Part shown: positions 1-64,000 of the stretch, piece by piece
Numbering within the stretch: the stretch's first letter is position 1
Layout: the number at the start of each line of letters is the position of its first letter
Assembly: GCA_040285825.1 (NCBI GenBank)
Contig: JAUPSS010000003.1
Location: forward strand, 930,001-994,000
Direction: 5' to 3'
Length of the DNA: 64,000 nt
Source of the DNA: Eukaryota sp. TZLM1-RC
Taxonomy: Eukaryota > Protista > Metamonada: BaSk clade
Program-made: the position numbers and the translations under genes
The notes under the pieces: model-generated
What the model was told of the DNA's origin: nothing
Seen by the model: the letters and a program-made list of their open reading frames with translations, nothing else
Database searches by the model: none

Positions 1-44
1 TTCATGTAAAGATGGGAAAGATGGGGCGGTAGTGTCATTCCTGA

Positions 45-236
45 AGATAATGTCTATAACAGAGGGATTCTGTGGTTTTCATTTGAAATGCATACTTGCG
101 TCAAGCATCATTCAAACTTATTCCAAGAACTTTCATTCTTGGTGACATCGTCTACAGACGTTCTAGAATCCTCGAATAATTGGCCACCAATCTCAGTGAG
201 CCCATTTCTCCTCTAGAACAATACGTAGTTTTGAAG
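45..236 (-). ncRNA. Candidate omega-RNA of Fanzor locus A
   Basis: Starts right after the reconstructed Fanzor stop (237-239). Nested stems: 212-220/159-167 enclosing hairpin 181-204; GAAA-loop hairpin 123-142; hairpin 82-116; stem 144-149/49-56. Confidence 0.6.
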
Positions 237-2025
237 CTAGTTTCTTTGTGGTCTCTGGAACGCTTCTGGTCTTGTTCCATAGTAGTGCTCACTAATTGCA
301 ATTTCTAGCTGATTTAGTGATGCAGATATGTCTCTAGACCATACTTGATTACATTCCGGACAACTGAAATAGGCGTTGTGAACTTAACTTCACCATCAAC
401 TTCTCGATAGATCTTTTGGTGTAGCATCTTGCAGCAGTTCACCTTTGCAGATGTCATATATTCATCTCCGATCTTCACATTAGCAAATGAACATTGTAAC
501 AACTTGAGAAACGCCTTACGTGGAGTTTTCACTTTTTGACTTGATTTACCACCGCCTCCATTGCCAAACCACACCTTTACTTCTCGACCATTTGCAAAGT
601 TTTTCACTTTGTTGATAATGGAGCTAAATCTTTTCTGTTTTCTTATAAAGAAGTCAAATGTGTTTCTCCTCAATGCTTTTCGAGCACTCAGATATAATTG
701 CTGCTTTAGCAATGATCGTCTTACGTTATTACCTTCATAATCCTTGTAGTCACCGATAGTTCATATTTCAACCAGATAATGGTTCATTTTCTGCACGTCA
801 TAAATATCTATTGATGAGTGGGTCAGTGAAACGGAGTGATTGATTTTTCGTTGCTTTTGTGCCAAGAAGATATTGGATACGGTCAGCCCTGAACATGTTC
901 CAATGCTGGAACCGCATAGATTTGAGTGGTTGGGGTCGATGGCCCAGTACACCATTTCCGTCTCATCATCAGGTGCCTGCCACTCAGTAGCTTTTGGTTT
1001 CTGGCGAGGTCGTGGCCGTTCAACCTTGGTTTGCAAGGTATGTTTTCTATTCCGAGTGATTTCGTAGTAGTCAAGTTCCCCTCTGGATCTCTTATCAGTC
1101 AAGGCTTCTCCAGCCAATCTCACCCGTGTTGCTTTGGGGCGCGGTTTGAAAGTTATACGGACACTATCACCATTAGAAGACACGGTGTAGTCATTAGCTA
1201 TTGTTTTAAACAATAAATAAGGGTTTTTCAAAATTGTTTGTGATGTGTTTTTGGAGATAAAATGGTTGAGAACCCATGTGGAAAAGGGGACAAAAGTAGG
1301 CTTCAAACTAGCGATGGGAGTGAGTCTATGTCGTTTAAAGGTATGTGGAAAGGCTTGCTCCAGGTGGTTTTGGATTGTTAAGCCGCAACGAAAGATGTAG
1401 GTACTGTTCTCTTGATTAAGAGTCACTCTTCGAGAAGAACGCAGAGTGTTGTACCTTTGAGGATCACCAACCAAGAAGTTAAACAGAGTAAGAGCTATGA
1501 TATGGTGTGTGTTAAACCAAGAAAGAAGAGGTTCACGAAAGTTCGTGCTGTTGTGAAGAACAAAGCCAGTATATGTGGCTGGTGCAGGGCAGTTATGACC
1601 TACTGCATACGAGCGGAATAAGTTAAGCTTCCACGACACAAGTCCATCAGTAAGAAGCTGATGGTAGTTGCCTTGCAGCTAGCGGCACTTTGCATCCACT
1701 AGTTGTTGTAGAGGCCTACTAGGGGTAGTGCATGATTCCGACCTGTTCTTGACAAGAACAGGACAGCAAACGGCCATAATGTAGAGATTCGCTCGAGCTT
1801 CTCATACACATGGCCTTTGCTAAGTCTGTTGAATGGATGTCTGACTTTTGGTTTGGAGATTGCCACAAAGTCAAGACAATGGATCCAGAATTGATGCTGA
1901 GTCAGGAAATGACTGTCTTCAGGGAAGCACACAGCAAAAACTCTGGTCAGCTGTCCATCAATATAATCACACACTGGCCGCTCAAAGAACTGATGAAGGG
2001 AGCAGGCACGTGTCCATGACTGCAT
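237..2025 (-). pseudogene. Fanzor1 (TnpB-like) nuclease, frameshifted (locus A)
   Basis: ORF pieces 1699-2025, 761-1639 and 314-712, plus a shifted C-terminus (~378-237: FSCPECNQVWSRDISASLN...). RuvC-I WAIDPN, VWFGNG, RuvC-II GDEYMTS..CC, RuvC-III SRDISA. Colinear motifs with the intact ORF at 32178. Confidence 0.85.
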
Positions 2026-2565
2026 AGTCCTTACTGAAAACGGAAGGTTCAGACTATTCTTGAGTCTAAACTCGAGTTTATTGCAAATCGTCCATCCCAA
2101 GCTGTGCCAACAACTTTTGCTGTGTCACCCCTTTAGCGGCACTTCTTGTCTTGAAACTAGACATCTGAATACTTATTATTACCTTGTCTCTCTACTTCGC
2201 CCTCTTCACACTCTTTCTACTCATCTTTTTTCCATAGACTATAGTATATAGTATCTAAAAAATAGACTATGCTGAAATTTGAAATGTAAGACCCATATAA
2301 GACAAAAGGTAGTTAATTGAGTTGGTGAAAGAAACAGTTGGTGAAAGAAAAAATTTCACCAATATGCAACCAAAGTGAGAACCACAGTTGAATTTTGAGA
2401 AGATTTTCTCCTTTTTAGCATCTTTCTTGGCTGTTTGCAGACATACTGGTTTATCTTCACAATTAACATGTGCTTCCATCACTGTTGACATGTTAAACCA
2501 AGGATTTCAAAACCTATTGTAAAGAAATAGCAATATTTCTCATTGATATTTCCAAAAATGCAATG

Positions 2566-2591
2566 ACTTCACTAGTGATAGGGTTCAAATT
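2566..2591 (+). promoter_or_regulatory. Putative snRNA promoter element upstream of U2
   Basis: ACTTCACTAGTGATAGGGTTCAAATT, 24/26 identical to the element upstream of U1 (25982-26007, minus strand) and at nearly the same distance (~22 nt) from the RNA start. Confidence 0.75.
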
Positions 2592-2613
2592 GGGAAAGAA
2601 ATCTTTTTCCTTT

Positions 2614-2751
2614 AGTCTTCGCCTATATGGCTTAGATCAAGTGTAGTATCTGTTCTTATCAGTTTGACAGCTGATACGTCCTCTTCGGAGGGCTTTCTGT
2701 CATCGTATTTGTCTCCACCTTCAATGCTCCCGGCCTTACACCTTTGCTGGG
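2614..2751 (+). ncRNA. U2: U2 spliceosomal snRNA
   Basis: GCC-tatat-GGCTTAGATCAAGTGTAGTATCTGTTCTTATCAG...CTGATACGTCCTC matches the conserved U2 5' half. Branch-recognition GTGTAGTA at 2641-2648, Sm-like TATTTGT near 2706, 3' hairpin CCCGGC..GCTGGG. Ends approximate. Confidence 0.95.
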
Positions 2752-3105
2752 TTGTGTTGTTGGTTTTATTTCAACAACTGTCAGGTCTTATTTGGTCTTC
2801 TGCTTTGTTTTCAGGAATGGTATTGTGTTTCACCTTTTCTACTAGTTCTATTCAACGGTTATACCACACTCATGTTCTATGCTGGTTAGTTTTATGTCCA
2901 CTTGGTTCAGTTACTGATATTGTGTGTTGGTTCTGGTCGAAGGTAACTATGTTACAGGACTTTTTCCTTTGTATAGTGATCTTCAGTGGGTCGTATGTCT
3001 TCATTGACAGTCTAGTATTCAAAAGGTTGTACCTTCATTATCAACAATATATAATGGTTACGCAATAGCTTTTTAAAATTTGTAATAATAAATTTAATAT
3101 TATTA

Positions 3106-3225
3106 AAGAAGCTTTAGCTAGACAGCAAAAAGATCAAGATTTTGTGGAGGAAATCTTGGTTCAATGAATTTCGTCCCATTAGTTATGAGTTTATTTTGTT
3201 AGTGTGCAAGCTTAATAAATTAAGG
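3106..3225 (+). mobile_element. 3'-terminal fragment of non-LTR retrotransposon family A
   Basis: Matches the 3' ends at 45007-45120 and 48849-48960 (EALARQQ.DQDFVEEILVQ* plus 3' UTR). Confidence 0.8.
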
Positions 3226-3332
3226 AATATATATTGAATTAATAATGATTAAATAGAAAATCCATAACAATCTAATAAGAATTTGTATTTACACACAGGA
3301 CAAACAAATGTCAATAAATTCAACTATCAGGA

Positions 3333-4373
3333 TTATCCATTCTCCACAACACACTTTTTAAAATCTACTGGGGGATCAATCTTTACCACTTTTTCCAGCC
3401 CTTTTAAAATCTTGAGTTTCGATGAAAGAAGACTGACTTTGATTTTATCAGATTTCACCTTAATCTTGAATTTATCCAGTGTGAGTCCTACGAAAACAGC
3501 AAAGACAGAACACCATTGTGCAAAGTTTAGTGTGTTTTGGAAAACAACTATGGATATCAAGACTGTGAAGAACTTTCGTGTAGTTGTGACTGTTGTGACA
3601 AGCAATGCTGATGACTTACTAAGTACAAGATATATGCAATACTGCCCCAAAGCACCCGTCAATAGATAACCAAAGAGAGGGAAAACTATTAGAGGATGTC
3701 GTGTAATGAAGGCAATTGTGGAAAACAATTCTCCAGTAATTAAGCTAACGATAAATGTTACTAAAAGACCATAAAGGTTAACATAATGCATAAACTCTGA
3801 AACTGTGGTTTTGTGGTTTGCAACACAGATATCTTGATAATAACTAGTCAATCCATCCAACAAAAGTGAAAGGATAGCCAAAAAGATACCAGGTAATGAG
3901 CTAGTCTCTGAATTTGAGGAGTTGGTATTAAATAACATAAATGAAGAAACTCCTGCAGTGATAAGTCCGACAGAAAAGTACTTTCGGTAAGAATAACGCT
4001 GCTTGCGCAGTATCAATCCAGCTAAGAGAACTGGGACCATTTTACAACTCTTGAGCAACAACTTAGCGATAAAAGAAAGATAAAGTAAACTCAAGTTAGA
4101 TGCCACCATTGCTCCAGTATAAGTGAAGGCAATCTTCAATAGAACTGACCTTGGAGTCCGGAGTGTAGTTGGGCTGTGTGATCTACGAAATCTGATATGT
4201 GAACTACTACAGACAACGTTAAAAAAACAAGTCAGACCAACCAACGTGATGGAGAAGGTAAACCTTTCATCACCCCAGTGATGTTTAGTGATTATTTCCT
4301 GGAATACTGAATATAAAAGAAGGGAGACATAAACACCAATGATACCAAAAGAAAGAACAGTCCTGTCCTTCAT
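3333..4373 (-). CDS. Nucleotide-sugar/UAA-family transporter (SLC35B1/HUT1-like)
   Basis: 346 aa multi-TM; motifs FQE, LLKSCKMVPVLL, LLLDGLT..YQD, GALGQ, TTVTTTRKFFTVLIS. Confidence 0.85.
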   Translation of the reverse strand: MKDRTVLSFGIIGVYVSLLLYSVFQEIITKHHWGDERFTFSITLVGLTCFFNVVCSSSHIRFRRSHSPTTLRTPRSVLLKIAFTYTGAMVASNLSLLYLSFIAKLLLKSCKMVPVLLAGLILRKQRYSYRKYFSVGLITAGVSSFMLFNTNSSNSETSSLPGIFLAILSLLLDGLTSYYQDICVANHKTTVSEFMHYVNLYGLLVTFIVSLITGELFSTIAFITRHPLIVFPLFGYLLTGALGQYCIYLVLSKSSALLVTTVTTTRKFFTVLISIVVFQNTLNFAQWCSVFAVFVGLTLDKFKIKVKSDKIKVSLLSSKLKILKGLEKVVKIDPPVDFKKCVVENG

Positions 4374-4479
4374 ATGAGTTAAGTTAAGTCGGGTAGTCGG
4401 AAAAAGTGTTTTAACTTCGACTAGTAGCGGTTTGCACTGGTTTTTGGATTTTGTTGTAAATTTATTTTTAATTCAATTT

Positions 4480-4590
4480 ATTTTATTCAACACCACATAT
4501 GAAAACATAAAATACACAATTAAAACTCCACATCCTCAAAACCTGCCTCCCCTACATCAAAACAATTAATTGCCAAAGATTCGGAAAAAT
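4480..4590 (-). mobile_element. 3' end relic of non-LTR family C (continues at 5304-5332 after the MULE insertion)
   Basis: Near-identical to 28475-28572; 5304-5332 matches 29331-29360. Confidence 0.75.
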
Positions 4591-4613
4591 TAAAAAAAGA
4601 AAGATTTAAAAAA

Positions 4614-5303
4614 GGGGCAATTTCACAATGTCACTTTTCCAACACACAAGTTTCACAAATGTCACTTTCTTGTGTCTTAGTTTCATAAATATCAGTATCA
4701 GACAATCAGTATCAGACAACCCCATTGTCCTTAGAGTCGATGATGACTTTCAATCTATGAAAGTTCTACGACAGACCATACAATTGTTTCGCTTTCTGTG
4801 TAAGACACTTAGCGGACAATTTAACAAAGAAGTGTCGGAAGAAGAAGCTTATCGGAGTTGTTTGGGAAGCTGCCAAAGCAGTAACAGCTGAAGACTTTAA
4901 CAATGCTATGAATGTTATCATGAGTATTTCACTCAAGGCCTACAACTTTCTGCAAGCGGTTGGTGTGGAGAATTGGAGCAGTTATATGTTCAAAGGACAG
5001 ACCTACGGACATGTGACCAGTAATGTCGCAGAGTCTCTCAATAGTTGGATGAAGTCACTGAGAGGACTACCAATTGTTGTCATGTTGGAAGTTTATAGAA
5101 GGAAATTAATGGATTGGTTTATTGCAAGACATGAACAGTCCCAAGTCTATCTAAGAAAGAACATGTTGATTGTACCAGCAATTGATATCCAGTAGATGAC
5201 CATTTGAAAATAGAATAAAACTGATATTTATGAAACTAAGACACAAGAAAGTGACATTTGTGAAACTTGTGTGTTGGAAAAGTGATATTTGTGAAATTAA
5301 CCC
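4614..5303 (+). mobile_element. Non-autonomous Mutator (MULE) element with ~85-bp TIRs and 9-bp TSD
   Basis: TIRs GGGGCAATTTCAC.../...GTGAAATTAACCC; TSD TTTAAAAAA at 4605-4613 and 5304-5312. Internal transposase remnant FLCKHL-like and YGHVTSNVAESLNSW (4908-5195). Confidence 0.92.
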
Positions 5304-6224
5304 TTTAAAAAATTACCGAAAGCGGGATTTTTAGTTTTGGCCAAGCCAAGTCTTACTTCATAATCCAAGCCTTGTTGTAAATTTATTTATTCGTTATTGG
5401 GATATACAATCTTCACTGGAACACGAGTTCTCATCTTCATGTTCAACGTGTTCAACACTGATGCAAATCTATGGAGCTTCACCCTTTCGTCACTCCCATT
5501 TCGATTTGATATGTTGGAGGTTGCCTTTATTACACTGAAACAGGAGTTATGACTGATAGGTATCGTACACTGTTTGGGTACATTTGTGGTCAGTTGTTCT
5601 GAGAGACAACTTTCCAAAGCGTGGGTCTTACAGACACTGAGCAATATGTGAGCAACTTCAGTTGGATTTGCCATCTTTGGAGGTGTATTGCCCGTTTACT
5701 GACTCCTTGAAACTGTATTCACTGAAGATATCGTTTTACTTCTGTATATATTTTGAACATTGACTGTTTCTCTACTTTTGATCATTGAGGCACGGTACAT
5801 AACTACAACCCACCATTCCACGAGGAGGTCTGAATAGGGTTTCTATATTATCACAATCGTATATAATAAACTAGGTACAACCTAATACCTTACTGTACAT
5901 AAAGAATTGTACAAAAATTATCCAAGGTTAACAGTTCAATCACAAAGTTGAAGTAACTAGGTAATATTACAGGTAAAAACAATGACAAATTGCAGTATAC
6001 CCATACTGACGACAGTCTTGACCATGTTTTGAGACTTTGTCGGGTGCAGATGAATGTCAACTTTACTTTTTTACCATAGTGCTTAAATCACGGCACGTGC
6101 TGGAACACTGGTGTTCGAACACGCATGCAAAACACGTGTTTATAACAAATCAACACTTATGGGGTGTTTTCTTATTCACATTTCTTACCTCTTTTGTTTA
6201 CTCATCTGTTGAACTGTAAGCATT

Positions 6225-6585
6225 TTAGTGCATTTAGAAGTAAAGTACATAATAATGCCAGGAACCAAAGTTATGTAATGTGCAAATCATATTGAGTAGC
6301 TTCCTTTTGTGAGCCTTTGCTATCAAAATTAATTCTCGATGACCCCCATATTGATAGTACGCGCTACAACAAAGCAACTATGGGTCTGACAAAAGGTGAT
6401 TTGGTTGTTCCCGGCTTAAATGGAAGCTTCACTATTTCAGATGCCATGTCCATAGATCCTTGTAATTATTCTAACGAACATTACATTGATTCAGATGTCA
6501 ATAATCCTCTTCTAGCCAGGGAAAAATACAAAATTGCTAAATACGCGAAACCTATTTCTTCTGTCAATGAAAATTCTCATGCCCA
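6225..6585 (+). mobile_element. Internal fragment of non-LTR family C (REL endonuclease)
   Basis: ORF 6317-6604 (TKGDLVVPGLNG..DAMSIDPC) is nearly identical to 28780-29140 on the minus strand. Confidence 0.8.
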
Positions 6586-6739
6586 AGATCTTTATTTACA
6601 TTAACATCTTTTAGTTTTGTTTGAATAGAATGTTGATAACTTGACAAGAAAATACTGTGAAATTGTAGATTAAAAACTGGGTCCGTGGTACTTAATATGA
6701 TACTAAACAAAACTATCGTTATTTAAGATTCATAAATAA

Positions 6740-7858
6740 TTTATGTGATGAATATAGTTCAATTGTATTTCAGTAGTTTTTGCTTTGTTTGTTCAAACCA
6801 ATTTTCTTTATCTGTATCAAACAGACAACAAAAATCTTGTTTCAGTCAACATTTTGGTGATTACATCAAGGAATTTGAGCAATGTTCATATGAAGATTTT
6901 TTACCAAGATGTATGGTTCAGAAAAAAAATTTCAAACGTATTCGAATAATCAAAGAAGTGAAAAAAACATGTTGGAGAGATTCAAATTGACCTTTGGGTA
7001 CCCTGAAGATGTAGTTATTGGTTATGGTGACTGGAGGTCGAAAGGAAATACAAGGAAGGGAAAAAGGACAACCATAAGAGGAACCGAAATTCGCAAACTA
7101 TTAAGAAGATTTAGTTATCGAGTTTTCCGAGTTGATGAATATAGAACGAGTAAATCTTGTTCCAGTTGTGCTGCCAAGGGAAATTTTGGAGAATGTGTCA
7201 ACGATTCTAGTATTAAAATGTTAGGTCCTAAGTGCAAACGACAACTAAAAAGAAAAGCAAACAGTTAAAACAAGAAATTGATTTATTTAATCAAAACAAT
7301 CCTACTAGAAAAAGAGATTTTCAACAAGAATGGGATGAACAGAAGGATTCACTAGAAGAAAAAGCAAAATCAACACCGTGGGGTTTAGTGAAGTGTCAGA
7401 CGTGCAGCACGCATTGAAATAGAGACTTCAACTCTGCCATAAATATATATTCCATTATAACATCTGCAATCAACGGTGAAGGTAGACCATCCATTTTCGA
7501 GAGACCAAAAACTCAAACAAAAGATTTCGAAAATGGATCATCTACTTTACAGAGAGATCAGAAGAAAAAGACTGCCGAGAAGGACAAAAAACCGAAAAGA
7601 TGTGGTATATATCGCGGAGAAGGCCACAACAGAAGAAACTGTTTATCAGAAATTCCTGAAACAAGCACATCCTTATCGGGTGCTAAAAGAAGACAGGGAG
7701 GAACTAAAAAGAGAGTAGTCAAGAAGATCTCTGCAGAAGAAAATACAGTCCATCTTAAACGATGTGGCAGCGGTAGTGTCTGGAGTTGTAATGAAAAATG
7801 GATTTCCAATGTAGGGTTGGTAAATGCATTTGGATTTGGACTCACAGTAAGTTCTTGA
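6740..7858 (+). pseudogene. Fanzor1 C-terminal half, disrupted, with C-terminal zinc-knuckle extension (locus D)
   Basis: FGYPEDVVIGYGDW, RVDEYRTSKSCSSC, WGLVKCQTCSTH*NRDFNSAINI (W codon appears as TGA at 7415-7417). Frame stays open to 7858 and contains CGIYRGEGHNRRNC at 7601-7642. Confidence 0.8.
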
Positions 7859-7866
7859 CTTCCAAG

Positions 7867-9554
7867 ATGTTTCTTGCTGTAGCGTTTATTACTGTGCTAT
7901 TAGTGACTGTTATATGGTTCACTATTACTTATCTTGACCCCATTTTATCCAATGTATCTGCTCATATTATCATTGGTCTAGGTCTCCTAGTCAGTGGTAG
8001 TATCATTGTTCTTATTCCCCTAGATTACGAGTCATCACTTTATCATCATTGCCGACTGGAACATCCTCCATCGCAATGCCAAAAACCAACACTCTATATC
8101 TCACAAGAACATCTCTCTCTTATTTGGAGGTTCATCTATTGGATTACATTCTTCTTTGTCTGGTTTGTTTATCCTTTTTTACTCTTAACCCCAGGGTTTT
8201 TATGCCATTCATCAGAAATCTCTCCAGTACGGCTGAGTTTCGACTCTCTGAGCGGCTACGAACTGCTCTCAAAAAGTCACTTACATTCTACATCACTTTA
8301 GGCATCCTTGCGCTTTCTGGGATCATTTATCTCTCTGTTTCCGCAGGCCTCACCTTCAACAATGTCATCTCAATGCTCATGTCGTTTGCCTCTCTCTGGG
8401 GTCTATTCTTACTTATTGTTCTATGTGGTCATGGGTTGGTAGGGTTACCAAAGAAATTGTGGAGAAAGTCTAACATTAAGAGAGAAGTCAAGTTTTGTGA
8501 ATTTTCAGCGTCCAAGGTGTATTCTGATCTCGAATCCGCTAGATCAAAACTATCGGAAACGCTCAATAAAGTCACCAAAACGGCAACCCAAGTCCCAGTC
8601 AGAAACCCTCTTTACCAATATCTTTCTCAAGTCATATCAAAATGTCCAATCTCTGCTTACGGAGGTTCTGCTGCTAATCTCATTAACATTGGTAAAGGAA
8701 ACTCTCTGGGAGGGGCCAATGTTGATTATGATATGGTATGTGGACTGAACAAGGAAGTTATGGTTAGGTCTTCAAGTTTGAGAATTCAAGAAGATAAGTG
8801 GGATAAGCTTGTTGTTAAGTATGCTTATTTAAAACAACTATTATCAATACAAGCAGCTAAAAAGGAAGTTGGAACCAGAAATCTTTTAAATTCTGGGATC
8901 TTTGAGATTTCTAAGAGAGATTTCATCTTTTACATGCATGCCTTGCCTATTGTTTTAAAGGTTTTATGTGTTGTCTGCTCTTCATTCACAATTGTTTTGT
9001 TATTTTCAGAATTATCTCTTGTTTCAGATAGTTTGACCAGTCCACTTAGTTTCTTTTTGTCAAAAAGTACATCAACTACTTTGAATTCTCTATTAATAAT
9101 GATGCCAATCGGGTATTTTACTCTTTGTGGTTTCTTTTCTTTAGCAAACTTGAAAAAATCTAGAGACTATTGCATTTTGAAAAAACTCACGACCCCCTGG
9201 TCTGGAATCTTTCTTTCTGGGTTTATGCTGAGGTTGATTTTTCCTCTATGCTATAACTATTTGACCATTTTAAAACTGGAAGAAACAGCTTTCATTCATT
9301 TGTTTGGTCCAATGGAGGATGTCCCTATTTTAGGAGTCACCATTTCCACCTGGTTGCCGACTGCCATACTTTTGATCTGCTTCCTGGCCTTGGGAGAGTG
9401 TTTTACTTCAGTCCTAAAAATGTTTGGGGTTTCGACTTTTGATTATGAGGAAGCAATTGAAGATGCAGGCAGTTTGGTTGAGGGACGAGGACTACTCTTA
9501 AGATCAAAAGATATCTTGCAGCGAGAGAAAATTTCAGTTGAAGGCAAGGTTTAG
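7867..9554 (+). CDS. LMBR1-domain membrane protein (LMBRD2-like), 2 exons: 7867-8162 and 8195-9554
   Basis: A 32-nt intron at 8163-8194 (GTTTGT...CTTAAC.CCCAG) joins ORFs 7798 and 8049 in frame. Motifs LIPLD, WRFIYW, GHGLVGLPKKLW, RLIFPLCYNYL. Confidence 0.85.
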
Positions 9555-9602
9555 GCTTTGGCTTTTTAGTTGTAAATTGTAGATATTTTGTTATTTTATT
9601 TA

Positions 9603-10908
9603 GGGAAAACTCCAAAATCCACACGTTTTTCAAAGATAGAACAAAATCCACACTTGCAAAACAAAATCCACACACTTTCATAGATTCACAACACAATCCA
9701 CATTTCCTATGAACATTGATCTTAAACGTCTTAGGAACGATGCAACATTGGTGGCAACAGAACATAAGACATTTGAGTCGAGATTGGACTTACAGACCTT
9801 CTTACATCAACTTGCACTTCACCACAACAGTAGATGCAGCTGGACATACATTTCCTCTTGCTTTCGGAGTAGTTGAAAATGAACATTATGATTCTTGGAA
9901 ATGGTTTATAGAAGAGCTAAAGAAGGTTTTTGATTTGACTGGTATTACTGTCATATCTGATCGACAAAAACGACTTATCAAGGCTGTTGGGGAAACGTTG
10001 CAAACCTCTGCTCATGCATTTTGTGTAAAGCATCTTGCCGATAATGCCAACGGTAAAGGTTCTAAAAAGGCCCGACCGTTCATATTCCGATTGGCCAAAT
10101 GCGGTTCCAAAGTTGAATACGAGAAATTGTTGCGTGAAATGACGTTAGTGAGTCCAGTTGCTGCAAACTACATCCGTAATACGGCTGAACCACACCATTG
10201 GGTTGAATATCAATTTCCAGGGAACAGATGTGGTCATGTTACCAGCAACATAGTTGAATGTGTAAATGCGTGCATTGCAGAAGCTCGTCAGCTTCCAATT
10301 GTACATATGTTTGAATCGATTAGGTCAATGTTGGCGAGATGGTTTATTACGAGAAGAAAAAGAAGCACGAAACTTATCATCAACTATTGTCTGCAGAGCA
10401 AATGATATTTTGGAACAGAGACTGTTACAATCTCGAGATTTAAAAGCTGTGGAATTGGACCAAGCTGAATTTGAAGTGAGAGAGAACGGCATTGTATTTA
10501 CTGTCAATGTGGATTCCAACGAATGCTCATGTGGAGCTTTTTTCAAGTCTTAATATAGTTTTTTAATATACTAACTCAACCTCCAATTCCTACACCGCGA
10601 GCAGGAAGACCAGGAGTCGTTAGGAAGAGGAGAAGTAATGAACCAAGAGGACCCAACAGCCGTAGTGAGAAGTTTACTGATGCAGTTGAACCAGCGCCCA
10701 AACAACGACGCAAGTACACATGTAAAGTATGTGGTGTCGAAGGACATAACGCAAGAGGATGTCCCAACAAAGATAAAGAATAGCTAATAAACAAGATTGT
10801 GTGGATATTGATGTTTTTGGAGTTTCTGTGTGGATTGTGAAATCTTTTGATGAAAGTGTGTGGATTTTGCTCCATTTTGAAGAAAAATGTGGAAAATGAA
10901 TTTATCCC
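9603..10908 (+). mobile_element. Mutator (MULE) deletion derivative, copy 1
   Basis: GGG...CCC ends with repeated subterminal AAAATCCACA motifs; 9-bp TSD TTTTATTTA (9594-9602, 10909-10917). Transposase core FPLAFGVVENE, ISDRQK, FCVKH, TSNIVE, start of SWIM, and C-terminal CxxC-GHN-C knuckle. Confidence 0.92.
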
Positions 10909-11020
10909 TTTTATTTAAGTAATTGGTTGAATTACAATTTGCTTGATTAATAAATATCATTCAGTGATAAGAATTTCTTTAATTTTACATTGATTTATAA
11001 AACAAAAACAAATTCATTAT

Positions 11021-12520
11021 TCAGCTACTTAAATTACCTACCCTTTTAAAAACAATTCCTTTTTTTCCTTTTTTAATTCCACCCATTTCTTTACCTACTG
11101 CTTTAAATCCATTACTAATAACAGTTGGTTTGGAATTGTTAATATTTGGCTTGGTAATAGGCTTGAGATCTGTGGTTAAAATGGTTCTTGATTGAACCTG
11201 GAATGGTTCTATTCTCAATAAAGATGTAATTCTTGATGAAAGGCCTGTTGTTAGGGCTAAAGGATCAAAATGGGTAAGAGGAACATCATCAAAGAAATCA
11301 CAGGTTTGATTGATGGATTCCGGCACCTCATCTTTTTTGATTGGAAGACAAAATTCAGAACTGCTAAGGGGTAACAAGGTAAATGAAAAACTACCCTCTT
11401 CAGCTATCATAACAAACCACTGGGTAATTAATTCCTTATAGCAAGCTCCCATAACCCCAGGGTGAACGTCACCTTTGAGTAATAAACCCTCTTTGTTTTG
11501 TTTAAGTCTATGATAAATAATGGCTAATTCTGTGCTTTCAAGATCAAATTCATCAATATCTTCATTAGGTAGAGCTAATAAGGCCGCACCTTTAATGAAT
11601 CCTAAGGGAATAGAGTTGAGTTTAATTCTTCTAGAGACTAATAAACTCCATCTACCCAGATCTTTGTTGTTGATATTAACAGGGAAGGTGAGGTTTCCCA
11701 GTTTGATTGCAGATGATTGAGTGGTTGATGTGATAAATGAGGTGACACGTGGGCATGACGTGTCGTTGTCGTCACGTGACGAAAAAGGATCAGGTGTATT
11801 CGATAGCCCATGACAAGCGCAAATGTTGGTCATGTTAGGTATAACTTGGACAATTTCAGCAAATACTTTGAAATTAAGGCTATTGGACTTAAATTGCACA
11901 GTTAGATCTGTGTACATCAATTCAAATAGCCAAAAGCCGAGGGTTATGGTTAAAGCTTGACTAGAATTAATTGTTTTAATACCAAAGATATCTATTTCAT
12001 TATTGAATAAATACCCTTGAATAGAGGCAATTGATCGTTTTTCATTTTCAAAATCAATGGAAAAGAGAAAATAATCTACCAAAGTTCCCTTCTGTTGAAA
12101 CTGAGTCAATATCCTCTCCATTCCAGATTCGTTGTCAGGACAACGAGTGGAAAGCAATGCAACACGACGAGAATCAGCTGCATCTTGGAGCGCAGAACAA
12201 ACATTTGCAAATGATGACGTCAACACCTCGGTTATCCTGGATGTAAACCCGGGAACACATAAATCAAGACGATTCATCAGTTTATTGAGTTGTAGAGCAC
12301 CGGGGGAGGTGCTTCGCAGCAGTTCATCGTGACCAACTTCTGTAGTGATCAGTAGAGTTAAAGTGGATATAGGAGTATATGGTGAGGTTGAGTTAACCTG
12401 CCATTGTACCATGAGTGTCCGGAGAGTTTCTTTTACATGATCAAAGAATCTCACAGCAAGTTCTGATTGCCAAGGATCCTCTACAGCGAGGTCGAGAATA
12501 ATTGTATCGTTGTTAAGCAT
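11021..12520 (-). CDS. Meiosis 1 arrest protein (M1AP)-like
   Basis: ~500 aa from ATG 12520 (ORF open to 12631). C-terminal pattern LLVSRRIK..GAALLALP..IYHRLKQNKEGLLLKG..WFVMIA..LSSSEFCLP..FDPLALTTGL resembles M1AP as recalled; not searched. Confidence 0.5.
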   Translation of the reverse strand: MLNNDTIILDLAVEDPWQSELAVRFFDHVKETLRTLMVQWQVNSTSPYTPISTLTLLITTEVGHDELLRSTSPGALQLNKLMNRLDLCVPGFTSRITEVLTSSFANVCSALQDAADSRRVALLSTRCPDNESGMERILTQFQQKGTLVDYFLFSIDFENEKRSIASIQGYLFNNEIDIFGIKTINSSQALTITLGFWLFELMYTDLTVQFKSNSLNFKVFAEIVQVIPNMTNICACHGLSNTPDPFSSRDDNDTSCPRVTSFITSTTQSSAIKLGNLTFPVNINNKDLGRWSLLVSRRIKLNSIPLGFIKGAALLALPNEDIDEFDLESTELAIIYHRLKQNKEGLLLKGDVHPGVMGACYKELITQWFVMIAEEGSFSFTLLPLSSSEFCLPIKKDEVPESINQTCDFFDDVPLTHFDPLALTTGLSSRITSLLRIEPFQVQSRTILTTDLKPITKPNINNSKPTVISNGFKAVGKEMGGIKKGKKGIVFKRVGNLSS

Positions 12521-12980
12521 TATGCAACTATTATACAAATTGTGAAATTCAGGTATTTTATTGCAGGCAAATGAAACCACTAAATCAGGAATTGTTGGAA
12601 GATGCCTAAGTTCAAAATATCTTGAAGACACAGCTTTGTAAACATACTTTCAGTAAAATACATTGATATGCATTATTCTTCGGATCACAGCACATTCATA
12701 TTTCATTTCTCAAGTAAACTGACCGTCTGGAAGTGTTATCCATGTCTTGAAACTGTCAAATACAAATAAGATCTTCAAACTACTGCATTAACTATATTTT
12801 ATACTGTGAGCGAAATGCACCGCAAGTCTCCAATAACATGGAAGCAACATTGTTGGCCGTCATGGATGTCCCAAAGTGAGTTTAATGCAAACTATAGATG
12901 ATTCAGAAGTTATTCCCATAACAATGATATAAACAGATCAAAAATGTACAATAATTTACAAATACCTAAAAACAAAAAAA

Positions 12981-14093
12981 CTACCAATCCGAATCAGAGG
13001 AGGAGGAATCATCATCCCCAACTATGCCAGATCTTCTATTAGCCAATGCCATGGCCAAAGCACCCGCTAATGACTCAGATTCTGCTGTATTGAGGCTGCC
13101 AGGCGAGGGAAGTGATTTTTTTGAGGTTTTGTGGTCAAAAGAACCCTTATCAATAGTTTCGGTCTTTTTTAATACAGTGTCCCTATTCCTGATAGCGGCA
13201 AGCAAATCATTACGTGGATCTGATTGCTTTGACGGTGGTTGTGCATTCTTCTCAGTCTTTGAACTAGGAGCTTTAGAGATAGGCTTTGATGGTGTTGGTG
13301 GAGGAGGAGGGGTCATTCCCTTTGGAGGTAGGGGTGGTGGAGGTGGAGCAGAGGAAGCACCAGGAGGGGGAGGAGGGGGAGGAGGGGCACTAGAGAAACC
13401 TGGCGGTTGTGGGTCGGGTTGTGGCTGAGGCTTTTGAGCAACACCTGTGCTTTGCTTCATGCGAAGTTGTTTCTTAATGACCTTCTTAGCAATACGTTCT
13501 TCCTCTGCATTCCTAATATCAATACCAAATTGATTGGCCAGAACTGAGATCCACTCCTTGGGGAGCCCTGATACCTTAAACTCACCCGACTCATCAAGGC
13601 CTATATGGTGAGTTCTACGGAATCCACTTGGTTTGGAAACATTGACTTTTGGTTCTGGTTTGGATTTACCACTAAAGAAGCCAAGAATCCGCTTGAGAGG
13701 TTGTCCACTGCTCACCTGTGATTCTCTGGTTGGAGAAGCAGGGTTGAGAGCTAATGAAATGGATTCTTTAGTACGAGTGGCATCCATTTCATTCGTAAAT
13801 GCTAGCCCAAAGACAAAACTATCCCCTTCAAAAGCATGAAAAAGAGGGGTTAGATCTTGATATTGAAAATTACTGTAAAAAGGCTGTTCTAAGACTACCT
13901 GGTAATGTGGGAATGAAACCACACAGAGAGCAGCTTTGGAGAGAAGAAGAGCCCCCACAACACCAGAAGGCTGCCAACCACCACTCTTAGAAAGGAATAC
14001 TTTGACAACTGCACAGTAGTCAAAAGAGCGGTATGGGTCCTTAAGATAAGCCTTAAGCTCAGATACCTCGGTAGAGGTAAGTCTCTTCGTCAT
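12981..14093 (-). CDS. WASP: WASP-family actin nucleation-promoting factor
   Basis: WH1/EVH1 domain, CRIB (VSKPSGFRRTHHIG), polyproline, WH2 (RNDLLAAIR..LKKT), central helix and acidic tail ending in DW. Confidence 0.92.
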   Translation of the reverse strand: MTKRLTSTEVSELKAYLKDPYRSFDYCAVVKVFLSKSGGWQPSGVVGALLLSKAALCVVSFPHYQVVLEQPFYSNFQYQDLTPLFHAFEGDSFVFGLAFTNEMDATRTKESISLALNPASPTRESQVSSGQPLKRILGFFSGKSKPEPKVNVSKPSGFRRTHHIGLDESGEFKVSGLPKEWISVLANQFGIDIRNAEEERIAKKVIKKQLRMKQSTGVAQKPQPQPDPQPPGFSSAPPPPPPPPGASSAPPPPPLPPKGMTPPPPPTPSKPISKAPSSKTEKNAQPPSKQSDPRNDLLAAIRNRDTVLKKTETIDKGSFDHKTSKKSLPSPGSLNTAESESLAGALAMALANRRSGIVGDDDSSSSDSDW

Positions 14094-14155
14094 TATAACA
14101 GTATTGTATAGAGGGACTGAGTTTTTGACAAAAATGTTGATGTATAATTTTTTTA

Positions 14156-15275
14156 GGGAAATTCATTTTCCACATTTTTCTTCAAAATGGAGCAAAATCC
14201 GCACACTTTCATCAAAAGACTTCACAATCCACACAGAAACTCCAAAAACATCAATATCCAGACAATCTTGTTTATTAGCTATTCTTTATCTTTGTTGGGA
14301 CATCCTCTTGCGTTATGTCCTTCGACACGACATACTTTACATGTGTACTTGCGTCGTTGTTTGGGCGCTGGTTCAACTGCATCAGTAAACTTCTCGCTAC
14401 GGCTGTTGGGTCCTCTTGGTTCATTACTTCTCCTCTTCCTAACGACTCCTGGTCTTCCTGCTCGCGGTGTAGGAATTGGAGGTTGAGTTAGTATATCTGA
14501 TTCGATCTTGTCTTCTAGCGTCTGCTTCACAACCGAATGAAGTTTTATGTCGTCCACTGAGAGTATTTTTCCACTGTAAGTTTTGAGAAATCTTTGTGTT
14601 GAATGAAGTTCAGAACACAATTCAACACCTCTACTTCCTTTTGCTGAAAGAAGTACGAGTAAATGCACACACGGAATCACTTCTTTTTCCAAAGCTCCAC
14701 ATGAGCATTCGTTGGATTCCCTGTCACCGTATAAGTAGTTTTGTGCAGCCCTAATTGTCCGTGCTGCAGATGTACCATTTGTGATGACGAAGCTAGATTT
14801 TTCCAACGCTTTGGGCGAAAACGGTCTCTCGCACCTGAAGTCTTCTTTTAAGATGTATGCAATGATCTTGGGTGGAAAATAGGTCTTCGGAGAGGCTACA
14901 CATCCTGCTGCATGGGTGACCGCTTTGGTAATACACCAGACCTCAGAATCTATTGGTGCTATAGCTATGATTTTGAACGGACATTCGGCAGCAGTACACC
15001 TCACCTCATACCGCGTTTTGTTATTGTTGGGAGCAACTGTGAATTCCTTGTTGTATTGAAGTGCAAGTTGATGTAAGAAGGTCTGTAAGTCCAATCTCGA
15101 CTCAAACGTCTTGTGTTCTGTTGCCACCAATGTTGCATCGTTCCTAAGACGTTTAAGATCAATGTTCATAGGAAATGTGGATTGTGTTGTGAATCTATGA
15201 AAGTGTGTGGATTTTGTTTTGCAAGTGTGGATTTTGTTCTATCTTTGAAAAACGTGTGGATTTTGGAGTTTTCCC
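14156..15275 (-). mobile_element. Mutator (MULE) deletion derivative, copy 2 (same family as 9603-10908)
   Basis: Ends nearly identical to copy 1; TSD TTTTTTTA (14148-14155, 15276-15283). In-frame 296-aa ORF keeps the N-terminal MuDR domain (RCTAAECPF), the end of SWIM (CSC..PCVH) and the knuckle, but lacks the catalytic core. Confidence 0.9.
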
Positions 15276-16061
15276 TTTTTTTAACTCTCTTTTGGATAAT
15301 TTTGAAGAAGAATTGATGGTTCTTTCAGATTTAAATATTGAAAAACATCTTAAATTTTTCTTCTTCAGAATTTGTTATTCATTGAAATTTACTCATATTT
15401 TACGATCAACATCACCATCTCTATCTCTCGAATTTTGCAGAATTTTTAATGAATTAAGAACAAATTTTTTGGCTAATTTGTTCGATATTGATTTTTCTTT
15501 TTTACGTAGTCACATTTTTTGTAGCACAGAATTGGAAGGCTTGGATTTTCACAAATCAAAATATTTGTGTAAAGCCGCATTTATCGGTGGAGGCGAAAAT
15601 TTCGTTTTTGAATTTTTGAAACGTTTTCCTGAAAACCAGCATTTAATAGAATGTTGTGTTAGTGACTATTTAGTGTCCCTGCAGAGTGAAATTGAATGCA
15701 TCTCTCCTCACATATGGTCCAAATGCTTTCCTGCTGATATTCAAGAAATTCCACCTAGGAGTTTGATTTCCTTGAAATTTGCATATGCTAAATTGCAGAA
15801 AAAGATATTAAAAGTTTTTGAAAACTTGGATTTCAGTGTTCGTCTTAGCTTGGCTAATGAAAAGAATCCCGTTTTTGCAAACTTTTTAATTGATCTTAAG
15901 GAAAGTAGCTCAAGTTGTCTCATTTCCCAGATTCCAAATGTATATGGTTTATTATTAAATGATCATCAATGGGCAACTGCCTTCAGGATGAGGTGTTTTC
16001 TGTGGCCATGTAGTGTGCCAAATGATTTGATTTGTCGTTGTGGTCAGCTCATCAATCTGAA

Positions 16062-17164
16062 TGATGCCGTTAGGCAGATGAACACACGAAGGAGAGAGAG
16101 AAATCTGTTGTTTATTAATGAAACTGATTCATAAATGAGTATCACGTCATCAGTCGAAATACAAAGAAACCTACTATTTCAATTTGAGTTCTACAACAAC
16201 ACTACTTTTTCCCACTTTTCTGAGGACAAATACAGTACTGGCTCAATAGAGGGAAGATATGGGGTTTGTTAAACTCTTTGGTGCATCGTTTGTGTGACAC
16301 AAATAATTTACCTCATGTTTGATTTTAGATGGACAATCGCGGGAGATGTGTCCAGGCTTGTGGCACTTGAAGCACGATTGATTTTTTAAATCCTGAGAGC
16401 GCCAAAAGGACCTCGTTTTAGTGCCAGCCGTACGTTCCACATCATTCACTGAGGTTTTGAAACCACGAGTCCATGAAGCAACCCTAGAGCAGTCCAACAG
16501 CTCATCAGTAGTGGTTTCGACAAGAGAGTGAAGATCTGGGAATACATCATCTCGAATTCTCGCTAGTAGAGAACGTTGAAGACCTACGGGAAGAATTCCT
16601 CTGGCAAATCGATTCAGAAAAGCTGTGTCTGGTAACTTCAGTCCGGAAGCCCTACTCTTTACCTGGAGGAAACGTCGCAGGTAACAGGACATACGTTCTC
16701 GGACGTCACCAATACGGACATCAAGCTTCAGTTCTGACATAGCCAGACTAAAATTTTCGTACGTGGCGAACGATACGACAGATTGAAGATGTCTAAGAAG
16801 AACATCGTCACTGGAAGAAACGTCAAATTTCTGGAGAGATAGGGACTCTAACAGAAAAGAATCGACCAAGAGTCTTGCTGGAACAAACTCTTTCTTAGAA
16901 GTCACAGAAGAATAGATCTTCCACTCTTGTAGGAACAAGAGAACACTTTCAACTTTCATGGAAGAAAGAGACGGGAGGTTGACAGAAGGAACAGTCATCT
17001 GAAATAAGAAGGGCCAATAATTATTGATGCCGTTAGGCAGATGACCACACGAAGGAGAGAGAGAAATCTGTTGTTTATTAATGAAACTGATTCATAAATG
17101 AGTATCACGTCATCAGTCGAAATACAAAGAAACCTACTATTTCAATTTGAGTTCTACAACAACA
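16062..17164 (-). mobile_element. Gag-only LTR retroelement (TR-GAG-like)
   Basis: 140-bp LTRs at 16062-16201 and 17025-17164 (TG...CA, one mismatch), 4-bp TSD TGAA, purine-rich PPT (minus strand) at 16202-16221, single gag ORF inside. Confidence 0.92.
16243..16998 (-). CDS. Gag-like protein with CCHC zinc knuckle
   Basis: Intact 251-aa ORF between the LTRs; CFKCHKPGHISRDC. Confidence 0.85.
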   Translation of the reverse strand: MTVPSVNLPSLSSMKVESVLLFLQEWKIYSSVTSKKEFVPARLLVDSFLLESLSLQKFDVSSSDDVLLRHLQSVVSFATYENFSLAMSELKLDVRIGDVRERMSCYLRRFLQVKSRASGLKLPDTAFLNRFARGILPVGLQRSLLARIRDDVFPDLHSLVETTTDELLDCSRVASWTRGFKTSVNDVERTAGTKTRSFWRSQDLKNQSCFKCHKPGHISRDCPSKIKHEVNYLCHTNDAPKSLTNPISSLY

Positions 17165-18425
17165 TGAATCATTTATTTAATTGCAAATTTAATATTACAT
17201 ATAGCTCAGTTGTTCACGATGCTGTTAGAGACCAACTATACGCTATGTGCAAAAGTCATCACATTGAAGCTTTTGTTGAACCACTTGTGCGAAGGTTGTC
17301 ATCTGAAAATGAGGACGAAAATACTTTTGGGAAACGCCGTGCTGATTTAATTACCCCTGGGTCTGATGGTGTGTTCAAAGTTGTTGATGTTGTCACTGTT
17401 GATGTTTGTAAAGACTCAGCAATTGATTTTGCTAAAAGAGATGAAACTCCACTTTGCTTTGCTGAAAAGAGCAAAATCAAAAAGTACAATGAACCCTTAT
17501 CTCAGCTAGGACGTGTTGAGCATGTCAAGTATCAGCTGGTTCCATTTGCTGTTTCTCTTTTTGGTAACATTGGAATATCTGGCACTAAATTTCTTGAAGA
17601 TTTCAGAAGTTTAATAAAAGAAAGAGCAGGAAAAGAGTTGAACTTCAATTTCTGGCACAATAGAATTGGTTTTAGTATTCTTAAAGCAATTCCAGAAATG
17701 TTGACCAAAGCACTGTTACAATTAGGAATAGAGTATGAAAATCGCGCGCTTAAAATATTTGATGATGTTGATGCGTGTATTGAGGATATTGAGTTCTAGT
17801 TTTTTTGTTTAATGTTTTGTTAGCGTTGAAAATAATTTTTTTTAACTGGAATAATGGGAAACAAAATTAAACACTTTCAGTTCAACATCAACAAATCACT
17901 TCCTTATAAAGGAGAAAAATCTCCGCCTACAATGTGACATACAAGCAGAACTCAAGATACTCAATACATGCATCAACATCATCAAATCTGTTGAGTGAGC
18001 AATTTCGTGTTAGCTTTTATCTCCTGGATAGCATCTTTTTTGAACCTCAGCAATCTTGACTGTTTGCGGGTATAGGAATACTACAATAATTCCCAAAACC
18101 AGCTTTTCTAAAAAAAGGTTTTAACCCTTTCGAATTTTTGGTTGTGGTATGAACCATTAATTAGGTTTTACATGAACGATAATATGGAAAAAACGTTCAT
18201 AGATCAAGATTCCCGTGTTCATTCTTGCTCTTATTCACTCAGAATCTACATTTAATAAATTTCATTCATTCTGTTCAATTCTGTTATTTGGGTTTTGCAG
18301 TAAAACTCATTTTCATAAGCGTTCCAACAGTGTTTAATAATTGATACATCCACTCAAACTACTACACAAGATAGCAAGATTTACTGAAAGCTACTAATAT
18401 ACATTGAATAAATAATACACAAAAC

Positions 18426-19622
18426 CTATTTATGAATATTATGCCACAAATCGGTCAATTGACTGGATAATTGTGGATATTTCATGTCAAACTCAACATT
18501 TTGAACATTGGTTTGCGCCAGAACAAAGGTCTTCAAATGAGATATAAAAGAGTAAGCCGTAGATAGTGTGACGGCTTCACTCTCAGTATTAACAAGTAGC
18601 ACTTGAGCTAAATCACCGTGCTGTTCAATCATGGAGAGAGGGACTTCATCCCGGCACTTATCAGTAACCAATAGATAATCACAATCACTGAGGGGCTTAA
18701 TCTTACAGAAGCGAGGCCTCTTGAGAGCATAATGATCAAGTTTTGCGGCCATGTCTGGGTCAGTCAAAAGTTGGTGATAAGTTTGTGTCCTGACAACAGG
18801 ATTGTTATCCATCAATCCTTTAATAATGGGCACAAAGACATCGTCAACTTGACTATAGTCGACTTCACCGAGTTGCATCTTTTCCTCAATGGCGGCACGC
18901 AATTGTTCTCTACTTGACAGAGCTTGAACGTTACCCCTTTCAGGTAAAAATGGCCAGCGGCCTGTGCATATCTCATAAAGCAAAATGCCCAAGGTGAAGA
19001 AATCAATTGACTTATCATAAGCGACATTATGAGAAGCAGTGACTTCAAGCGGCACATACAAAATAGATCCCACACCAGTGGAGCGAAAAACGTTGTCGCT
19101 GATTTTGTTACAACGGTCGAAATCCATTACCACCAAGTTGAAGTCATCATCCAAAAGGATGTTTTCTGACTTGAGATCACGATGAGCAATTCCTAGATCG
19201 TAGTGCAACCACGATATACAGTTCACTAGTTGGCAAAAATATTTCCACACATCACATGTTGCCACAGGATTGCCTGTACGAAATATAGTTGAAGAATTCG
19301 TTCGAACAAGATGAGGATGAAGTCCCCTTTGAAGACATTTATTCGGAAAGTAATCCATGAGAAAAATACGCATGGGATGTCCACCAGTGTCGTGTTCTTC
19401 AATTGCATGATATCTGATAACAGACGCGCTTTGTGAGCAGTTCGGAAGTTCGGACAGCAATAATTCTCGATTAGCCAGTCTTGCCCACTCTGGCTTCCGA
19501 AGTGATAAGGACTTGACAACAGCATAGTTGCCTGTAATCGTATTCAGTACAAGATCGACCCTACAATTGGATTTTGGATCTCCTAAGGTAGTGACGCCTT
19601 TGTAATGACTTTTAAAGCTCAT
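18426..19622 (-). CDS. Ser/Thr protein kinase, divergent
   Basis: AVVK, HRDLKSENILL, DFD (for DFG), GSILYVPLE, DFFTLGILLYEICTGRWPF. ATG at 19622 taken as start. Confidence 0.85.
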   Translation of the reverse strand: MSFKSHYKGVTTLGDPKSNCRVDLVLNTITGNYAVVKSLSLRKPEWARLANRELLLSELPNCSQSASVIRYHAIEEHDTGGHPMRIFLMDYFPNKCLQRGLHPHLVRTNSSTIFRTGNPVATCDVWKYFCQLVNCISWLHYDLGIAHRDLKSENILLDDDFNLVVMDFDRCNKISDNVFRSTGVGSILYVPLEVTASHNVAYDKSIDFFTLGILLYEICTGRWPFLPERGNVQALSSREQLRAAIEEKMQLGEVDYSQVDDVFVPIIKGLMDNNPVVRTQTYHQLLTDPDMAAKLDHYALKRPRFCKIKPLSDCDYLLVTDKCRDEVPLSMIEQHGDLAQVLLVNTESEAVTLSTAYSFISHLKTFVLAQTNVQNVEFDMKYPQLSSQLTDLWHNIHK

Positions 19623-20482
19623 GGTCAAGGGAAAAAGATAACTCTGATGGGCAAATTTTTTGATTTGCATGCTCTCAAACACTTTTAGATTCTAGGAATT
19701 TGAAATTACCGTATCACTGATGAAACAGCCATTCACATTCCAGAATTTTAGCCAGAACTCATGAATTTAGTTGACTCAATTTTGTGACAAAATTCAATTG
19801 CAACAACACTTATAACATTCAATAGAACTTTTAAATGACAGCTTGAGATTCGGAATAGAAGGAGTTGTCAAAAATATTCCTAGATCAAACTTCTAGAAAA
19901 TTGCATTTGTTCGTCATTGAATTGTAATTACGTATTTTCCCCTGAACTGCAAAATACTCATTTTTGAATTGCTATGGTTGTCCACATGAAATAAAATTCC
20001 ATACAGAAATAACGACATCGATAAAGAAACCGAAATCAATTCCAAAAACAATTCAAAACGTCTAGCAACAATTGTAGCTACACAACTGCTGAACTAAAAT
20101 AATCTCGGATACCAGTCTCTACTAAAAAGATCAAAAGAGATTGTTTAAACCAGTCTCGGTGTTGAAACCAGTCGATGACCAGACAATGACTACATTATCA
20201 CTGTTTTCGCCTTTTTCTAAATCCTTTTTTTTTCTAAATTTTATACCAACAAACTCAAACTACAAGATATGACTATAAAGTTTATTAAGTAACTTTATAA
20301 AATACTGAAAATTTATCTTTAATGTTTCCTATTGTAGCTCAAATAACATCTGCACTATTATTATACTATAAGGATGCCAGCAACAGTTCGAGGTCTTCAA
20401 TTATAGATCATTGAGATAATCCAGCATAAAGACAGTAAAAGACCAAATATATATTTACAACACAACATCACTCACAAATTCA

Positions 20483-22855
20483 TTACTGATTAATGAACCT
20501 AAAATACCTGACAACCAACTTTTTCACTTTCCTCACCTTTAAAACAGCGGCTTTCGATCCAACAACTTTACCTAGCACATCATCTCCTTCATTCCTATCT
20601 AGTTCCATTACCTTTAAGGCCAAAGCTAATGCATGAAACTTGAAGTGGGGATATGGGTTTTGGATGTGCGAATCAAGCAAATAGTCTACAACGGAAACAG
20701 CTGAATCAACAGAAAACTCTTGGAAGAAAGCGAGGTTTAAAACCTTGCAAATAACGACCCTCTTCAGCAAGGGTATTGAGAAGAGATCACAAAAGAGATC
20801 ATCTGTCAATGGAATAGGAAAATTTGGTCTTTGAATCCAATTAACCAATAATCGGAAACGACTTGAACCTTGGCAATCCAAGAACTGAAGATCTTTATGA
20901 TTTGAACAATTATTCAAATCAAAGAGAAACTTAATTGAATCAAACTGTTTCCTAAAATAGCAAAATTCAGGAAAACTGTCCATCAAAGAGTTGCATTCAC
21001 TCATTAATGTGTTGAAGTTTTGTAGATCTTGACTATCAATCAACAAATTAATCATTTCGGCAATCAATCCATCAATTTTGATTGATTTTCCCATGACATC
21101 ACCAGCATGACTTTTGAATTCACCTTTCACAGACAATAATAAATCAAAAGCCCTTTTTAAATCCCCTGTTTCGTATAATAAACTACAACCAAAAATAAAA
21201 GTAATTGAATAATCATTAATTAAAAAAGGAGAAAAAAGATCAAAAACTGAAGAAATTGCACGAAAATTTTGTTTCCTGAAAAATTCCTCTGACAAAAATG
21301 ATAATAGAGACACCCCACTATTTAAAAGCATTCCATTTTCAAGAAGATTATTGAACTGCCGATCATTGACAGTCAAAAACTCCTTCAAAAAGGAAACATT
21401 GTTCTGAGGATCTTCATTGTTGCCTTCCAAGACACTGAAAAGGGCAAGAATTACCTCTTTTAGATCATCAACCTCGTTCTGGTGACAATCAATCAATTTT
21501 GATTGAACACCTTCTGCAACATCTAAGCAAACCTTTAGTTCATGATGATAATCCACCTCTTTTTGTTTAATTTTCTTGAATTTTTTACTCCATTTTCTTG
21601 TATTTTTATTTAAATTTTTAACGGACCAATTATCAAAAGACAGAAATTCTTTCCGTGACTCTTGTAACGAATCAAATACATCCATTATTTGAGTTAAAGA
21701 ATCAATACTTGATTGGTTCAATTTAAAATTAAAATCACCAAGCACGTGGTCATCAATCGACCAATCACGTCCAATCAAACTGTGAATTACTGCACCATCG
21801 GAAACTGAATGCCAATCATCGGTGAAACGGGAAACTTTCCCTTTAAAACGGTTATTAACTGCCTCTAAAACAGATCTTACAAACGACATACCTCCAATTA
21901 ACAACACTCTATCAATTCTAATAGGAGATTCTACAGATGAAATAAAAGAGTTTAATTGTGCCAGAATAAAACCTTCAAAAAGTAATTCAAAAGCACTAAT
22001 GTCCACGGTAAAGTCAAATTCCATTGGTTCCTGCTTGGTAGAATCAAAACCAACCACCAGGTTAATGACTGCCGAATCACTTACCGATAGTTTAGTTCGA
22101 CACTGCTCAACAGACTTCTTAAGACCCATGCACAATTTTGGACTGTCCATCACGTCTACATCGAATTGTTCCTTAATTTTTCCACAAAGGAAATCAAAAA
22201 GAAGCTGGTCGATATAGATTAGCCCCAGAGACTGATGGGACTTTGACTCTACCACCTTAACCTTCATGTCAGAAGAAATGGTGGCAAGTAAGAAGAAAGA
22301 AGAGGAATAGCCAAGATCGAGAATCATAATACTCTGATTGGGATACGGCTGGCTGAGTGATTTAAGATATGAGTAGAGAAGAGAAAGGGACTGTGGAATG
22401 AGTTGTATGGAAGAAGGATCTAAACGGAGGAGGGAAAGAGCAATCAACACTGTCTGGATCTCTGTGTGGTCTTTGTTATTAGTAAAGTACGGGGGTATTG
22501 CTATAAGAGTGGCTTTGGTAGAGAGGTCGATGTTATCTTGCAGGAATGACGCTAGTAAGACTGATGGATGAGGGGAAGTGTTCCTAAGGGAGAATGGCTT
22601 GTTGTAGAGGGGAGAAACAAAAGGGTAGTGTAGAGATGAGGGTTGAATTCCAAAAACAGTACTGAGTAACCTCACAGTAGCAAGAGGGTTGTCTTTCTGC
22701 ATTTCATCTACACGAGCTCCAGAGAAAATACCTGCTTCGCGGAGATAAACCACTGTCTGGGATGTACTGGGGTGTGAGAGTCGACCATCGATTGAAGTTG
22801 TGACATAGGTTTTGTAGCTCCCCAGATCAATAGCTTGTGTATGATGTGTGTGCAT
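20483..22855 (-). CDS. Divergent Hsp70/actin-fold ATPase-domain protein with helical C-terminal half
   Basis: AIDLGSYKT, IAIPPYF, ILDLGYSS, LGLIYIDQLL, LIGGMS, VSDGAVI. No recognisable Hsp70 substrate-binding domain. Confidence 0.7.
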   Translation of the reverse strand: MHTHHTQAIDLGSYKTYVTTSIDGRLSHPSTSQTVVYLREAGIFSGARVDEMQKDNPLATVRLLSTVFGIQPSSLHYPFVSPLYNKPFSLRNTSPHPSVLLASFLQDNIDLSTKATLIAIPPYFTNNKDHTEIQTVLIALSLLRLDPSSIQLIPQSLSLLYSYLKSLSQPYPNQSIMILDLGYSSSFFLLATISSDMKVKVVESKSHQSLGLIYIDQLLFDFLCGKIKEQFDVDVMDSPKLCMGLKKSVEQCRTKLSVSDSAVINLVVGFDSTKQEPMEFDFTVDISAFELLFEGFILAQLNSFISSVESPIRIDRVLLIGGMSFVRSVLEAVNNRFKGKVSRFTDDWHSVSDGAVIHSLIGRDWSIDDHVLGDFNFKLNQSSIDSLTQIMDVFDSLQESRKEFLSFDNWSVKNLNKNTRKWSKKFKKIKQKEVDYHHELKVCLDVAEGVQSKLIDCHQNEVDDLKEVILALFSVLEGNNEDPQNNVSFLKEFLTVNDRQFNNLLENGMLLNSGVSLLSFLSEEFFRKQNFRAISSVFDLFSPFLINDYSITFIFGCSLLYETGDLKRAFDLLLSVKGEFKSHAGDVMGKSIKIDGLIAEMINLLIDSQDLQNFNTLMSECNSLMDSFPEFCYFRKQFDSIKFLFDLNNCSNHKDLQFLDCQGSSRFRLLVNWIQRPNFPIPLTDDLFCDLFSIPLLKRVVICKVLNLAFFQEFSVDSAVSVVDYLLDSHIQNPYPHFKFHALALALKVMELDRNEGDDVLGKVVGSKAAVLKVRKVKKLVVRYFRFINQ

Positions 22856-22916
22856 CTATTGATTAGGAATTTTTTGTCGTGTTGGTAAAATTGTAATTCA
22901 TCTATCCACAACTATT

Positions 22917-24705
22917 TGACCTGCTTTCTTCTTCAGGTGTTAAACAGGGCGATCCACTTGGTCCTTTTTCTTTTGTTTGGCAATTCATCCTCTAATGTGT
23001 GAATTCAAAGAAAAATTTCCAGAAATATATATTGTAACATATATGGATGACATTTCTGTCATTGCTCCTATTTCAGTTCTCAAAAAAATAGCAAATTTTA
23101 TTAAACAGCGTTATGAAGATATTGGTCTCTCATTAAATATTGCCAAATGTCTGATTAATGGCCATGAACCAATTGATTTCTTTATTAATGACGTCAACGT
23201 CCCCTTCATCAATTACGATCAGTCTGGCTTTCGTTTTTTGGGTTGTTATTTGGAAATATTGATGATGTCAAAAGCCAACTTTCGAATTTGTTGACTCAAT
23301 TTGGAAATGAATTAGAATCAATTGAGTATTTAAATATTGAAAAACATTTGAAACTCTTTTTTCTAAAAGTTTGTCATTTTGGAAAGTTTACTCATAGTTT
23401 GAGATCAACATCACCTTCAATTTCTTTGGAATTTTGTCGTATTTTCAATGAACAAAGGACTAATTTTTTAGCACAATTATTAGAAATTGATGCATCTCAA
23501 TTACGAATTTATTTTTTTTGTGGTACAATTTTTGGTGGTGTTGATTTTCATAAATCAAGCTACCTTTGTAAAGCTGTATTTATTGAAGGGTGGTAGAAAT
23601 TTTATCTTTGAATTTGTGAATCGTTTTCCAAACAAAATTGATCTCCCAGAAAACTGTGGCATTTTTTATCTTATTTTTTTACAACAGGAATTTGATTCAC
23701 TTTCACCAAATATTTGGTCTCAATGTTTTCCCTCTGATATGGTGGAACTTCCTCCAAGAAGCTTGATCTCCTTACACATTTGCAAAATTGCAGAAAAAAA
23801 TCTTGAACGTTTTAGAAAACTAGGATTATATTGTTTGTCTTAGCTTGGCTAAGAAAGAAAATGCCGTTTTTGCAAACTTTTTGATTGACCTTAAAGACAG
23901 TAGCTCAAGTTGCATGATCTCCCACGTTTCCAGCATTTGTGGCCTTCTACTCAATGATCATCAATGGACCACCGATATGAGAATGAGATGTTTCTTATGG
24001 CCTTGTTCATTACCAAATGATTTAATTTGTCGCTGTAAGAATGTGGTTACGCTTTCCCATATTTTAAACTGCAAATATTTTATTAACTATTGCTCAATTG
24101 TACATGATTCACTTCGTGATCAAGTCTATGCTATGTGTAAAAGTTTCAATACTGAGGCTTTGATTGAACCGTTAGTACGTAAGCTATCTCCGGATCAAAC
24201 TGACGAGTCCTTTGGTAAAAGAAGGGCAGATTTAGTAGCTCCAGGGATCGATGGTGTTCTCAACGTTGCCGATGTTGTCTCAGTAGATGTGTGCAAAAAT
24301 TCTGCTGCTCGTTTGGTGTATTCCGCTGATTCGCCACTATCTAATGCCGAAAAAAGAAAATAAAAAAAATATGAACAATTAGGTAGAGTCGAACATGTGA
24401 AATATCAGTTTGTGCCGTGTGCAATTTCTCTTTTTGGCAATATTGGACCTTCAGGATCACACATTTTTGAAAATTCCAAGACAGTTTTGCAAAATAGCTC
24501 TTGTAAAAATTGAATTCCACTTTCTGGAGTAGAATTGTTTTCTGCGTTTGCAAATCTATTCCAACAATGATTTCTAAAGCTCTGTTAGCTATTGGTGTAG
24601 AATATGAACGAAGTGCTGTGAGTAGGTTTAGTATCAGTGATGCTTGCTTGGAGGATATTGAATATTAGACATTATTTTAATTCAATAAAAATATTGTTCA
24701 AAAAA
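22917..24705 (+). mobile_element. 5'-truncated, frameshifted CRE-like non-LTR retrotransposon (RT plus REL endonuclease)
   Basis: GVKQGDPLGP, YMDD, FLG, CRC..HILNC, RRADL..DV. A-tail near 24700 and 13-bp TSD ATC(C/T)ACAACTATT at 22904-22916 and 24706-24718. Confidence 0.88.
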
Positions 24706-24775
24706 ATCTACAACTATTAGTGATATTTGATAAAACTATTTTTTACTTACATAATAAAATCTATATACAATAAAC

Positions 24776-25408
24776 CTATCGAGTCAACATTAAAGAACGT
24801 CGTTGAGCAGCCAATTGAAGTTTAAGATCAATTAATCTTCTCTTTTCTGCGATAGCAAGAGCACGTTTACGACGAATCTTAGATAGGCGTTGTGAACTTA
24901 CCTTAGCCTTTTCAATGACAATTTTTAAACTCCTTGACCGTTGTTCAGCAGCTTGGCTTAGTCTATTTTGAATTTGTACAAGAGTAACTTTCTGGGGTTT
25001 AGTTATTCTTCGAGAAAACAATCTGGCTTTCTGTTGGCGTTGAGAGAGAAGAAAAGAGCGACGTTGGGCTGCTTCCTCTAGTTTATCGGAGATTTGTTTG
25101 ACTGGTTTGGGTTTGGTCTCTACAAAAGCTTTTTGTTGTTTTTCAAGCAGAAAATGTTGTCTATTTCGGGCAGCCCGTTCTTGTTTTTCTCGAGTAAATG
25201 CATCTGTTTCAATCAAGTGTTGACAATGTTGAGTAATTCTTCTAGAGCGAGCAGCTTCAACCTTTTGGGCTTGTAGAGCAGCTTTCCGAGCAACATTCGA
25301 GAGAAAAGCATTTCGATTGCGCTCATATCGTTCAAGCTTATCAGTAATGACTTGGTGAGAAATGGAACGATCTAGAACAGTGTTTAGCATGATTTCAAAA
25401 GGAGACAT
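24776..25408 (-). CDS. Basic, repetitive helical protein (AAxRR-type repeats), function unknown
   Basis: Intact ORF from ATG 25408 with repeated L..AA.RR...L motifs. Confidence 0.55.
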   Translation of the reverse strand: MSPFEIMLNTVLDRSISHQVITDKLERYERNRNAFLSNVARKAALQAQKVEAARSRRITQHCQHLIETDAFTREKQERAARNRQHFLLEKQQKAFVETKPKPVKQISDKLEEAAQRRSFLLSQRQQKARLFSRRITKPQKVTLVQIQNRLSQAAEQRSRSLKIVIEKAKVSSQRLSKIRRKRALAIAEKRRLIDLKLQLAAQRRSLMLTR

Positions 25409-25796
25409 TCTGTGAGAAAGAATCATGATAAGAGACACTCTATAATCGCTTAAAAGAGGTCGACATGTGACAAGAGAGAATGCAATGACACGACAAAACA
25501 AACATGATGAAACAGGATACCAAAAGTATAGAGTGACAACATAACTAATCAGTACAAGAGGCTATCAGAGAACTGAGTTAGACTGTTGTAATAGTCCCAT
25601 TAGGTTAAAAACCCTGTTGCTTCATCAACATCAAGAATCATGAGCAGATTATGTTGTGCTTGTATCTCCATTCCACCACCAGGTTTGTTCAATGGAATGA
25701 TATATCTGCTTGACAGTGCAGCGTCAATGAAATAGACCTCAGGAGGGAACTACGTAAGGTTACCCCATGAAGTGACCGTATAAAACCCGGGTTGTG

Positions 25797-25960
25797 ACAC
25801 CAACAGAATAACAGTTGTTGACATAAAAAAATTACTGTGACCCACCCCAGTCCAAGTGGAGATGAGGGGGCTGTCCTACCACTGTCTCACCATAGTGCAA
25901 TGGTGGAGGATAGAACAGAAGTACACATTCATGAGCATGTACAAGCCACAAAGGTATGTT
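25797..25960 (-). ncRNA. U1: U1 spliceosomal snRNA
   Basis: 5' AACAUACC; helix H UGUGGC/GUCACA; SL-I GUACAU-GCUCAUGAA-UGUGUAC (70K-like loop); SL-II with CAUUGCAC (U1A-site) loop; SL-III; Sm site AAUUUUUUUA (25824-25833); 3' hairpin. ~164 nt, ends approximate. Confidence 0.9.
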
Positions 25961-25981
25961 AAAGATTTTTTAATTTGTCGA

Positions 25982-26007
25982 AATTTGAATCCCATCACTA
26001 GTGAAGT
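25982..26007 (-). promoter_or_regulatory. Putative snRNA promoter element upstream of U1
   Basis: ACTTCACTAGTGATGGGATTCAAATT on the minus strand, 24/26 identical to 2566-2591. Confidence 0.75.
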
Positions 26008-26879
26008 GTCTATTTAATCACAATTTGCTTGAATATGGTTTGATACTTTCTTCTGGTGATATACACTTTAGTATTGTTTCCCGTTGTTTGTCATAAACAC
26101 TGCATGATCACAATTCTTGAAACTAAGCACCAAAACAGTAATAAAAATCAAGATATTGAATCTAATGAAGATGAAGTGAATTTAATTTATCAAAATTCAC
26201 ATAAATAGATATAACAATAAACCAAAAACGTACACATCACAAACAACAAATGAATTTTCCAAAAAAAAATTAATCAATATCCAAGCAAGTTTGCCTGCCT
26301 ATGACAAACTAAAAATTGTACCATAACTCACTCATTACAGACTTGTTCACCAGTGCTCCAAATACAGGTCTCTATCACCTTACCTTCATCTTGAAAAGTC
26401 AAAATAATTTGTTAGAACTTCTATTGTCCTCAATTCAATAATAACTTAAAATTCTGTTCCGAAACGTAGGGCGGAGCAAGTGAATCAAACAGAGAACTGA
26501 CAAATTGTGTGTAGCAAGATGTTGGAGAACAATTGGGATAAAGGGTCACCATAATTGTTGATTTTGAAACGTGCAGCGTTTGAAAGAGGATTGAGAACTT
26601 GAGAATTAGCTAACCTTTCACTAGAGACATTACGTCCACTAAAACAAAGGTTGCATCTAATTCAGTTGATATGACATCACCTCTATTGTTCTTATGGTAG
26701 TCATCTTCAGCATTAAACAGATTAGACAAAAGAGGTTCCCAACAAGATTCAAATCTATGAGACTTTCAAATACTATATAATTGGTCTCTTACAACATCGT
26801 GAACCTTGCTTTTTAAAAGTAATAAAATGTTAACAATTTAACAAATGAGTAATTGTAATTTTTTTTATCTAAACTGTTT

Positions 26880-28440
26880 TATTTATTGAATTTGCACACT
26901 TAATTAAATTAACTCATAACTAATGGGACGACTATCATTGAACCAAGATTTCCTCTACAAAATCTTGATCTGCTTGCTGTCTAGCTAAAGTTTCTCTAAT
27001 TCGATTGAAAAACCGAGCTAATCTATTAATAATGGCAAATTGAATCCGTGAACGCCATAAAAAAATATCAAATCTTTTCATTGTTTTTTCTTGAACCATT
27101 TTTTGGAAGTCATTCAAAAAAGTTTCTGCTTCTACTGATAGTCTTCCGTTTATCGAAAATGGGAAAGCAATAAAAACCAGCTGTGTATTTCTATCGACAT
27201 TTGCATCTTCAATTTCTTTATCATATTTTCTATGTTTTTCTTTTGCTTTAAAATCCAGAGCAGCCACAGGATTAAGTTTTCTTCTGTGAACCAAAGTATC
27301 GTTTGCAACATTACATGAGACAAAGTCAACAATAGCTTCAGAATTATCAATCCAATCACAGTATACATCACCTCTATCATCAGAACCAAAATTATTCAGA
27401 GAAAGTGTTTCTTTCAGCAGGGGCTCTTTGATACACGATATCCTTGCAGTTTGTGCCATATTGAAAACAGTGTCTCTAACAGCATCATGTAATGAAGAAC
27501 GATAAGTTATCAATTTAGAGCAATTTAGAGCATGGCGCAAAGTGAGTTGAGGTGAATTCGAACAAATACATTTTTCTTTTGATAATAATTGGTTAATGGG
27601 GATGTTCAAATATAATCTCATTTTTGTTACAAATGCTTCATTAGTGGCACACAATCCAAATCTTCGTGGTACAATGGTTACAAAAAGTGAAGAATCTGAC
27701 GCCTTGTTTTCACAAACACCCTTTTCCAATAACAATGAGTGAAGATCTTGATTTAAAACAGCCGAGCTGCAAATATTATTATAAAGATCTTTTTCATACA
27801 TTCCAGTCAATCTTTTTCTGTAATGTTCGAAGAGTGTACTTCAAATTTAAAACATTTTTTTGTGGAATATTGCCATTGAATGATTGGGGAAAACATCGAC
27901 CCCATTTTTCTACATCAATTCTTGAAATTTCTTCATTTAATGCAAAAACAGTGGAACTTTGCGTTGTCATCAATAAATCTTCCCAATCTGCAAATCTTTC
28001 GGAAAACTCAAAGATTGCATTTCTGCATCCACCAACAAAAGCACACGAGGTAAGAATAGAAGCCTTCGTCCACCCTAAACCACCATAATGTGGACTAAGG
28101 TAAGCATGATCTGGAATTTGAAACATTTTACATCCCAGTAATTGAGACAGAACTTTTGCACGTAACTCATTAAACTTTTGAGCCAAAGGTCTAGTGACGA
28201 GAGGATTTGTAGATCGAAATATATGATTAAAATTGGAACTAAAACACAGTCTTATAATGGTAAATTTGATGTGTTTTTTTATATCTAAATTCATCATTCG
28301 GTCAATTTTGTCAGAAATTGAGTTCAACTTTTCAAACAATTTTTTGGTAATTTCATCATTATTTCCTAAAAACGAACCCAAATGACGAATAGCATCAATT
28401 GAATATAATTTGGCTTGAATTTCAATATCATCAATTTTTC
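26880..28440 (-). mobile_element. 5'-truncated REL non-LTR retrotransposon family A
   Basis: ORFs 27794-28381 (GSFLG, GGLG) and 26935-27810 (CIC..HALNC, HDAVRD, EPLL, RGD..VDF) separated by one frameshift; 3' UTR with AATAAA. Confidence 0.88.
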
Positions 28441-28469
28441 GAGAATATTTACAAATAAATCAATTAATT

Positions 28470-29375
28470 GATTTTTATTCAACAACAAATATGAAATACA
28501 CAATTAAAACTCCACATCCTCAAAACCTGCCTCCCCTACATCAAAACAATTAATCGCTAAAGATTCAGAAAATTTCCCAAAAGAAGATAGTGAATCAGAA
28601 ATTAGTGTTACCATTCCCTTAAAAATAGAAAATACAATCCTGTTTTGCCAGTAAACACGATTGAAAATTCTTCCAGTTCTTTCCTTTACAACTACAACAA
28701 AATCCTCAAGGAAAGCCATAGCAGCCTTACCTAGAGATCCAAGCAAAGAAAAAACAAATGGACATAAATTATATTGGGCATGAGAATTTTCATTAACCGA
28801 GGAAATGGGTTTCGCATATTTAGCAATTTTATATTTTTCGCCTGCAAGAAGAGGATTATTTACATCCGAGTTAATGAAATGTTCGTTAGAGGAATTACAA
28901 GGGTCAATAGACATGGCGTCCAAAAATAGTAAAACTACCATTTAAACCAGGAACAACTAGATCACCTCTAGTCAGACCCATAGAAGCTCTGTTGTAACGT
29001 GTACTATCAATATTGGGATCATCAAGAATTAATTTTGATAACAGCGGTTCTAAAAAGGAATCTACTCGATATGATTTGCACATTACATAAATTTGGTCCC
29101 TGACGTTATTATGCACTTTGCTTCTAAACGTAATGAAATGTTTACAGTTCAAAAGATGAGTAAACAAAAGAGGTTTACCACATTTACAAGTTAAATGATT
29201 GGGCAAATTGTTTGGCCACAGAAAACAACGAAAACGCATGTTTAGAAGCCATTCATTGTCTTTTAACAAAAGTCCATAAACAGAGGGAACTTGAGTTACT
29301 AAAGCAGCAGCTGAACTATCACGAATATCCTTTAAAAAATTACCGAAAGCGGGATTTTTACATTTACAAATTAAA
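28470..29375 (-). mobile_element. 5'-truncated REL non-LTR retrotransposon family C
   Basis: ORFs 28904-29401 (CKC..HLLNC, EPLL, RGD) and 28504-28941 (PFVFSLLG, WQNRIVFS), frameshifted. Confidence 0.85.
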
Positions 29376-29462
29376 TTGAAAAAAATATCCCCACTCAACA
29401 ACTTCAGGAATTTCTTAAATTACGGATCCACAAGCTGTGTTTGGAATTACACCAGACAGAGA

Positions 29463-30191
29463 ATGCTGATAGCACTCCATAATCTTCTGGCCCAAAGGTT
29501 TTTGCAGAAATGGCGAAATCGTGATTCCCCATGTGAATCAACATTCTGCTCTCTAGAGGACAGACTTGCACTACTTTTACAGCAACTACACAATTGGGAT
29601 CTCGATGCTTTGTTGCTCTCTGAATTCAGTTTTAACGAATTTGGTTCATTGTTCCCACAAGACAAATGGGAAATTCTAAGCAACACAAGTTCTCAACACG
29701 ATATTGGTCAGGCGGTGTTGCTGAGAAAGGATCGATGGAACGATATTTACATGGAGAATTCTTTCAGAAAAGGTGTCAATGGTTTTATTGGTGTACATGC
29801 AAATTATTCTGATTGTGGTAAACGAGTAGGAATTTGCTCCATTCATGCCAAATATGGTGATTCAAGCACCACTATAGAAGATAATGTAGCGTCTTCCATC
29901 GATAGAACGATTCCTTGGATCATTGGTGGCGATTTTAACAAGAGCAATCCTGTCATGCCAGATCTGTTTTCTCTCTCCCTGCCAACAACTCATTTATCCA
30001 ACACAATCCATGGTACCGCCTTTGTTACCTTTGACCACATTTTTTTGTCAAAACAATTGGTACCAAATAGCCATCTTGTCCATATAACGCCTCCAGCAGA
30101 ACTTCTATGTCATGGATATTGTTTGAAAAAACACCAATTGTTGTTCTCAAGTGATCATGCTTTTATTGTAGTTAAATTGGAAATAAAGTAA
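29463..30191 (+). CDS. Exonuclease-endonuclease-phosphatase (EEP) family protein
   Basis: HNLLA, LLLSE, SIH, IIGGDFN, FDHIF, SSDH motifs; ATG at 29463. Confidence 0.8.
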   Translation: MLIALHNLLAQRFLQKWRNRDSPCESTFCSLEDRLALLLQQLHNWDLDALLLSEFSFNEFGSLFPQDKWEILSNTSSQHDIGQAVLLRKDRWNDIYMENSFRKGVNGFIGVHANYSDCGKRVGICSIHAKYGDSSTTIEDNVASSIDRTIPWIIGGDFNKSNPVMPDLFSLSLPTTHLSNTIHGTAFVTFDHIFLSKQLVPNSHLVHITPPAELLCHGYCLKKHQLLFSSDHAFIVVKLEIK

Positions 30192-30230
30192 ACAAAAAGG
30201 AAATCTATACATCAAAAAACACAAGAAAAA

Positions 30231-30878
30231 CTAACGTCGATTGTCTGGGGGCCTCAAACTCAACTTGGGCGTAGTACAGGTGGGTTCTGGAGTGTAAAGT
30301 GAGGTAGGGGTAGATATTCTATTTTCAAAACATGGAGAATCGGGTGAACTAACATGGAGCATGGGAATACTAAAGCTTCTACGCAAACTCTCTGCCTTGG
30401 GAAGAGAAACAGCATGGTGTTTGATTGCAGAGAGTCTTTCACTATCTGTAACTGGTGCACAGTCCAATACCTTGATTGTAGGTAAGCGGCTTATCACAAA
30501 GTGCCTGTACTCTGTGTATTCACGTTTGGATCGGTTATTGAGATAACTAGGGCAGCACTCGTTGCCAAGAAGTAAGAGATCTGTGAGATGGGGACAAGAC
30601 TTTTCTATCATGGTAATGAATCTATGAATATTACAAATCTCGTTCTTGGCAACCCAAAGAGTTTTTAAATTGAGGAGTGGAGGGAAAAACGTGGTATCGG
30701 TAATTCTGTTGTTGTTAAGGATGAGTGTTGTAAGATTAGGGGTGTTTGAAAGCTGTGACAAGTCAGTGATGGAGTTGTTCGATAGATCTAGGGATTGCAG
30801 ATATCGCTTCAGTGATGAAGAGATGGAAGAGAGATTACTTATGTTCTTGTGTGCAAACACAAGACTAGTAGCAGGCAT
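30231..30878 (-). CDS. Leucine-rich repeat protein (LRMDA/U2A'-type LRR cap)
   Basis: LDLSNNSI, LILNNNRI, LWVAKNEI, LLGNECCP..YRHFVISRLPTIKVLD..VTDSER. Confidence 0.8.
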   Translation of the reverse strand: MPATSLVFAHKNISNLSSISSSLKRYLQSLDLSNNSITDLSQLSNTPNLTTLILNNNRITDTTFFPPLLNLKTLWVAKNEICNIHRFITMIEKSCPHLTDLLLLGNECCPSYLNNRSKREYTEYRHFVISRLPTIKVLDCAPVTDSERLSAIKHHAVSLPKAESLRRSFSIPMLHVSSPDSPCFENRISTPTSLYTPEPTCTTPKLSLRPPDNRR

Positions 30879-31236
30879 GAGTCAAAGGAAGTCTAAAATT
30901 CTTAGTATAAATGGATTGGTGTTCTATTTTTATTCTTTTATTGGAAAAAACAAATCTGTCAAAAGTTTTATTGGACAATACAAATTGTTTAAAACTAATG
31001 TCGCTATAATTGAGTGCGCACCAAACAAAAACAATGTTATACCAAACGCACCATCGTACCACCGAACAAAAAAAGTAATAGTAATAAAAAGTAGTGGTTG
31101 TGGTTATCCAATTGCTCCTTTTGTGGATTCTTCTCAGGTTGTTGTTGACTTTACTACTGTTGATTCTTTTGCTTCAATTTACTGTGAAGATGTCTTAGTT
31201 AGTTCTAATGGCCACTTAGACAAGGCTGAGTTGATT

Positions 31237-31929
31237 CTAATTCTTTTCTGTTGATTCTAATTGTCTCTTCAGTAATAACTGATCCTTTTCTGAGCTCTTC
31301 TTCCACTCATCTTTATAATTTTCAAGTTTTTCAATCCATTCCGCGTCCTTTGAACTACAAATATTTGTCAGCTGAGACTTGACACTTGTCAGCTCAGAGA
31401 ACAGCTCAGTGACACGTGTTTCTGCTGAATTCAACTGACTTTTGTAATTTTGCGCTTCCTTTTGAATTTGTTGAAATTCAGTTTCTAAAATATTATTTTC
31501 AGCCACTTGATTAGTTAATTCCAAATCCTTTTCATTAATTTCAGACATTAACTGGGAATTTCGGAATCTTAACTTTGAAATTTCAGTTTCCAGTTTAGAC
31601 ATTGTTGATTGGTGATCAGAAACTTGCGATTGTAAATTAACCAACTCTAACTGTTGGTTGACCGCCTTGCCATCGTGATTGCTTTTCAGCTCAGTTATTA
31701 ACCTTTCCTTTTCAATCAAATCATTTTCAAGTTCGGAAAGCTGCAGACTCTGAGATTGAGTAGTTTCATTTAATTTAGATACTTCACACTCAAGTTGCTG
31801 GTTTAGTGATTGAACACTGCTCATTTCTTGGTTAAGTTGTGATATGTGCGCATCATGAGAGTGTAGAGACGACAGAGCAAGGGAAAGAGAGGACTGTAGT
31901 TGAGTAGTTAAAAGCAGTTCATGTGACAA
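31237..31929 (-). CDS. Coiled-coil protein (start uncertain, possibly a fragment)
   Basis: 230-aa heptad-rich ORF with a TTG start. The upstream ATG near 31983 is out of frame. Confidence 0.45.
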   Translation of the reverse strand: MSHELLLTTQLQSSLSLALSSLHSHDAHISQLNQEMSSVQSLNQQLECEVSKLNETTQSQSLQLSELENDLIEKERLITELKSNHDGKAVNQQLELVNLQSQVSDHQSTMSKLETEISKLRFRNSQLMSEINEKDLELTNQVAENNILETEFQQIQKEAQNYKSQLNSAETRVTELFSELTSVKSQLTNICSSKDAEWIEKLENYKDEWKKSSEKDQLLLKRQLESTEKN

Positions 31930-32177
31930 GCAGAGAACTCAGATAGAAAGCATGGTAGTAGGTGGTCGTATATGGATGTCATTGACTACTCCAGTGCAAC
32001 TTTTACAAAGGATACCTAGTTTATGAACCTAGTTTATGAAGTGAGGGGAAAGTGTGGGAATAGTGAAAACCTCCCAAAACCAAGTTGAGGGTTAAAAACC
32101 TCCCAGAATAGGCAACCAGAAGTCGAAAATGGGTGACAAGTGTAAAATTTGATAGATGAGCTCTTTATTCTCACTAC

Positions 32178-34133
32178 ATGTCAGACACCCCCTCTGTATC
32201 ACGTGTATTCACTCGGTCTTGTGCACTTAACTCGCTGCTGACCCCTGCAGCGGTGCAACAAATTCGGACTGACCTTCCAGTGGTCACCGAGATTTGTCAT
32301 GAAGCTTCTTTGTTACTTCAATCTTTTCTTCTAAATTTTCCGTTGGCATCTAGAGCTTTAGTGGAACAGGATGTATGGTATCTGTTTATGACCGTCATCA
32401 CCACTGGTTCTTTTCCTAAGCCTTCCACATCTAAAGGCCAACGCCAATTACTCCATATCTTTTACAATGGATTTCTTCCTGAATGCCCACAAGACAGGTC
32501 TCTTGTTTCTGTGTGGGAAAATTCTTTAGTGCCTTACAGAAATTCATTCAATCTTTTCCTCAATGATTGGCTGCAGTCCCAGAACTGTAATTTTATCAAT
32601 AGAAAAGGGCTTTCTTCTTATCTTGCTTGTCGGGCTCGTCAATTGGCCTCCAACGTTAAGACATGTTTACCCAAAATTTGTCAATCCTGGACAAAAAACT
32701 TTATTCGTGCTCATTGTAGAGCCCTGAATAAAACAAATGTCTTTGCAAATAATATTCTTTCACTTTTGCCAGATGAACTACTAGCCGAACCCGAGGAAGT
32801 AGTAGTTGATTCTGTTCTTGAATACCTCATCAATTTCAATTTGAATAATTCAAGAGAAAGATTTTTTTTATTGAATGCATGTAGGTTTATCTTGAATCTC
32901 CTCCAAAGATTTCCTACCACTGCCTCCCTACTGTCCTCACATGATAAAATCACTTTTTCATCAAAGGAAATTGGTGAGCTTTTTCTCTTCAATCTTAAAA
33001 TTTCACAATACTTACTCACTTTCTTTTCTCATATGCATTGCTGGAAGAAATTCAGAATAATACCTTTAGCTTCTCATAAAGGTTCTAAATTTATTGAGGT
33101 ACCTTCACAAATTTTCCACTCTGTGAAAAAATTTCCAATTATTGAAGGATCATCTTCCAAAACAAAGTTTATCAAAAATACATGTCTGAAACGAATATTC
33201 AAACAATGTCCTTTCCAAAAATTCAATATCAACAGAAAAAGTTTGAAAAATAGATTTAACAAAATTTTATTGAAAACTAATGGTAATGAACTGCTTTTGA
33301 CCTTTGAAGGTAAAAATAATGACTCAGAAAACACAGATGAGCTGGATGAACCACCGAAAAAGAAAAGAAGATCAAAAAATGAAATGAAAAGTGACCCTAA
33401 TGCCAACAAAACCAGAGAAACACAGTTGAAGGGTACTAAAAAAATGCCCCGTCGAAGACGTAGACATCCAGTCGAAATTTTACCTGAAAGCCCCCTTATT
33501 GGTGTTGATCTTGGCCAATCAAGATTATGTGGTTACTTTTTAAATGATAATCAATGTGGAGTTATCCCTTGTCCAACTGGCAGAAGATACATGACAAAAC
33601 CTTCACCCAGTAAACACTCTCCCAACCAATATTCCGTTCAAAATTTCAACCAATATTTGAACCATTGGAATTTGGTCAGGAGGAAAGTGTATTTGGAAAG
33701 TAATCGCCAGAAATGGAAAATAATTAAATTTGATAACCGCAGACGAAAAGAGAGACGGTTCAGAGAGAGTCTCAACAAATTTCAAAGGCTGGCTGGACAT
33801 CCTGAAAAACTCTATCTTGCTGTGGGTTCTGCTAATTTCCCTTCTCATTGCCGAAAAGTCAATCGATATGGATCAGCAAGGGCTTTCAGAAAATGGTTGT
33901 GTTATCAAAAGGACGTGAAGCACTTGTCAACCAGTGAATTTAATACAAGCAAAATGTCAAGTTGTTGCATGGCCGAGAATATTCAAGCAGGCTCATGGCA
34001 GATGCGTATTTGTACTGAGTGTCAAATAGTATATGACAGAGATATTTCCGCTGCAAAAAATATTCAAATTAAGAAGAAAGCGGAATTGTGGCCGGAAAGA
34101 TACATTTGCCCAGATGCTCTGTTGAGAAGATGA
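32178..34133 (+). CDS. Intact Fanzor1 (eukaryotic TnpB-like RNA-guided RuvC nuclease), locus B
   Basis: 651 aa: N-terminal CALNSLL, FRIIPL..KFIE, KTNG, NLS-like PPKKKRR, RuvC-I IGVDLG, RuvC-II SEFNTSK, Zn ligands SCC..CTEC, RuvC-III DRDISAAKNI. Confidence 0.9.
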   Translation: MSDTPSVSRVFTRSCALNSLLTPAAVQQIRTDLPVVTEICHEASLLLQSFLLNFPLASRALVEQDVWYLFMTVITTGSFPKPSTSKGQRQLLHIFYNGFLPECPQDRSLVSVWENSLVPYRNSFNLFLNDWLQSQNCNFINRKGLSSYLACRARQLASNVKTCLPKICQSWTKNFIRAHCRALNKTNVFANNILSLLPDELLAEPEEVVVDSVLEYLINFNLNNSRERFFLLNACRFILNLLQRFPTTASLLSSHDKITFSSKEIGELFLFNLKISQYLLTFFSHMHCWKKFRIIPLASHKGSKFIEVPSQIFHSVKKFPIIEGSSSKTKFIKNTCLKRIFKQCPFQKFNINRKSLKNRFNKILLKTNGNELLLTFEGKNNDSENTDELDEPPKKKRRSKNEMKSDPNANKTRETQLKGTKKMPRRRRRHPVEILPESPLIGVDLGQSRLCGYFLNDNQCGVIPCPTGRRYMTKPSPSKHSPNQYSVQNFNQYLNHWNLVRRKVYLESNRQKWKIIKFDNRRRKERRFRESLNKFQRLAGHPEKLYLAVGSANFPSHCRKVNRYGSARAFRKWLCYQKDVKHLSTSEFNTSKMSSCCMAENIQAGSWQMRICTECQIVYDRDISAAKNIQIKKKAELWPERYICPDALLRR

Positions 34134-34404
34134 ATGGGGAACCTGAGCATACAGAAACAAAATCTTTTGAGACCGATCTACAAATGCCTTAGTAGCATTT
34201 GGTAGATCCACTTAGATACATCAAGTCGCGAGGCTTTGTTCTGTGAAAGCAGTAGGTGTATTTAAGTGAGGTAGCCCATTGATGAAGATCATGATTGTCT
34301 TTGTCAAATGATGCTACATGTCTCTTACAGCCTGTGAGTAGACATTGAGAAAGTTGAAAACAGGAGTGAATTTCACAGGGGAATGCATGATAAGTGAAAT
34401 TCAC
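34131..34404 (+). ncRNA. Candidate omega-RNA of Fanzor locus B
   Basis: Closing stem 34133-34144/34269-34280; hairpin 34175-34208; 14-bp stem 34209-34222/34255-34268 enclosing GCGA- and GUGA-loop hairpins; further hairpins 34280-34306, 34318-34345 and 34366-34404. Confidence 0.72.
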
Positions 34405-34408
34405 AGTA

Positions 34409-35674
34409 ATGATCCGACAACTCTTCAATGATGCTTTACACTCGGACAATTTCAGGATCGTCTTCGAGAATGAAACATTTTATGTAAAACCTACGTTCTT
34501 CCAGGATTGCACTTTATTGCACAACGTTCCAGCGGAATATAATGGCTTTGACGTTACTGAATATGATATCACGAGCGAAACCCTACAGGTATTCCTTCAG
34601 TGGTATTATGAGTTTCCTGCTCCAATCTTCACGGAGACTAATATATATTACTACTGGAATATCGCACTTCTGTTTGGTTCTACTCGACTTCTTACCCTCT
34701 GTACTTCACTCATCAAAGAGAATTACTCTTCATTGATATCCCTTATAGAGGATGTCAGTGTTGCCAACAATAAGGACACATTCCTATCCGTTATGCAGAG
34801 TATTTCCGAGATAAACACTTTACATCCAAACTCTTTATTCACTTACATTAATCAAGATTTCCTTCCTTTAGTGGAACCATACATAAATACAGAGAACCAA
34901 GCACTTTGGATCTTTGAGTGTATGTTTTCCCACATAGAAGAGTATCATTTAGAATCCCTTAAAACACAAATGTGGTCACTGCCCTTCAAACAACTATCAT
35001 TGACCAATTTGTTCTACATCTGCAAAAGGTTTACAGAATTTTCAAATTTAGTTGATGTAACTCTTGAAGTCCTAGAGCATTATCTTGGGCGGGTCTCAAA
35101 TGTTGATTGTTGGAAAGGAGTAGATTCTAATGGTTTACTTGGTATCATTACCTCCACTTCTGAAAGCCACTCCCTTGTGAAGTTTCTTTTTAATTTCGAC
35201 AGTTTAGACAGTGTGATTCTCCTTTTTCCTCCCCATTTTCAAACCATATTCAATATTCCAAACATCCACAAACATCATTTTTACCTCTTCCAGTGTTTAG
35301 TACACTCGTTCACAGAAGATCCTACTCGATGGACAAGTGAGGATGTGGAATTTGTACTTGATAAACTGAATGTTGGTGATGATTCACAACATCTGTGGAA
35401 GGAACAACTCATATATTTAGAGGAATATCACCAGCTGAAAGAGGTTGTACAGAATTTTATGGAGAGTAAACTTAAAATATTCAATGAAAATACAACTGAA
35501 AGGACAATAAGAAAGGTTCAGAAAGCGAAAAACCTTAAGCAACGAACAGATCATTATCGTGGGTATCAACTTGATCCAAAAGAAGATATTCCCAAAATAG
35601 CTAGCCAACGTTTGATGAAGAGAAGAGCTTATCACAGACCAATATTGCAACATGTGAAGAAGTTGCGAAGATAA
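34409..35674 (+). CDS. BTB/POZ-domain protein
   Basis: LFNDALHSD.FRIVFENETFYV..ETLQVFLQWYY..TETNIYYYWNIALLFGSTRLLTLC; basic C-terminus; ATG at 34409. Confidence 0.7.
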   Translation: MIRQLFNDALHSDNFRIVFENETFYVKPTFFQDCTLLHNVPAEYNGFDVTEYDITSETLQVFLQWYYEFPAPIFTETNIYYYWNIALLFGSTRLLTLCTSLIKENYSSLISLIEDVSVANNKDTFLSVMQSISEINTLHPNSLFTYINQDFLPLVEPYINTENQALWIFECMFSHIEEYHLESLKTQMWSLPFKQLSLTNLFYICKRFTEFSNLVDVTLEVLEHYLGRVSNVDCWKGVDSNGLLGIITSTSESHSLVKFLFNFDSLDSVILLFPPHFQTIFNIPNIHKHHFYLFQCLVHSFTEDPTRWTSEDVEFVLDKLNVGDDSQHLWKEQLIYLEEYHQLKEVVQNFMESKLKIFNENTTERTIRKVQKAKNLKQRTDHYRGYQLDPKEDIPKIASQRLMKRRAYHRPILQHVKKLRR

Positions 35675-35859
35675 TTGTACATGTTATAAACAAATGTTTA
35701 TAAGCGACAAATGTTTATATGGGAGAAAAATGTGTTATAATTAGTCTTAATGGTCTTAATTTAATTGGGGCTCTTAGTCTTGGAACAGTCACATTTTAAA
35801 ACTCAACAAAAACCCTTAACTAATGCTTTTACCAACTCAAACCTCATCAATTGATTAAC

Positions 35860-36150
35860 GGGAGATTTTCGCTATTCACTGCAATAGGAACTCGCTTGTC
35901 ATAAAACTCCGTTATAGTATTCAAGTTGGAGTTAATATAACGAGGAAGAGCTTTTAATAACGAAAATACAATTCTGTTCTTCCAAATCAGATTATCAAGT
36001 GTACGATCGCTTTCTTTGAGAAGTTGTCCTAAATCATAGATAGTGGACTTTTTCGAATGGGTAAAACATTGTCTAAAAGGAGCATTATGAGGGAAAGCAA
36101 TTATTGGAAATGACCGATGAACTTTTTATAGATGATACATGAACTTGGGC
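35860..36150 (-). mobile_element. Degenerate REL non-LTR 3' relic
   Basis: Minus-strand translation contains IWKNRIVFSLLKALPRYI, like the other LINE C-termini. Confidence 0.55.
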
Positions 36151-36227
36151 TAGTTGGTGTCATAATTTTGCTTGTGAAAATAAAATAAAACCAAATAAAA
36201 AAATTATTTATGTACACGAAACCCTAC

Positions 36228-37244
36228 CTAAAAAAGAGGTTTATAATAGAGGTTTTTCTTTGGAACCTTATAAGCTACTTCCTTGGTTCCTGTTTCCACT
36301 CTCAAATACAGATTCTTGCCTGAAAATGTCCTCTCTTGCTGTTCCAAATCACTGAATTCCCTGGGAAAAGGTGGAGAGAGTAGAGGCAAAGACAATGCTC
36401 CACGGTTTAATTCCTGCTGAAAAAGCCAAAACCATGCCCAACCAACACACACAGGGGGGTTTCCTGGCAGTTGTACCTCTATCATAAATAAAACTGGTTC
36501 AAGGGGGAAATCAAAGAACCGAACACAAGGAAAAGAAATTAATTTGGGGGGAAATAAAGGTTTATATTCTTTATTTAAAAAGGAAAATGCAATTCGAGTG
36601 TTGGAAATGGGAGGATTAATTGAATCAAAATAAACAAGCACAAATTCCTTTTCGGGAATTCTAGGTAATGAATTTTCCAAAGACTCTAAAACTGCTTTGT
36701 TTTTAACATAAGAAAGATTAATTAAATGATCTAATTCCTGGTCAAAATAAAGTTTGAGCTTTTCTTTATCTATCAATTCACATTGACCCAAGAGAGAAAC
36801 AGTAGAGGTGAGGTTTGAGATGCTTTCATCTATAGAGTCGAGGACGCTGCCATGTGAGGGACGAAGTCGTGTAGATCGTCGTACCAAGCGTTCAAGCGAA
36901 TCAAGTCGAGCTACAAGGGATTGTACATAGAAAGACAGGGCTGAAGAGGGATTGTGCTCTGGCGGTGGTTTGGTATTGATGACTTGTGCAACTGGAGTTT
37001 GTTCAGTTTCTTGTGGATGAATGTGTGCGTTAGAAGAACGTGAAAGAGGGGGTGTGTTGTGAGTGAAGGGTCGAGAAGAATGGTTTTGAGATGTAGATGC
37101 GACAGAAGCTACGGGTTTTGGTGTTTTCGAATAACTGTTTAGAGCATCCTGTTGATCAGCGACATTGGAATCTCTCGCTGAAGTACGCATGTTGGCAAGA
37201 GCCTCTCGAAGTTTAATAGAAAAAGATTCGTCAAGTTTATTCAT
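36228..37244 (-). CDS. Protein with C-terminal C2-like domain (ciliary C2/CCDC17-like)
   Basis: FMIEVQ..VGWAWFWLF..GALSLPLLSPP..LYLRV pattern; low-complexity N-terminus. Confidence 0.55.
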   Translation of the reverse strand: MNKLDESFSIKLREALANMRTSARDSNVADQQDALNSYSKTPKPVASVASTSQNHSSRPFTHNTPPLSRSSNAHIHPQETEQTPVAQVINTKPPPEHNPSSALSFYVQSLVARLDSLERLVRRSTRLRPSHGSVLDSIDESISNLTSTVSLLGQCELIDKEKLKLYFDQELDHLINLSYVKNKAVLESLENSLPRIPEKEFVLVYFDSINPPISNTRIAFSFLNKEYKPLFPPKLISFPCVRFFDFPLEPVLFMIEVQLPGNPPVCVGWAWFWLFQQELNRGALSLPLLSPPFPREFSDLEQQERTFSGKNLYLRVETGTKEVAYKVPKKNLYYKPLF

Positions 37245-37329
37245 CAGACATCAGCAAATAGCACAGAAATGTCAATAGGTAGTAACGTCAAGATTACAGG
37301 TATAAGAAATTTGCAATTTTAAAATACCG

Positions 37330-38015
37330 CTCATTAATCTGAATCATTTATTTAATTGCAAATTTAATATTACATATCGTTCAGTTGTTCACGATGCTGT
37401 TAGAGACCAACTATACGCTATGTGCAAAAGCCATCACATTGAAGCTTTTGTTGAACCACTTGTGCGAAGGTTGTCATCTGAAAATGAAGATGAAAATACT
37501 TTTGGGAAACGCCGTGCTGATTTAATTACCCCTGGGTCTGATGGTGTTATTAAAGTTGTTGATGTTGTCACTGTTGATGTTTGTAAAGACTCAGCAATTG
37601 ATTTTGCTAAAAGAGATGAAACTCCACTTTGCTTTGCTGAAAAGAGCAAAATCAAAAAGTACAATGAACCCTTATCTCAGCTAGGACGTGTTGAGCATGT
37701 CAAGTATCAGTTGGTTCCATTTGATGTTTCTCTTTTTGGTAACATTGGAATATCTGGCATTAAATTTCTTGAAGGTTTCAGAAGTTTAATAAAAGAAAGA
37801 GCAGGAAAAGAATTGAACTTCAATTTCTGGCACAATAGAATTGTTTTTAGTATTCTTAAAGCAATTCCAGAAATGATGACCAAAGCACTCTTACAATTAG
37901 GAATAGAGTATGAAAATCGCGCGCTTGAAATATTTGATGATGTTGATGCGTGTATTGAGGACATTGAGTTCTAGTTTTTTTTGTTTAATGTTTTGTTAGC
38001 GTTGAAAATAAATTT
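37330..38015 (+). mobile_element. 5'-truncated non-LTR family B copy
   Basis: Near-identical to 17165-17835; ORF 37420-37974 encodes the REL endonuclease. Confidence 0.88.
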
Positions 38016-38304
38016 CAAATTTTTAAAAAAAAAGATACTCATCCATCCATCTGTAGAAGTGTGTCAATAGCTATTCACCTATTTTCAACCACCACACTTC
38101 TTGTAAGTGAGTCATTTGTTGGAACAATTGATCTCTTTACATTTTCACCTTCAATAATTTGGGATCTGAATTCACTGGAAATAAAAATGACATGAAATAG
38201 ATCAATTGTCATTCTGACATTTTATCTCCTTTGGCCAATTACAGACTTTTGCTGAACGAGACACTGTCATTAATCAAGTTTGGTTCTAATTATAGGGAAG
38301 GTAT

Positions 38305-39033
38305 TTAATGTGATTAAATTGATAACTCTGAAGTTATTGTTGATTTTGTCTCCTGTAATGTTGCAAATGACACTTTGGTTCAAAGAAGAAAACTTAATCC
38401 TGTAGATGTTTTTTAATTTAAGGCCCAGGAAAAACATAGAAAATATGACAAAGATATTGAAGAAGCTAATGTTGATTGAAATAGACCACTTGTGTTTATT
38501 GCCTTCCCATTTTCTATAAACGGATGACTATCAGTAGAAACAGGAACTTTTTTGAATGATTTCCAAAAAATGGTTCAAGAAAACACAATCAAAAGATTTG
38601 ATATCTTTTTATGGAGCTCTTGAACTCAATTTGCCATTATTAATAGATTACCTTGGTTTTTCAATCGAAGTAGAGAAGCTTTAGCTAGACAGCAAGCAGA
38701 TCAAGCTTTTGTAGAGGAAATCTTGGTTCATTGAATTTCGTCCCATTAGTTATGAGTTTATTTTGTTAAGTGTGCAAGTTTGATTAATAATTATTTTCTT
38801 ATCAGAAATTTCTATTTAGTTACGCTGAATTAAACAAATTACAAAGACAACTTCTGCAAACAATATACTAAAATTTTATTGCTATAATCAAAAGACTGCT
38901 GCTCTTATCAAATAAGAGAAGCATTGGCAAAAAACATGTAGATTAGGATGTTCTTGAGGAAATATTGTTTTATTGAATTTAGTCCCATTATTTGTGATTA
39001 AATCTTTATTTAGTGTTGTTGTTCAATAAAAAA
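38305..39033 (+). mobile_element. Two degenerate 3' fragments of non-LTR family A
   Basis: 38305-38790 and ~38900-39033 match the family A C-terminus and 3' UTR, with stops. Confidence 0.7.
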
Positions 39034-39425
39034 GGGTTTCGCAACAAAAATATTGGTTTTGGAATATATATATTCCTGATGAATTTATGTCCTCCACTAT
39101 AGTTCTTTTTTGGACATGATTCGTTTGTCACATAAAGAAATGACACTCACACACTTTATGAAATTGTCTTATGATGAAACAACAACAGAATTAATTGCAA
39201 CTTGTAATAATAATCAAAAAAGGTCATCTCTATTGAAAAGACTTCAACTTGAAGATGCTCTCACTGCGGTTGTATTGTAGCAATGCTTGGTCCTCATCGA
39301 GTTCTTTACCTAGACAGTGTCGTATTTGGGAAGTGTGGCTGTTTTTAAGTCTTCAGGCCATGAAAGTATTTTTTTGAAAATAATATTTTCTTCCTCACAA
39401 ACATCACTAGACAATATCTGTTACA

Positions 39426-40865
39426 ATGAGCGACGATCTTTCTTCTCTAGTTAATTCCTATATAGACAAGTGCTTGAATAATGGTCCTTCTGCTGATCTG
39501 GAAGAGAAGTTGTTTTATGCAGATTTTAGATACCATGTTCTCAGATCTATACCACCATTGACTTCAAAAAAGCAAATTGTCACTTGTCCACGCCAACTCC
39601 AAAGACTGTGGCAGTTGTTAAAACTCACCACCACTCATTCTTTGTCCGATCAAGCCGCACAAGCAGCTGCTTTCCGCTCTCAATCTGACCACATACCACA
39701 CACCTCTTGTATCAAACCCCCTACGTCATTTCTGTCTGCCTGCACCACCACCTTCCCTGGCAAAAGGACTTCTTCTGACTCTGGTTCTGGCCAAACCCCA
39801 GCCAAACACTGTTCTGCATTATCTTCTGCTTGGCTATCCTTCCTTTCTATTTCTCTCCCTTCTTCGATCCTTCACTCCTACCTTGCCCTTCTTCCCCGTT
39901 CTCTAACCGCTTTTTCCTCTCCCCTTCGCTTTGCTGACTTTTTAATCTCTCTTCTTTCCCTACACAACGACACATCATTACTCACCATCCATCCCCTCTT
40001 CTTACTCCTTCGTGACCACTCTCTTGACCACCCTTCTTGGTTCTCAGACCTCCTTTCTCTTCTTTCTGAGTCTCTCTTCACCTCACCCCTTGCTAAACCC
40101 TACTTGAAGGCACTCCCACTTTTGCTCTCTGCCACATCTGTTACTGAGGATGTTGTTAAGAAGTTTATGGTTAAACTCACCAACCTTTCCCTCTTTGCAC
40201 CTCCCAACTTTTCTTTGTGGGCTCTGTCTTTGGTTTATGAATTGCTCACAAGACACCCTGTTTGCGTTGATTTAATTCATAAAGGCTCTGGTAAAGGGAA
40301 AAGTCTTTTAGATTCCTGTGTTATGGGTCATAAAGTTACTAATTGTCTGTTGACTTCAGTTGACCCAGAAATCGCAGATAAATACCTTTCTGATCCTGAA
40401 AGTGAATCTGAAGTGGTGGAGGTAATTGGCGGTGATGAGCAGTTAGTGGAAGGGAGTCAAGAAGAAGACAGAAAAAGAGAAGAGGTGATGGCCAATGAAG
40501 GTCAAGCAGAAGATCAGAATGAAGCTCAAAAAGAGGAAAGTGATGACGAGGAGGATCAAAATAATGATTATCTTTATGAATTGACAATCTTATGTAAACA
40601 TTACCATCCTTTTATTTCCAGTCTAGCTAATTCTTTTAAAGAAGTTTTGGAATTAAAAAAATTTAATCCTAATGATTTTGCAAACTCAACAATTGATGAT
40701 TTAATTGATGAAGAATTAAAAAGGAAATTCCGAAATTTATGTGTTAAAGTTAATTCCCCTAATAACTTCTTTCCAAATTCTTGGTTTAGGCAGTTCAAAT
40801 GTCCAAAGGATGCTGTTTTGCCAAATAAATTTGCTGGGAATCTGCCAAATTCAGTTCTTAATTAG
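39426..40865 (+). CDS. NOC4: Nucleolar complex protein 4-like (CBF/Mak21 domain)
   Basis: YADFRY, AWLSFL, PLRFADFL, FMVKLTNLSLFAPP, LYELTILCKHYHP. Confidence 0.75.
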   Translation: MSDDLSSLVNSYIDKCLNNGPSADLEEKLFYADFRYHVLRSIPPLTSKKQIVTCPRQLQRLWQLLKLTTTHSLSDQAAQAAAFRSQSDHIPHTSCIKPPTSFLSACTTTFPGKRTSSDSGSGQTPAKHCSALSSAWLSFLSISLPSSILHSYLALLPRSLTAFSSPLRFADFLISLLSLHNDTSLLTIHPLFLLLRDHSLDHPSWFSDLLSLLSESLFTSPLAKPYLKALPLLLSATSVTEDVVKKFMVKLTNLSLFAPPNFSLWALSLVYELLTRHPVCVDLIHKGSGKGKSLLDSCVMGHKVTNCLLTSVDPEIADKYLSDPESESEVVEVIGGDEQLVEGSQEEDRKREEVMANEGQAEDQNEAQKEESDDEEDQNNDYLYELTILCKHYHPFISSLANSFKEVLELKKFNPNDFANSTIDDLIDEELKRKFRNLCVKVNSPNNFFPNSWFRQFKCPKDAVLPNKFAGNLPNSVLN

Positions 40866-40943
40866 TTTAATAGTTTTTTAGTCTTTTGTATCTACTTTTT
40901 TGGAAATTAATTTATTTACATTATTTTATAAATTTTTAATAAA

Positions 40944-42581
40944 TTACACCTGACCAGCTTTTCTTAATTGAAGTCTAATAGAACTAATCTCCTTCCTTAA
41001 CTCCTCCAACTCTTCCTCCATTTGCCTCTTCTTCCTCATTTTGGCGACTCTAGTCATGGCCATAGAGTCTAACCTTTTCAGTGTTCCTTCCAACTCATCT
41101 CTTTTAACTTGGAGATCTCGGAGTTTGTTATCAAGTCCCTCTACATCAGTTGGAGTGTTGATGGTTGACTCATCAGCAAAAGGCTTAGAATTGTTATTCT
41201 TCCTATGTTTTTTGAATTCCTCAAAGCTCATTGGTGGAGGAGGTTTGTTTGGATCTGAATCTGGTATCGAAGAATGAAGGGCCATTAGTTGATGGTAAGT
41301 TCTATCAGCATGGTCCATGTGTTCAAAAGACTTTGGTTGACTTTGAGAATGATTTTGAACTGGGTTTGACTTTGGTTGACTTTGATGTAAAGAGCTGTTA
41401 TTAGAAACTGCATCATATGATCGATCATTTGTTGATTGATTGGCAGTTTGATTGTGTAAGGGCATTGCTGGAGAAGGACCAGGCGAATAGGACACATTGC
41501 TTCTTCCTAGAGACAGTAGATGCATATTCTCAGTCTTTAAGTGACGGCAATTCATTGCCAAAAGCTGATACTCTCCTTCAAGCTCCCTATTTTTTAATTT
41601 TAAAGAATTAATTTCAGATAAAAGGGAATTTCTTGTGTCTAATGCCTCATTAAGTTGAGCTTCGGTAAATGCAATCTTTTTATTTGATAGGTCTAATTCC
41701 ATCAAAATTGATTGCTTTTCATTCTCCAACGAAGAGTAACTAGCATTTAATTCATCTATTTTCAAGGTCAATTCATTAATTTTTAAATTTAATTCATTGT
41801 TTTGACTGGCTAGTTCAGTTTCCTTTTTAGAAAGTTGTTGATTTGATGTATTTATTTGGTTAAGTTGTGAATCAGTTACTTCAACAGACTTCCTAAGACT
41901 TTGATTGGCAGATTTAAGTTGATCAATCTCTTTTGATTGATCAGCATTGATTGAATCTAGACGGTCAATTTCCTGTTGTAGAGAAGATTTAGTTTCAGTC
42001 AAATTTGAGACAGTTCTCTCAAGTCCTTCTATTTCTGACCGCTGTTGACGCATTTCTGACCGTAGTTGCTCATCATTACTACAATTTTGATTTTTCAAAA
42101 CTTCAATTTCCTTCTTTAAATCAGAAATGATGTATTCAAGCTCTTCAGTTGGATCTGCTAATTCCTCAGTTTGTACCTCACTATCACGTGGATGATTTAA
42201 CTGATTAGGAAGTTCTGGTGCGGTTTGATTAACTTGGGATTGAGGAAAATCAACAACCTTTTCTGAGGGTGTAGATTCCACTTCCTGTTCTAGAGAAAGT
42301 TGTGATAGAAGAGTAGCCAGATTGGACCTAGGGGGATGTGAAGGGGACACTGTTTGAGGAGCAGAAGGTGAAGGAGAAGAAACAGCATTGCCTTGTTGCC
42401 ACATGTTGAGAAGAGAATCTACATCAAAAGTAGAATTTGGTTGTGGTGGATTATTGGTAGGAGGTGATGAAAAGGAATGGTTAACGTTTTCGTGGAAAGT
42501 GCGCTTAGATCTTCCCTTAATGGCACCAAGTCCCAGTTGGGAGAGCATCTGGGACACATCATCGTCCTCAGTGTCACTCAT
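40944..42581 (-). CDS. Long coiled-coil protein
   Basis: 545 aa; central heptad repeats and a C-terminal helical hairpin. Confidence 0.7.
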   Translation of the reverse strand: MSDTEDDDVSQMLSQLGLGAIKGRSKRTFHENVNHSFSSPPTNNPPQPNSTFDVDSLLNMWQQGNAVSSPSPSAPQTVSPSHPPRSNLATLLSQLSLEQEVESTPSEKVVDFPQSQVNQTAPELPNQLNHPRDSEVQTEELADPTEELEYIISDLKKEIEVLKNQNCSNDEQLRSEMRQQRSEIEGLERTVSNLTETKSSLQQEIDRLDSINADQSKEIDQLKSANQSLRKSVEVTDSQLNQINTSNQQLSKKETELASQNNELNLKINELTLKIDELNASYSSLENEKQSILMELDLSNKKIAFTEAQLNEALDTRNSLLSEINSLKLKNRELEGEYQLLAMNCRHLKTENMHLLSLGRSNVSYSPGPSPAMPLHNQTANQSTNDRSYDAVSNNSSLHQSQPKSNPVQNHSQSQPKSFEHMDHADRTYHQLMALHSSIPDSDPNKPPPPMSFEEFKKHRKNNNSKPFADESTINTPTDVEGLDNKLRDLQVKRDELEGTLKRLDSMAMTRVAKMRKKRQMEEELEELRKEISSIRLQLRKAGQV

Positions 42582-43479
42582 TATAAGTTAGTCTTGAAAA
42601 AATGGAAAATGGAAGATTTTCATTTTCAAATTCATAACTTAACCACGGGCTTCGGATTACCGGACCATGGCTCCTAAAATTATGTGATTCAAGGCTATGA
42701 TCTAAACAAAATCTCTGAATTTCCAAATTCGAGTAAGTGCTACTGAAATAAAGTTTTAACTCTAAACTGGAATTTAAGGCAGTGGAAATCCTGAATTTTC
42801 ATAAAAATTATGGAGTTATTGGAATTGATTAATGTTCTTTGTAATAGAGGTATTGTAATTTAAAATTTATTTTGTTGGAATTTAAAGGTAGGTTGAAGGC
42901 ACTGCTCGAAACTCTTCTGAAATCAATTAAAAAATATTGTTTGGTTAGAATCCCCAAACCAAGTCAATTTTGAACTAATAAAACGATTCATTGAAGCCAA
43001 TGCTGCTCCACGTAATTTTGAAACTGGTGATTGAGATCAGATCTTGTTCATGGTGATGCAGATAGGTGAATTTACCTATTCAGCTGATATTTTGAAATGA
43101 AAATTTCTCTTGTGCAAATAGAAAAAAAGGTTTTATATTGGTCATTGGAGCAGGGCAAGTCAACGACAGGGCAAAGGAAAATTAAACTGGAGGTCCATTA
43201 TTTTGCAATTTTGATAGTAATATTGCTGCATTGAGGATGAATCAAATTCTAATGTAAATAAACAAACATTAATTACAAACAATTAATGTAAACTCATAAT
43301 GGGATTTAAATCCTTACCACGTACATTTGTCGTTTTCCTCTCCTTGTGGGTCTTCCAACACATGGAAAGCACTTATATTAAAAACTAATTGATTAAAAAA
43401 ACTTTGTACTGGTTCCATGAACCTTGACTTTCTTCCTATTAGGACATGGCTAAAAAAAGCATAGATGAGATGTAATTCA

Positions 43480-44050
43480 TTAAACATAATACAATGCTGA
43501 ATTTGCTGACAGATACATTGTCATATCTAAATTTAATCGCAATAAGATTGTAGATGATCATTTTAAAAATATATGCAACTCGACTGTTTTAGATCAAGAT
43601 CTTTATTGATTGTTAATAGAAAAAGGTGTATGTCAGATGTAGATCCAATAGTTCTAATCTAAATTTACTAAGTGTTGTACTTCAATAAAAACTATTTGGT
43701 TGAAAAAATAGTTGCAAGAAAACCAATTTCATTGATTCAGATTCCCCAAATTTATGGTTTGTTTTTAAATGACGATCAACGGACTACTGCTATGAGGATG
43801 TGCTGTTATCTATGGCCCTGCAAACTGCCCAATGATCTGCTCAGCAAATAGGGAGCTGATTTGACATTATCACATTTATTCAATAGCAACAAATTTATTT
43901 CTTATCGTTCCACTTTGCATGATGCTGTCAGAGATCAAATCCATGCAAAGTACAATTCATATCATATTGAATCATTTGTAGAACCGTTGTTGAGGTCTCT
44001 TGATATAAAAGAAAACGTAAGAGATTCAAAATATGGAAAACGAATAAATT
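43480..44050 (+). mobile_element. Scrambled non-LTR relic fragments
   Basis: Remnants such as LSHLFNS..YRSTLHDAVRDQ..FVEPLL. Confidence 0.6.
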
Positions 44051-44125
44051 AATAACCTATTGAAAAAAATCATTGATTCCAAACCTTGACTTATAATCAG
44101 ATCATTGAATTGAAATAATGCTGAC

Positions 44126-45125
44126 ATTCAATGGCAATATTCCAGAAAAGAATCTTTTAAATTTAAAATACACTCTTCGAACATTACAGAAACGATTGAC
44201 TGGAATGTATGAAAAAGATCTTTATAATAATATATGCAGCTCGGCTGTTTAAAATCAAGATCTTCACTCATTGTTGTTGGAAAAGGGTGTTTGTGAAAAT
44301 AAGTCATCAGATTCTTCACTTTTTGTAACCATTGTACCACGGAAATTTGGATTGTGTGCCACTATGAAGCGTTTGTAACAAAAATGAGATTATATTCGAA
44401 TATTCCCATTGATCAATTATTATCAAAAAAATGTATTTGTTCGAATTCACCTTAGCTCACTTTGCGACATGCTGTGAATTGTTCGAAATTGATAACTTAT
44501 CGTTCTTCATTACACAATGCTATTAGAGACACTGTTTTTAATATGGCACAAACTGCAAGAATTTCGTGTATCAAAGAACCTCTGCTGAAGGAAACACTAT
44601 CATTGAATAATTTTGGTTCTGATGATAGAGGTGATGTATACTGTGATTGGATTGATAACTCTGAAGCTATTGTTGACTTTGTCTCATGTAATGTTGCAAA
44701 TGATACTTTGGTTCACAGAAGAAAATTTAATCCTGTAAGTGCTTTTGATTTTAAAGAAAAAGATAAACATAGAAAATATGATAAAGATATCGAAGAAGCT
44801 AATGCTGGTAGAAATACACAGCTAGTTTTTATTGCTTTCCCATTTTCGATAAACGGAAGACTATCAGTAGAAGCAGAAACTTTTTTGAATGACTTCCAAA
44901 AAATGGTGCAAGAAAAGACAATGAAAAGATTTGATATTTTTTTATGGCGTTCACGAATTCAATTTGCCATTATTAATAGATTACCTCGGTTTTTCAATCG
45001 AATAAGAGAAGCTTTAGCTAGACAGCAAGCAGATCAAGATTTTGTAGAGGAAATCTTGGTTTGTTGATATTCGTCCCATTAGTTATGAATTAATTTAATC
45101 AAGTGTGCATGTTCAATAAATAATA
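44126..45125 (+). mobile_element. 5'-truncated non-LTR family A copy
   Basis: Highly similar to 26880-27880; ORF 44462-45067 encodes the REL endonuclease. Confidence 0.88.
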
Positions 45126-45222
45126 TAGAATAAAAAAATGACTTCTTTAATGACCTCTTCGCAATAATGATACCAGTTCACTATATTAGCAACCATCACT
45201 TCAATCATATTGCAGAGGCGTC

Positions 45223-46842
45223 ATGAATGAAACGTGTCTCAAGTACGCTTTTCAGAACCTTTCTATCGTTGATACTTTTCGATTACGATTAGTTTCGAAA
45301 AGGTTTAATGCTATTCTTTTGCAAAGACGTATAGTTGACCTTTCAAGTCCAATAGCCTCATATTTCCTACTTCCTAAGCTCTCCTTATTGTACAATACAT
45401 TCTCTTCCATAAAAATACTTAAACTTTGCTTTCACTCAAACGTTGATCAACCAACCCTTACAACTATTCTTGATTTAATAACCAAAATCAAACCCTCAAC
45501 TCTATCTCTTATTAACTACCCCTATCACAAATCATGTCCAGACTCCCCCTTACCTACGATTATGACTATGGTTCCAACCATTGAATTCGAGTGTGCTTCA
45601 TTTTTGCCTCTCTTCTCCGTTGATAATCTTGCAAATGTCTACTCTTTAACTCTAATTCTTCACCAAGAAAGCCCGTCTCATTTAAAGCCGGGAAAGCAAG
45701 CAAAATTATTAAGTTCTTTACACAAACTTGAATTTCTGGAAACCGATTGTATCTCTCTCTTTAATAGTATATCATTAAAAAGAATTTATTCTTTAAAAAT
45801 ACTTTCAACGGCTCTTCACTGTGAAACTCTCCATGATTCTCTTTCAAGTTTATTCAATTTTATCTCTTCTAGTAAACTTTGTGAATTAACAATAAGTTCC
45901 TCTGTTTTTTCTTACATCGAACACGAGGAAAAGGCAACTCTTTTTTCCATGCTTCCCGGCTCGTTAAGGAAACTTGCAAATGTTGACCTCGAAAGTCCAG
46001 TTGCCATAAACTTTCTGGAAAACACAAGGCAGCTGTCAAGTCTTTCAGTAATGGGTCATCAAAGTTTAATAAGAGAGTTTTATCTTTCTGGCACAAGGTT
46101 GAATTTGAGGAACCTTCAGAACCTCTCTATTCAATATTTAGACACAACTGAAACGGTGAAGTTATGTAGGTGGAGTAAGTCGCTCAATGAACTTTGGATT
46201 GACTTTGGTGTTGAAAGATCCAAGTTTTTATTCAAGCTCCAAGGTAAAATGTCTAGGAATATTCGAATGCTTGTCTTATCAGGTTTTCTCTCAAGTCCTA
46301 CTGTTTCTTGTATTATCTCACCGTTGAAACATCTTGAAACTTTGGTGCTGGATAGCAGGGATTCAGAGGTACTTGGAACGGAGTTCTTTGTTGCTATCTG
46401 TAATTCAACTCCCAAATTGAGAAAAATTCAAGTTTATCAAATGACACCTGCCAAAAGATGCGAAAAATATCTCAAAAAGCAGGCCATTCTCCTTCCCTTC
46501 ACAACCGTTGTTCTTTCTGACTGTGGCACTACCAGATGGATCAACGTTCTTTCTGTCAGTGCTCCAAAGGTTCGTTCACTATTAATTGATGCAGTGAGCT
46601 ATGATAGTATTTGCTTTGATACAATAGCACATTTTGCTTCTTTAAAATTGCTGGTTCTGCAGGTTTTGCATCATCCCAAGTCCATAGATAGATTAGCTCA
46701 AGTTTGGCGGGAGATGAAACCCTTTCCGGTTCTTCTGGTATGTCCACGCAATGTTACGTTGACAGGTGGTAAGGAAGTTTTAGAAGATTTTGCAGTAAAA
46801 GGACCTTTTTGGAAACATTTAGTTGGATTAGAATTAATTTAG
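45223..46842 (+). CDS. F-box/LRR-like protein
   Basis: N-terminal CLKYAFQNLSIVDTFRLRLVSKRFN F-box-like motif followed by degenerate LRRs. Confidence 0.7.
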   Translation: MNETCLKYAFQNLSIVDTFRLRLVSKRFNAILLQRRIVDLSSPIASYFLLPKLSLLYNTFSSIKILKLCFHSNVDQPTLTTILDLITKIKPSTLSLINYPYHKSCPDSPLPTIMTMVPTIEFECASFLPLFSVDNLANVYSLTLILHQESPSHLKPGKQAKLLSSLHKLEFLETDCISLFNSISLKRIYSLKILSTALHCETLHDSLSSLFNFISSSKLCELTISSSVFSYIEHEEKATLFSMLPGSLRKLANVDLESPVAINFLENTRQLSSLSVMGHQSLIREFYLSGTRLNLRNLQNLSIQYLDTTETVKLCRWSKSLNELWIDFGVERSKFLFKLQGKMSRNIRMLVLSGFLSSPTVSCIISPLKHLETLVLDSRDSEVLGTEFFVAICNSTPKLRKIQVYQMTPAKRCEKYLKKQAILLPFTTVVLSDCGTTRWINVLSVSAPKVRSLLIDAVSYDSICFDTIAHFASLKLLVLQVLHHPKSIDRLAQVWREMKPFPVLLVCPRNVTLTGGKEVLEDFAVKGPFWKHLVGLELI

Positions 46843-47924
46843 TTGAATTTATTTTTAACGTATTTAAATTTATATTTTCTAATATAAAATTTCATTTTTG
46901 CTGTTTTAGTGGTTTCAGCATTACCAATGATTACCTTCTAAATGTTCTCCAAACTTGATACATTCACTAAAAATTAGGTATCGAAACCTGATTACAAGAA
47001 GCTACATTACTAAGTGAGGGGAAATGACTCTGTTTTGACAAATGCTATACAACTTGAAACCCTGCTGAACTAAATCGAAAACCATTTGAAAGTTCGGGTT
47101 AAGTATTGACTCAAATGACAGAGCAAATACTATGCTCTCATTTCTTAATGCGTCAAGTGTATCAAAGAATTACTATGGTATTTGTTAAAAATATTTTTTG
47201 CTAAAAAATGTTTCAACCAATCTGCAAAATCATTCAATAAAAAAAGTATATTTACCAGCCATTCTTTCATTACCCTCGATTCTTGGTCATTTTCTTTGAA
47301 TTCGTCTGCATCACTACCTAATTCAAGTCTACAACAAACAGATTGTTATTAGATTTGATATAGATTTTTCACCAAATTAATCAACCTAATCTTCGCATCC
47401 TGAAGTGAAGGAAAAATCGCCTCCATTACTTGACTTTGAGTCAAGAAACATTGCCACCACGATAGAAACAACCAAATCAACCAGACCAAATAATCGAATA
47501 GAAAGTGGTTTTCCGTAGCGAAAGTAGTATTGACCGAATACAAGGTTAGCAACGAAGAGAAAGACAAATCCGTAGATTCTGAGTGAAGAGTAGAACCAGA
47601 GATCCAAAGACAAACCAGTAAGAATACTGTACTGTAACTGATAATGTAGTAGAGGTAACCACATTTAACAGAGAGGTCAACCAAATTGTTGACATAAAGT
47701 TGACATAATATAATTGTGATTATTAGAATCAAAAAATAAATCAGAATTCAAGGCAGCAACTAATGCACCATCAATTGTTATAAGTCAACAAAATTATCAT
47801 TATTGTAAAATTGATGATAATTTTATCACTTTATATCATCATTCCTCTGGAACTGACTTGCTAAGTTTATTTAAAAAATTTGAACTTTATAATCCTCATA
47901 TAATATGTGTTTTCAATATTGTCC

Positions 47925-48962
47925 AAAATTGATGTAAAAAAATGAAGTCGGTGCTTTCCCCAATCATTCGATCGTTATATCCCTGAAAAGAATCTTTTAA
48001 ATTTAAAATACACTCTTCCAACATTACGGAAATGATTGACTAAAATGTATGAAAATGATCTTTATAACAATATATGCAGCTCGGCTGTTTAAAATCAAGA
48101 TCTTCACTCATTGTTGTTGGAAAAGGGTGTTTGTGAAAATAAGTCATCAGATTCTTCACTTTTTGTAACCATTGTACCACGAAAATTTGGATTGTGTGCC
48201 ACTATGAAGCGTTTGTAACAAAAATGAGATTATATTTGAACATCCCCATTGATCAATTATTATCAAAAAAAATGTATTTGTTCGAATTCACCTTAGCTCA
48301 CTTTGCGACATGCTGTGAATTGTTGGAAATTGATAACTTATCGTTCTTCATTACACAATGCTGTTAGAGACATTGTTTTTAATATGGCACAAACTGCAAG
48401 AATTTCGTGTATCAAAGAACCTCTGCTGAAGGAAACACTATCATTGAATAATTTTGGTTCTGATGATAGAGGTGATGTATACTGTGATTGGACTGATAAC
48501 TCTGAAGCTGTTGTTGACTTTGTCTCATGTAATGTTGCAAATGACACTTTGGTTCACAGAAGAAGACTTAATCCTGTAGGTGCTCTTGAATTTAAAGCTA
48601 AAGAAAAACACAGGAAATATGACAAAGATATCGAAGAAGCTAATGCTGGTAGAAATAGACCACTAGTTTTATTGCTTTCCCATTTTTGCTAAAACGTAAG
48701 ACTATCAGTAGAAGCAGAAACTTTTTTGAATGACTTCCAAAAAATGGTTCAAGAAAAAACAATGAAAAAATATGATATTTTTAAACAGCGCTCTCAGATT
48801 CAATTTGCCATTATTAATAGATTACCTCAGTTTTTCAATCGAATTAGAGAAGCTTTAGCTAGACAGCAAGCAGATCAAGATTTTGTAGAGGAAATCTTGG
48901 TTCAATGATTTTCGTCCCATTAGTTATGAATTAATTTTATTAAGTGTGCATGTTTAATAAAT
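47925..48962 (+). mobile_element. 5'-truncated non-LTR family A copy
   Basis: Highly similar to 44126-45125; frameshifted ORFs 48303-48692 and 48726-48908. Confidence 0.88.
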
Positions 48963-49182
48963 ATAGAGTAATAAATGAACATCATATATATATTGTAATA
49001 GAATTATAGTGAAACAACAGAAAATTGAAAACACGCCATGCGTGCGCGGCATTTGGAAGGTTGATGATGGCGCAACACTGGAAACAGGTATGAAGGAGAA
49101 AATGTTCCACTTCTCAACTGAGTCCCTCTACATTGGTGTAAAAAGGACACTTATTTCATTGTTGTAGACATCATCTGTTACA

Positions 49183-51660
49183 ATGAGATGTATACTGTTG
49201 CTCCTCTGCTTTATAGTTCAGTTGCTTGCTTTTCGTGAGTATCCAATACCTTCAAATGTTGGAGGCTTATATTGGCACATAACTGCTGACTGTGCAACCA
49301 CATCCCTCTCTTGTCCTTTACAAGATGAAAAGGTGTTATTCAAATTGTGGATCTCAGATACTTTTTCCCCTCTTATTGATACAAGCACTCCTACTGAAAT
49401 GTCGTATTTCATTACCTCTGAACTTCGTCATTTGGGAGAATTCCCATCCTTATCCCTCTCCTATCAATCCTTCATCAATGTTCCTTTACACACCCCCGTC
49501 CAATGGAATGCTTCTGAGGGGGTGTTTACGTTCACTTTACAGGTCCCGGAATCCCCTGAACGACTCATCATCTCTGTCCAATCCTTTGGTGTTTCAATTT
49601 TCAACCGTTTTGTTCAAAATCAATCCTTTTATTTTACATTTAGTCCCATGGAGGTCACAGGATCGATTCCCAGTGATGGTGTTGTAGACTCAAAGTTGAT
49701 TATGGATCCCAGAACTTCCATAGTATGCTTATTCAACCAACCTACCAATCAATTGGTACTTTCCTCTTCTGGATTCAATCAATCAGAGGTGATTGATTTA
49801 AATATTGAGATTCCCAATCATTATGAACTTAAAGATGTTGTTTTTAAAGATTCAAAAACGGTGTTATTTACAACTAATTATGGATTTTTAGAGTTTGATC
49901 TCTATTCGTCACTTTACACTGACAAGTTCAATGACGAAAATTTATCAAGATTTTCCAAAATTTTCAGGTCTTCTAGTCACAATGAGGATTTTATTGTTGC
50001 TTTTGCCGAAAATTCCCTTGAATTTATGGTTTATGATCCTTTTTTGATTGATACTGTTCCTGTTGGTGATCTTTTTGATGACGTCATTGATTTATCTGAT
50101 TACGTTATCTCAGATTTAGTTATTGTTCAATCAAAAAGATTGATTACTTTCCTGTTTCAGTCAAGTAATGATTGTTTCGTTGTTTTATATCACTATGCTT
50201 ACCAATCATTTTCAAAATCAAATTTCAAGAACCAACCAATCAATTCAAATTTGAAGTTTGTTCATACTAACCTCATCACTCCCGATGTGCTCCTCATCAA
50301 TGGAAATAGTCTCAGTTATTCTCCCAATGGAGGATTGACTTTTCTTGACTTTGATTTTGATGACGTCATTGCCAACACAGCACTTTCCCAAACTGGTAGA
50401 ATTCTGATCATACTAGAGAATGGTGATGTTTTTGTTGGAGGTTTAGGTTTTTCTGATTTTTTCATTGTTTTTGACCTTTCTATTTTGAATCCCTTGGCTA
50501 GTCATGTTTTCAGTCTTTATAGAGGTGAGTTTGTGGTTGTCGATCATAATGACGTTTCCAATCCAATTTTGATTGATTCTGATGATGTTATCTCTAATCA
50601 AATCATGTCACCATGTCCATTTATTGATCTAGTTTCTGATTTACAACCAATTTACCACCTTGATATAGGAGAGAGCTTCAATATTTCGGGCTCTTTGATT
50701 GGAATTTTGGACATTTCCAACATGATTACTTCAGAATCTCTTTTTTTGACTGCTTCCTTGAGTGATAGTCAATTGATTGCTGTTGAATTTTATCGATCAT
50801 TTCGATACTTAGGTCCCACTCTATTTGAATCATCTTTATCAATAACTATCGATGAAGGTCAGGTTGCCAGTTATCAATCTTTTTCTGATAGAGTCAAATA
50901 TGGTCAAGGTGTTTCCACAATCAAATTCCAAACTTCTATAGATTCGTTTGCTTGTAATGCTTTTGTCTTTACATCAGTCTATGTCGGCTGTCCACCCAAT
51001 AGAAACCTGGGTGTGCAAGAAGTCTTTGAAAGTCAAATGAATTACGACCTGGCACGTCAGCAATGTCCAGAATATGACGTTGATGGTTCTTCTAGATTCT
51101 TTGTTGTCAATGGTGAGGAATTTGAGTATGATTTAAAAAATTGGGGATGTCCCATAGAAGTTTATCACGGAACTTCAGGATTTCTTCCAGAATTGGTTCT
51201 TTTTGATGAGCTGGAGGAGGTCAAAGATGTAGAAGTTGATTACGTCATTTCTGAACTTTTCAACAGAACTGATTGGACTTATTCGTCTACATTCTCTGAA
51301 GTTGGTTGTAGTGGAGACTTAGTTTTAGATGACTCCAACACTCCATCTTCTTATACCAACTGTTTCAAATCAAACACCTCACTGTCAAACCCCAATGATT
51401 TATATTATGTTCTTAATTCAACTGGGCTCTCCCAAATCAGGTTTCCTAAAGATGGTAATGATGGATTCTTTTTGTTTAAGGTAAAGGTTATTGCGCCCCA
51501 CTATTCTTATTGTGAATTGGAAACTATTTTTGTAATCAAAGTTTTTGGAAGTCCTCTGCCCACTGTTTGGTCGGTCTTGGTCATTGGAATTTGCTTTTTT
51601 GTTATGATTCTGGTTTTTTTCAGCAGTTACTCAATTTACAAGAAGCAGAAGGTTGCTTGA
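49183..51660 (+). CDS. CatSper channel auxiliary subunit epsilon/delta-like type I membrane protein
   Basis: Signal peptide, large ectodomain and C-terminal TM. Motifs VGCPPNRNL, YDLKNWGCP, VKDVEVDYVISE..R.DW.Y..T..GC, NCF, GFFLFKVKVIAPHYSYCEL..FG resemble the CATSPERE/D C-terminus as recalled. Confidence 0.7.
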   Translation: MRCILLLLCFIVQLLAFREYPIPSNVGGLYWHITADCATTSLSCPLQDEKVLFKLWISDTFSPLIDTSTPTEMSYFITSELRHLGEFPSLSLSYQSFINVPLHTPVQWNASEGVFTFTLQVPESPERLIISVQSFGVSIFNRFVQNQSFYFTFSPMEVTGSIPSDGVVDSKLIMDPRTSIVCLFNQPTNQLVLSSSGFNQSEVIDLNIEIPNHYELKDVVFKDSKTVLFTTNYGFLEFDLYSSLYTDKFNDENLSRFSKIFRSSSHNEDFIVAFAENSLEFMVYDPFLIDTVPVGDLFDDVIDLSDYVISDLVIVQSKRLITFLFQSSNDCFVVLYHYAYQSFSKSNFKNQPINSNLKFVHTNLITPDVLLINGNSLSYSPNGGLTFLDFDFDDVIANTALSQTGRILIILENGDVFVGGLGFSDFFIVFDLSILNPLASHVFSLYRGEFVVVDHNDVSNPILIDSDDVISNQIMSPCPFIDLVSDLQPIYHLDIGESFNISGSLIGILDISNMITSESLFLTASLSDSQLIAVEFYRSFRYLGPTLFESSLSITIDEGQVASYQSFSDRVKYGQGVSTIKFQTSIDSFACNAFVFTSVYVGCPPNRNLGVQEVFESQMNYDLARQQCPEYDVDGSSRFFVVNGEEFEYDLKNWGCPIEVYHGTSGFLPELVLFDELEEVKDVEVDYVISELFNRTDWTYSSTFSEVGCSGDLVLDDSNTPSSYTNCFKSNTSLSNPNDLYYVLNSTGLSQIRFPKDGNDGFFLFKVKVIAPHYSYCELETIFVIKVFGSPLPTVWSVLVIGICFFVMILVFFSSYSIYKKQKVA

Positions 51661-52181
51661 TTTAATTTGAAGTTACTTTGTTATATCATTTTTTGCTATA
51701 AGTTATTAATTTAAGTTTTTGTTAAATTATATTGTGTATTTTTGTGATTATTAAGGAATTTTTCTAATATTTTTAGAACTTTCTTAATCTTTGTACTGAA
51801 ACATTCCTCTCCAGTAGCTACTGGAAACTCAAACAATGCATGTTTCTGACTATGCTAATAAACTATATCATTTCGTAAACTTTCTTTTTCACATTCACTG
51901 TTATTTAGTCTACAATCATCATTAATATGTATAAGTATTCATGTACATGTTCATGCACTGTTTGCATCCATTCCCAATAGACGTTAGGTTTCTTTTTTTG
52001 CGGCAGTTTATGGCAAGGGGCTGGTTTGTTATTATCTTTTTTCCATATGATATTCCGTCCAAAAGAACCTAATAATGTACTTCTTTACTTACTACTTTTT
52101 CAACATGATCAGTTTATTGAAACAGTATTTGAAAAAATCCAAGGAAAAAATAGGGGGAATTGAATTGTTTCTCCCAAGGTT

Positions 52182-53376
52182 CTAATCAGCTTTTGGTTTT
52201 TCTTCATCAGATTCATCTTGAGCTGTTTGAATTCTTCTTTTTTGGGCAGCTTTTTTGATCAAAAATCCTGTCAAAATAGCAAAAATAACAGTAACTACAA
52301 CAACTAAAGCAAAATGATAATGAACAAACTCATTCAGCTTAGTCATCAACCCAGATGTTGGTCCTCCTTCGGGCTTGACCTTTCCTTCAATCACTTCTTG
52401 ACTCCATTCCAAAACATCAACATCAGCAGAAGCTTTCCATATCTTGCGTTTAATGACATCGATAGCAAATGCCTTATTATCATCAATATTTACACCAATT
52501 CGGTCCAAATAACCTTGGAATTTGACCGCATCCATCCAAGCAAACTGAAGCTTAGCATCAGGGTTGATGGTTTCCAGCTGATTCTTCAAAACTTTACGAT
52601 CTTCGACATTACCAGGTTCCATTGGTACAATAACCAGAACCTTTCCTTCAGCCAAATTTCTAAAATTAGACTGTGAAATTTGAGGGAGTGCAGGGAAAAG
52701 GTTATTTTTGATGAAGTTTTCAACATTGTCTGGAACAAGGTCTTTTGTCACTAGTGGAGTATCCCCTCTCAAAACACAGACTCCAGGCACGGATTCAGAG
52801 CATAGTTCAGAGAATTGATCATCATTGACATAGAAAAAATCGACAAATTCCAAAAGATCCTTGGCAAGTGATTCAAAATCTGCTTTCAGATTGTCTGGAA
52901 GCGATTCTGGCAATAAAAATGTAGAAACATCCTCTGAAATAGTAAACTTTTCTGGTAGTGCTTGGATGGGGGCAGAGGTCATTTTGTCAATAAAAGTAAG
53001 GAACCCTTCAACGGTTCTGGGGCCAGCAAACTCCTTGCGGTAATCGGTGGAGGGATCGACGAAAAAAATGGTTGGAAATCCTCTGATGCCAAAATCCTTA
53101 GCGGCCTGTTTGTGTTCAGTGGCGTCGATCTTTGCGATAACGACGTTCTTCTCTAAACGTGCAACCTCATCAGCAAGTTCAGTCCAAAGTGGTTCGAGTC
53201 TTTTACAATGTCCACACTGATGTTATTTCTTATAAAACCATACTACATACCCATGGTGCGTACAATTCTATGAGAGCAGGTTGATTTCCGAGTTGATCAC
53301 GCCAGTCATCACCAAAATCCGAAACAGTAGCGAGGACAGTTGAAAGGACAAAAAAGAACAAGAACGTAAGTTTCAT
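52182..53376 (-). CDS. Transmembrane protein disulfide isomerase (TMX3-like), 2 exons: 53376-53251 and 53216-52182
   Basis: A 34-nt intron at 53217-53250 (GTATGT...AATAAC.ATCAG) restores YAPW|CGHCK. Signal peptide, GFPTI, C-terminal TM and KPKAD tail. Confidence 0.88.
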
Positions 53377-53739
53377 AATGACAGCAAAGAAAATAAGTAC
53401 TTAATAAACATGACTTGGTGTCACAGAATTGTGCATATAATTGTAAATTATTATCTTTTATCAAACCTTCTATACCCAACACTCTTTTCGCCCATAGACA
53501 GCTATAAGGTGGCTACTGCTAATTGGTGGCTATCTAAAGGATTTTATGTGGATCATGGTTCTCCTCAACAACAAACGTGGTTCTAAAAAATATTTCGTCA
53601 ATTAGGATTGTTGAGATGTAAAACTTAACACCAACAGTAACTGTAATTTATTATGTATTTTTATTTTTATTTATGACTGTAATTTATGGAAATTCCCAAT
53701 AAGTACACGATCTATTTTCGTGTGGAATAATTACAAAAA

Positions 53740-55656
53740 CTATTTACTACACAGATACTGAGGCATTTCATTACCACTCATTCTCGCTTCAGCAATTGCA
53801 ATCATATTCAGACAAGCCAGTTTATTTCTATCGAAAAGCTTTGTTGAACCTTTGTTGCTGAATTTGCAACTCTCACTATTACAAGCTAATAAACCGTGAC
53901 ATGTAGTAACAGGAGTGTTTTCTCTCTTATAGCATCTGGGATTTGTTACTCTCAAAAACGTAGCAACCTTTTCAAAACAAACAGGACATTTTGCTGAAGT
54001 GAAAGCTTCATTAATCATCAATACTTCAAATCTATTTCTTTTCAGAAATTGAATCCATCCAATTCCTCTAGTAGGTCTCTGATGTTTTAAATTCTTGGAA
54101 CCTTGTTTACCATAATCACCCATTTGTATTAAAATGTCTTTTGGATTGCCAAACTGCTGAACAAGGTTTTTTAACAACCAACTTTCAGTTTTTTGCTTGT
54201 GAATAAAAGCTTGCATTTTATGAATGCTCGACAAGTCAAGACTGTAAAAGTCAATTGTCAAAAAAACTTGCCGAAGTTTGGCAACCACAAAGTTGGAAAA
54301 ATCTATAAAAGATGCTGAATTGGCAGCAAACGCGGATAATTCAGTGCATTTTCGTTAGACTCTATCATTTGGTTCCTGTCGTAATCTACCTCAGTATACT
54401 TCATCGCCCATCGTTTTTGCTTTTCATTCATCCTACTTTTCCAAGACCAGGACATCTGAGTCATTCTCAACCATTTGTACTTCTTGTCTTGATTCATCAC
54501 CCGACTATTTCTTTGCTGTTCAGTCTCATGTTCAGGCACCATGGCTAGTTCTTCATCAGTCTTTTTCCTCCCAATATACAATAAATCACGTTTTCCAGGA
54601 TCACAAACAACAATTCGTTTGTCTTGAAAAGCATCAACATCAACATCATGAATATATAAATTTGAAATACTAGCCTTGTTGTCTGGCTTACATTTCTGAC
54701 CTTGTAAATCCCGACGAACAAATTCTACTGCAATATTAAATCCATCTATGTGTATAATGTTGAATTTATAAATCTTTTGTTTGAACATTGGTTGATTTAA
54801 ATCGATAACATTAGACCAAAAGTCAAATTGTTCAGGTGGTTTGAATCTATAAACTTGACCTTGAGTATTGAGTATTGACCGATTTCAATCTCTGTCTAGG
54901 CAACAAATCATCCATCAATGTTTGTTTGATAATTGGTTATATTGTTCTTGTGTCAATTGGAAAATATCCTGGATTCATTGGTTGATAGAGGGGTAGTGTG
55001 ATAAGGTTTCCTCTCTCTACTGGCGATATATTGAGCAATCGCAATTGCTGGTTTGAAGAATATCTGAGGATCTTTCTCAACAGCACCTGCAAGAAAATGT
55101 ACATCAACAGGAAATATATTGTCAACCAAATTTTTATCCGTGACTAAACTTTCAATTTGACAATTAAATGGTGTTATAAGACCATAGAAGATTTCGTCAC
55201 GTTCTTTGTTTCTAATATCATGATGTTTACATAAATCTAAAACTCATCATCAAGAAGGTCTGAAATATTTTCAGGTGCACGTCTTGAAGGACTCAAGTAA
55301 TCTCTATCATCAACTAAAAATATGTTTTTGAATTGACGAAGCCTAAATCTATATAGTGAAATTATAGTAGACAATGGCGTTTTGTACCCACCTAGTTTGT
55401 GCATTTCTGCTAACACATTTTCCACGTCTACTTTGTCAAAATAAACATTAATAAATCGATTAATATGTTTTTCATAATTTAAGTTGAAATTATTCTCAAA
55501 TTTGACAAAAAATACTGGGGCCATGTACTTGGGAGGTCTACTGAATTTATCAGTTGGAAATCGTGGAAAATAATCAGGCCTATATCTCAAATGGTCTACA
55601 TAACTTAGAGTTTTGTTCATAAATTCTTGAATTGAAAAACCAGTGTTCAGTAGCAA
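53740..55656 (-). pseudogene. Fanzor1 nuclease, frameshifted (locus C)
   Basis: Fragments LPL..PGYFPIDT, IHIDG, RuvC-I VVCDPGKRDLL, IQMGDY, RuvC-II INEAFTSAKCPVC, HGLLAC..C and DRNKLACLNM (third acidic residue appears as N). Confidence 0.85.
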
Positions 55657-56252
55657 TACTGTCGATATAGTAACCTTGTACTATAATTTTAGAAAAATTA
55701 ACTGTATATTAAATAAATTAATGGTTGATTTCCTATTGTTTAAATGGATTCAAAGAATGAGGAAAGACAACTTTGTTAGCTTCCTGATAAGGAATTAACA
55801 TTAGTGATAGAGTCGCATCAGGAGTCTTTGTTGTTCTGTTAGTGTAATGATACCCAATATCCAAACAATGCTCAGAAGATGCTTGTAATGCCCTTAGTAT
55901 TTCCATTTGCCAATGTGGATCAATTGTGATGACCTAAATGTAAGGGTGGTCTTGGTTTACCTGTTCTTACCCTATTGTATAAAGAATATCAAAATCAGAA
56001 ACACCACGTTTTGCAAAATTCTTTTGATCCTGACATGAGAAATTGATTTCAAACAATGAAACAAAGAAGATCTAATTGGAAACGGAAATCTCATCTAATT
56101 GAACAGTTGGAGAAATATTATTTATCAGTAAAAGACAGAAAATCGATTGACAAATACCCAAATTCGTCAGAAACTTATTTCCAAATTTAAACATAGTTTC
56201 TGTTACTAAAAATAGTGTTATTTGTCTCTTCCAGTTTCCTCCACGATCATCT

Positions 56253-57329
56253 ATGTACAACACGTATTCGTCCCCAGTGGGATCCCTGTCCCCTACATCA
56301 GCTCTGGACTTTTCCATTCCATCGATACCAATAGTCAGAATCCATAAGCAGAATAAGCGATCTAAATGGATCTGGATTTTGTCAATTGCTGTTGTTCTTT
56401 TGCTCATTGTTTGCTCTGCCATGACCTTCACCATTGCCTCCTGTGTTGGTATCGTCCCTGAAGAAAGTGTTCATTCTTTCACCACCAAGCACAGAGACTA
56501 TTTTGATATCAACCTATCACTCAATCGGGCTGATGTTCGGTTCTCAATGTATTCAGGGACTACGCTTGATGTCATTATTTACCATTCTGGACAGAACGCA
56601 ACCATTTCATTTGACTTGGATCATTCAACCCTCTCCATTTCTCAGCCAAAGTTATCCTCAATCTTCAGTTTCTTACGTGTTTGTGATTCCCTCACTGTGC
56701 AGTTCCTTTTACCACCAAAGTTTTCCCTAAACAACCTCAACATTAGCTCAGAGATGGGTATTATTGACCTATCTGGCCTCTCTTCCATTAAAATGAACTC
56801 TGTTTCAGTTTCCACCTCCAGAGGTAGTATACGTTCAGATAGCCTCCGTGCAAATTCCATCTCATTTTTCCAAAACACAGGATCCTCTCACTTAGGTGAC
56901 ATTGAAACCGGTTCACTTAGCTCCGTCTCTTCAAGTGGAGATGTTATGTTTGGTAGAACAGTGGCGGTCAATGTTTCATTAGTTTCTACTTCTGGAAATC
57001 AAGAATTAACCTCTCTTTTCGCCATTTCTTCTAGCTTCCGAACCTCTAGAGGCACAATCACCATTCCAAGACTCAATAATGGAGATGTTTACTTTAGAAG
57101 TGGTTCGGGAAGAATCTTTCTTGGGGTGGGGAAGGAATGGAATGGCCCATTTGACATTCATACAACTGCTGGAAGTGTTAATTTTCCTGAAAATAGATTG
57201 GTTTTTCACCAACAATCGACCTATACCGCTAGGGGAGTTATTTTTCCCAGCCCTGAATTTGAGGAATCCCCTGCGTGGGAAATTTTCGCTCGGAGTTCTC
57301 TTGGGAATTGTATTGTTAGTGTTTTTTGA
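56253..57329 (+). CDS. Membrane-anchored DUF4097/adhesin-like beta-repeat protein
   Basis: One TM helix, then repeated TSxGxI motifs (SEMGII, TSRGSI, SSSGDV, TSGNQ, TTAGSV, SSLGNC). Confidence 0.65.
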   Translation: MYNTYSSPVGSLSPTSALDFSIPSIPIVRIHKQNKRSKWIWILSIAVVLLLIVCSAMTFTIASCVGIVPEESVHSFTTKHRDYFDINLSLNRADVRFSMYSGTTLDVIIYHSGQNATISFDLDHSTLSISQPKLSSIFSFLRVCDSLTVQFLLPPKFSLNNLNISSEMGIIDLSGLSSIKMNSVSVSTSRGSIRSDSLRANSISFFQNTGSSHLGDIETGSLSSVSSSGDVMFGRTVAVNVSLVSTSGNQELTSLFAISSSFRTSRGTITIPRLNNGDVYFRSGSGRIFLGVGKEWNGPFDIHTTAGSVNFPENRLVFHQQSTYTARGVIFPSPEFEESPAWEIFARSSLGNCIVSVF

Positions 57330-57397
57330 TGAATCGTTATTGTTTTTATTCCTTGCATTTGTACATATTTTTCAATGTTTTTGTGTAAAATTTAGTT

Positions 57398-58267
57398 TTA
57401 TTGTGTATTTTTGGTAAACATTGGTCTCTTGAAACTGAAAGCAGGCGTTTTCATATAGTTGTTAACCAAACCACTTGACTTTGATAATGGTGTTGCGTTC
57501 CTTAAAACGCTAAAGCGATCACCTCTACACTTCAATACTGCTGGTTGTTCCTCTCCACTATTTAAATTCTCTTTAACACCTGTAATAGACACTCCTTGTC
57601 TAAATATACCAGCTCTAGAGGGAGGTCGAAGTTTTGGAGTTTTAACTATTCTGGAAGCAAGTGAAAAGGAGTTTGATTGCTTTTGATTAATGATTGATGG
57701 GTGTTGATTGTCATGGTTGAATTGGCCAGTTTCCAGCTTGGTTTTTAGTTCCTCATACAGTTCTTGATATTGTCTCTTTTGACGACTACGTTCGGCGTAC
57801 TTTTCACTCATTTCTGCTCTTTCTCTCTTTTCTTTTTGCAAATCCTCCTTTAGTTGATCCAGTTCGTTCCTTGTTCGGTTGAGTTGGTTTTTATGCTCTA
57901 CTAATTGGTCTGAGAGTTGTTGTTCTGATTTCCCGACTCGGGACAGTTCTCTTTTGTATTGAAATGTGGTATACTGCTGGTCAATGTCCCGTTGGTTGTT
58001 CCAAAACAATATTGCGTGTTTCATCATTTCCATAATCAAATCTGGTGGATAGCCACATAGAATGCGTTTTATAGATGAGTCTGGGGATAATTGAACTTCC
58101 TGGATGTCAGTACTCTTGAGGAAACTGTACTCACACCCAGGGCATGAAGAATGTGTTCCAGATATAGGATCTATGCAAGAAACACACAGAAAATGACCAC
58201 AGACCGTGGTATAAGCCCGTTCTTTTGCAACCTGCCAACATTTGTTACATTTCAATTGTGTGACCAT
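57398..58267 (-). CDS. HEI10: HEI10/CCNB1IP1 meiotic RING E3 ligase
   Basis: CNKCW..AYTTVCGHFLC..CPGC..LSP..LCGYPPDLIM..AILFWNNQ, then a coiled coil with ERSRQKRQYQELYEELK. Confidence 0.82.
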   Translation of the reverse strand: MVTQLKCNKCWQVAKERAYTTVCGHFLCVSCIDPISGTHSSCPGCEYSFLKSTDIQEVQLSPDSSIKRILCGYPPDLIMEMMKHAILFWNNQRDIDQQYTTFQYKRELSRVGKSEQQLSDQLVEHKNQLNRTRNELDQLKEDLQKEKRERAEMSEKYAERSRQKRQYQELYEELKTKLETGQFNHDNQHPSIINQKQSNSFSLASRIVKTPKLRPPSRAGIFRQGVSITGVKENLNSGEEQPAVLKCRGDRFSVLRNATPLSKSSGLVNNYMKTPAFSFKRPMFTKNTQ

Positions 58268-58494
58268 TGATGGAAAGCTGATGGAGGGTAACGGATAATG
58301 TACAGATTAATGGAGAAGGTGCAGGGAAATTGTACAAAATCCAAACTTCGATCACTCAACTACCCTCATTTGTCATGCACTAAATCAACATTATTATGTT
58401 GGTTTCTTATTAAAAATTTATATTTAACTCATGCTATATTAAACAAACTACTTACACAACTCTGCAAACAATCTACTAAAATTTTATTGAACTA

Positions 58495-58625
58495 CAACAC
58501 TTAACAAAATTAAATCATAACTAATTGGACTAAATTCAATGAACCACGATTTCCACTACAAAATCCTGGTCTGCTTGTATTCTGGCCATTGCTTCTTTTA
58601 ATTCGATAAAAAAACCTCGTAACTG
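58495..58625 (-). mobile_element. Degenerate 3' fragment of non-LTR family A
   Basis: Reverse complement resembles the family A C-terminus (ADQDFVVEIVVH) and 3' UTR. Confidence 0.6.
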
Positions 58626-58861
58626 CTCAAATTATTAGTGACACATCATATACATATAAGACTTGATGCAACTCAATCGATCCCTCAACTGATGACACCG
58701 ATGACCACTAAAACGACTCGGAATCCACAATTGTTATATTAATTTTCCCAAAATGGACTTTAAAGACAGGTTCAATTCTCACGGATTTTCTGTTTCACTT
58801 GGACGATTGAGCAGGTATTGTTCAATAGAATCAAACAATTGCAAAAAAACATTTATTTGAA

Positions 58862-60787
58862 TTAAAAACAAGTATTATATAACGTTGACCCGGTTAGTTC
58901 ATGCTGAAATTGCTTGAATACTGTAAAATAATCATAACCACTGTACTGTCTATCATCAGTCCATGGCTTCGCTGCACCAAAATAATGGATAGTTTTGAGC
59001 TTTTTGGGGTTCAGAAAACGCCTTCCTGAATTGCAAAACAATCGATGTCCTTGACCATGGTAATACGTTGGTAATCGTGTTGCTGAAGTTTGGAAATAAT
59101 GTCCAAAAAAAGAATTTACAGGGAGAAATTGAGGATAGAGACCAGAATCACTCAATACAGAACGTGTCAGTTCATTAAACACATCTTCAGAGGGGCGTAA
59201 AGCAAAGAAGCCTCCATTGAGATCATTCAAATTGTTTGGATGGTTGGGAGCTACAGCAATGGACCCTGGGAAGAAAAACAAATCATCAAGATTATCAAGA
59301 GCCACAATATCAGCATCAAGAAAGATGACAGACTCAAATTGTGTTAGCGACCAAGAATAGAGCTTTGAAAACAGTCCAGCACTACAATAGCGACTAGAGA
59401 CAAAAGATGGTGGGCATTTGAACTTTGGGATTGGAAAAACCTCAACACCCATGCAATTTAGCTTATTTGTAATGTACCCATCCCTGTCAATGTTGTCTAG
59501 CATCAAGACTCCAATGGTGGCGTTGGTCAGGGTTCGCTTTAATGACCATGCCCACACCAACACAATCTCGTAAAAATCATTCGAAGTTATAAGTGAAAGG
59601 TACAAGTGTTTTTCAGAAACCAAAGAACTTGGTTGTTGTGTCCTTTGAAGCATGCTAGCAACAGTCTCGTCTTGTAGCCCACATTTGCTCTTTCCCATGT
59701 CTTTGTTGTATACGTTACGAGCCCAAGTTCTGCCATCTAGAGAATAGGGGGAATGTGTCCTTGCAGAGTAAAAACTCTTTTCTTCGAAATCAGCAAGTCT
59801 CAAGTCATTGATCTTTCGTCCAGGAAATAGAAATAGAAATAGCATAATGCTGAGCAAAATTCCCCAAATGAAATAGGCAAATGCTTCACTTAAAGGTCTC
59901 TTAGTTAACGTTATTATGTGATTCCTCAGCTGTTGTCTGTTTGGTTTCAAAGAATTTAACGTCATTCCAAACAACAAAGAAGCTACAGTCAGCAGAAAAT
60001 GGGCCAAAGGTAGTGAATAACCATCAATCACCAAGAGTGAAGGAATAACTGACAAAAATAACAAAAAGAAAGCAAACCAAGCTACATGAGAAGGTAAAAG
60101 AAAAGAGTTGCGTAAACGACAGAAAAAAACTCTAACAATCAACAAAAAACCAAAGAACAAACAGAACCCTAAATAAAAACCACTTAAAATTCCTAAATTC
60201 ACTCTTCCCGGTGGATTAGCAAAAACAGGTAGATCATAAAGAATTAAAGGAAAAGACAACAAAGGTAAGGATTTTGAGATTGATTTAAAGTGGGTGTAAA
60301 TATCTTTGAAAAATCTTGTTAGAAAGGACACTGAACAAAACAAAATCAAAGGAGAGAACAGAGTGGAAAACAAAACAGGAAGGTCTTTGATTGATAGGGG
60401 TATGGAAAGCATATAATTGGTAAGGATTGATAAAAGACAACATGGAAGCAGTACTGAGAACAAAAGAGGGGAAAGATTGAAGAGAGTGACAGAGATGGCA
60501 AAAAGTGATATCGAAATAACATGAGAAGGGGATGACACGGATAAAGTGGAAAACGCCGAATGAATGGCCATAATCGATATTATTGTGAGTAAAGTGGGTG
60601 TTGTGATCTTTGCTGGCGATTTGTATGGGACATGAACATGGTTGACAGAAACAGATACAAGGCTTATTAGCAGAGATGCGCCAAAAGTGTGGGCATTAAT
60701 TACAGGAAAAACCTTTAGAGAAAAGTTAATTGAACTTAAAGATGCCACAAAGAGTACTGGCAACAGCAGGTGTGTCAGGATCCTCAT
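58862..60787 (-). CDS. GT8 (glycogenin-like) glycosyltransferase with multi-pass N-terminal membrane region
   Basis: FSKLYSWSLTQFESVIFLDAD..NLDDLF, LNGGFFALRPS, IHYFGAAKPW; ~320-aa hydrophobic N-terminus. Confidence 0.8.
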   Translation of the reverse strand: MRILTHLLLPVLFVASLSSINFSLKVFPVINAHTFGASLLISLVSVSVNHVHVPYKSPAKITTPTLLTIISIMAIHSAFSTLSVSSPSHVISISLFAISVTLFNLSPLLFSVLLPCCLLSILTNYMLSIPLSIKDLPVLFSTLFSPLILFCSVSFLTRFFKDIYTHFKSISKSLPLLSFPLILYDLPVFANPPGRVNLGILSGFYLGFCLFFGFLLIVRVFFCRLRNSFLLPSHVAWFAFFLLFLSVIPSLLVIDGYSLPLAHFLLTVASLLFGMTLNSLKPNRQQLRNHIITLTKRPLSEAFAYFIWGILLSIMLFLFLFPGRKINDLRLADFEEKSFYSARTHSPYSLDGRTWARNVYNKDMGKSKCGLQDETVASMLQRTQQPSSLVSEKHLYLSLITSNDFYEIVLVWAWSLKRTLTNATIGVLMLDNIDRDGYITNKLNCMGVEVFPIPKFKCPPSFVSSRYCSAGLFSKLYSWSLTQFESVIFLDADIVALDNLDDLFFFPGSIAVAPNHPNNLNDLNGGFFALRPSEDVFNELTRSVLSDSGLYPQFLPVNSFFGHYFQTSATRLPTYYHGQGHRLFCNSGRRFLNPKKLKTIHYFGAAKPWTDDRQYSGYDYFTVFKQFQHELTGSTLYNTCF

Positions 60788-60999
60788 AACTGATTAAAAT
60801 GATGAGTATCAGAGTATGTAAGAAGGACATCTTCCGATATTCAAACTATTAGGGTTTGGATCAGGTTACACGACCTTCGCACCCTCACTATTGTTGTTAC
60901 AACAAGATCATTATATTAATAGACGCAACTAAGTTTTATGTATGTATTTATTGCCTCAGGTCCAAAATCTTATTTTCTACTGTTTCGTTTTTATAATAT

Positions 61000-61400
61000 A
61001 TATTTATTTTCTTCGAAGAATCAAATAAAAACAAAACAAACTAAAACACATAAGAAACTAAATTCTCCACGCCAACTCTTGATGAATCCTTATAAAGTTT
61101 GGACATCATTAAACTCAAGTACTTGGGAACACTTCTGTACAAAGCGAAAATGATACGATTCTTCCATAAATTCCCTGCAAAATTCTTACCACTTGAACTA
61201 CATAAATTACCAAAATCATTGATGAAATTCAAGGCGGATTGTCCAATGTTGCCAAAAATCGAAAAGGCAAAAGGAACAAACGAAAACTTCGAGTAAAGAT
61301 TCTTATTTAAATCATTTAATATCTCAGTATATTTATCTCTCTTACGATCTTCAGCCTTGTTTAAATGACCATTTGTACTAAGTAAAACATCATCGCGATA
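61000..61400 (-). mobile_element. 3' fragment of REL non-LTR family D
   Basis: FVPFAFSIFGNIG..LWKNRIIFALYRSVP; its 3' end recurs inverted at 61783-61830. Confidence 0.7.
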
Positions 61401-61544
61401 AACAAAAGCAAAGTTTTCTACTGTTTCTGCTTTATACAGTAGTTTATTGAATTCAATTTATGTATTTATCTCACCCAATCAGTTGTAATTTGTATCGATT
61501 CAAAAGTAAAAACTTATTTATAGTAAAAGAAACTACTAGATTGA

Positions 61545-61778
61545 TTAATTGATCAAACTAGACCAACGACAATCCTCTCTCTCCTTCTCCAAAAAGTTTA
61601 CTAAAAATGCATACTGATCAACAGTTTCTACCATGAAGGGACATCTACGGGTACGGATAAAGTAAATGAAATCATCCAAATCAAACTCAGCTAGGGTACC
61701 TTCCTTTGACCTTGTTAGAATTTCCAACATACAAATGAGAACACCGGTTCTACCAATTCCAGCCATGCAGTATATGAA
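61545..61778 (-). pseudogene. C-terminal fragment of a protein tyrosine phosphatase
   Basis: YCMAGIGRTG (CX5R loop) and MVETVDQYAF (Q-loop); the 5' part is replaced by a LINE 3' end. Confidence 0.65.
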
Positions 61779-61896
61779 TATGTTGGTTTCTTATGTGTTT
61801 TAGTTTGTTTTGTTTTGATTTGATTCTTCGTAGAAAATTAAATTAAATTAATTAAATATAAATAATAACTATAGGTTCTTTTAAAAGACAGATATA

Positions 61897-63950
61897 TCAT
61901 ATATGTCTTAAGTCACGTATATAATTGATCGAACTTATAAAGCTCCTAACTTCAGGTAATGTCCTGGGTTTGAATAGGTTGATCAGTCCCTCAATCCTAG
62001 ATTCATTTATATAACGGGTTTTGTTTATAAAAATACTACCTAGAATTTTTATTTCATGTTTGTAAGTGGTAAAGCTACACTTGGGTAGGCCCAGGTTAAT
62101 TCTAAAACGTTTGACGCGTTCTAGGACCATACCTACTCTGGATAAAAATTCATCCAAAGTTGAAGCTACTATCATAACATCATCGATATATATAAATACA
62201 CCTTTGGAATCAAAAATTTCCATCATCATGTTTTGGAAGACTGCAGGAACGTTCTTCAAACCAAAACAAGCCTTTTTAAAACTGATCGACATCTCTGGAA
62301 TTAATACGGTAGTTTTATCAATATCCTCTTCTGCAATTTTGAGCTGCCAAAATGCCTTAGGTAAATCTAGAGTTGTTATATAATTAGCTTTACCCAGAAA
62401 TTCTAAGAGGTCGCTAATCCTGAGCAAATTTGCCTCTACAGGTTTAGTTAAATCGTTTACTCCACCAATACCACTAAAATCGCCAGTTAATCGTGGTTTC
62501 CTGTGATCATGGTAAATCACTAGACAGATGGGACTACTGAATTGAGACTTTGCGGGCACAGCAAGCTCATTACGGATCAATTCGTTAAAAATTTCCTCGG
62601 CTACCGGTTGTTTTTCTGGGTTTAACCTTCGAGGTTTCCTTTTGACGTCATAAAATGGAATGGTCATCGGCTGACAATCAATTCCATCCGGGGTAGGTAG
62701 CCCACTAAATACATCTTTGTATTTTTTGGATAGCACGACTAGGCGTTCCTCATCCCTGATGTCATCCAGGCATATTCGACAGCCCAACTCATCTAAATCA
62801 TGTCTGAATGTGGAGTGCCCAAAATCATTACCTAAGTTTGATTTATTACTCAATTGTTCAATGAATCTAATTGGTTGACAAATTTTATTATCAAACTCAC
62901 ATTCAGCATTTAAGACGGTGCGATGTTCGCGATCCAAATTAATATTAAAACCGTGCTTCGTGCGTAGCCCCAAGGTTTGTAATAAGTCTCTTCCGATCAA
63001 AAAATTGTTGGTACCAGGAATGATCTGGAATTCAATCCTCAAAAACACTTGAGTATCCAAGCTATCCACAATGAGAGCCAGAACACCATTTGCACATCCT
63101 AAGGTCGTGGAGCGAATACCATTTGCCGATAGGTATTCGACGGTTTATTGTGTTTGACCGTCATATTACATTTTAGAGCTAATTCCATCGATAATGCTGA
63201 GAATGCAGCTCCATTATCGATTTCGCCTTGTTTTTTTACATTGTTAATTGAGCAGTTCAACCAAAGTTTCCGGCTAGAACTTGTTTGGTCTCATGTCACC
63301 CCGGATAGTCTAACACTGTGGATAGAACGCACATAATTGGATGAATCCCTAAATTTTTTTAATGGATTTTGGTGTCTATAATTTGTATAAACTTTTCTCA
63401 TTTTGTAAATGGTATTGTTCGAATTGTGTGTAAAGTTCAAAGACGTATATTCAACTGATTTATTACTACTACTAAACATTTTTCGTTTGTCACCCGGACC
63501 ACCTCTTCGTTTTTTGTTGATTAGGTCTACCTACTACTGAGAAACATTTGTTTTCAGCGTGTCTATTTGTATTACAGATGCTACACCATTGCCCAGGAGG
63601 AATTTGCCTGGCTTGATGTTTAAGTTTACCACTACCCTTGGAATTTTTAGGGTGCATTCTTGAGGAACCTCTTGACTGGCTTAATCCCCTAAATGAAGGT
63701 TTGTTACCAAATAATATTTTTACATTTGCTAACTCCAGATTTTCAAATTCTTTCAATTTCTGAACAAAGGCTTGTCCAAGAGCATATATGACATCGCCCA
63801 GTTTACCAACGTTCCTGCTACCTTGAAAAAATTCATCAATTCAAATCCCGTAGGTATTTACGAGTTGGTCGTTAGTTTTCTTGTTGATTTCCTCTAAGAT
63901 TCTCCTAGCGGAAAAACCAACAGAAGGCTGCTCATGGGTTCTCGGCATTG
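61897..63950 (-). mobile_element. Decayed Ty3/gypsy LTR retrotransposon (gag knuckle, protease remnant, RT)
   Basis: CSICNTNRHAENKC (63490-63756), IDNGAAFS near 63200, LIGRDLL, RT motifs LDLPKAFWQL, FGLKN.PAVFQ and YIDD. Truncated before RNase H/integrase; no LTR seen in the window. Confidence 0.85.
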
Positions 63951-64000
63951 CGGTTGACCGTCTTATTTTATATATAAACTGCTTTATAAATGTGTTCCAA

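Follow-up and report, generated by a model that had tools for sequence, protein, structure and literature searches.

A highly divergent Fanzor transposon family with a candidate omega-RNA scaffold in the metamonad Skoliomonas litria

The window analysed here, a 64,000-nucleotide stretch of the genome of the free-living protist Skoliomonas litria (TZLM1-RC), very probably contains a copy from a Fanzor transposon family that is restricted to this lineage and joins the gene of a presumably RNA-guided, eukaryotic TnpB-like nuclease to an omega-RNA-like scaffold. The copy is among the few intact ones of an abundant, highly divergent transposon, and the family adds a lineage to a known kind of element without amounting to a new kind of system. 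The repeat unit is about 2.4 kb long (32026/32029-34408) and carries one gene, whose 651-aa reading frame is free of stops, as an initial annotation of this DNA had proposed (Table 1). A literature search for word co-occurrence found no paper naming both 'Fanzor' and 'Metamonada', and the family extends Fanzor elements to this group of protists.

Table 1. Positions of the features of the Fanzor unit and its flanks, numbered from the first nucleotide of the window
Feature	Position	Strand	Remarks
Left extension, 31 nt	31998..32028	+	common only to the window copy, L001 and L002; contig loose end at 31998
Core left end and 5' non-coding leader, starting CTAGTTTATGAAGTGAGGGG	32029..32177	+	common to 7 of 7 S. 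litria copies examined
Nuclease ORF, 651 aa	32178..34133	+	intact, stop-free
Basic patch PPKKKRR, NLS-like, aa 392-398	33351..33371	+	kept in GEM-RC1 and RCL homologues
Second basic run KKMPRRRRRH, aa 421-430	33438-33467	+	
RuvC-I aspartate D444, in GVDLG	33507..33509	+	invariant in family alignments A3 and A6
RuvC-II 'alternative' glutamate E587	33936..33938	+	invariant in alignment A6, near-invariant in A3
Variant zinc ribbon (TNB), SSCC ... CTEC	33957..34022	+	C596, C597, C612 and C615 invariant in alignment A6
RuvC-III aspartate D622, in DRDISAAKNI	34041..34043	+	R621 and D622 invariant
A-rich unconserved spacer, stop codon to scaffold	34134..34165	+	unalignable between species
Omega-RNA-like scaffold core	34166..34327	+	RNAalifold consensus and pair counts
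Closing stem around three arms	34169-34173 with 34320-34324	+	scaffold core
Arm 1, hairpin	34175-34208	+	scaffold core
Arm 2, 14-bp stem with two small hairpins	34209-34222 with 34255-34268	+	GCGA and GAAA loops
Arm 3, long hairpin	34271-34317	+	scaffold core
CCUG/CAGG stem	34331..34364 (34331-34334 with 34361-34364)	+	S. litria loop 20 nt longer than in GEM-RC1
Terminal hairpin, 11-bp perfect stem GTGAATTTCAC / GTGAAATTCAC	34366..34404	+	both species
Right terminal repeat GAAATTCACAGTA, element end	34396..34408	+	copies of both species diverge beyond
Predicted guide segment, read through from scaffold	34409..34430	+	ATG ATC CGA ..., first codons of the downstream host gene

The encoded protein is a member of the TnpB/Cas12/Fanzor superfamily. 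RuvC and TNB domains make up its C-terminal ~220 aa; the TNB model of Pfam (PF07282) scores 28.2 bits against the window ORF, with a cutoff of 26.3, and matches nine of ten family members (best 9.3e-11), while the NCBIfam TnpB models match between four and seven of the ten with sub-threshold scores. Searched against the PDB, the family profile recovers Cas12m4a (3.8e-7), TranC (2e-4), TnpB (5e-3) and SpuFz1 (0.045), Cas12m being among its matches, and the nearest ESM Atlas clusters bear PF07282. A model of the C-terminal part comprises three strands, two long helices, a strand, a helix, a strand, the zinc ribbon and a helix, with D444 on the first strand of the RuvC-like sheet. The top 29 Foldseek matches of this model are exclusively Cas12f, Cas12e, Cas12g, TnpB or Fanzor, and the best structural match in the VIA list is SpuFz1 (8gkh_P; Z 10.9, rmsd 3.4 A, 161 residues), with the generic RuvC-like domains of Tex, Spt6 and RuvX at most 1 Z away from it. 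Support for the RuvC fold is moderate because the quality of the C-terminal model is itself moderate (pLDDT 53); a full-length AlphaFold2 model built on a 10-sequence alignment (pLDDT 42.8) was unusable. The initial annotation had named the protein a RuvC nuclease of Fanzor type, and both the HMM and the structure searches against Fanzor1 and TnpB bear this out: PF07282, the family profile, Foldseek and VIA agree, and the matches obtained are RuvC/Cas12-like, SpuFz1 being the best by structure. The lineage has diverged so strongly that sequence comparison recognises no more than the last ~60-160 residues, and for the N-terminal ~430 aa no sequence homology is detectable beyond Skoliomonas.

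The three acidic RuvC motifs first read from the window lie at aa 442-446 (GVDLG), 586-591 (SEFNTS) and 620-625 (DRDISA), and their D444 and D622 are invariant and E587 near-invariant in the family. Bao and Jurka (2013, PMC3627910) assign to the C-terminal half of TnpB/Fanzor superfamily proteins the motif D-X(125,275)-[TS][TS]-X-X-[C4 zinc finger]-X(5,50)-RD, which is traced here by D444, 145 residues, T590 and S591, KM, the zinc ribbon, five residues past C615, and R621 and D622; the sole deviation is a Ser at the first Cys position, with C596 and C597 adjacent. The DRDISAAKNI stretch aligns with the Cas12m4a motif DRDTNAARNI. Yoon et al. (2023, PMC10711439) define Fanzors by a RuvC-II glutamate that has moved to an alternative site six residues ahead of the zinc finger, and E587 occupies this site: six residues separate it from residue 594, the expected site of the first zinc-finger Cys.

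Two further Fanzor definitions of the same study are not matched by the window copy. The zinc finger is given as CxxC x(12,18) CxxC (Yoon et al. 2023, PMC10711439); here the first pair reads S594-S-C596-C597, with only the second Cys at a canonical position, followed after 14 residues by C612-x-x-C615. The zinc ligands proposed in the initial annotation exist as C596, C597, C612 and C615, but not in the canonical spacing. The first canonical Cys position holds Ser in the window copy and Cys in no member of the family alignment; since the SSCC-type form is kept family-wide and also in the unrelated GC-rich homologue P0059, it is a stable variant and not a sign of decay. The RuvC-I motif, in turn, is defined as DPG (Yoon et al. 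2023, PMC10711439) and reads DLG in the window copy and the GEM-RC1 copies, while the RCL homologues P0038 and P0043 have DPG and P0055 and P0057 have DPN; the aligned sequences place DPG in the wider family and not in the window copy's clade. A dN/dS of 0.12 against the GEM-RC1 orthologue and of 0.25 against the intact paralog L007 indicates that the ORF is under purifying selection; together with the intact catalytic residues, these values make it plausible that the nuclease is potentially active. The NLS-like PPKKKRR was found where it had been reported, and this patch and the second basic run, KKMPRRRRRH, may serve nuclear import. An assignment to Fanzor1 is plausible on the grounds of protein length, a carrier with TIRs and TA flanks, SpuFz1 as the best structural match and the fit of the alternative glutamate, with DLG rather than DPG at RuvC-I; the carrier resembles the eukaryotic-type DNA transposons of Fanzor1 and not IS607-type elements, with TIRs and flanking TA as seen in the GEM-RC1 copy L009.

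Downstream of the gene, about 243 nt (34166-34408) of the 275 nt past the stop codon form a conserved structure. A structured region on the gene strand had been anticipated here, and its conservation holds; its start does not lie at the stop codon but behind the A-rich spacer, in which L003 carries a 58-nt insertion. The closed multibranch domain likewise exists in both species, spanning 34169-34324 and not 34133-34280, and the GNRA-capped hairpins and G-U-rich stems are present, with GCGA and GAAA loops and many G-U pairs. From the stop codon to the element end, 279 nt fold at -85.4 kcal/mol against a shuffle mean of -64.5 (z -4.35), with none of 200 shuffles as good, which agrees with the earlier expectation of better folding than in shuffled controls; the GEM-RC1 orthologue, folded by itself, takes up the same structure (z -4.9). 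Across ten copies from two species, 98.7% of the cells of 71 consensus pairs are paired, compared with 36-43% in slid controls, and pairing is kept in all 14 of the stem pairs that differ between the species. Covariation across copies, which the initial annotation had put forward as a check, yields five compensatory pairs, four plus one in the terminal hairpin, whose loop is closed by a C-G pair in S. litria and by a U-A pair in GEM-RC1; the statistical weight of this covariation is limited because it is essentially a single contrast, S. litria against GEM-RC1, plus paralog noise. A covariance model of the scaffold core (R1) matches ten of ten copies from the two species at 151-194 bits. The core has no family match in Rfam, and in the three loci of the more distant RCL homologues the covariance model, run with filters off, gives nothing better than E 0.23; a TTTTGGACCGATC motif past the L011 stop codon, resembling the scaffold start, was not backed by the model.

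In OMEGA systems one would expect a conserved structured 3' region on the gene strand that ends at the right end, and this is what the DNA sequence displays; 34166-34408 fits an omega-RNA scaffold on the ORF strand. Rather than encoding such an RNA, the region could act at the DNA level, as a cis element made up of subterminal transposase sites and a terminal repeat, or it could be an ordinary 3'UTR, its folds being incidental. The terminal hairpin is what lends this reading its appeal: the right terminal repeat includes its 3' arm, and its 5' arm is an internal inverted copy of that repeat, as expected of repeated transposase-binding sites, and the minus strand also beats its own shuffles (z -3.12). 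Yet the conserved stretch of ~240 nt far exceeds a repeat of 13-36 nt, and between species the RNA region retains 76% nucleotide identity compared with 62% for the ORF, whose synonymous sites are saturated (pS 0.735). All between-species stem changes keep pairing, five of them compensatory, and the many G-U pairs are possible only on the ORF strand, which is 18 kcal/mol more stable than the other. Position and strand, moreover, match those of Fanzor/TnpB omega-RNAs (PMC10432273). An incidental or DNA-level role for the folds is improbable on this evidence, and we favour a scaffold RNA.

As an omega-RNA, the scaffold would be transcribed with the nuclease mRNA or processed from its 3' end, and it would read past the element end, with ~20 nt of host flank at its 3' end acting as the guide. 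In known Fanzor and TnpB systems the omega-RNA lies 3' of the gene and the guide beyond the scaffold (PMC10432273), and the segment that follows position 34408 is by analogy the predicted omega-RNA guide. The nuclease-RNA complex would then cut the matching element-free site beside a short motif, which would favour retention or copying of the element, while movement itself would depend on a transposase acting in trans on the terminal inverted repeats that are intact in the GEM-RC1 relatives. All of these steps, from transcription of the RNA and its binding by the protein to the use of a guide and the cutting of DNA, are inferred, as is the mobilising enzyme; RNA-seq of S. litria is reported in its genome paper (10.1101/2023.05.03.539051). 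The gene and RNA of the window copy look functional from their sequences, though its left terminal repeat is missing.

The element ends at 34408 and the ATG of a co-oriented host gene begins at 34409, a gap of 0 nt. The 421-aa product of this gene has a letter-for-letter match in a public collection and a paralog, P9112_004512, identical to it at 420/421 residues, and Pfam gave no match to a BTB domain in it at E <= 0.1; a combined Fanzor-omega-RNA-BTB cassette was considered and rejected, as the similarity of the copies stops at 34408 and the downstream sequence differs in each. One could imagine that Skoliomonas Fanzors preferentially place their right ends against the start codons of co-oriented host genes, with the first codons as guide and the element as upstream leader. 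We regard such a preference as rather unlikely. If true, it would tie an RNA-guided transposon to the starts of host genes in a way that is new and amounts to more than passive survival in short intergenic spaces; the cause could be homing targeted at the 5' ends of genes, or the element could have been co-opted as a promoter or leader.

The right end is marked by a terminal repeat, with contig loose ends at 34405 and 34408; should the last TA be a target-site duplication, 34406 would be the true end of the element. The initial annotation had placed the end of the interval at 34404 and seen no TIRs. The end is indeed sharply defined, at 34408, and a right repeat is present; in the window copy a repeat is missing from the left side only, and full-length GEM-RC1 relatives have both. 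The reverse complement of the right repeat forms the left end of GEM-RC1 copy L009, in which an imperfect repeat of 36 nt, perfect over its terminal 13 nt, stands exactly at the unit ends, with TA on both sides; the terminal repeat bounding the Fanzor unit reads TACTGTGAATTTC. Upstream, the exact motif is missing in the window and at all S. litria loci, and no terminal inverted repeat emerged when the long copies L007 and L008 were searched without gaps. The 31-nt left extension repeats the opening ~13 nt of the core left end (ACCTAGTTTATGA, twice), and short-read contigs from two samples have loose ends at 32025. A contig joint connects 31904 to 32046, its short side being just 30 nt. Promoter and 5'UTR presumably lie within the leader. 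No transposase or serine recombinase ORF exists within the unit. The Fanzor-only element SPu-1 is likewise bounded by TIRs with TA flanks (Bao and Jurka 2013, PMC3627910), and by analogy mobilisation in trans is plausible for the family. The window copy, which keeps the right repeat alone, is probably immobile as a cut-and-paste unit.

The unit occurs at many loci in S. litria with 97-98% identity, the same ends and unrelated right flanks. More than 150 annotated, mostly broken gene fragments belong to the family in this genome, distributed over more than 70 clusters, one with 82 members and one with 27, and at least two copies, the window copy and L007, encode the intact 651 aa. Relatives were traced to only two further Skoliomonas genomes, GEM-RC1 and RCL. 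A single-sequence search of 1.84 billion representatives gave 29 matches, mostly full-length or fragmentary homologues, and every match with a traced source belongs to one of the three Skoliomonas assemblies, the weaker P0043, P0057 and P0059 lying outside this tracing. Among 5.8 billion proteins, profile and region searches gave no match outside Skoliomonas, and in pattern scans of viral and metagenome contigs tblastn confirmed no relative.

This distribution runs counter to the earlier suggestion that the gene may be domesticated, since the repeat is present in high copy number, borders unrelated sequence on its right and has decayed in many places, and its recurrence at many loci leaves no fixed single host locus. 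A gene that was domesticated as a host nuclease with a single function, or one that looks intact but is functionally dead, standing outside a working RNA-guided mobile system could account for the missing left terminal repeat and transposase of the window copy, for the mostly broken family members and for zinc-finger and DLG deviations that could impair function, but is very unlikely given the 97-98% identical units at many loci with differing right flanks, the two or more intact 651-aa copies (dN/dS 0.25 between them and 0.12 across species) and a deviant zinc finger conserved family-wide and in P0059, hence a stable variant.

For all its divergence, the lineage has kept the catalytic triad, remains under purifying selection and retains a well-defined RNA scaffold. 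With an intact 651-aa gene and a scaffold of ~243 nt whose bounds are set by ten copies from two species, the window copy lends itself readily to tests of expression and cleavage, and the Skoliomonas Fanzor may offer a new compact editor whose REC architecture is different. Two features bear on how such elements coexist with dense genomes: the family's expansion, to more than 150 fragments within a compact protist genome, and a right end that directly meets a start codon.

Among known systems, giant-virus Fanzor clusters (Nucleocytoviricota; PF07282 and PF26935/DUF8286) are nearest by protein-language-model features (0.97-0.98) and similar in length (625-800 aa); PF26935 has no match at E <= 1 in any Skoliomonas family member and the viral-contig scan gave no tblastn-confirmed relative, so this relationship serves as a lead only. 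With bacterial TnpB of IS200/IS605 and IS607 elements (ISDra2 TnpB, 8H1J, 8EXA) the protein shares the RuvC fold, the zinc-ribbon insertion and the D-E-D triad, as supported by the PDB profile (E 5e-3), Foldseek (E 4e-3) and the NCBIfam TnpB models, as well as a predicted guide RNA that derives from the right end, on the gene strand, and uses flanking DNA as guide. Unlike TnpB, the Skoliomonas protein is ~240 residues longer and has its glutamate at the alternative position and eukaryotic NLS-like patches. IS200/IS605 and IS607 elements have neither TIRs nor TSDs (PMC3627910), whereas the Skoliomonas carrier has inverted repeats and TA flanks and no TnpA.

The closest comparison is with the archetypal Fanzor1 element, SPu-1 of Spizellomyces punctatus and its nuclease SpuFz1 (Bao and Jurka 2013, PMC3627910; Saito et al. 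2023, PMC10432273; structures 8GKH, 9CEU-9CEZ). Both elements consist of a single ORF for a nuclease of ~630-650 aa with no transposase, both have TIRs with TA on both sides (on the Skoliomonas side in the GEM-RC1 relatives), and in both a 3' omega-RNA, here predicted, runs into the right end; for the RuvC/TNB half of the Skoliomonas protein, SpuFz1 is the closest match in structure (Z 10.9, 3.4 A, 161 residues). They differ in that sequence similarity is limited to ~60-160 C-terminal residues (profile E 0.045), the N-terminal ~430 aa being unrecognisable, and in that the Skoliomonas protein has DLG and not DPG at RuvC-I and xxCC and not CxxC as its first zinc pair. The Skoliomonas scaffold shows no detectable kinship to known RNA families, and its host is a metamonad. 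Copy number, finally, is far higher in Skoliomonas, with more than 150 annotated fragments compared with the 17 full-length copies of SPu-1.

An intact nuclease gene is present as the initial annotation had it, a stop-free 651-aa ORF at 32178–34133 on the forward strand, and each quoted motif was found (GVDLG at aa 442–446, SEFNTS at 586–591, PPKKKRR at 392–398), along with DRDISAAKNI at aa 620–629, a second basic run at aa 421–430, and four cysteines (C596, C597, C612 and C615). Pfam's Cas12f1-like TNB domain scores 28.2 bits in this ORF against a gathering score of 26.3 and is matched in nine of the ten members of its family (best E 9.3e-11), while NCBIfam TnpB models match four to seven members. 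The family shows no variation, or almost none, at D444, E587, T590, S591, C596, C597, C612, C615, R621 and D622. Sequence comparison of the N-terminal ~430 residues matched nothing. The nuclease is under purifying selection: dN/dS is 0.12 against the copies in GEM-RC1, a second Skoliomonas assembly, with synonymous sites saturated (pS 0.735), and 0.25 between the two intact copies in S. litria, the species name used here for TZLM1-RC.

Among solved structures, the profile built from the family alignment matches Cas12m4a (E 3.8e-7), TranC (E 2e-4), 8HR5 (E 2.4e-4; deposited as 'Transposase', and CnCas12f1 among the Foldseek matches), ISDra2 TnpB (E 5e-3) and the Spizellomyces Fanzor SpuFz1 (E 0.045). 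An AlphaFold prediction for the whole protein was unusable (pLDDT 42.8); a model of residues 288–651 has a pLDDT of 53 overall and 70–86 in its core, and runs in RuvC order through three strands, two long helices, strand, helix, strand, zinc ribbon and helix. The top 29 Foldseek matches of this C-terminal model are all Cas12f, Cas12e, Cas12g, TnpB or Fanzor chains (best E 7.8e-4), and SpuFz1 is the top match in VIA-align (Z 10.9, rmsd 3.4 Å over 161 residues), with generic RuvC-like domains at most 1 Z unit away. By language-model features, the nearest Atlas clusters hold giant-virus proteins with PF07282 and DUF8286; follow-up of the relationship that they suggest gave no confirmation.

The family is narrowly distributed. 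A search of 1.84 billion representative proteins returned only 29 matches, mostly full-length or fragmentary homologues plus a few weak ones without a traced source, and all traceable homologues come from Eukaryota sp. TZLM1-RC, GEM-RC1 and TZLM3-RCL (RCL). The genome paper describes the skoliomonads, comprising Skoliomonas litria, S. sp. GEM-RC and S. sp. TZLM3-RCL, as free-living anaerobic metamonads of soda-lake origin (10.1101/2023.05.03.539051). By elimination, TZLM1-RC is probably S. litria; the loci flanking the window place it in the TZLM1-RC assembly, GCA_040285825.1. Grouped at 90% identity, the S. litria sequences from a profile search form more than 70 clusters, of which one has 82 members and a second 27, and almost all are fragments of 80–400 aa; intact 651-aa copies are the one in the window and P0012 (locus L007), and the L001 copy is frameshifted, its annotation carrying artificial introns. 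The window also contains a decayed copy, at 312–1639 on the reverse strand and with at least one frameshift, from another and only distantly related Fanzor family: over 387 aa it is 23% identical to the 651-aa protein (tblastn E 4e-8), and the motifs AIDPNHSNLCG, FDFFIRKQKRF and GDEYMTSAKVNCC in it resemble those of the RCL homologues P0055 and P0057. S. litria therefore holds at least two divergent Fanzor families. In P0058 (GEM-RC1, 563 aa), ~70 residues of the Fanzor middle region are fused to a long leucine-rich (RNI-like) repeat protein, probably a chimeric annotation spanning an element fragment.

Heavy structure had also been claimed for the region 3' of the gene, and the folding and covariation analyses agree. 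The sequence between the stop codon and 34409 (279 nt) folds at -85.4 kcal/mol, against a mean of -64.5 for dinucleotide shuffles (z -4.35, 0 of 200 as good). The structure does not begin at the stop codon, as proposed initially: the first ~32 nt are unconserved and carry a 58-nt insertion in L003, so the scaffold begins near 34166. Between species, nucleotide identity is 62% in the ORF and 76% in the aligned 3' non-coding region, which has long invariant blocks despite saturated neutral sites. An RNAalifold consensus from ten copies of two species contains 71 pairs (Table), with standard pairs in 98.7% of cells as opposed to 36–43% when partners are slid by 1–3 columns. Both sides have changed in four pairs, and no shuffle reached the observed covariation score, which with two species only is statistically weak. 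At fourteen stem pairs the species differ, in every case without loss of pairing; in the terminal hairpin, the pair that closes the loop has gone from C-G to U-A. Many G-U pairs exist on the ORF strand alone, and this strand is 18 kcal/mol more stable than its complement. Folded alone, the GEM-RC1 orthologue gives the same architecture (-87.7 kcal/mol, z -4.9). Judged from sequence, the pattern fits an omega-RNA scaffold; transposase-binding DNA would not readily account for it by itself.

Consensus scaffold elements and other features of the window
Feature	Position	Strand	Evidence
Closing stem	34169-34173 with 34320-34324	+	RNAalifold consensus
Hairpin	34175-34208	+	RNAalifold consensus
14-bp stem bearing two small hairpins (GCGA and GAAA loops)	34209-34222 with 34255-34268	+	RNAalifold consensus
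Long hairpin	34271-34317	+	RNAalifold consensus
CCUG/CAGG stem	34331-34334 with 34361-34364	+	RNAalifold consensus
Terminal hairpin	34366-34404	+	RNAalifold consensus
U2 spliceosomal RNA gene	2610-2766	+	Rfam RF00004, 90.8 bits vs gathering score 46
ORF with weak endonuclease/exonuclease/phosphatase domain	29376-30191	+	PF03372, 23.0 bits, below cutoff 24.5

A covariance model of the scaffold core recovers all ten copies (151–194 bits); it matched nothing in three loci of distant RCL homologues, and no Rfam family matches the scaffold. Some 110 nt between P0055 and the next gene (RCL locus L011, 4780–4890) open with TTTTGGACCGATC, resembling the S. litria scaffold start (TTTGAGACCGATC); as a scaffold homologue this stretch receives no support from the covariance model.

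The last base of the element, 34408, is followed immediately by the ATG of a downstream host gene (34409–35674, forward strand). Its 421-aa product, read from 34409, has a letter-for-letter match in a public collection, so the deposited annotation uses this start; no Pfam domain was found in it at E <= 0.05. By analogy with Fanzor and TnpB systems, in which the guide lies 3' of the scaffold, a read-through omega-RNA would take the first codons of this gene as its guide (PMC10432273). At four of ten loci (window, L003, L004, L010) the right end lies 0–63 nt upstream of a co-oriented annotated start; at five it is more than 500 nt from a start or meets an oppositely facing gene, and downstream of it in L005 no gene is called. 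Start-codon adjacency is frequent, not universal, in a small sample; if shown to be targeted, it would raise the significance of the element. A paralog identical at 420 of 421 residues (P0113, locus tag P9112_004512) on the same 3.7-Mb contig indicates a very recent duplication of the downstream-gene region, and its locus could show whether the insertion site there is empty or filled.

By blastn against seven other S. litria copies, similarity (87–98% identity) runs from 32026–32029 (CTAGTTTATGAAGTGAGGGG...) to 34403–34411. Most copies end in ...GTGAAATTCACAGTA (window 34408) with unrelated flanks beyond; L003 is mutated there, L007 is five bases shorter, L008 differs in the last base, and L004 already ends at 34378, in a similar TTCACAG. 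In two samples, short-read contigs break at 32025, 34378, 34395, 34405 and 34408, and the GEM-RC1 copies share an identical end, ATGAAATTCACAGTA. The left side is more varied: between the window and L002, similarity extends over 89 nt more (from 31909), a 31-nt piece common to L001, L002 and the window holds a second copy of the core's first ~13 nt, and L003 and L004 have another ~105 nt in common. These pieces may be alternative 5' modules or the result of insertion into other repeats. Directly upstream of the Fanzor copies in L007 (2024–2850), L008 (1803–2850) and, partly, L001 (2843–3699) lies ~1 kb of further repeat, which may be the 5' module of a long element form or a sequence favoured for insertion; the L001 stretch overlaps a gene model on the minus strand that has a PF04457 (MJ1316) domain. 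In the left-end leader (32014–32107) lie a tandem duplication of 13 nt (ACCTAGTTTATGA x2), AAAACCTCCCA in two places and a complementary pair, CCTCCC / GAGGG(T). Apart from the first half of the duplication, these are kept in every S. litria copy; they may represent a promoter or leader structure. One short-read contig joins 31904 to 32046 with a 30-nt far-side match, omitting 141 nt (31905–32045) at the left junction of the element, a joint that may derive from the duplicated downstream-gene locus or from a path through repeats in the assembly graph. The PF03372 ORF, ~2 kb 5' of the unit, may be what is left of a LINE-type retrotransposon endonuclease.

The GEM-RC1 unit is 3.44 kb long with 1.2 kb of non-coding DNA 5' of the ORF, and no transposase ORF was found in it. 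It is bounded by a 36-nt inverted repeat (75% complementarity) whose terminal core of 13 nt pairs perfectly, TACTGTGAATTTC / GAAATTCACAGTA; the core has TA at each outer end, which may thus be a target-site duplication. The window copy has the right repeat only, and a search of long S. litria copies for the left one found nothing convincing. The reported lack of TIRs therefore holds for the left side of the window copy alone. Domestication, suggested earlier, is excluded, the unit being a high-copy repeat with unrelated right flanks and many decayed copies; mobilisation in trans is plausible.

Domain, structure and fold evidence bear out a Fanzor/TnpB-type nuclease gene with an omega-RNA-like 3' scaffold. 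The window copy is genuine and intact. It belongs to a divergent Fanzor family restricted to this lineage and lies inside a high-copy transposon, and the omega-RNA-like scaffold beside it is well supported at the sequence level. Expression, RNA ends, RNP formation, TAM and cleavage we infer by analogy, and the copy is a ready candidate for testing. As far as the searchable literature shows, this is the first metamonad Fanzor lineage. The 'Fanzor1' label is probable. E587, six residues ahead of the zinc-finger position, matches the alternative glutamate by which Yoon et al. define Fanzors and their bacterial precursors (PMC10711439), whereas RuvC-I deviates from their definition (DLG in the window copy and GEM-RC1, DPG or DPN in RCL homologues), as does the first cysteine pair, which is xxCC rather than CxxC in all members. 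The GEM-RC1 copies, with a single ORF, TIRs and flanking TA, share the architecture of SPu-1, the archetypal Fanzor1 element with its single 633-aa ORF, 33-bp TIRs and putative TA duplications (PMC3627910).
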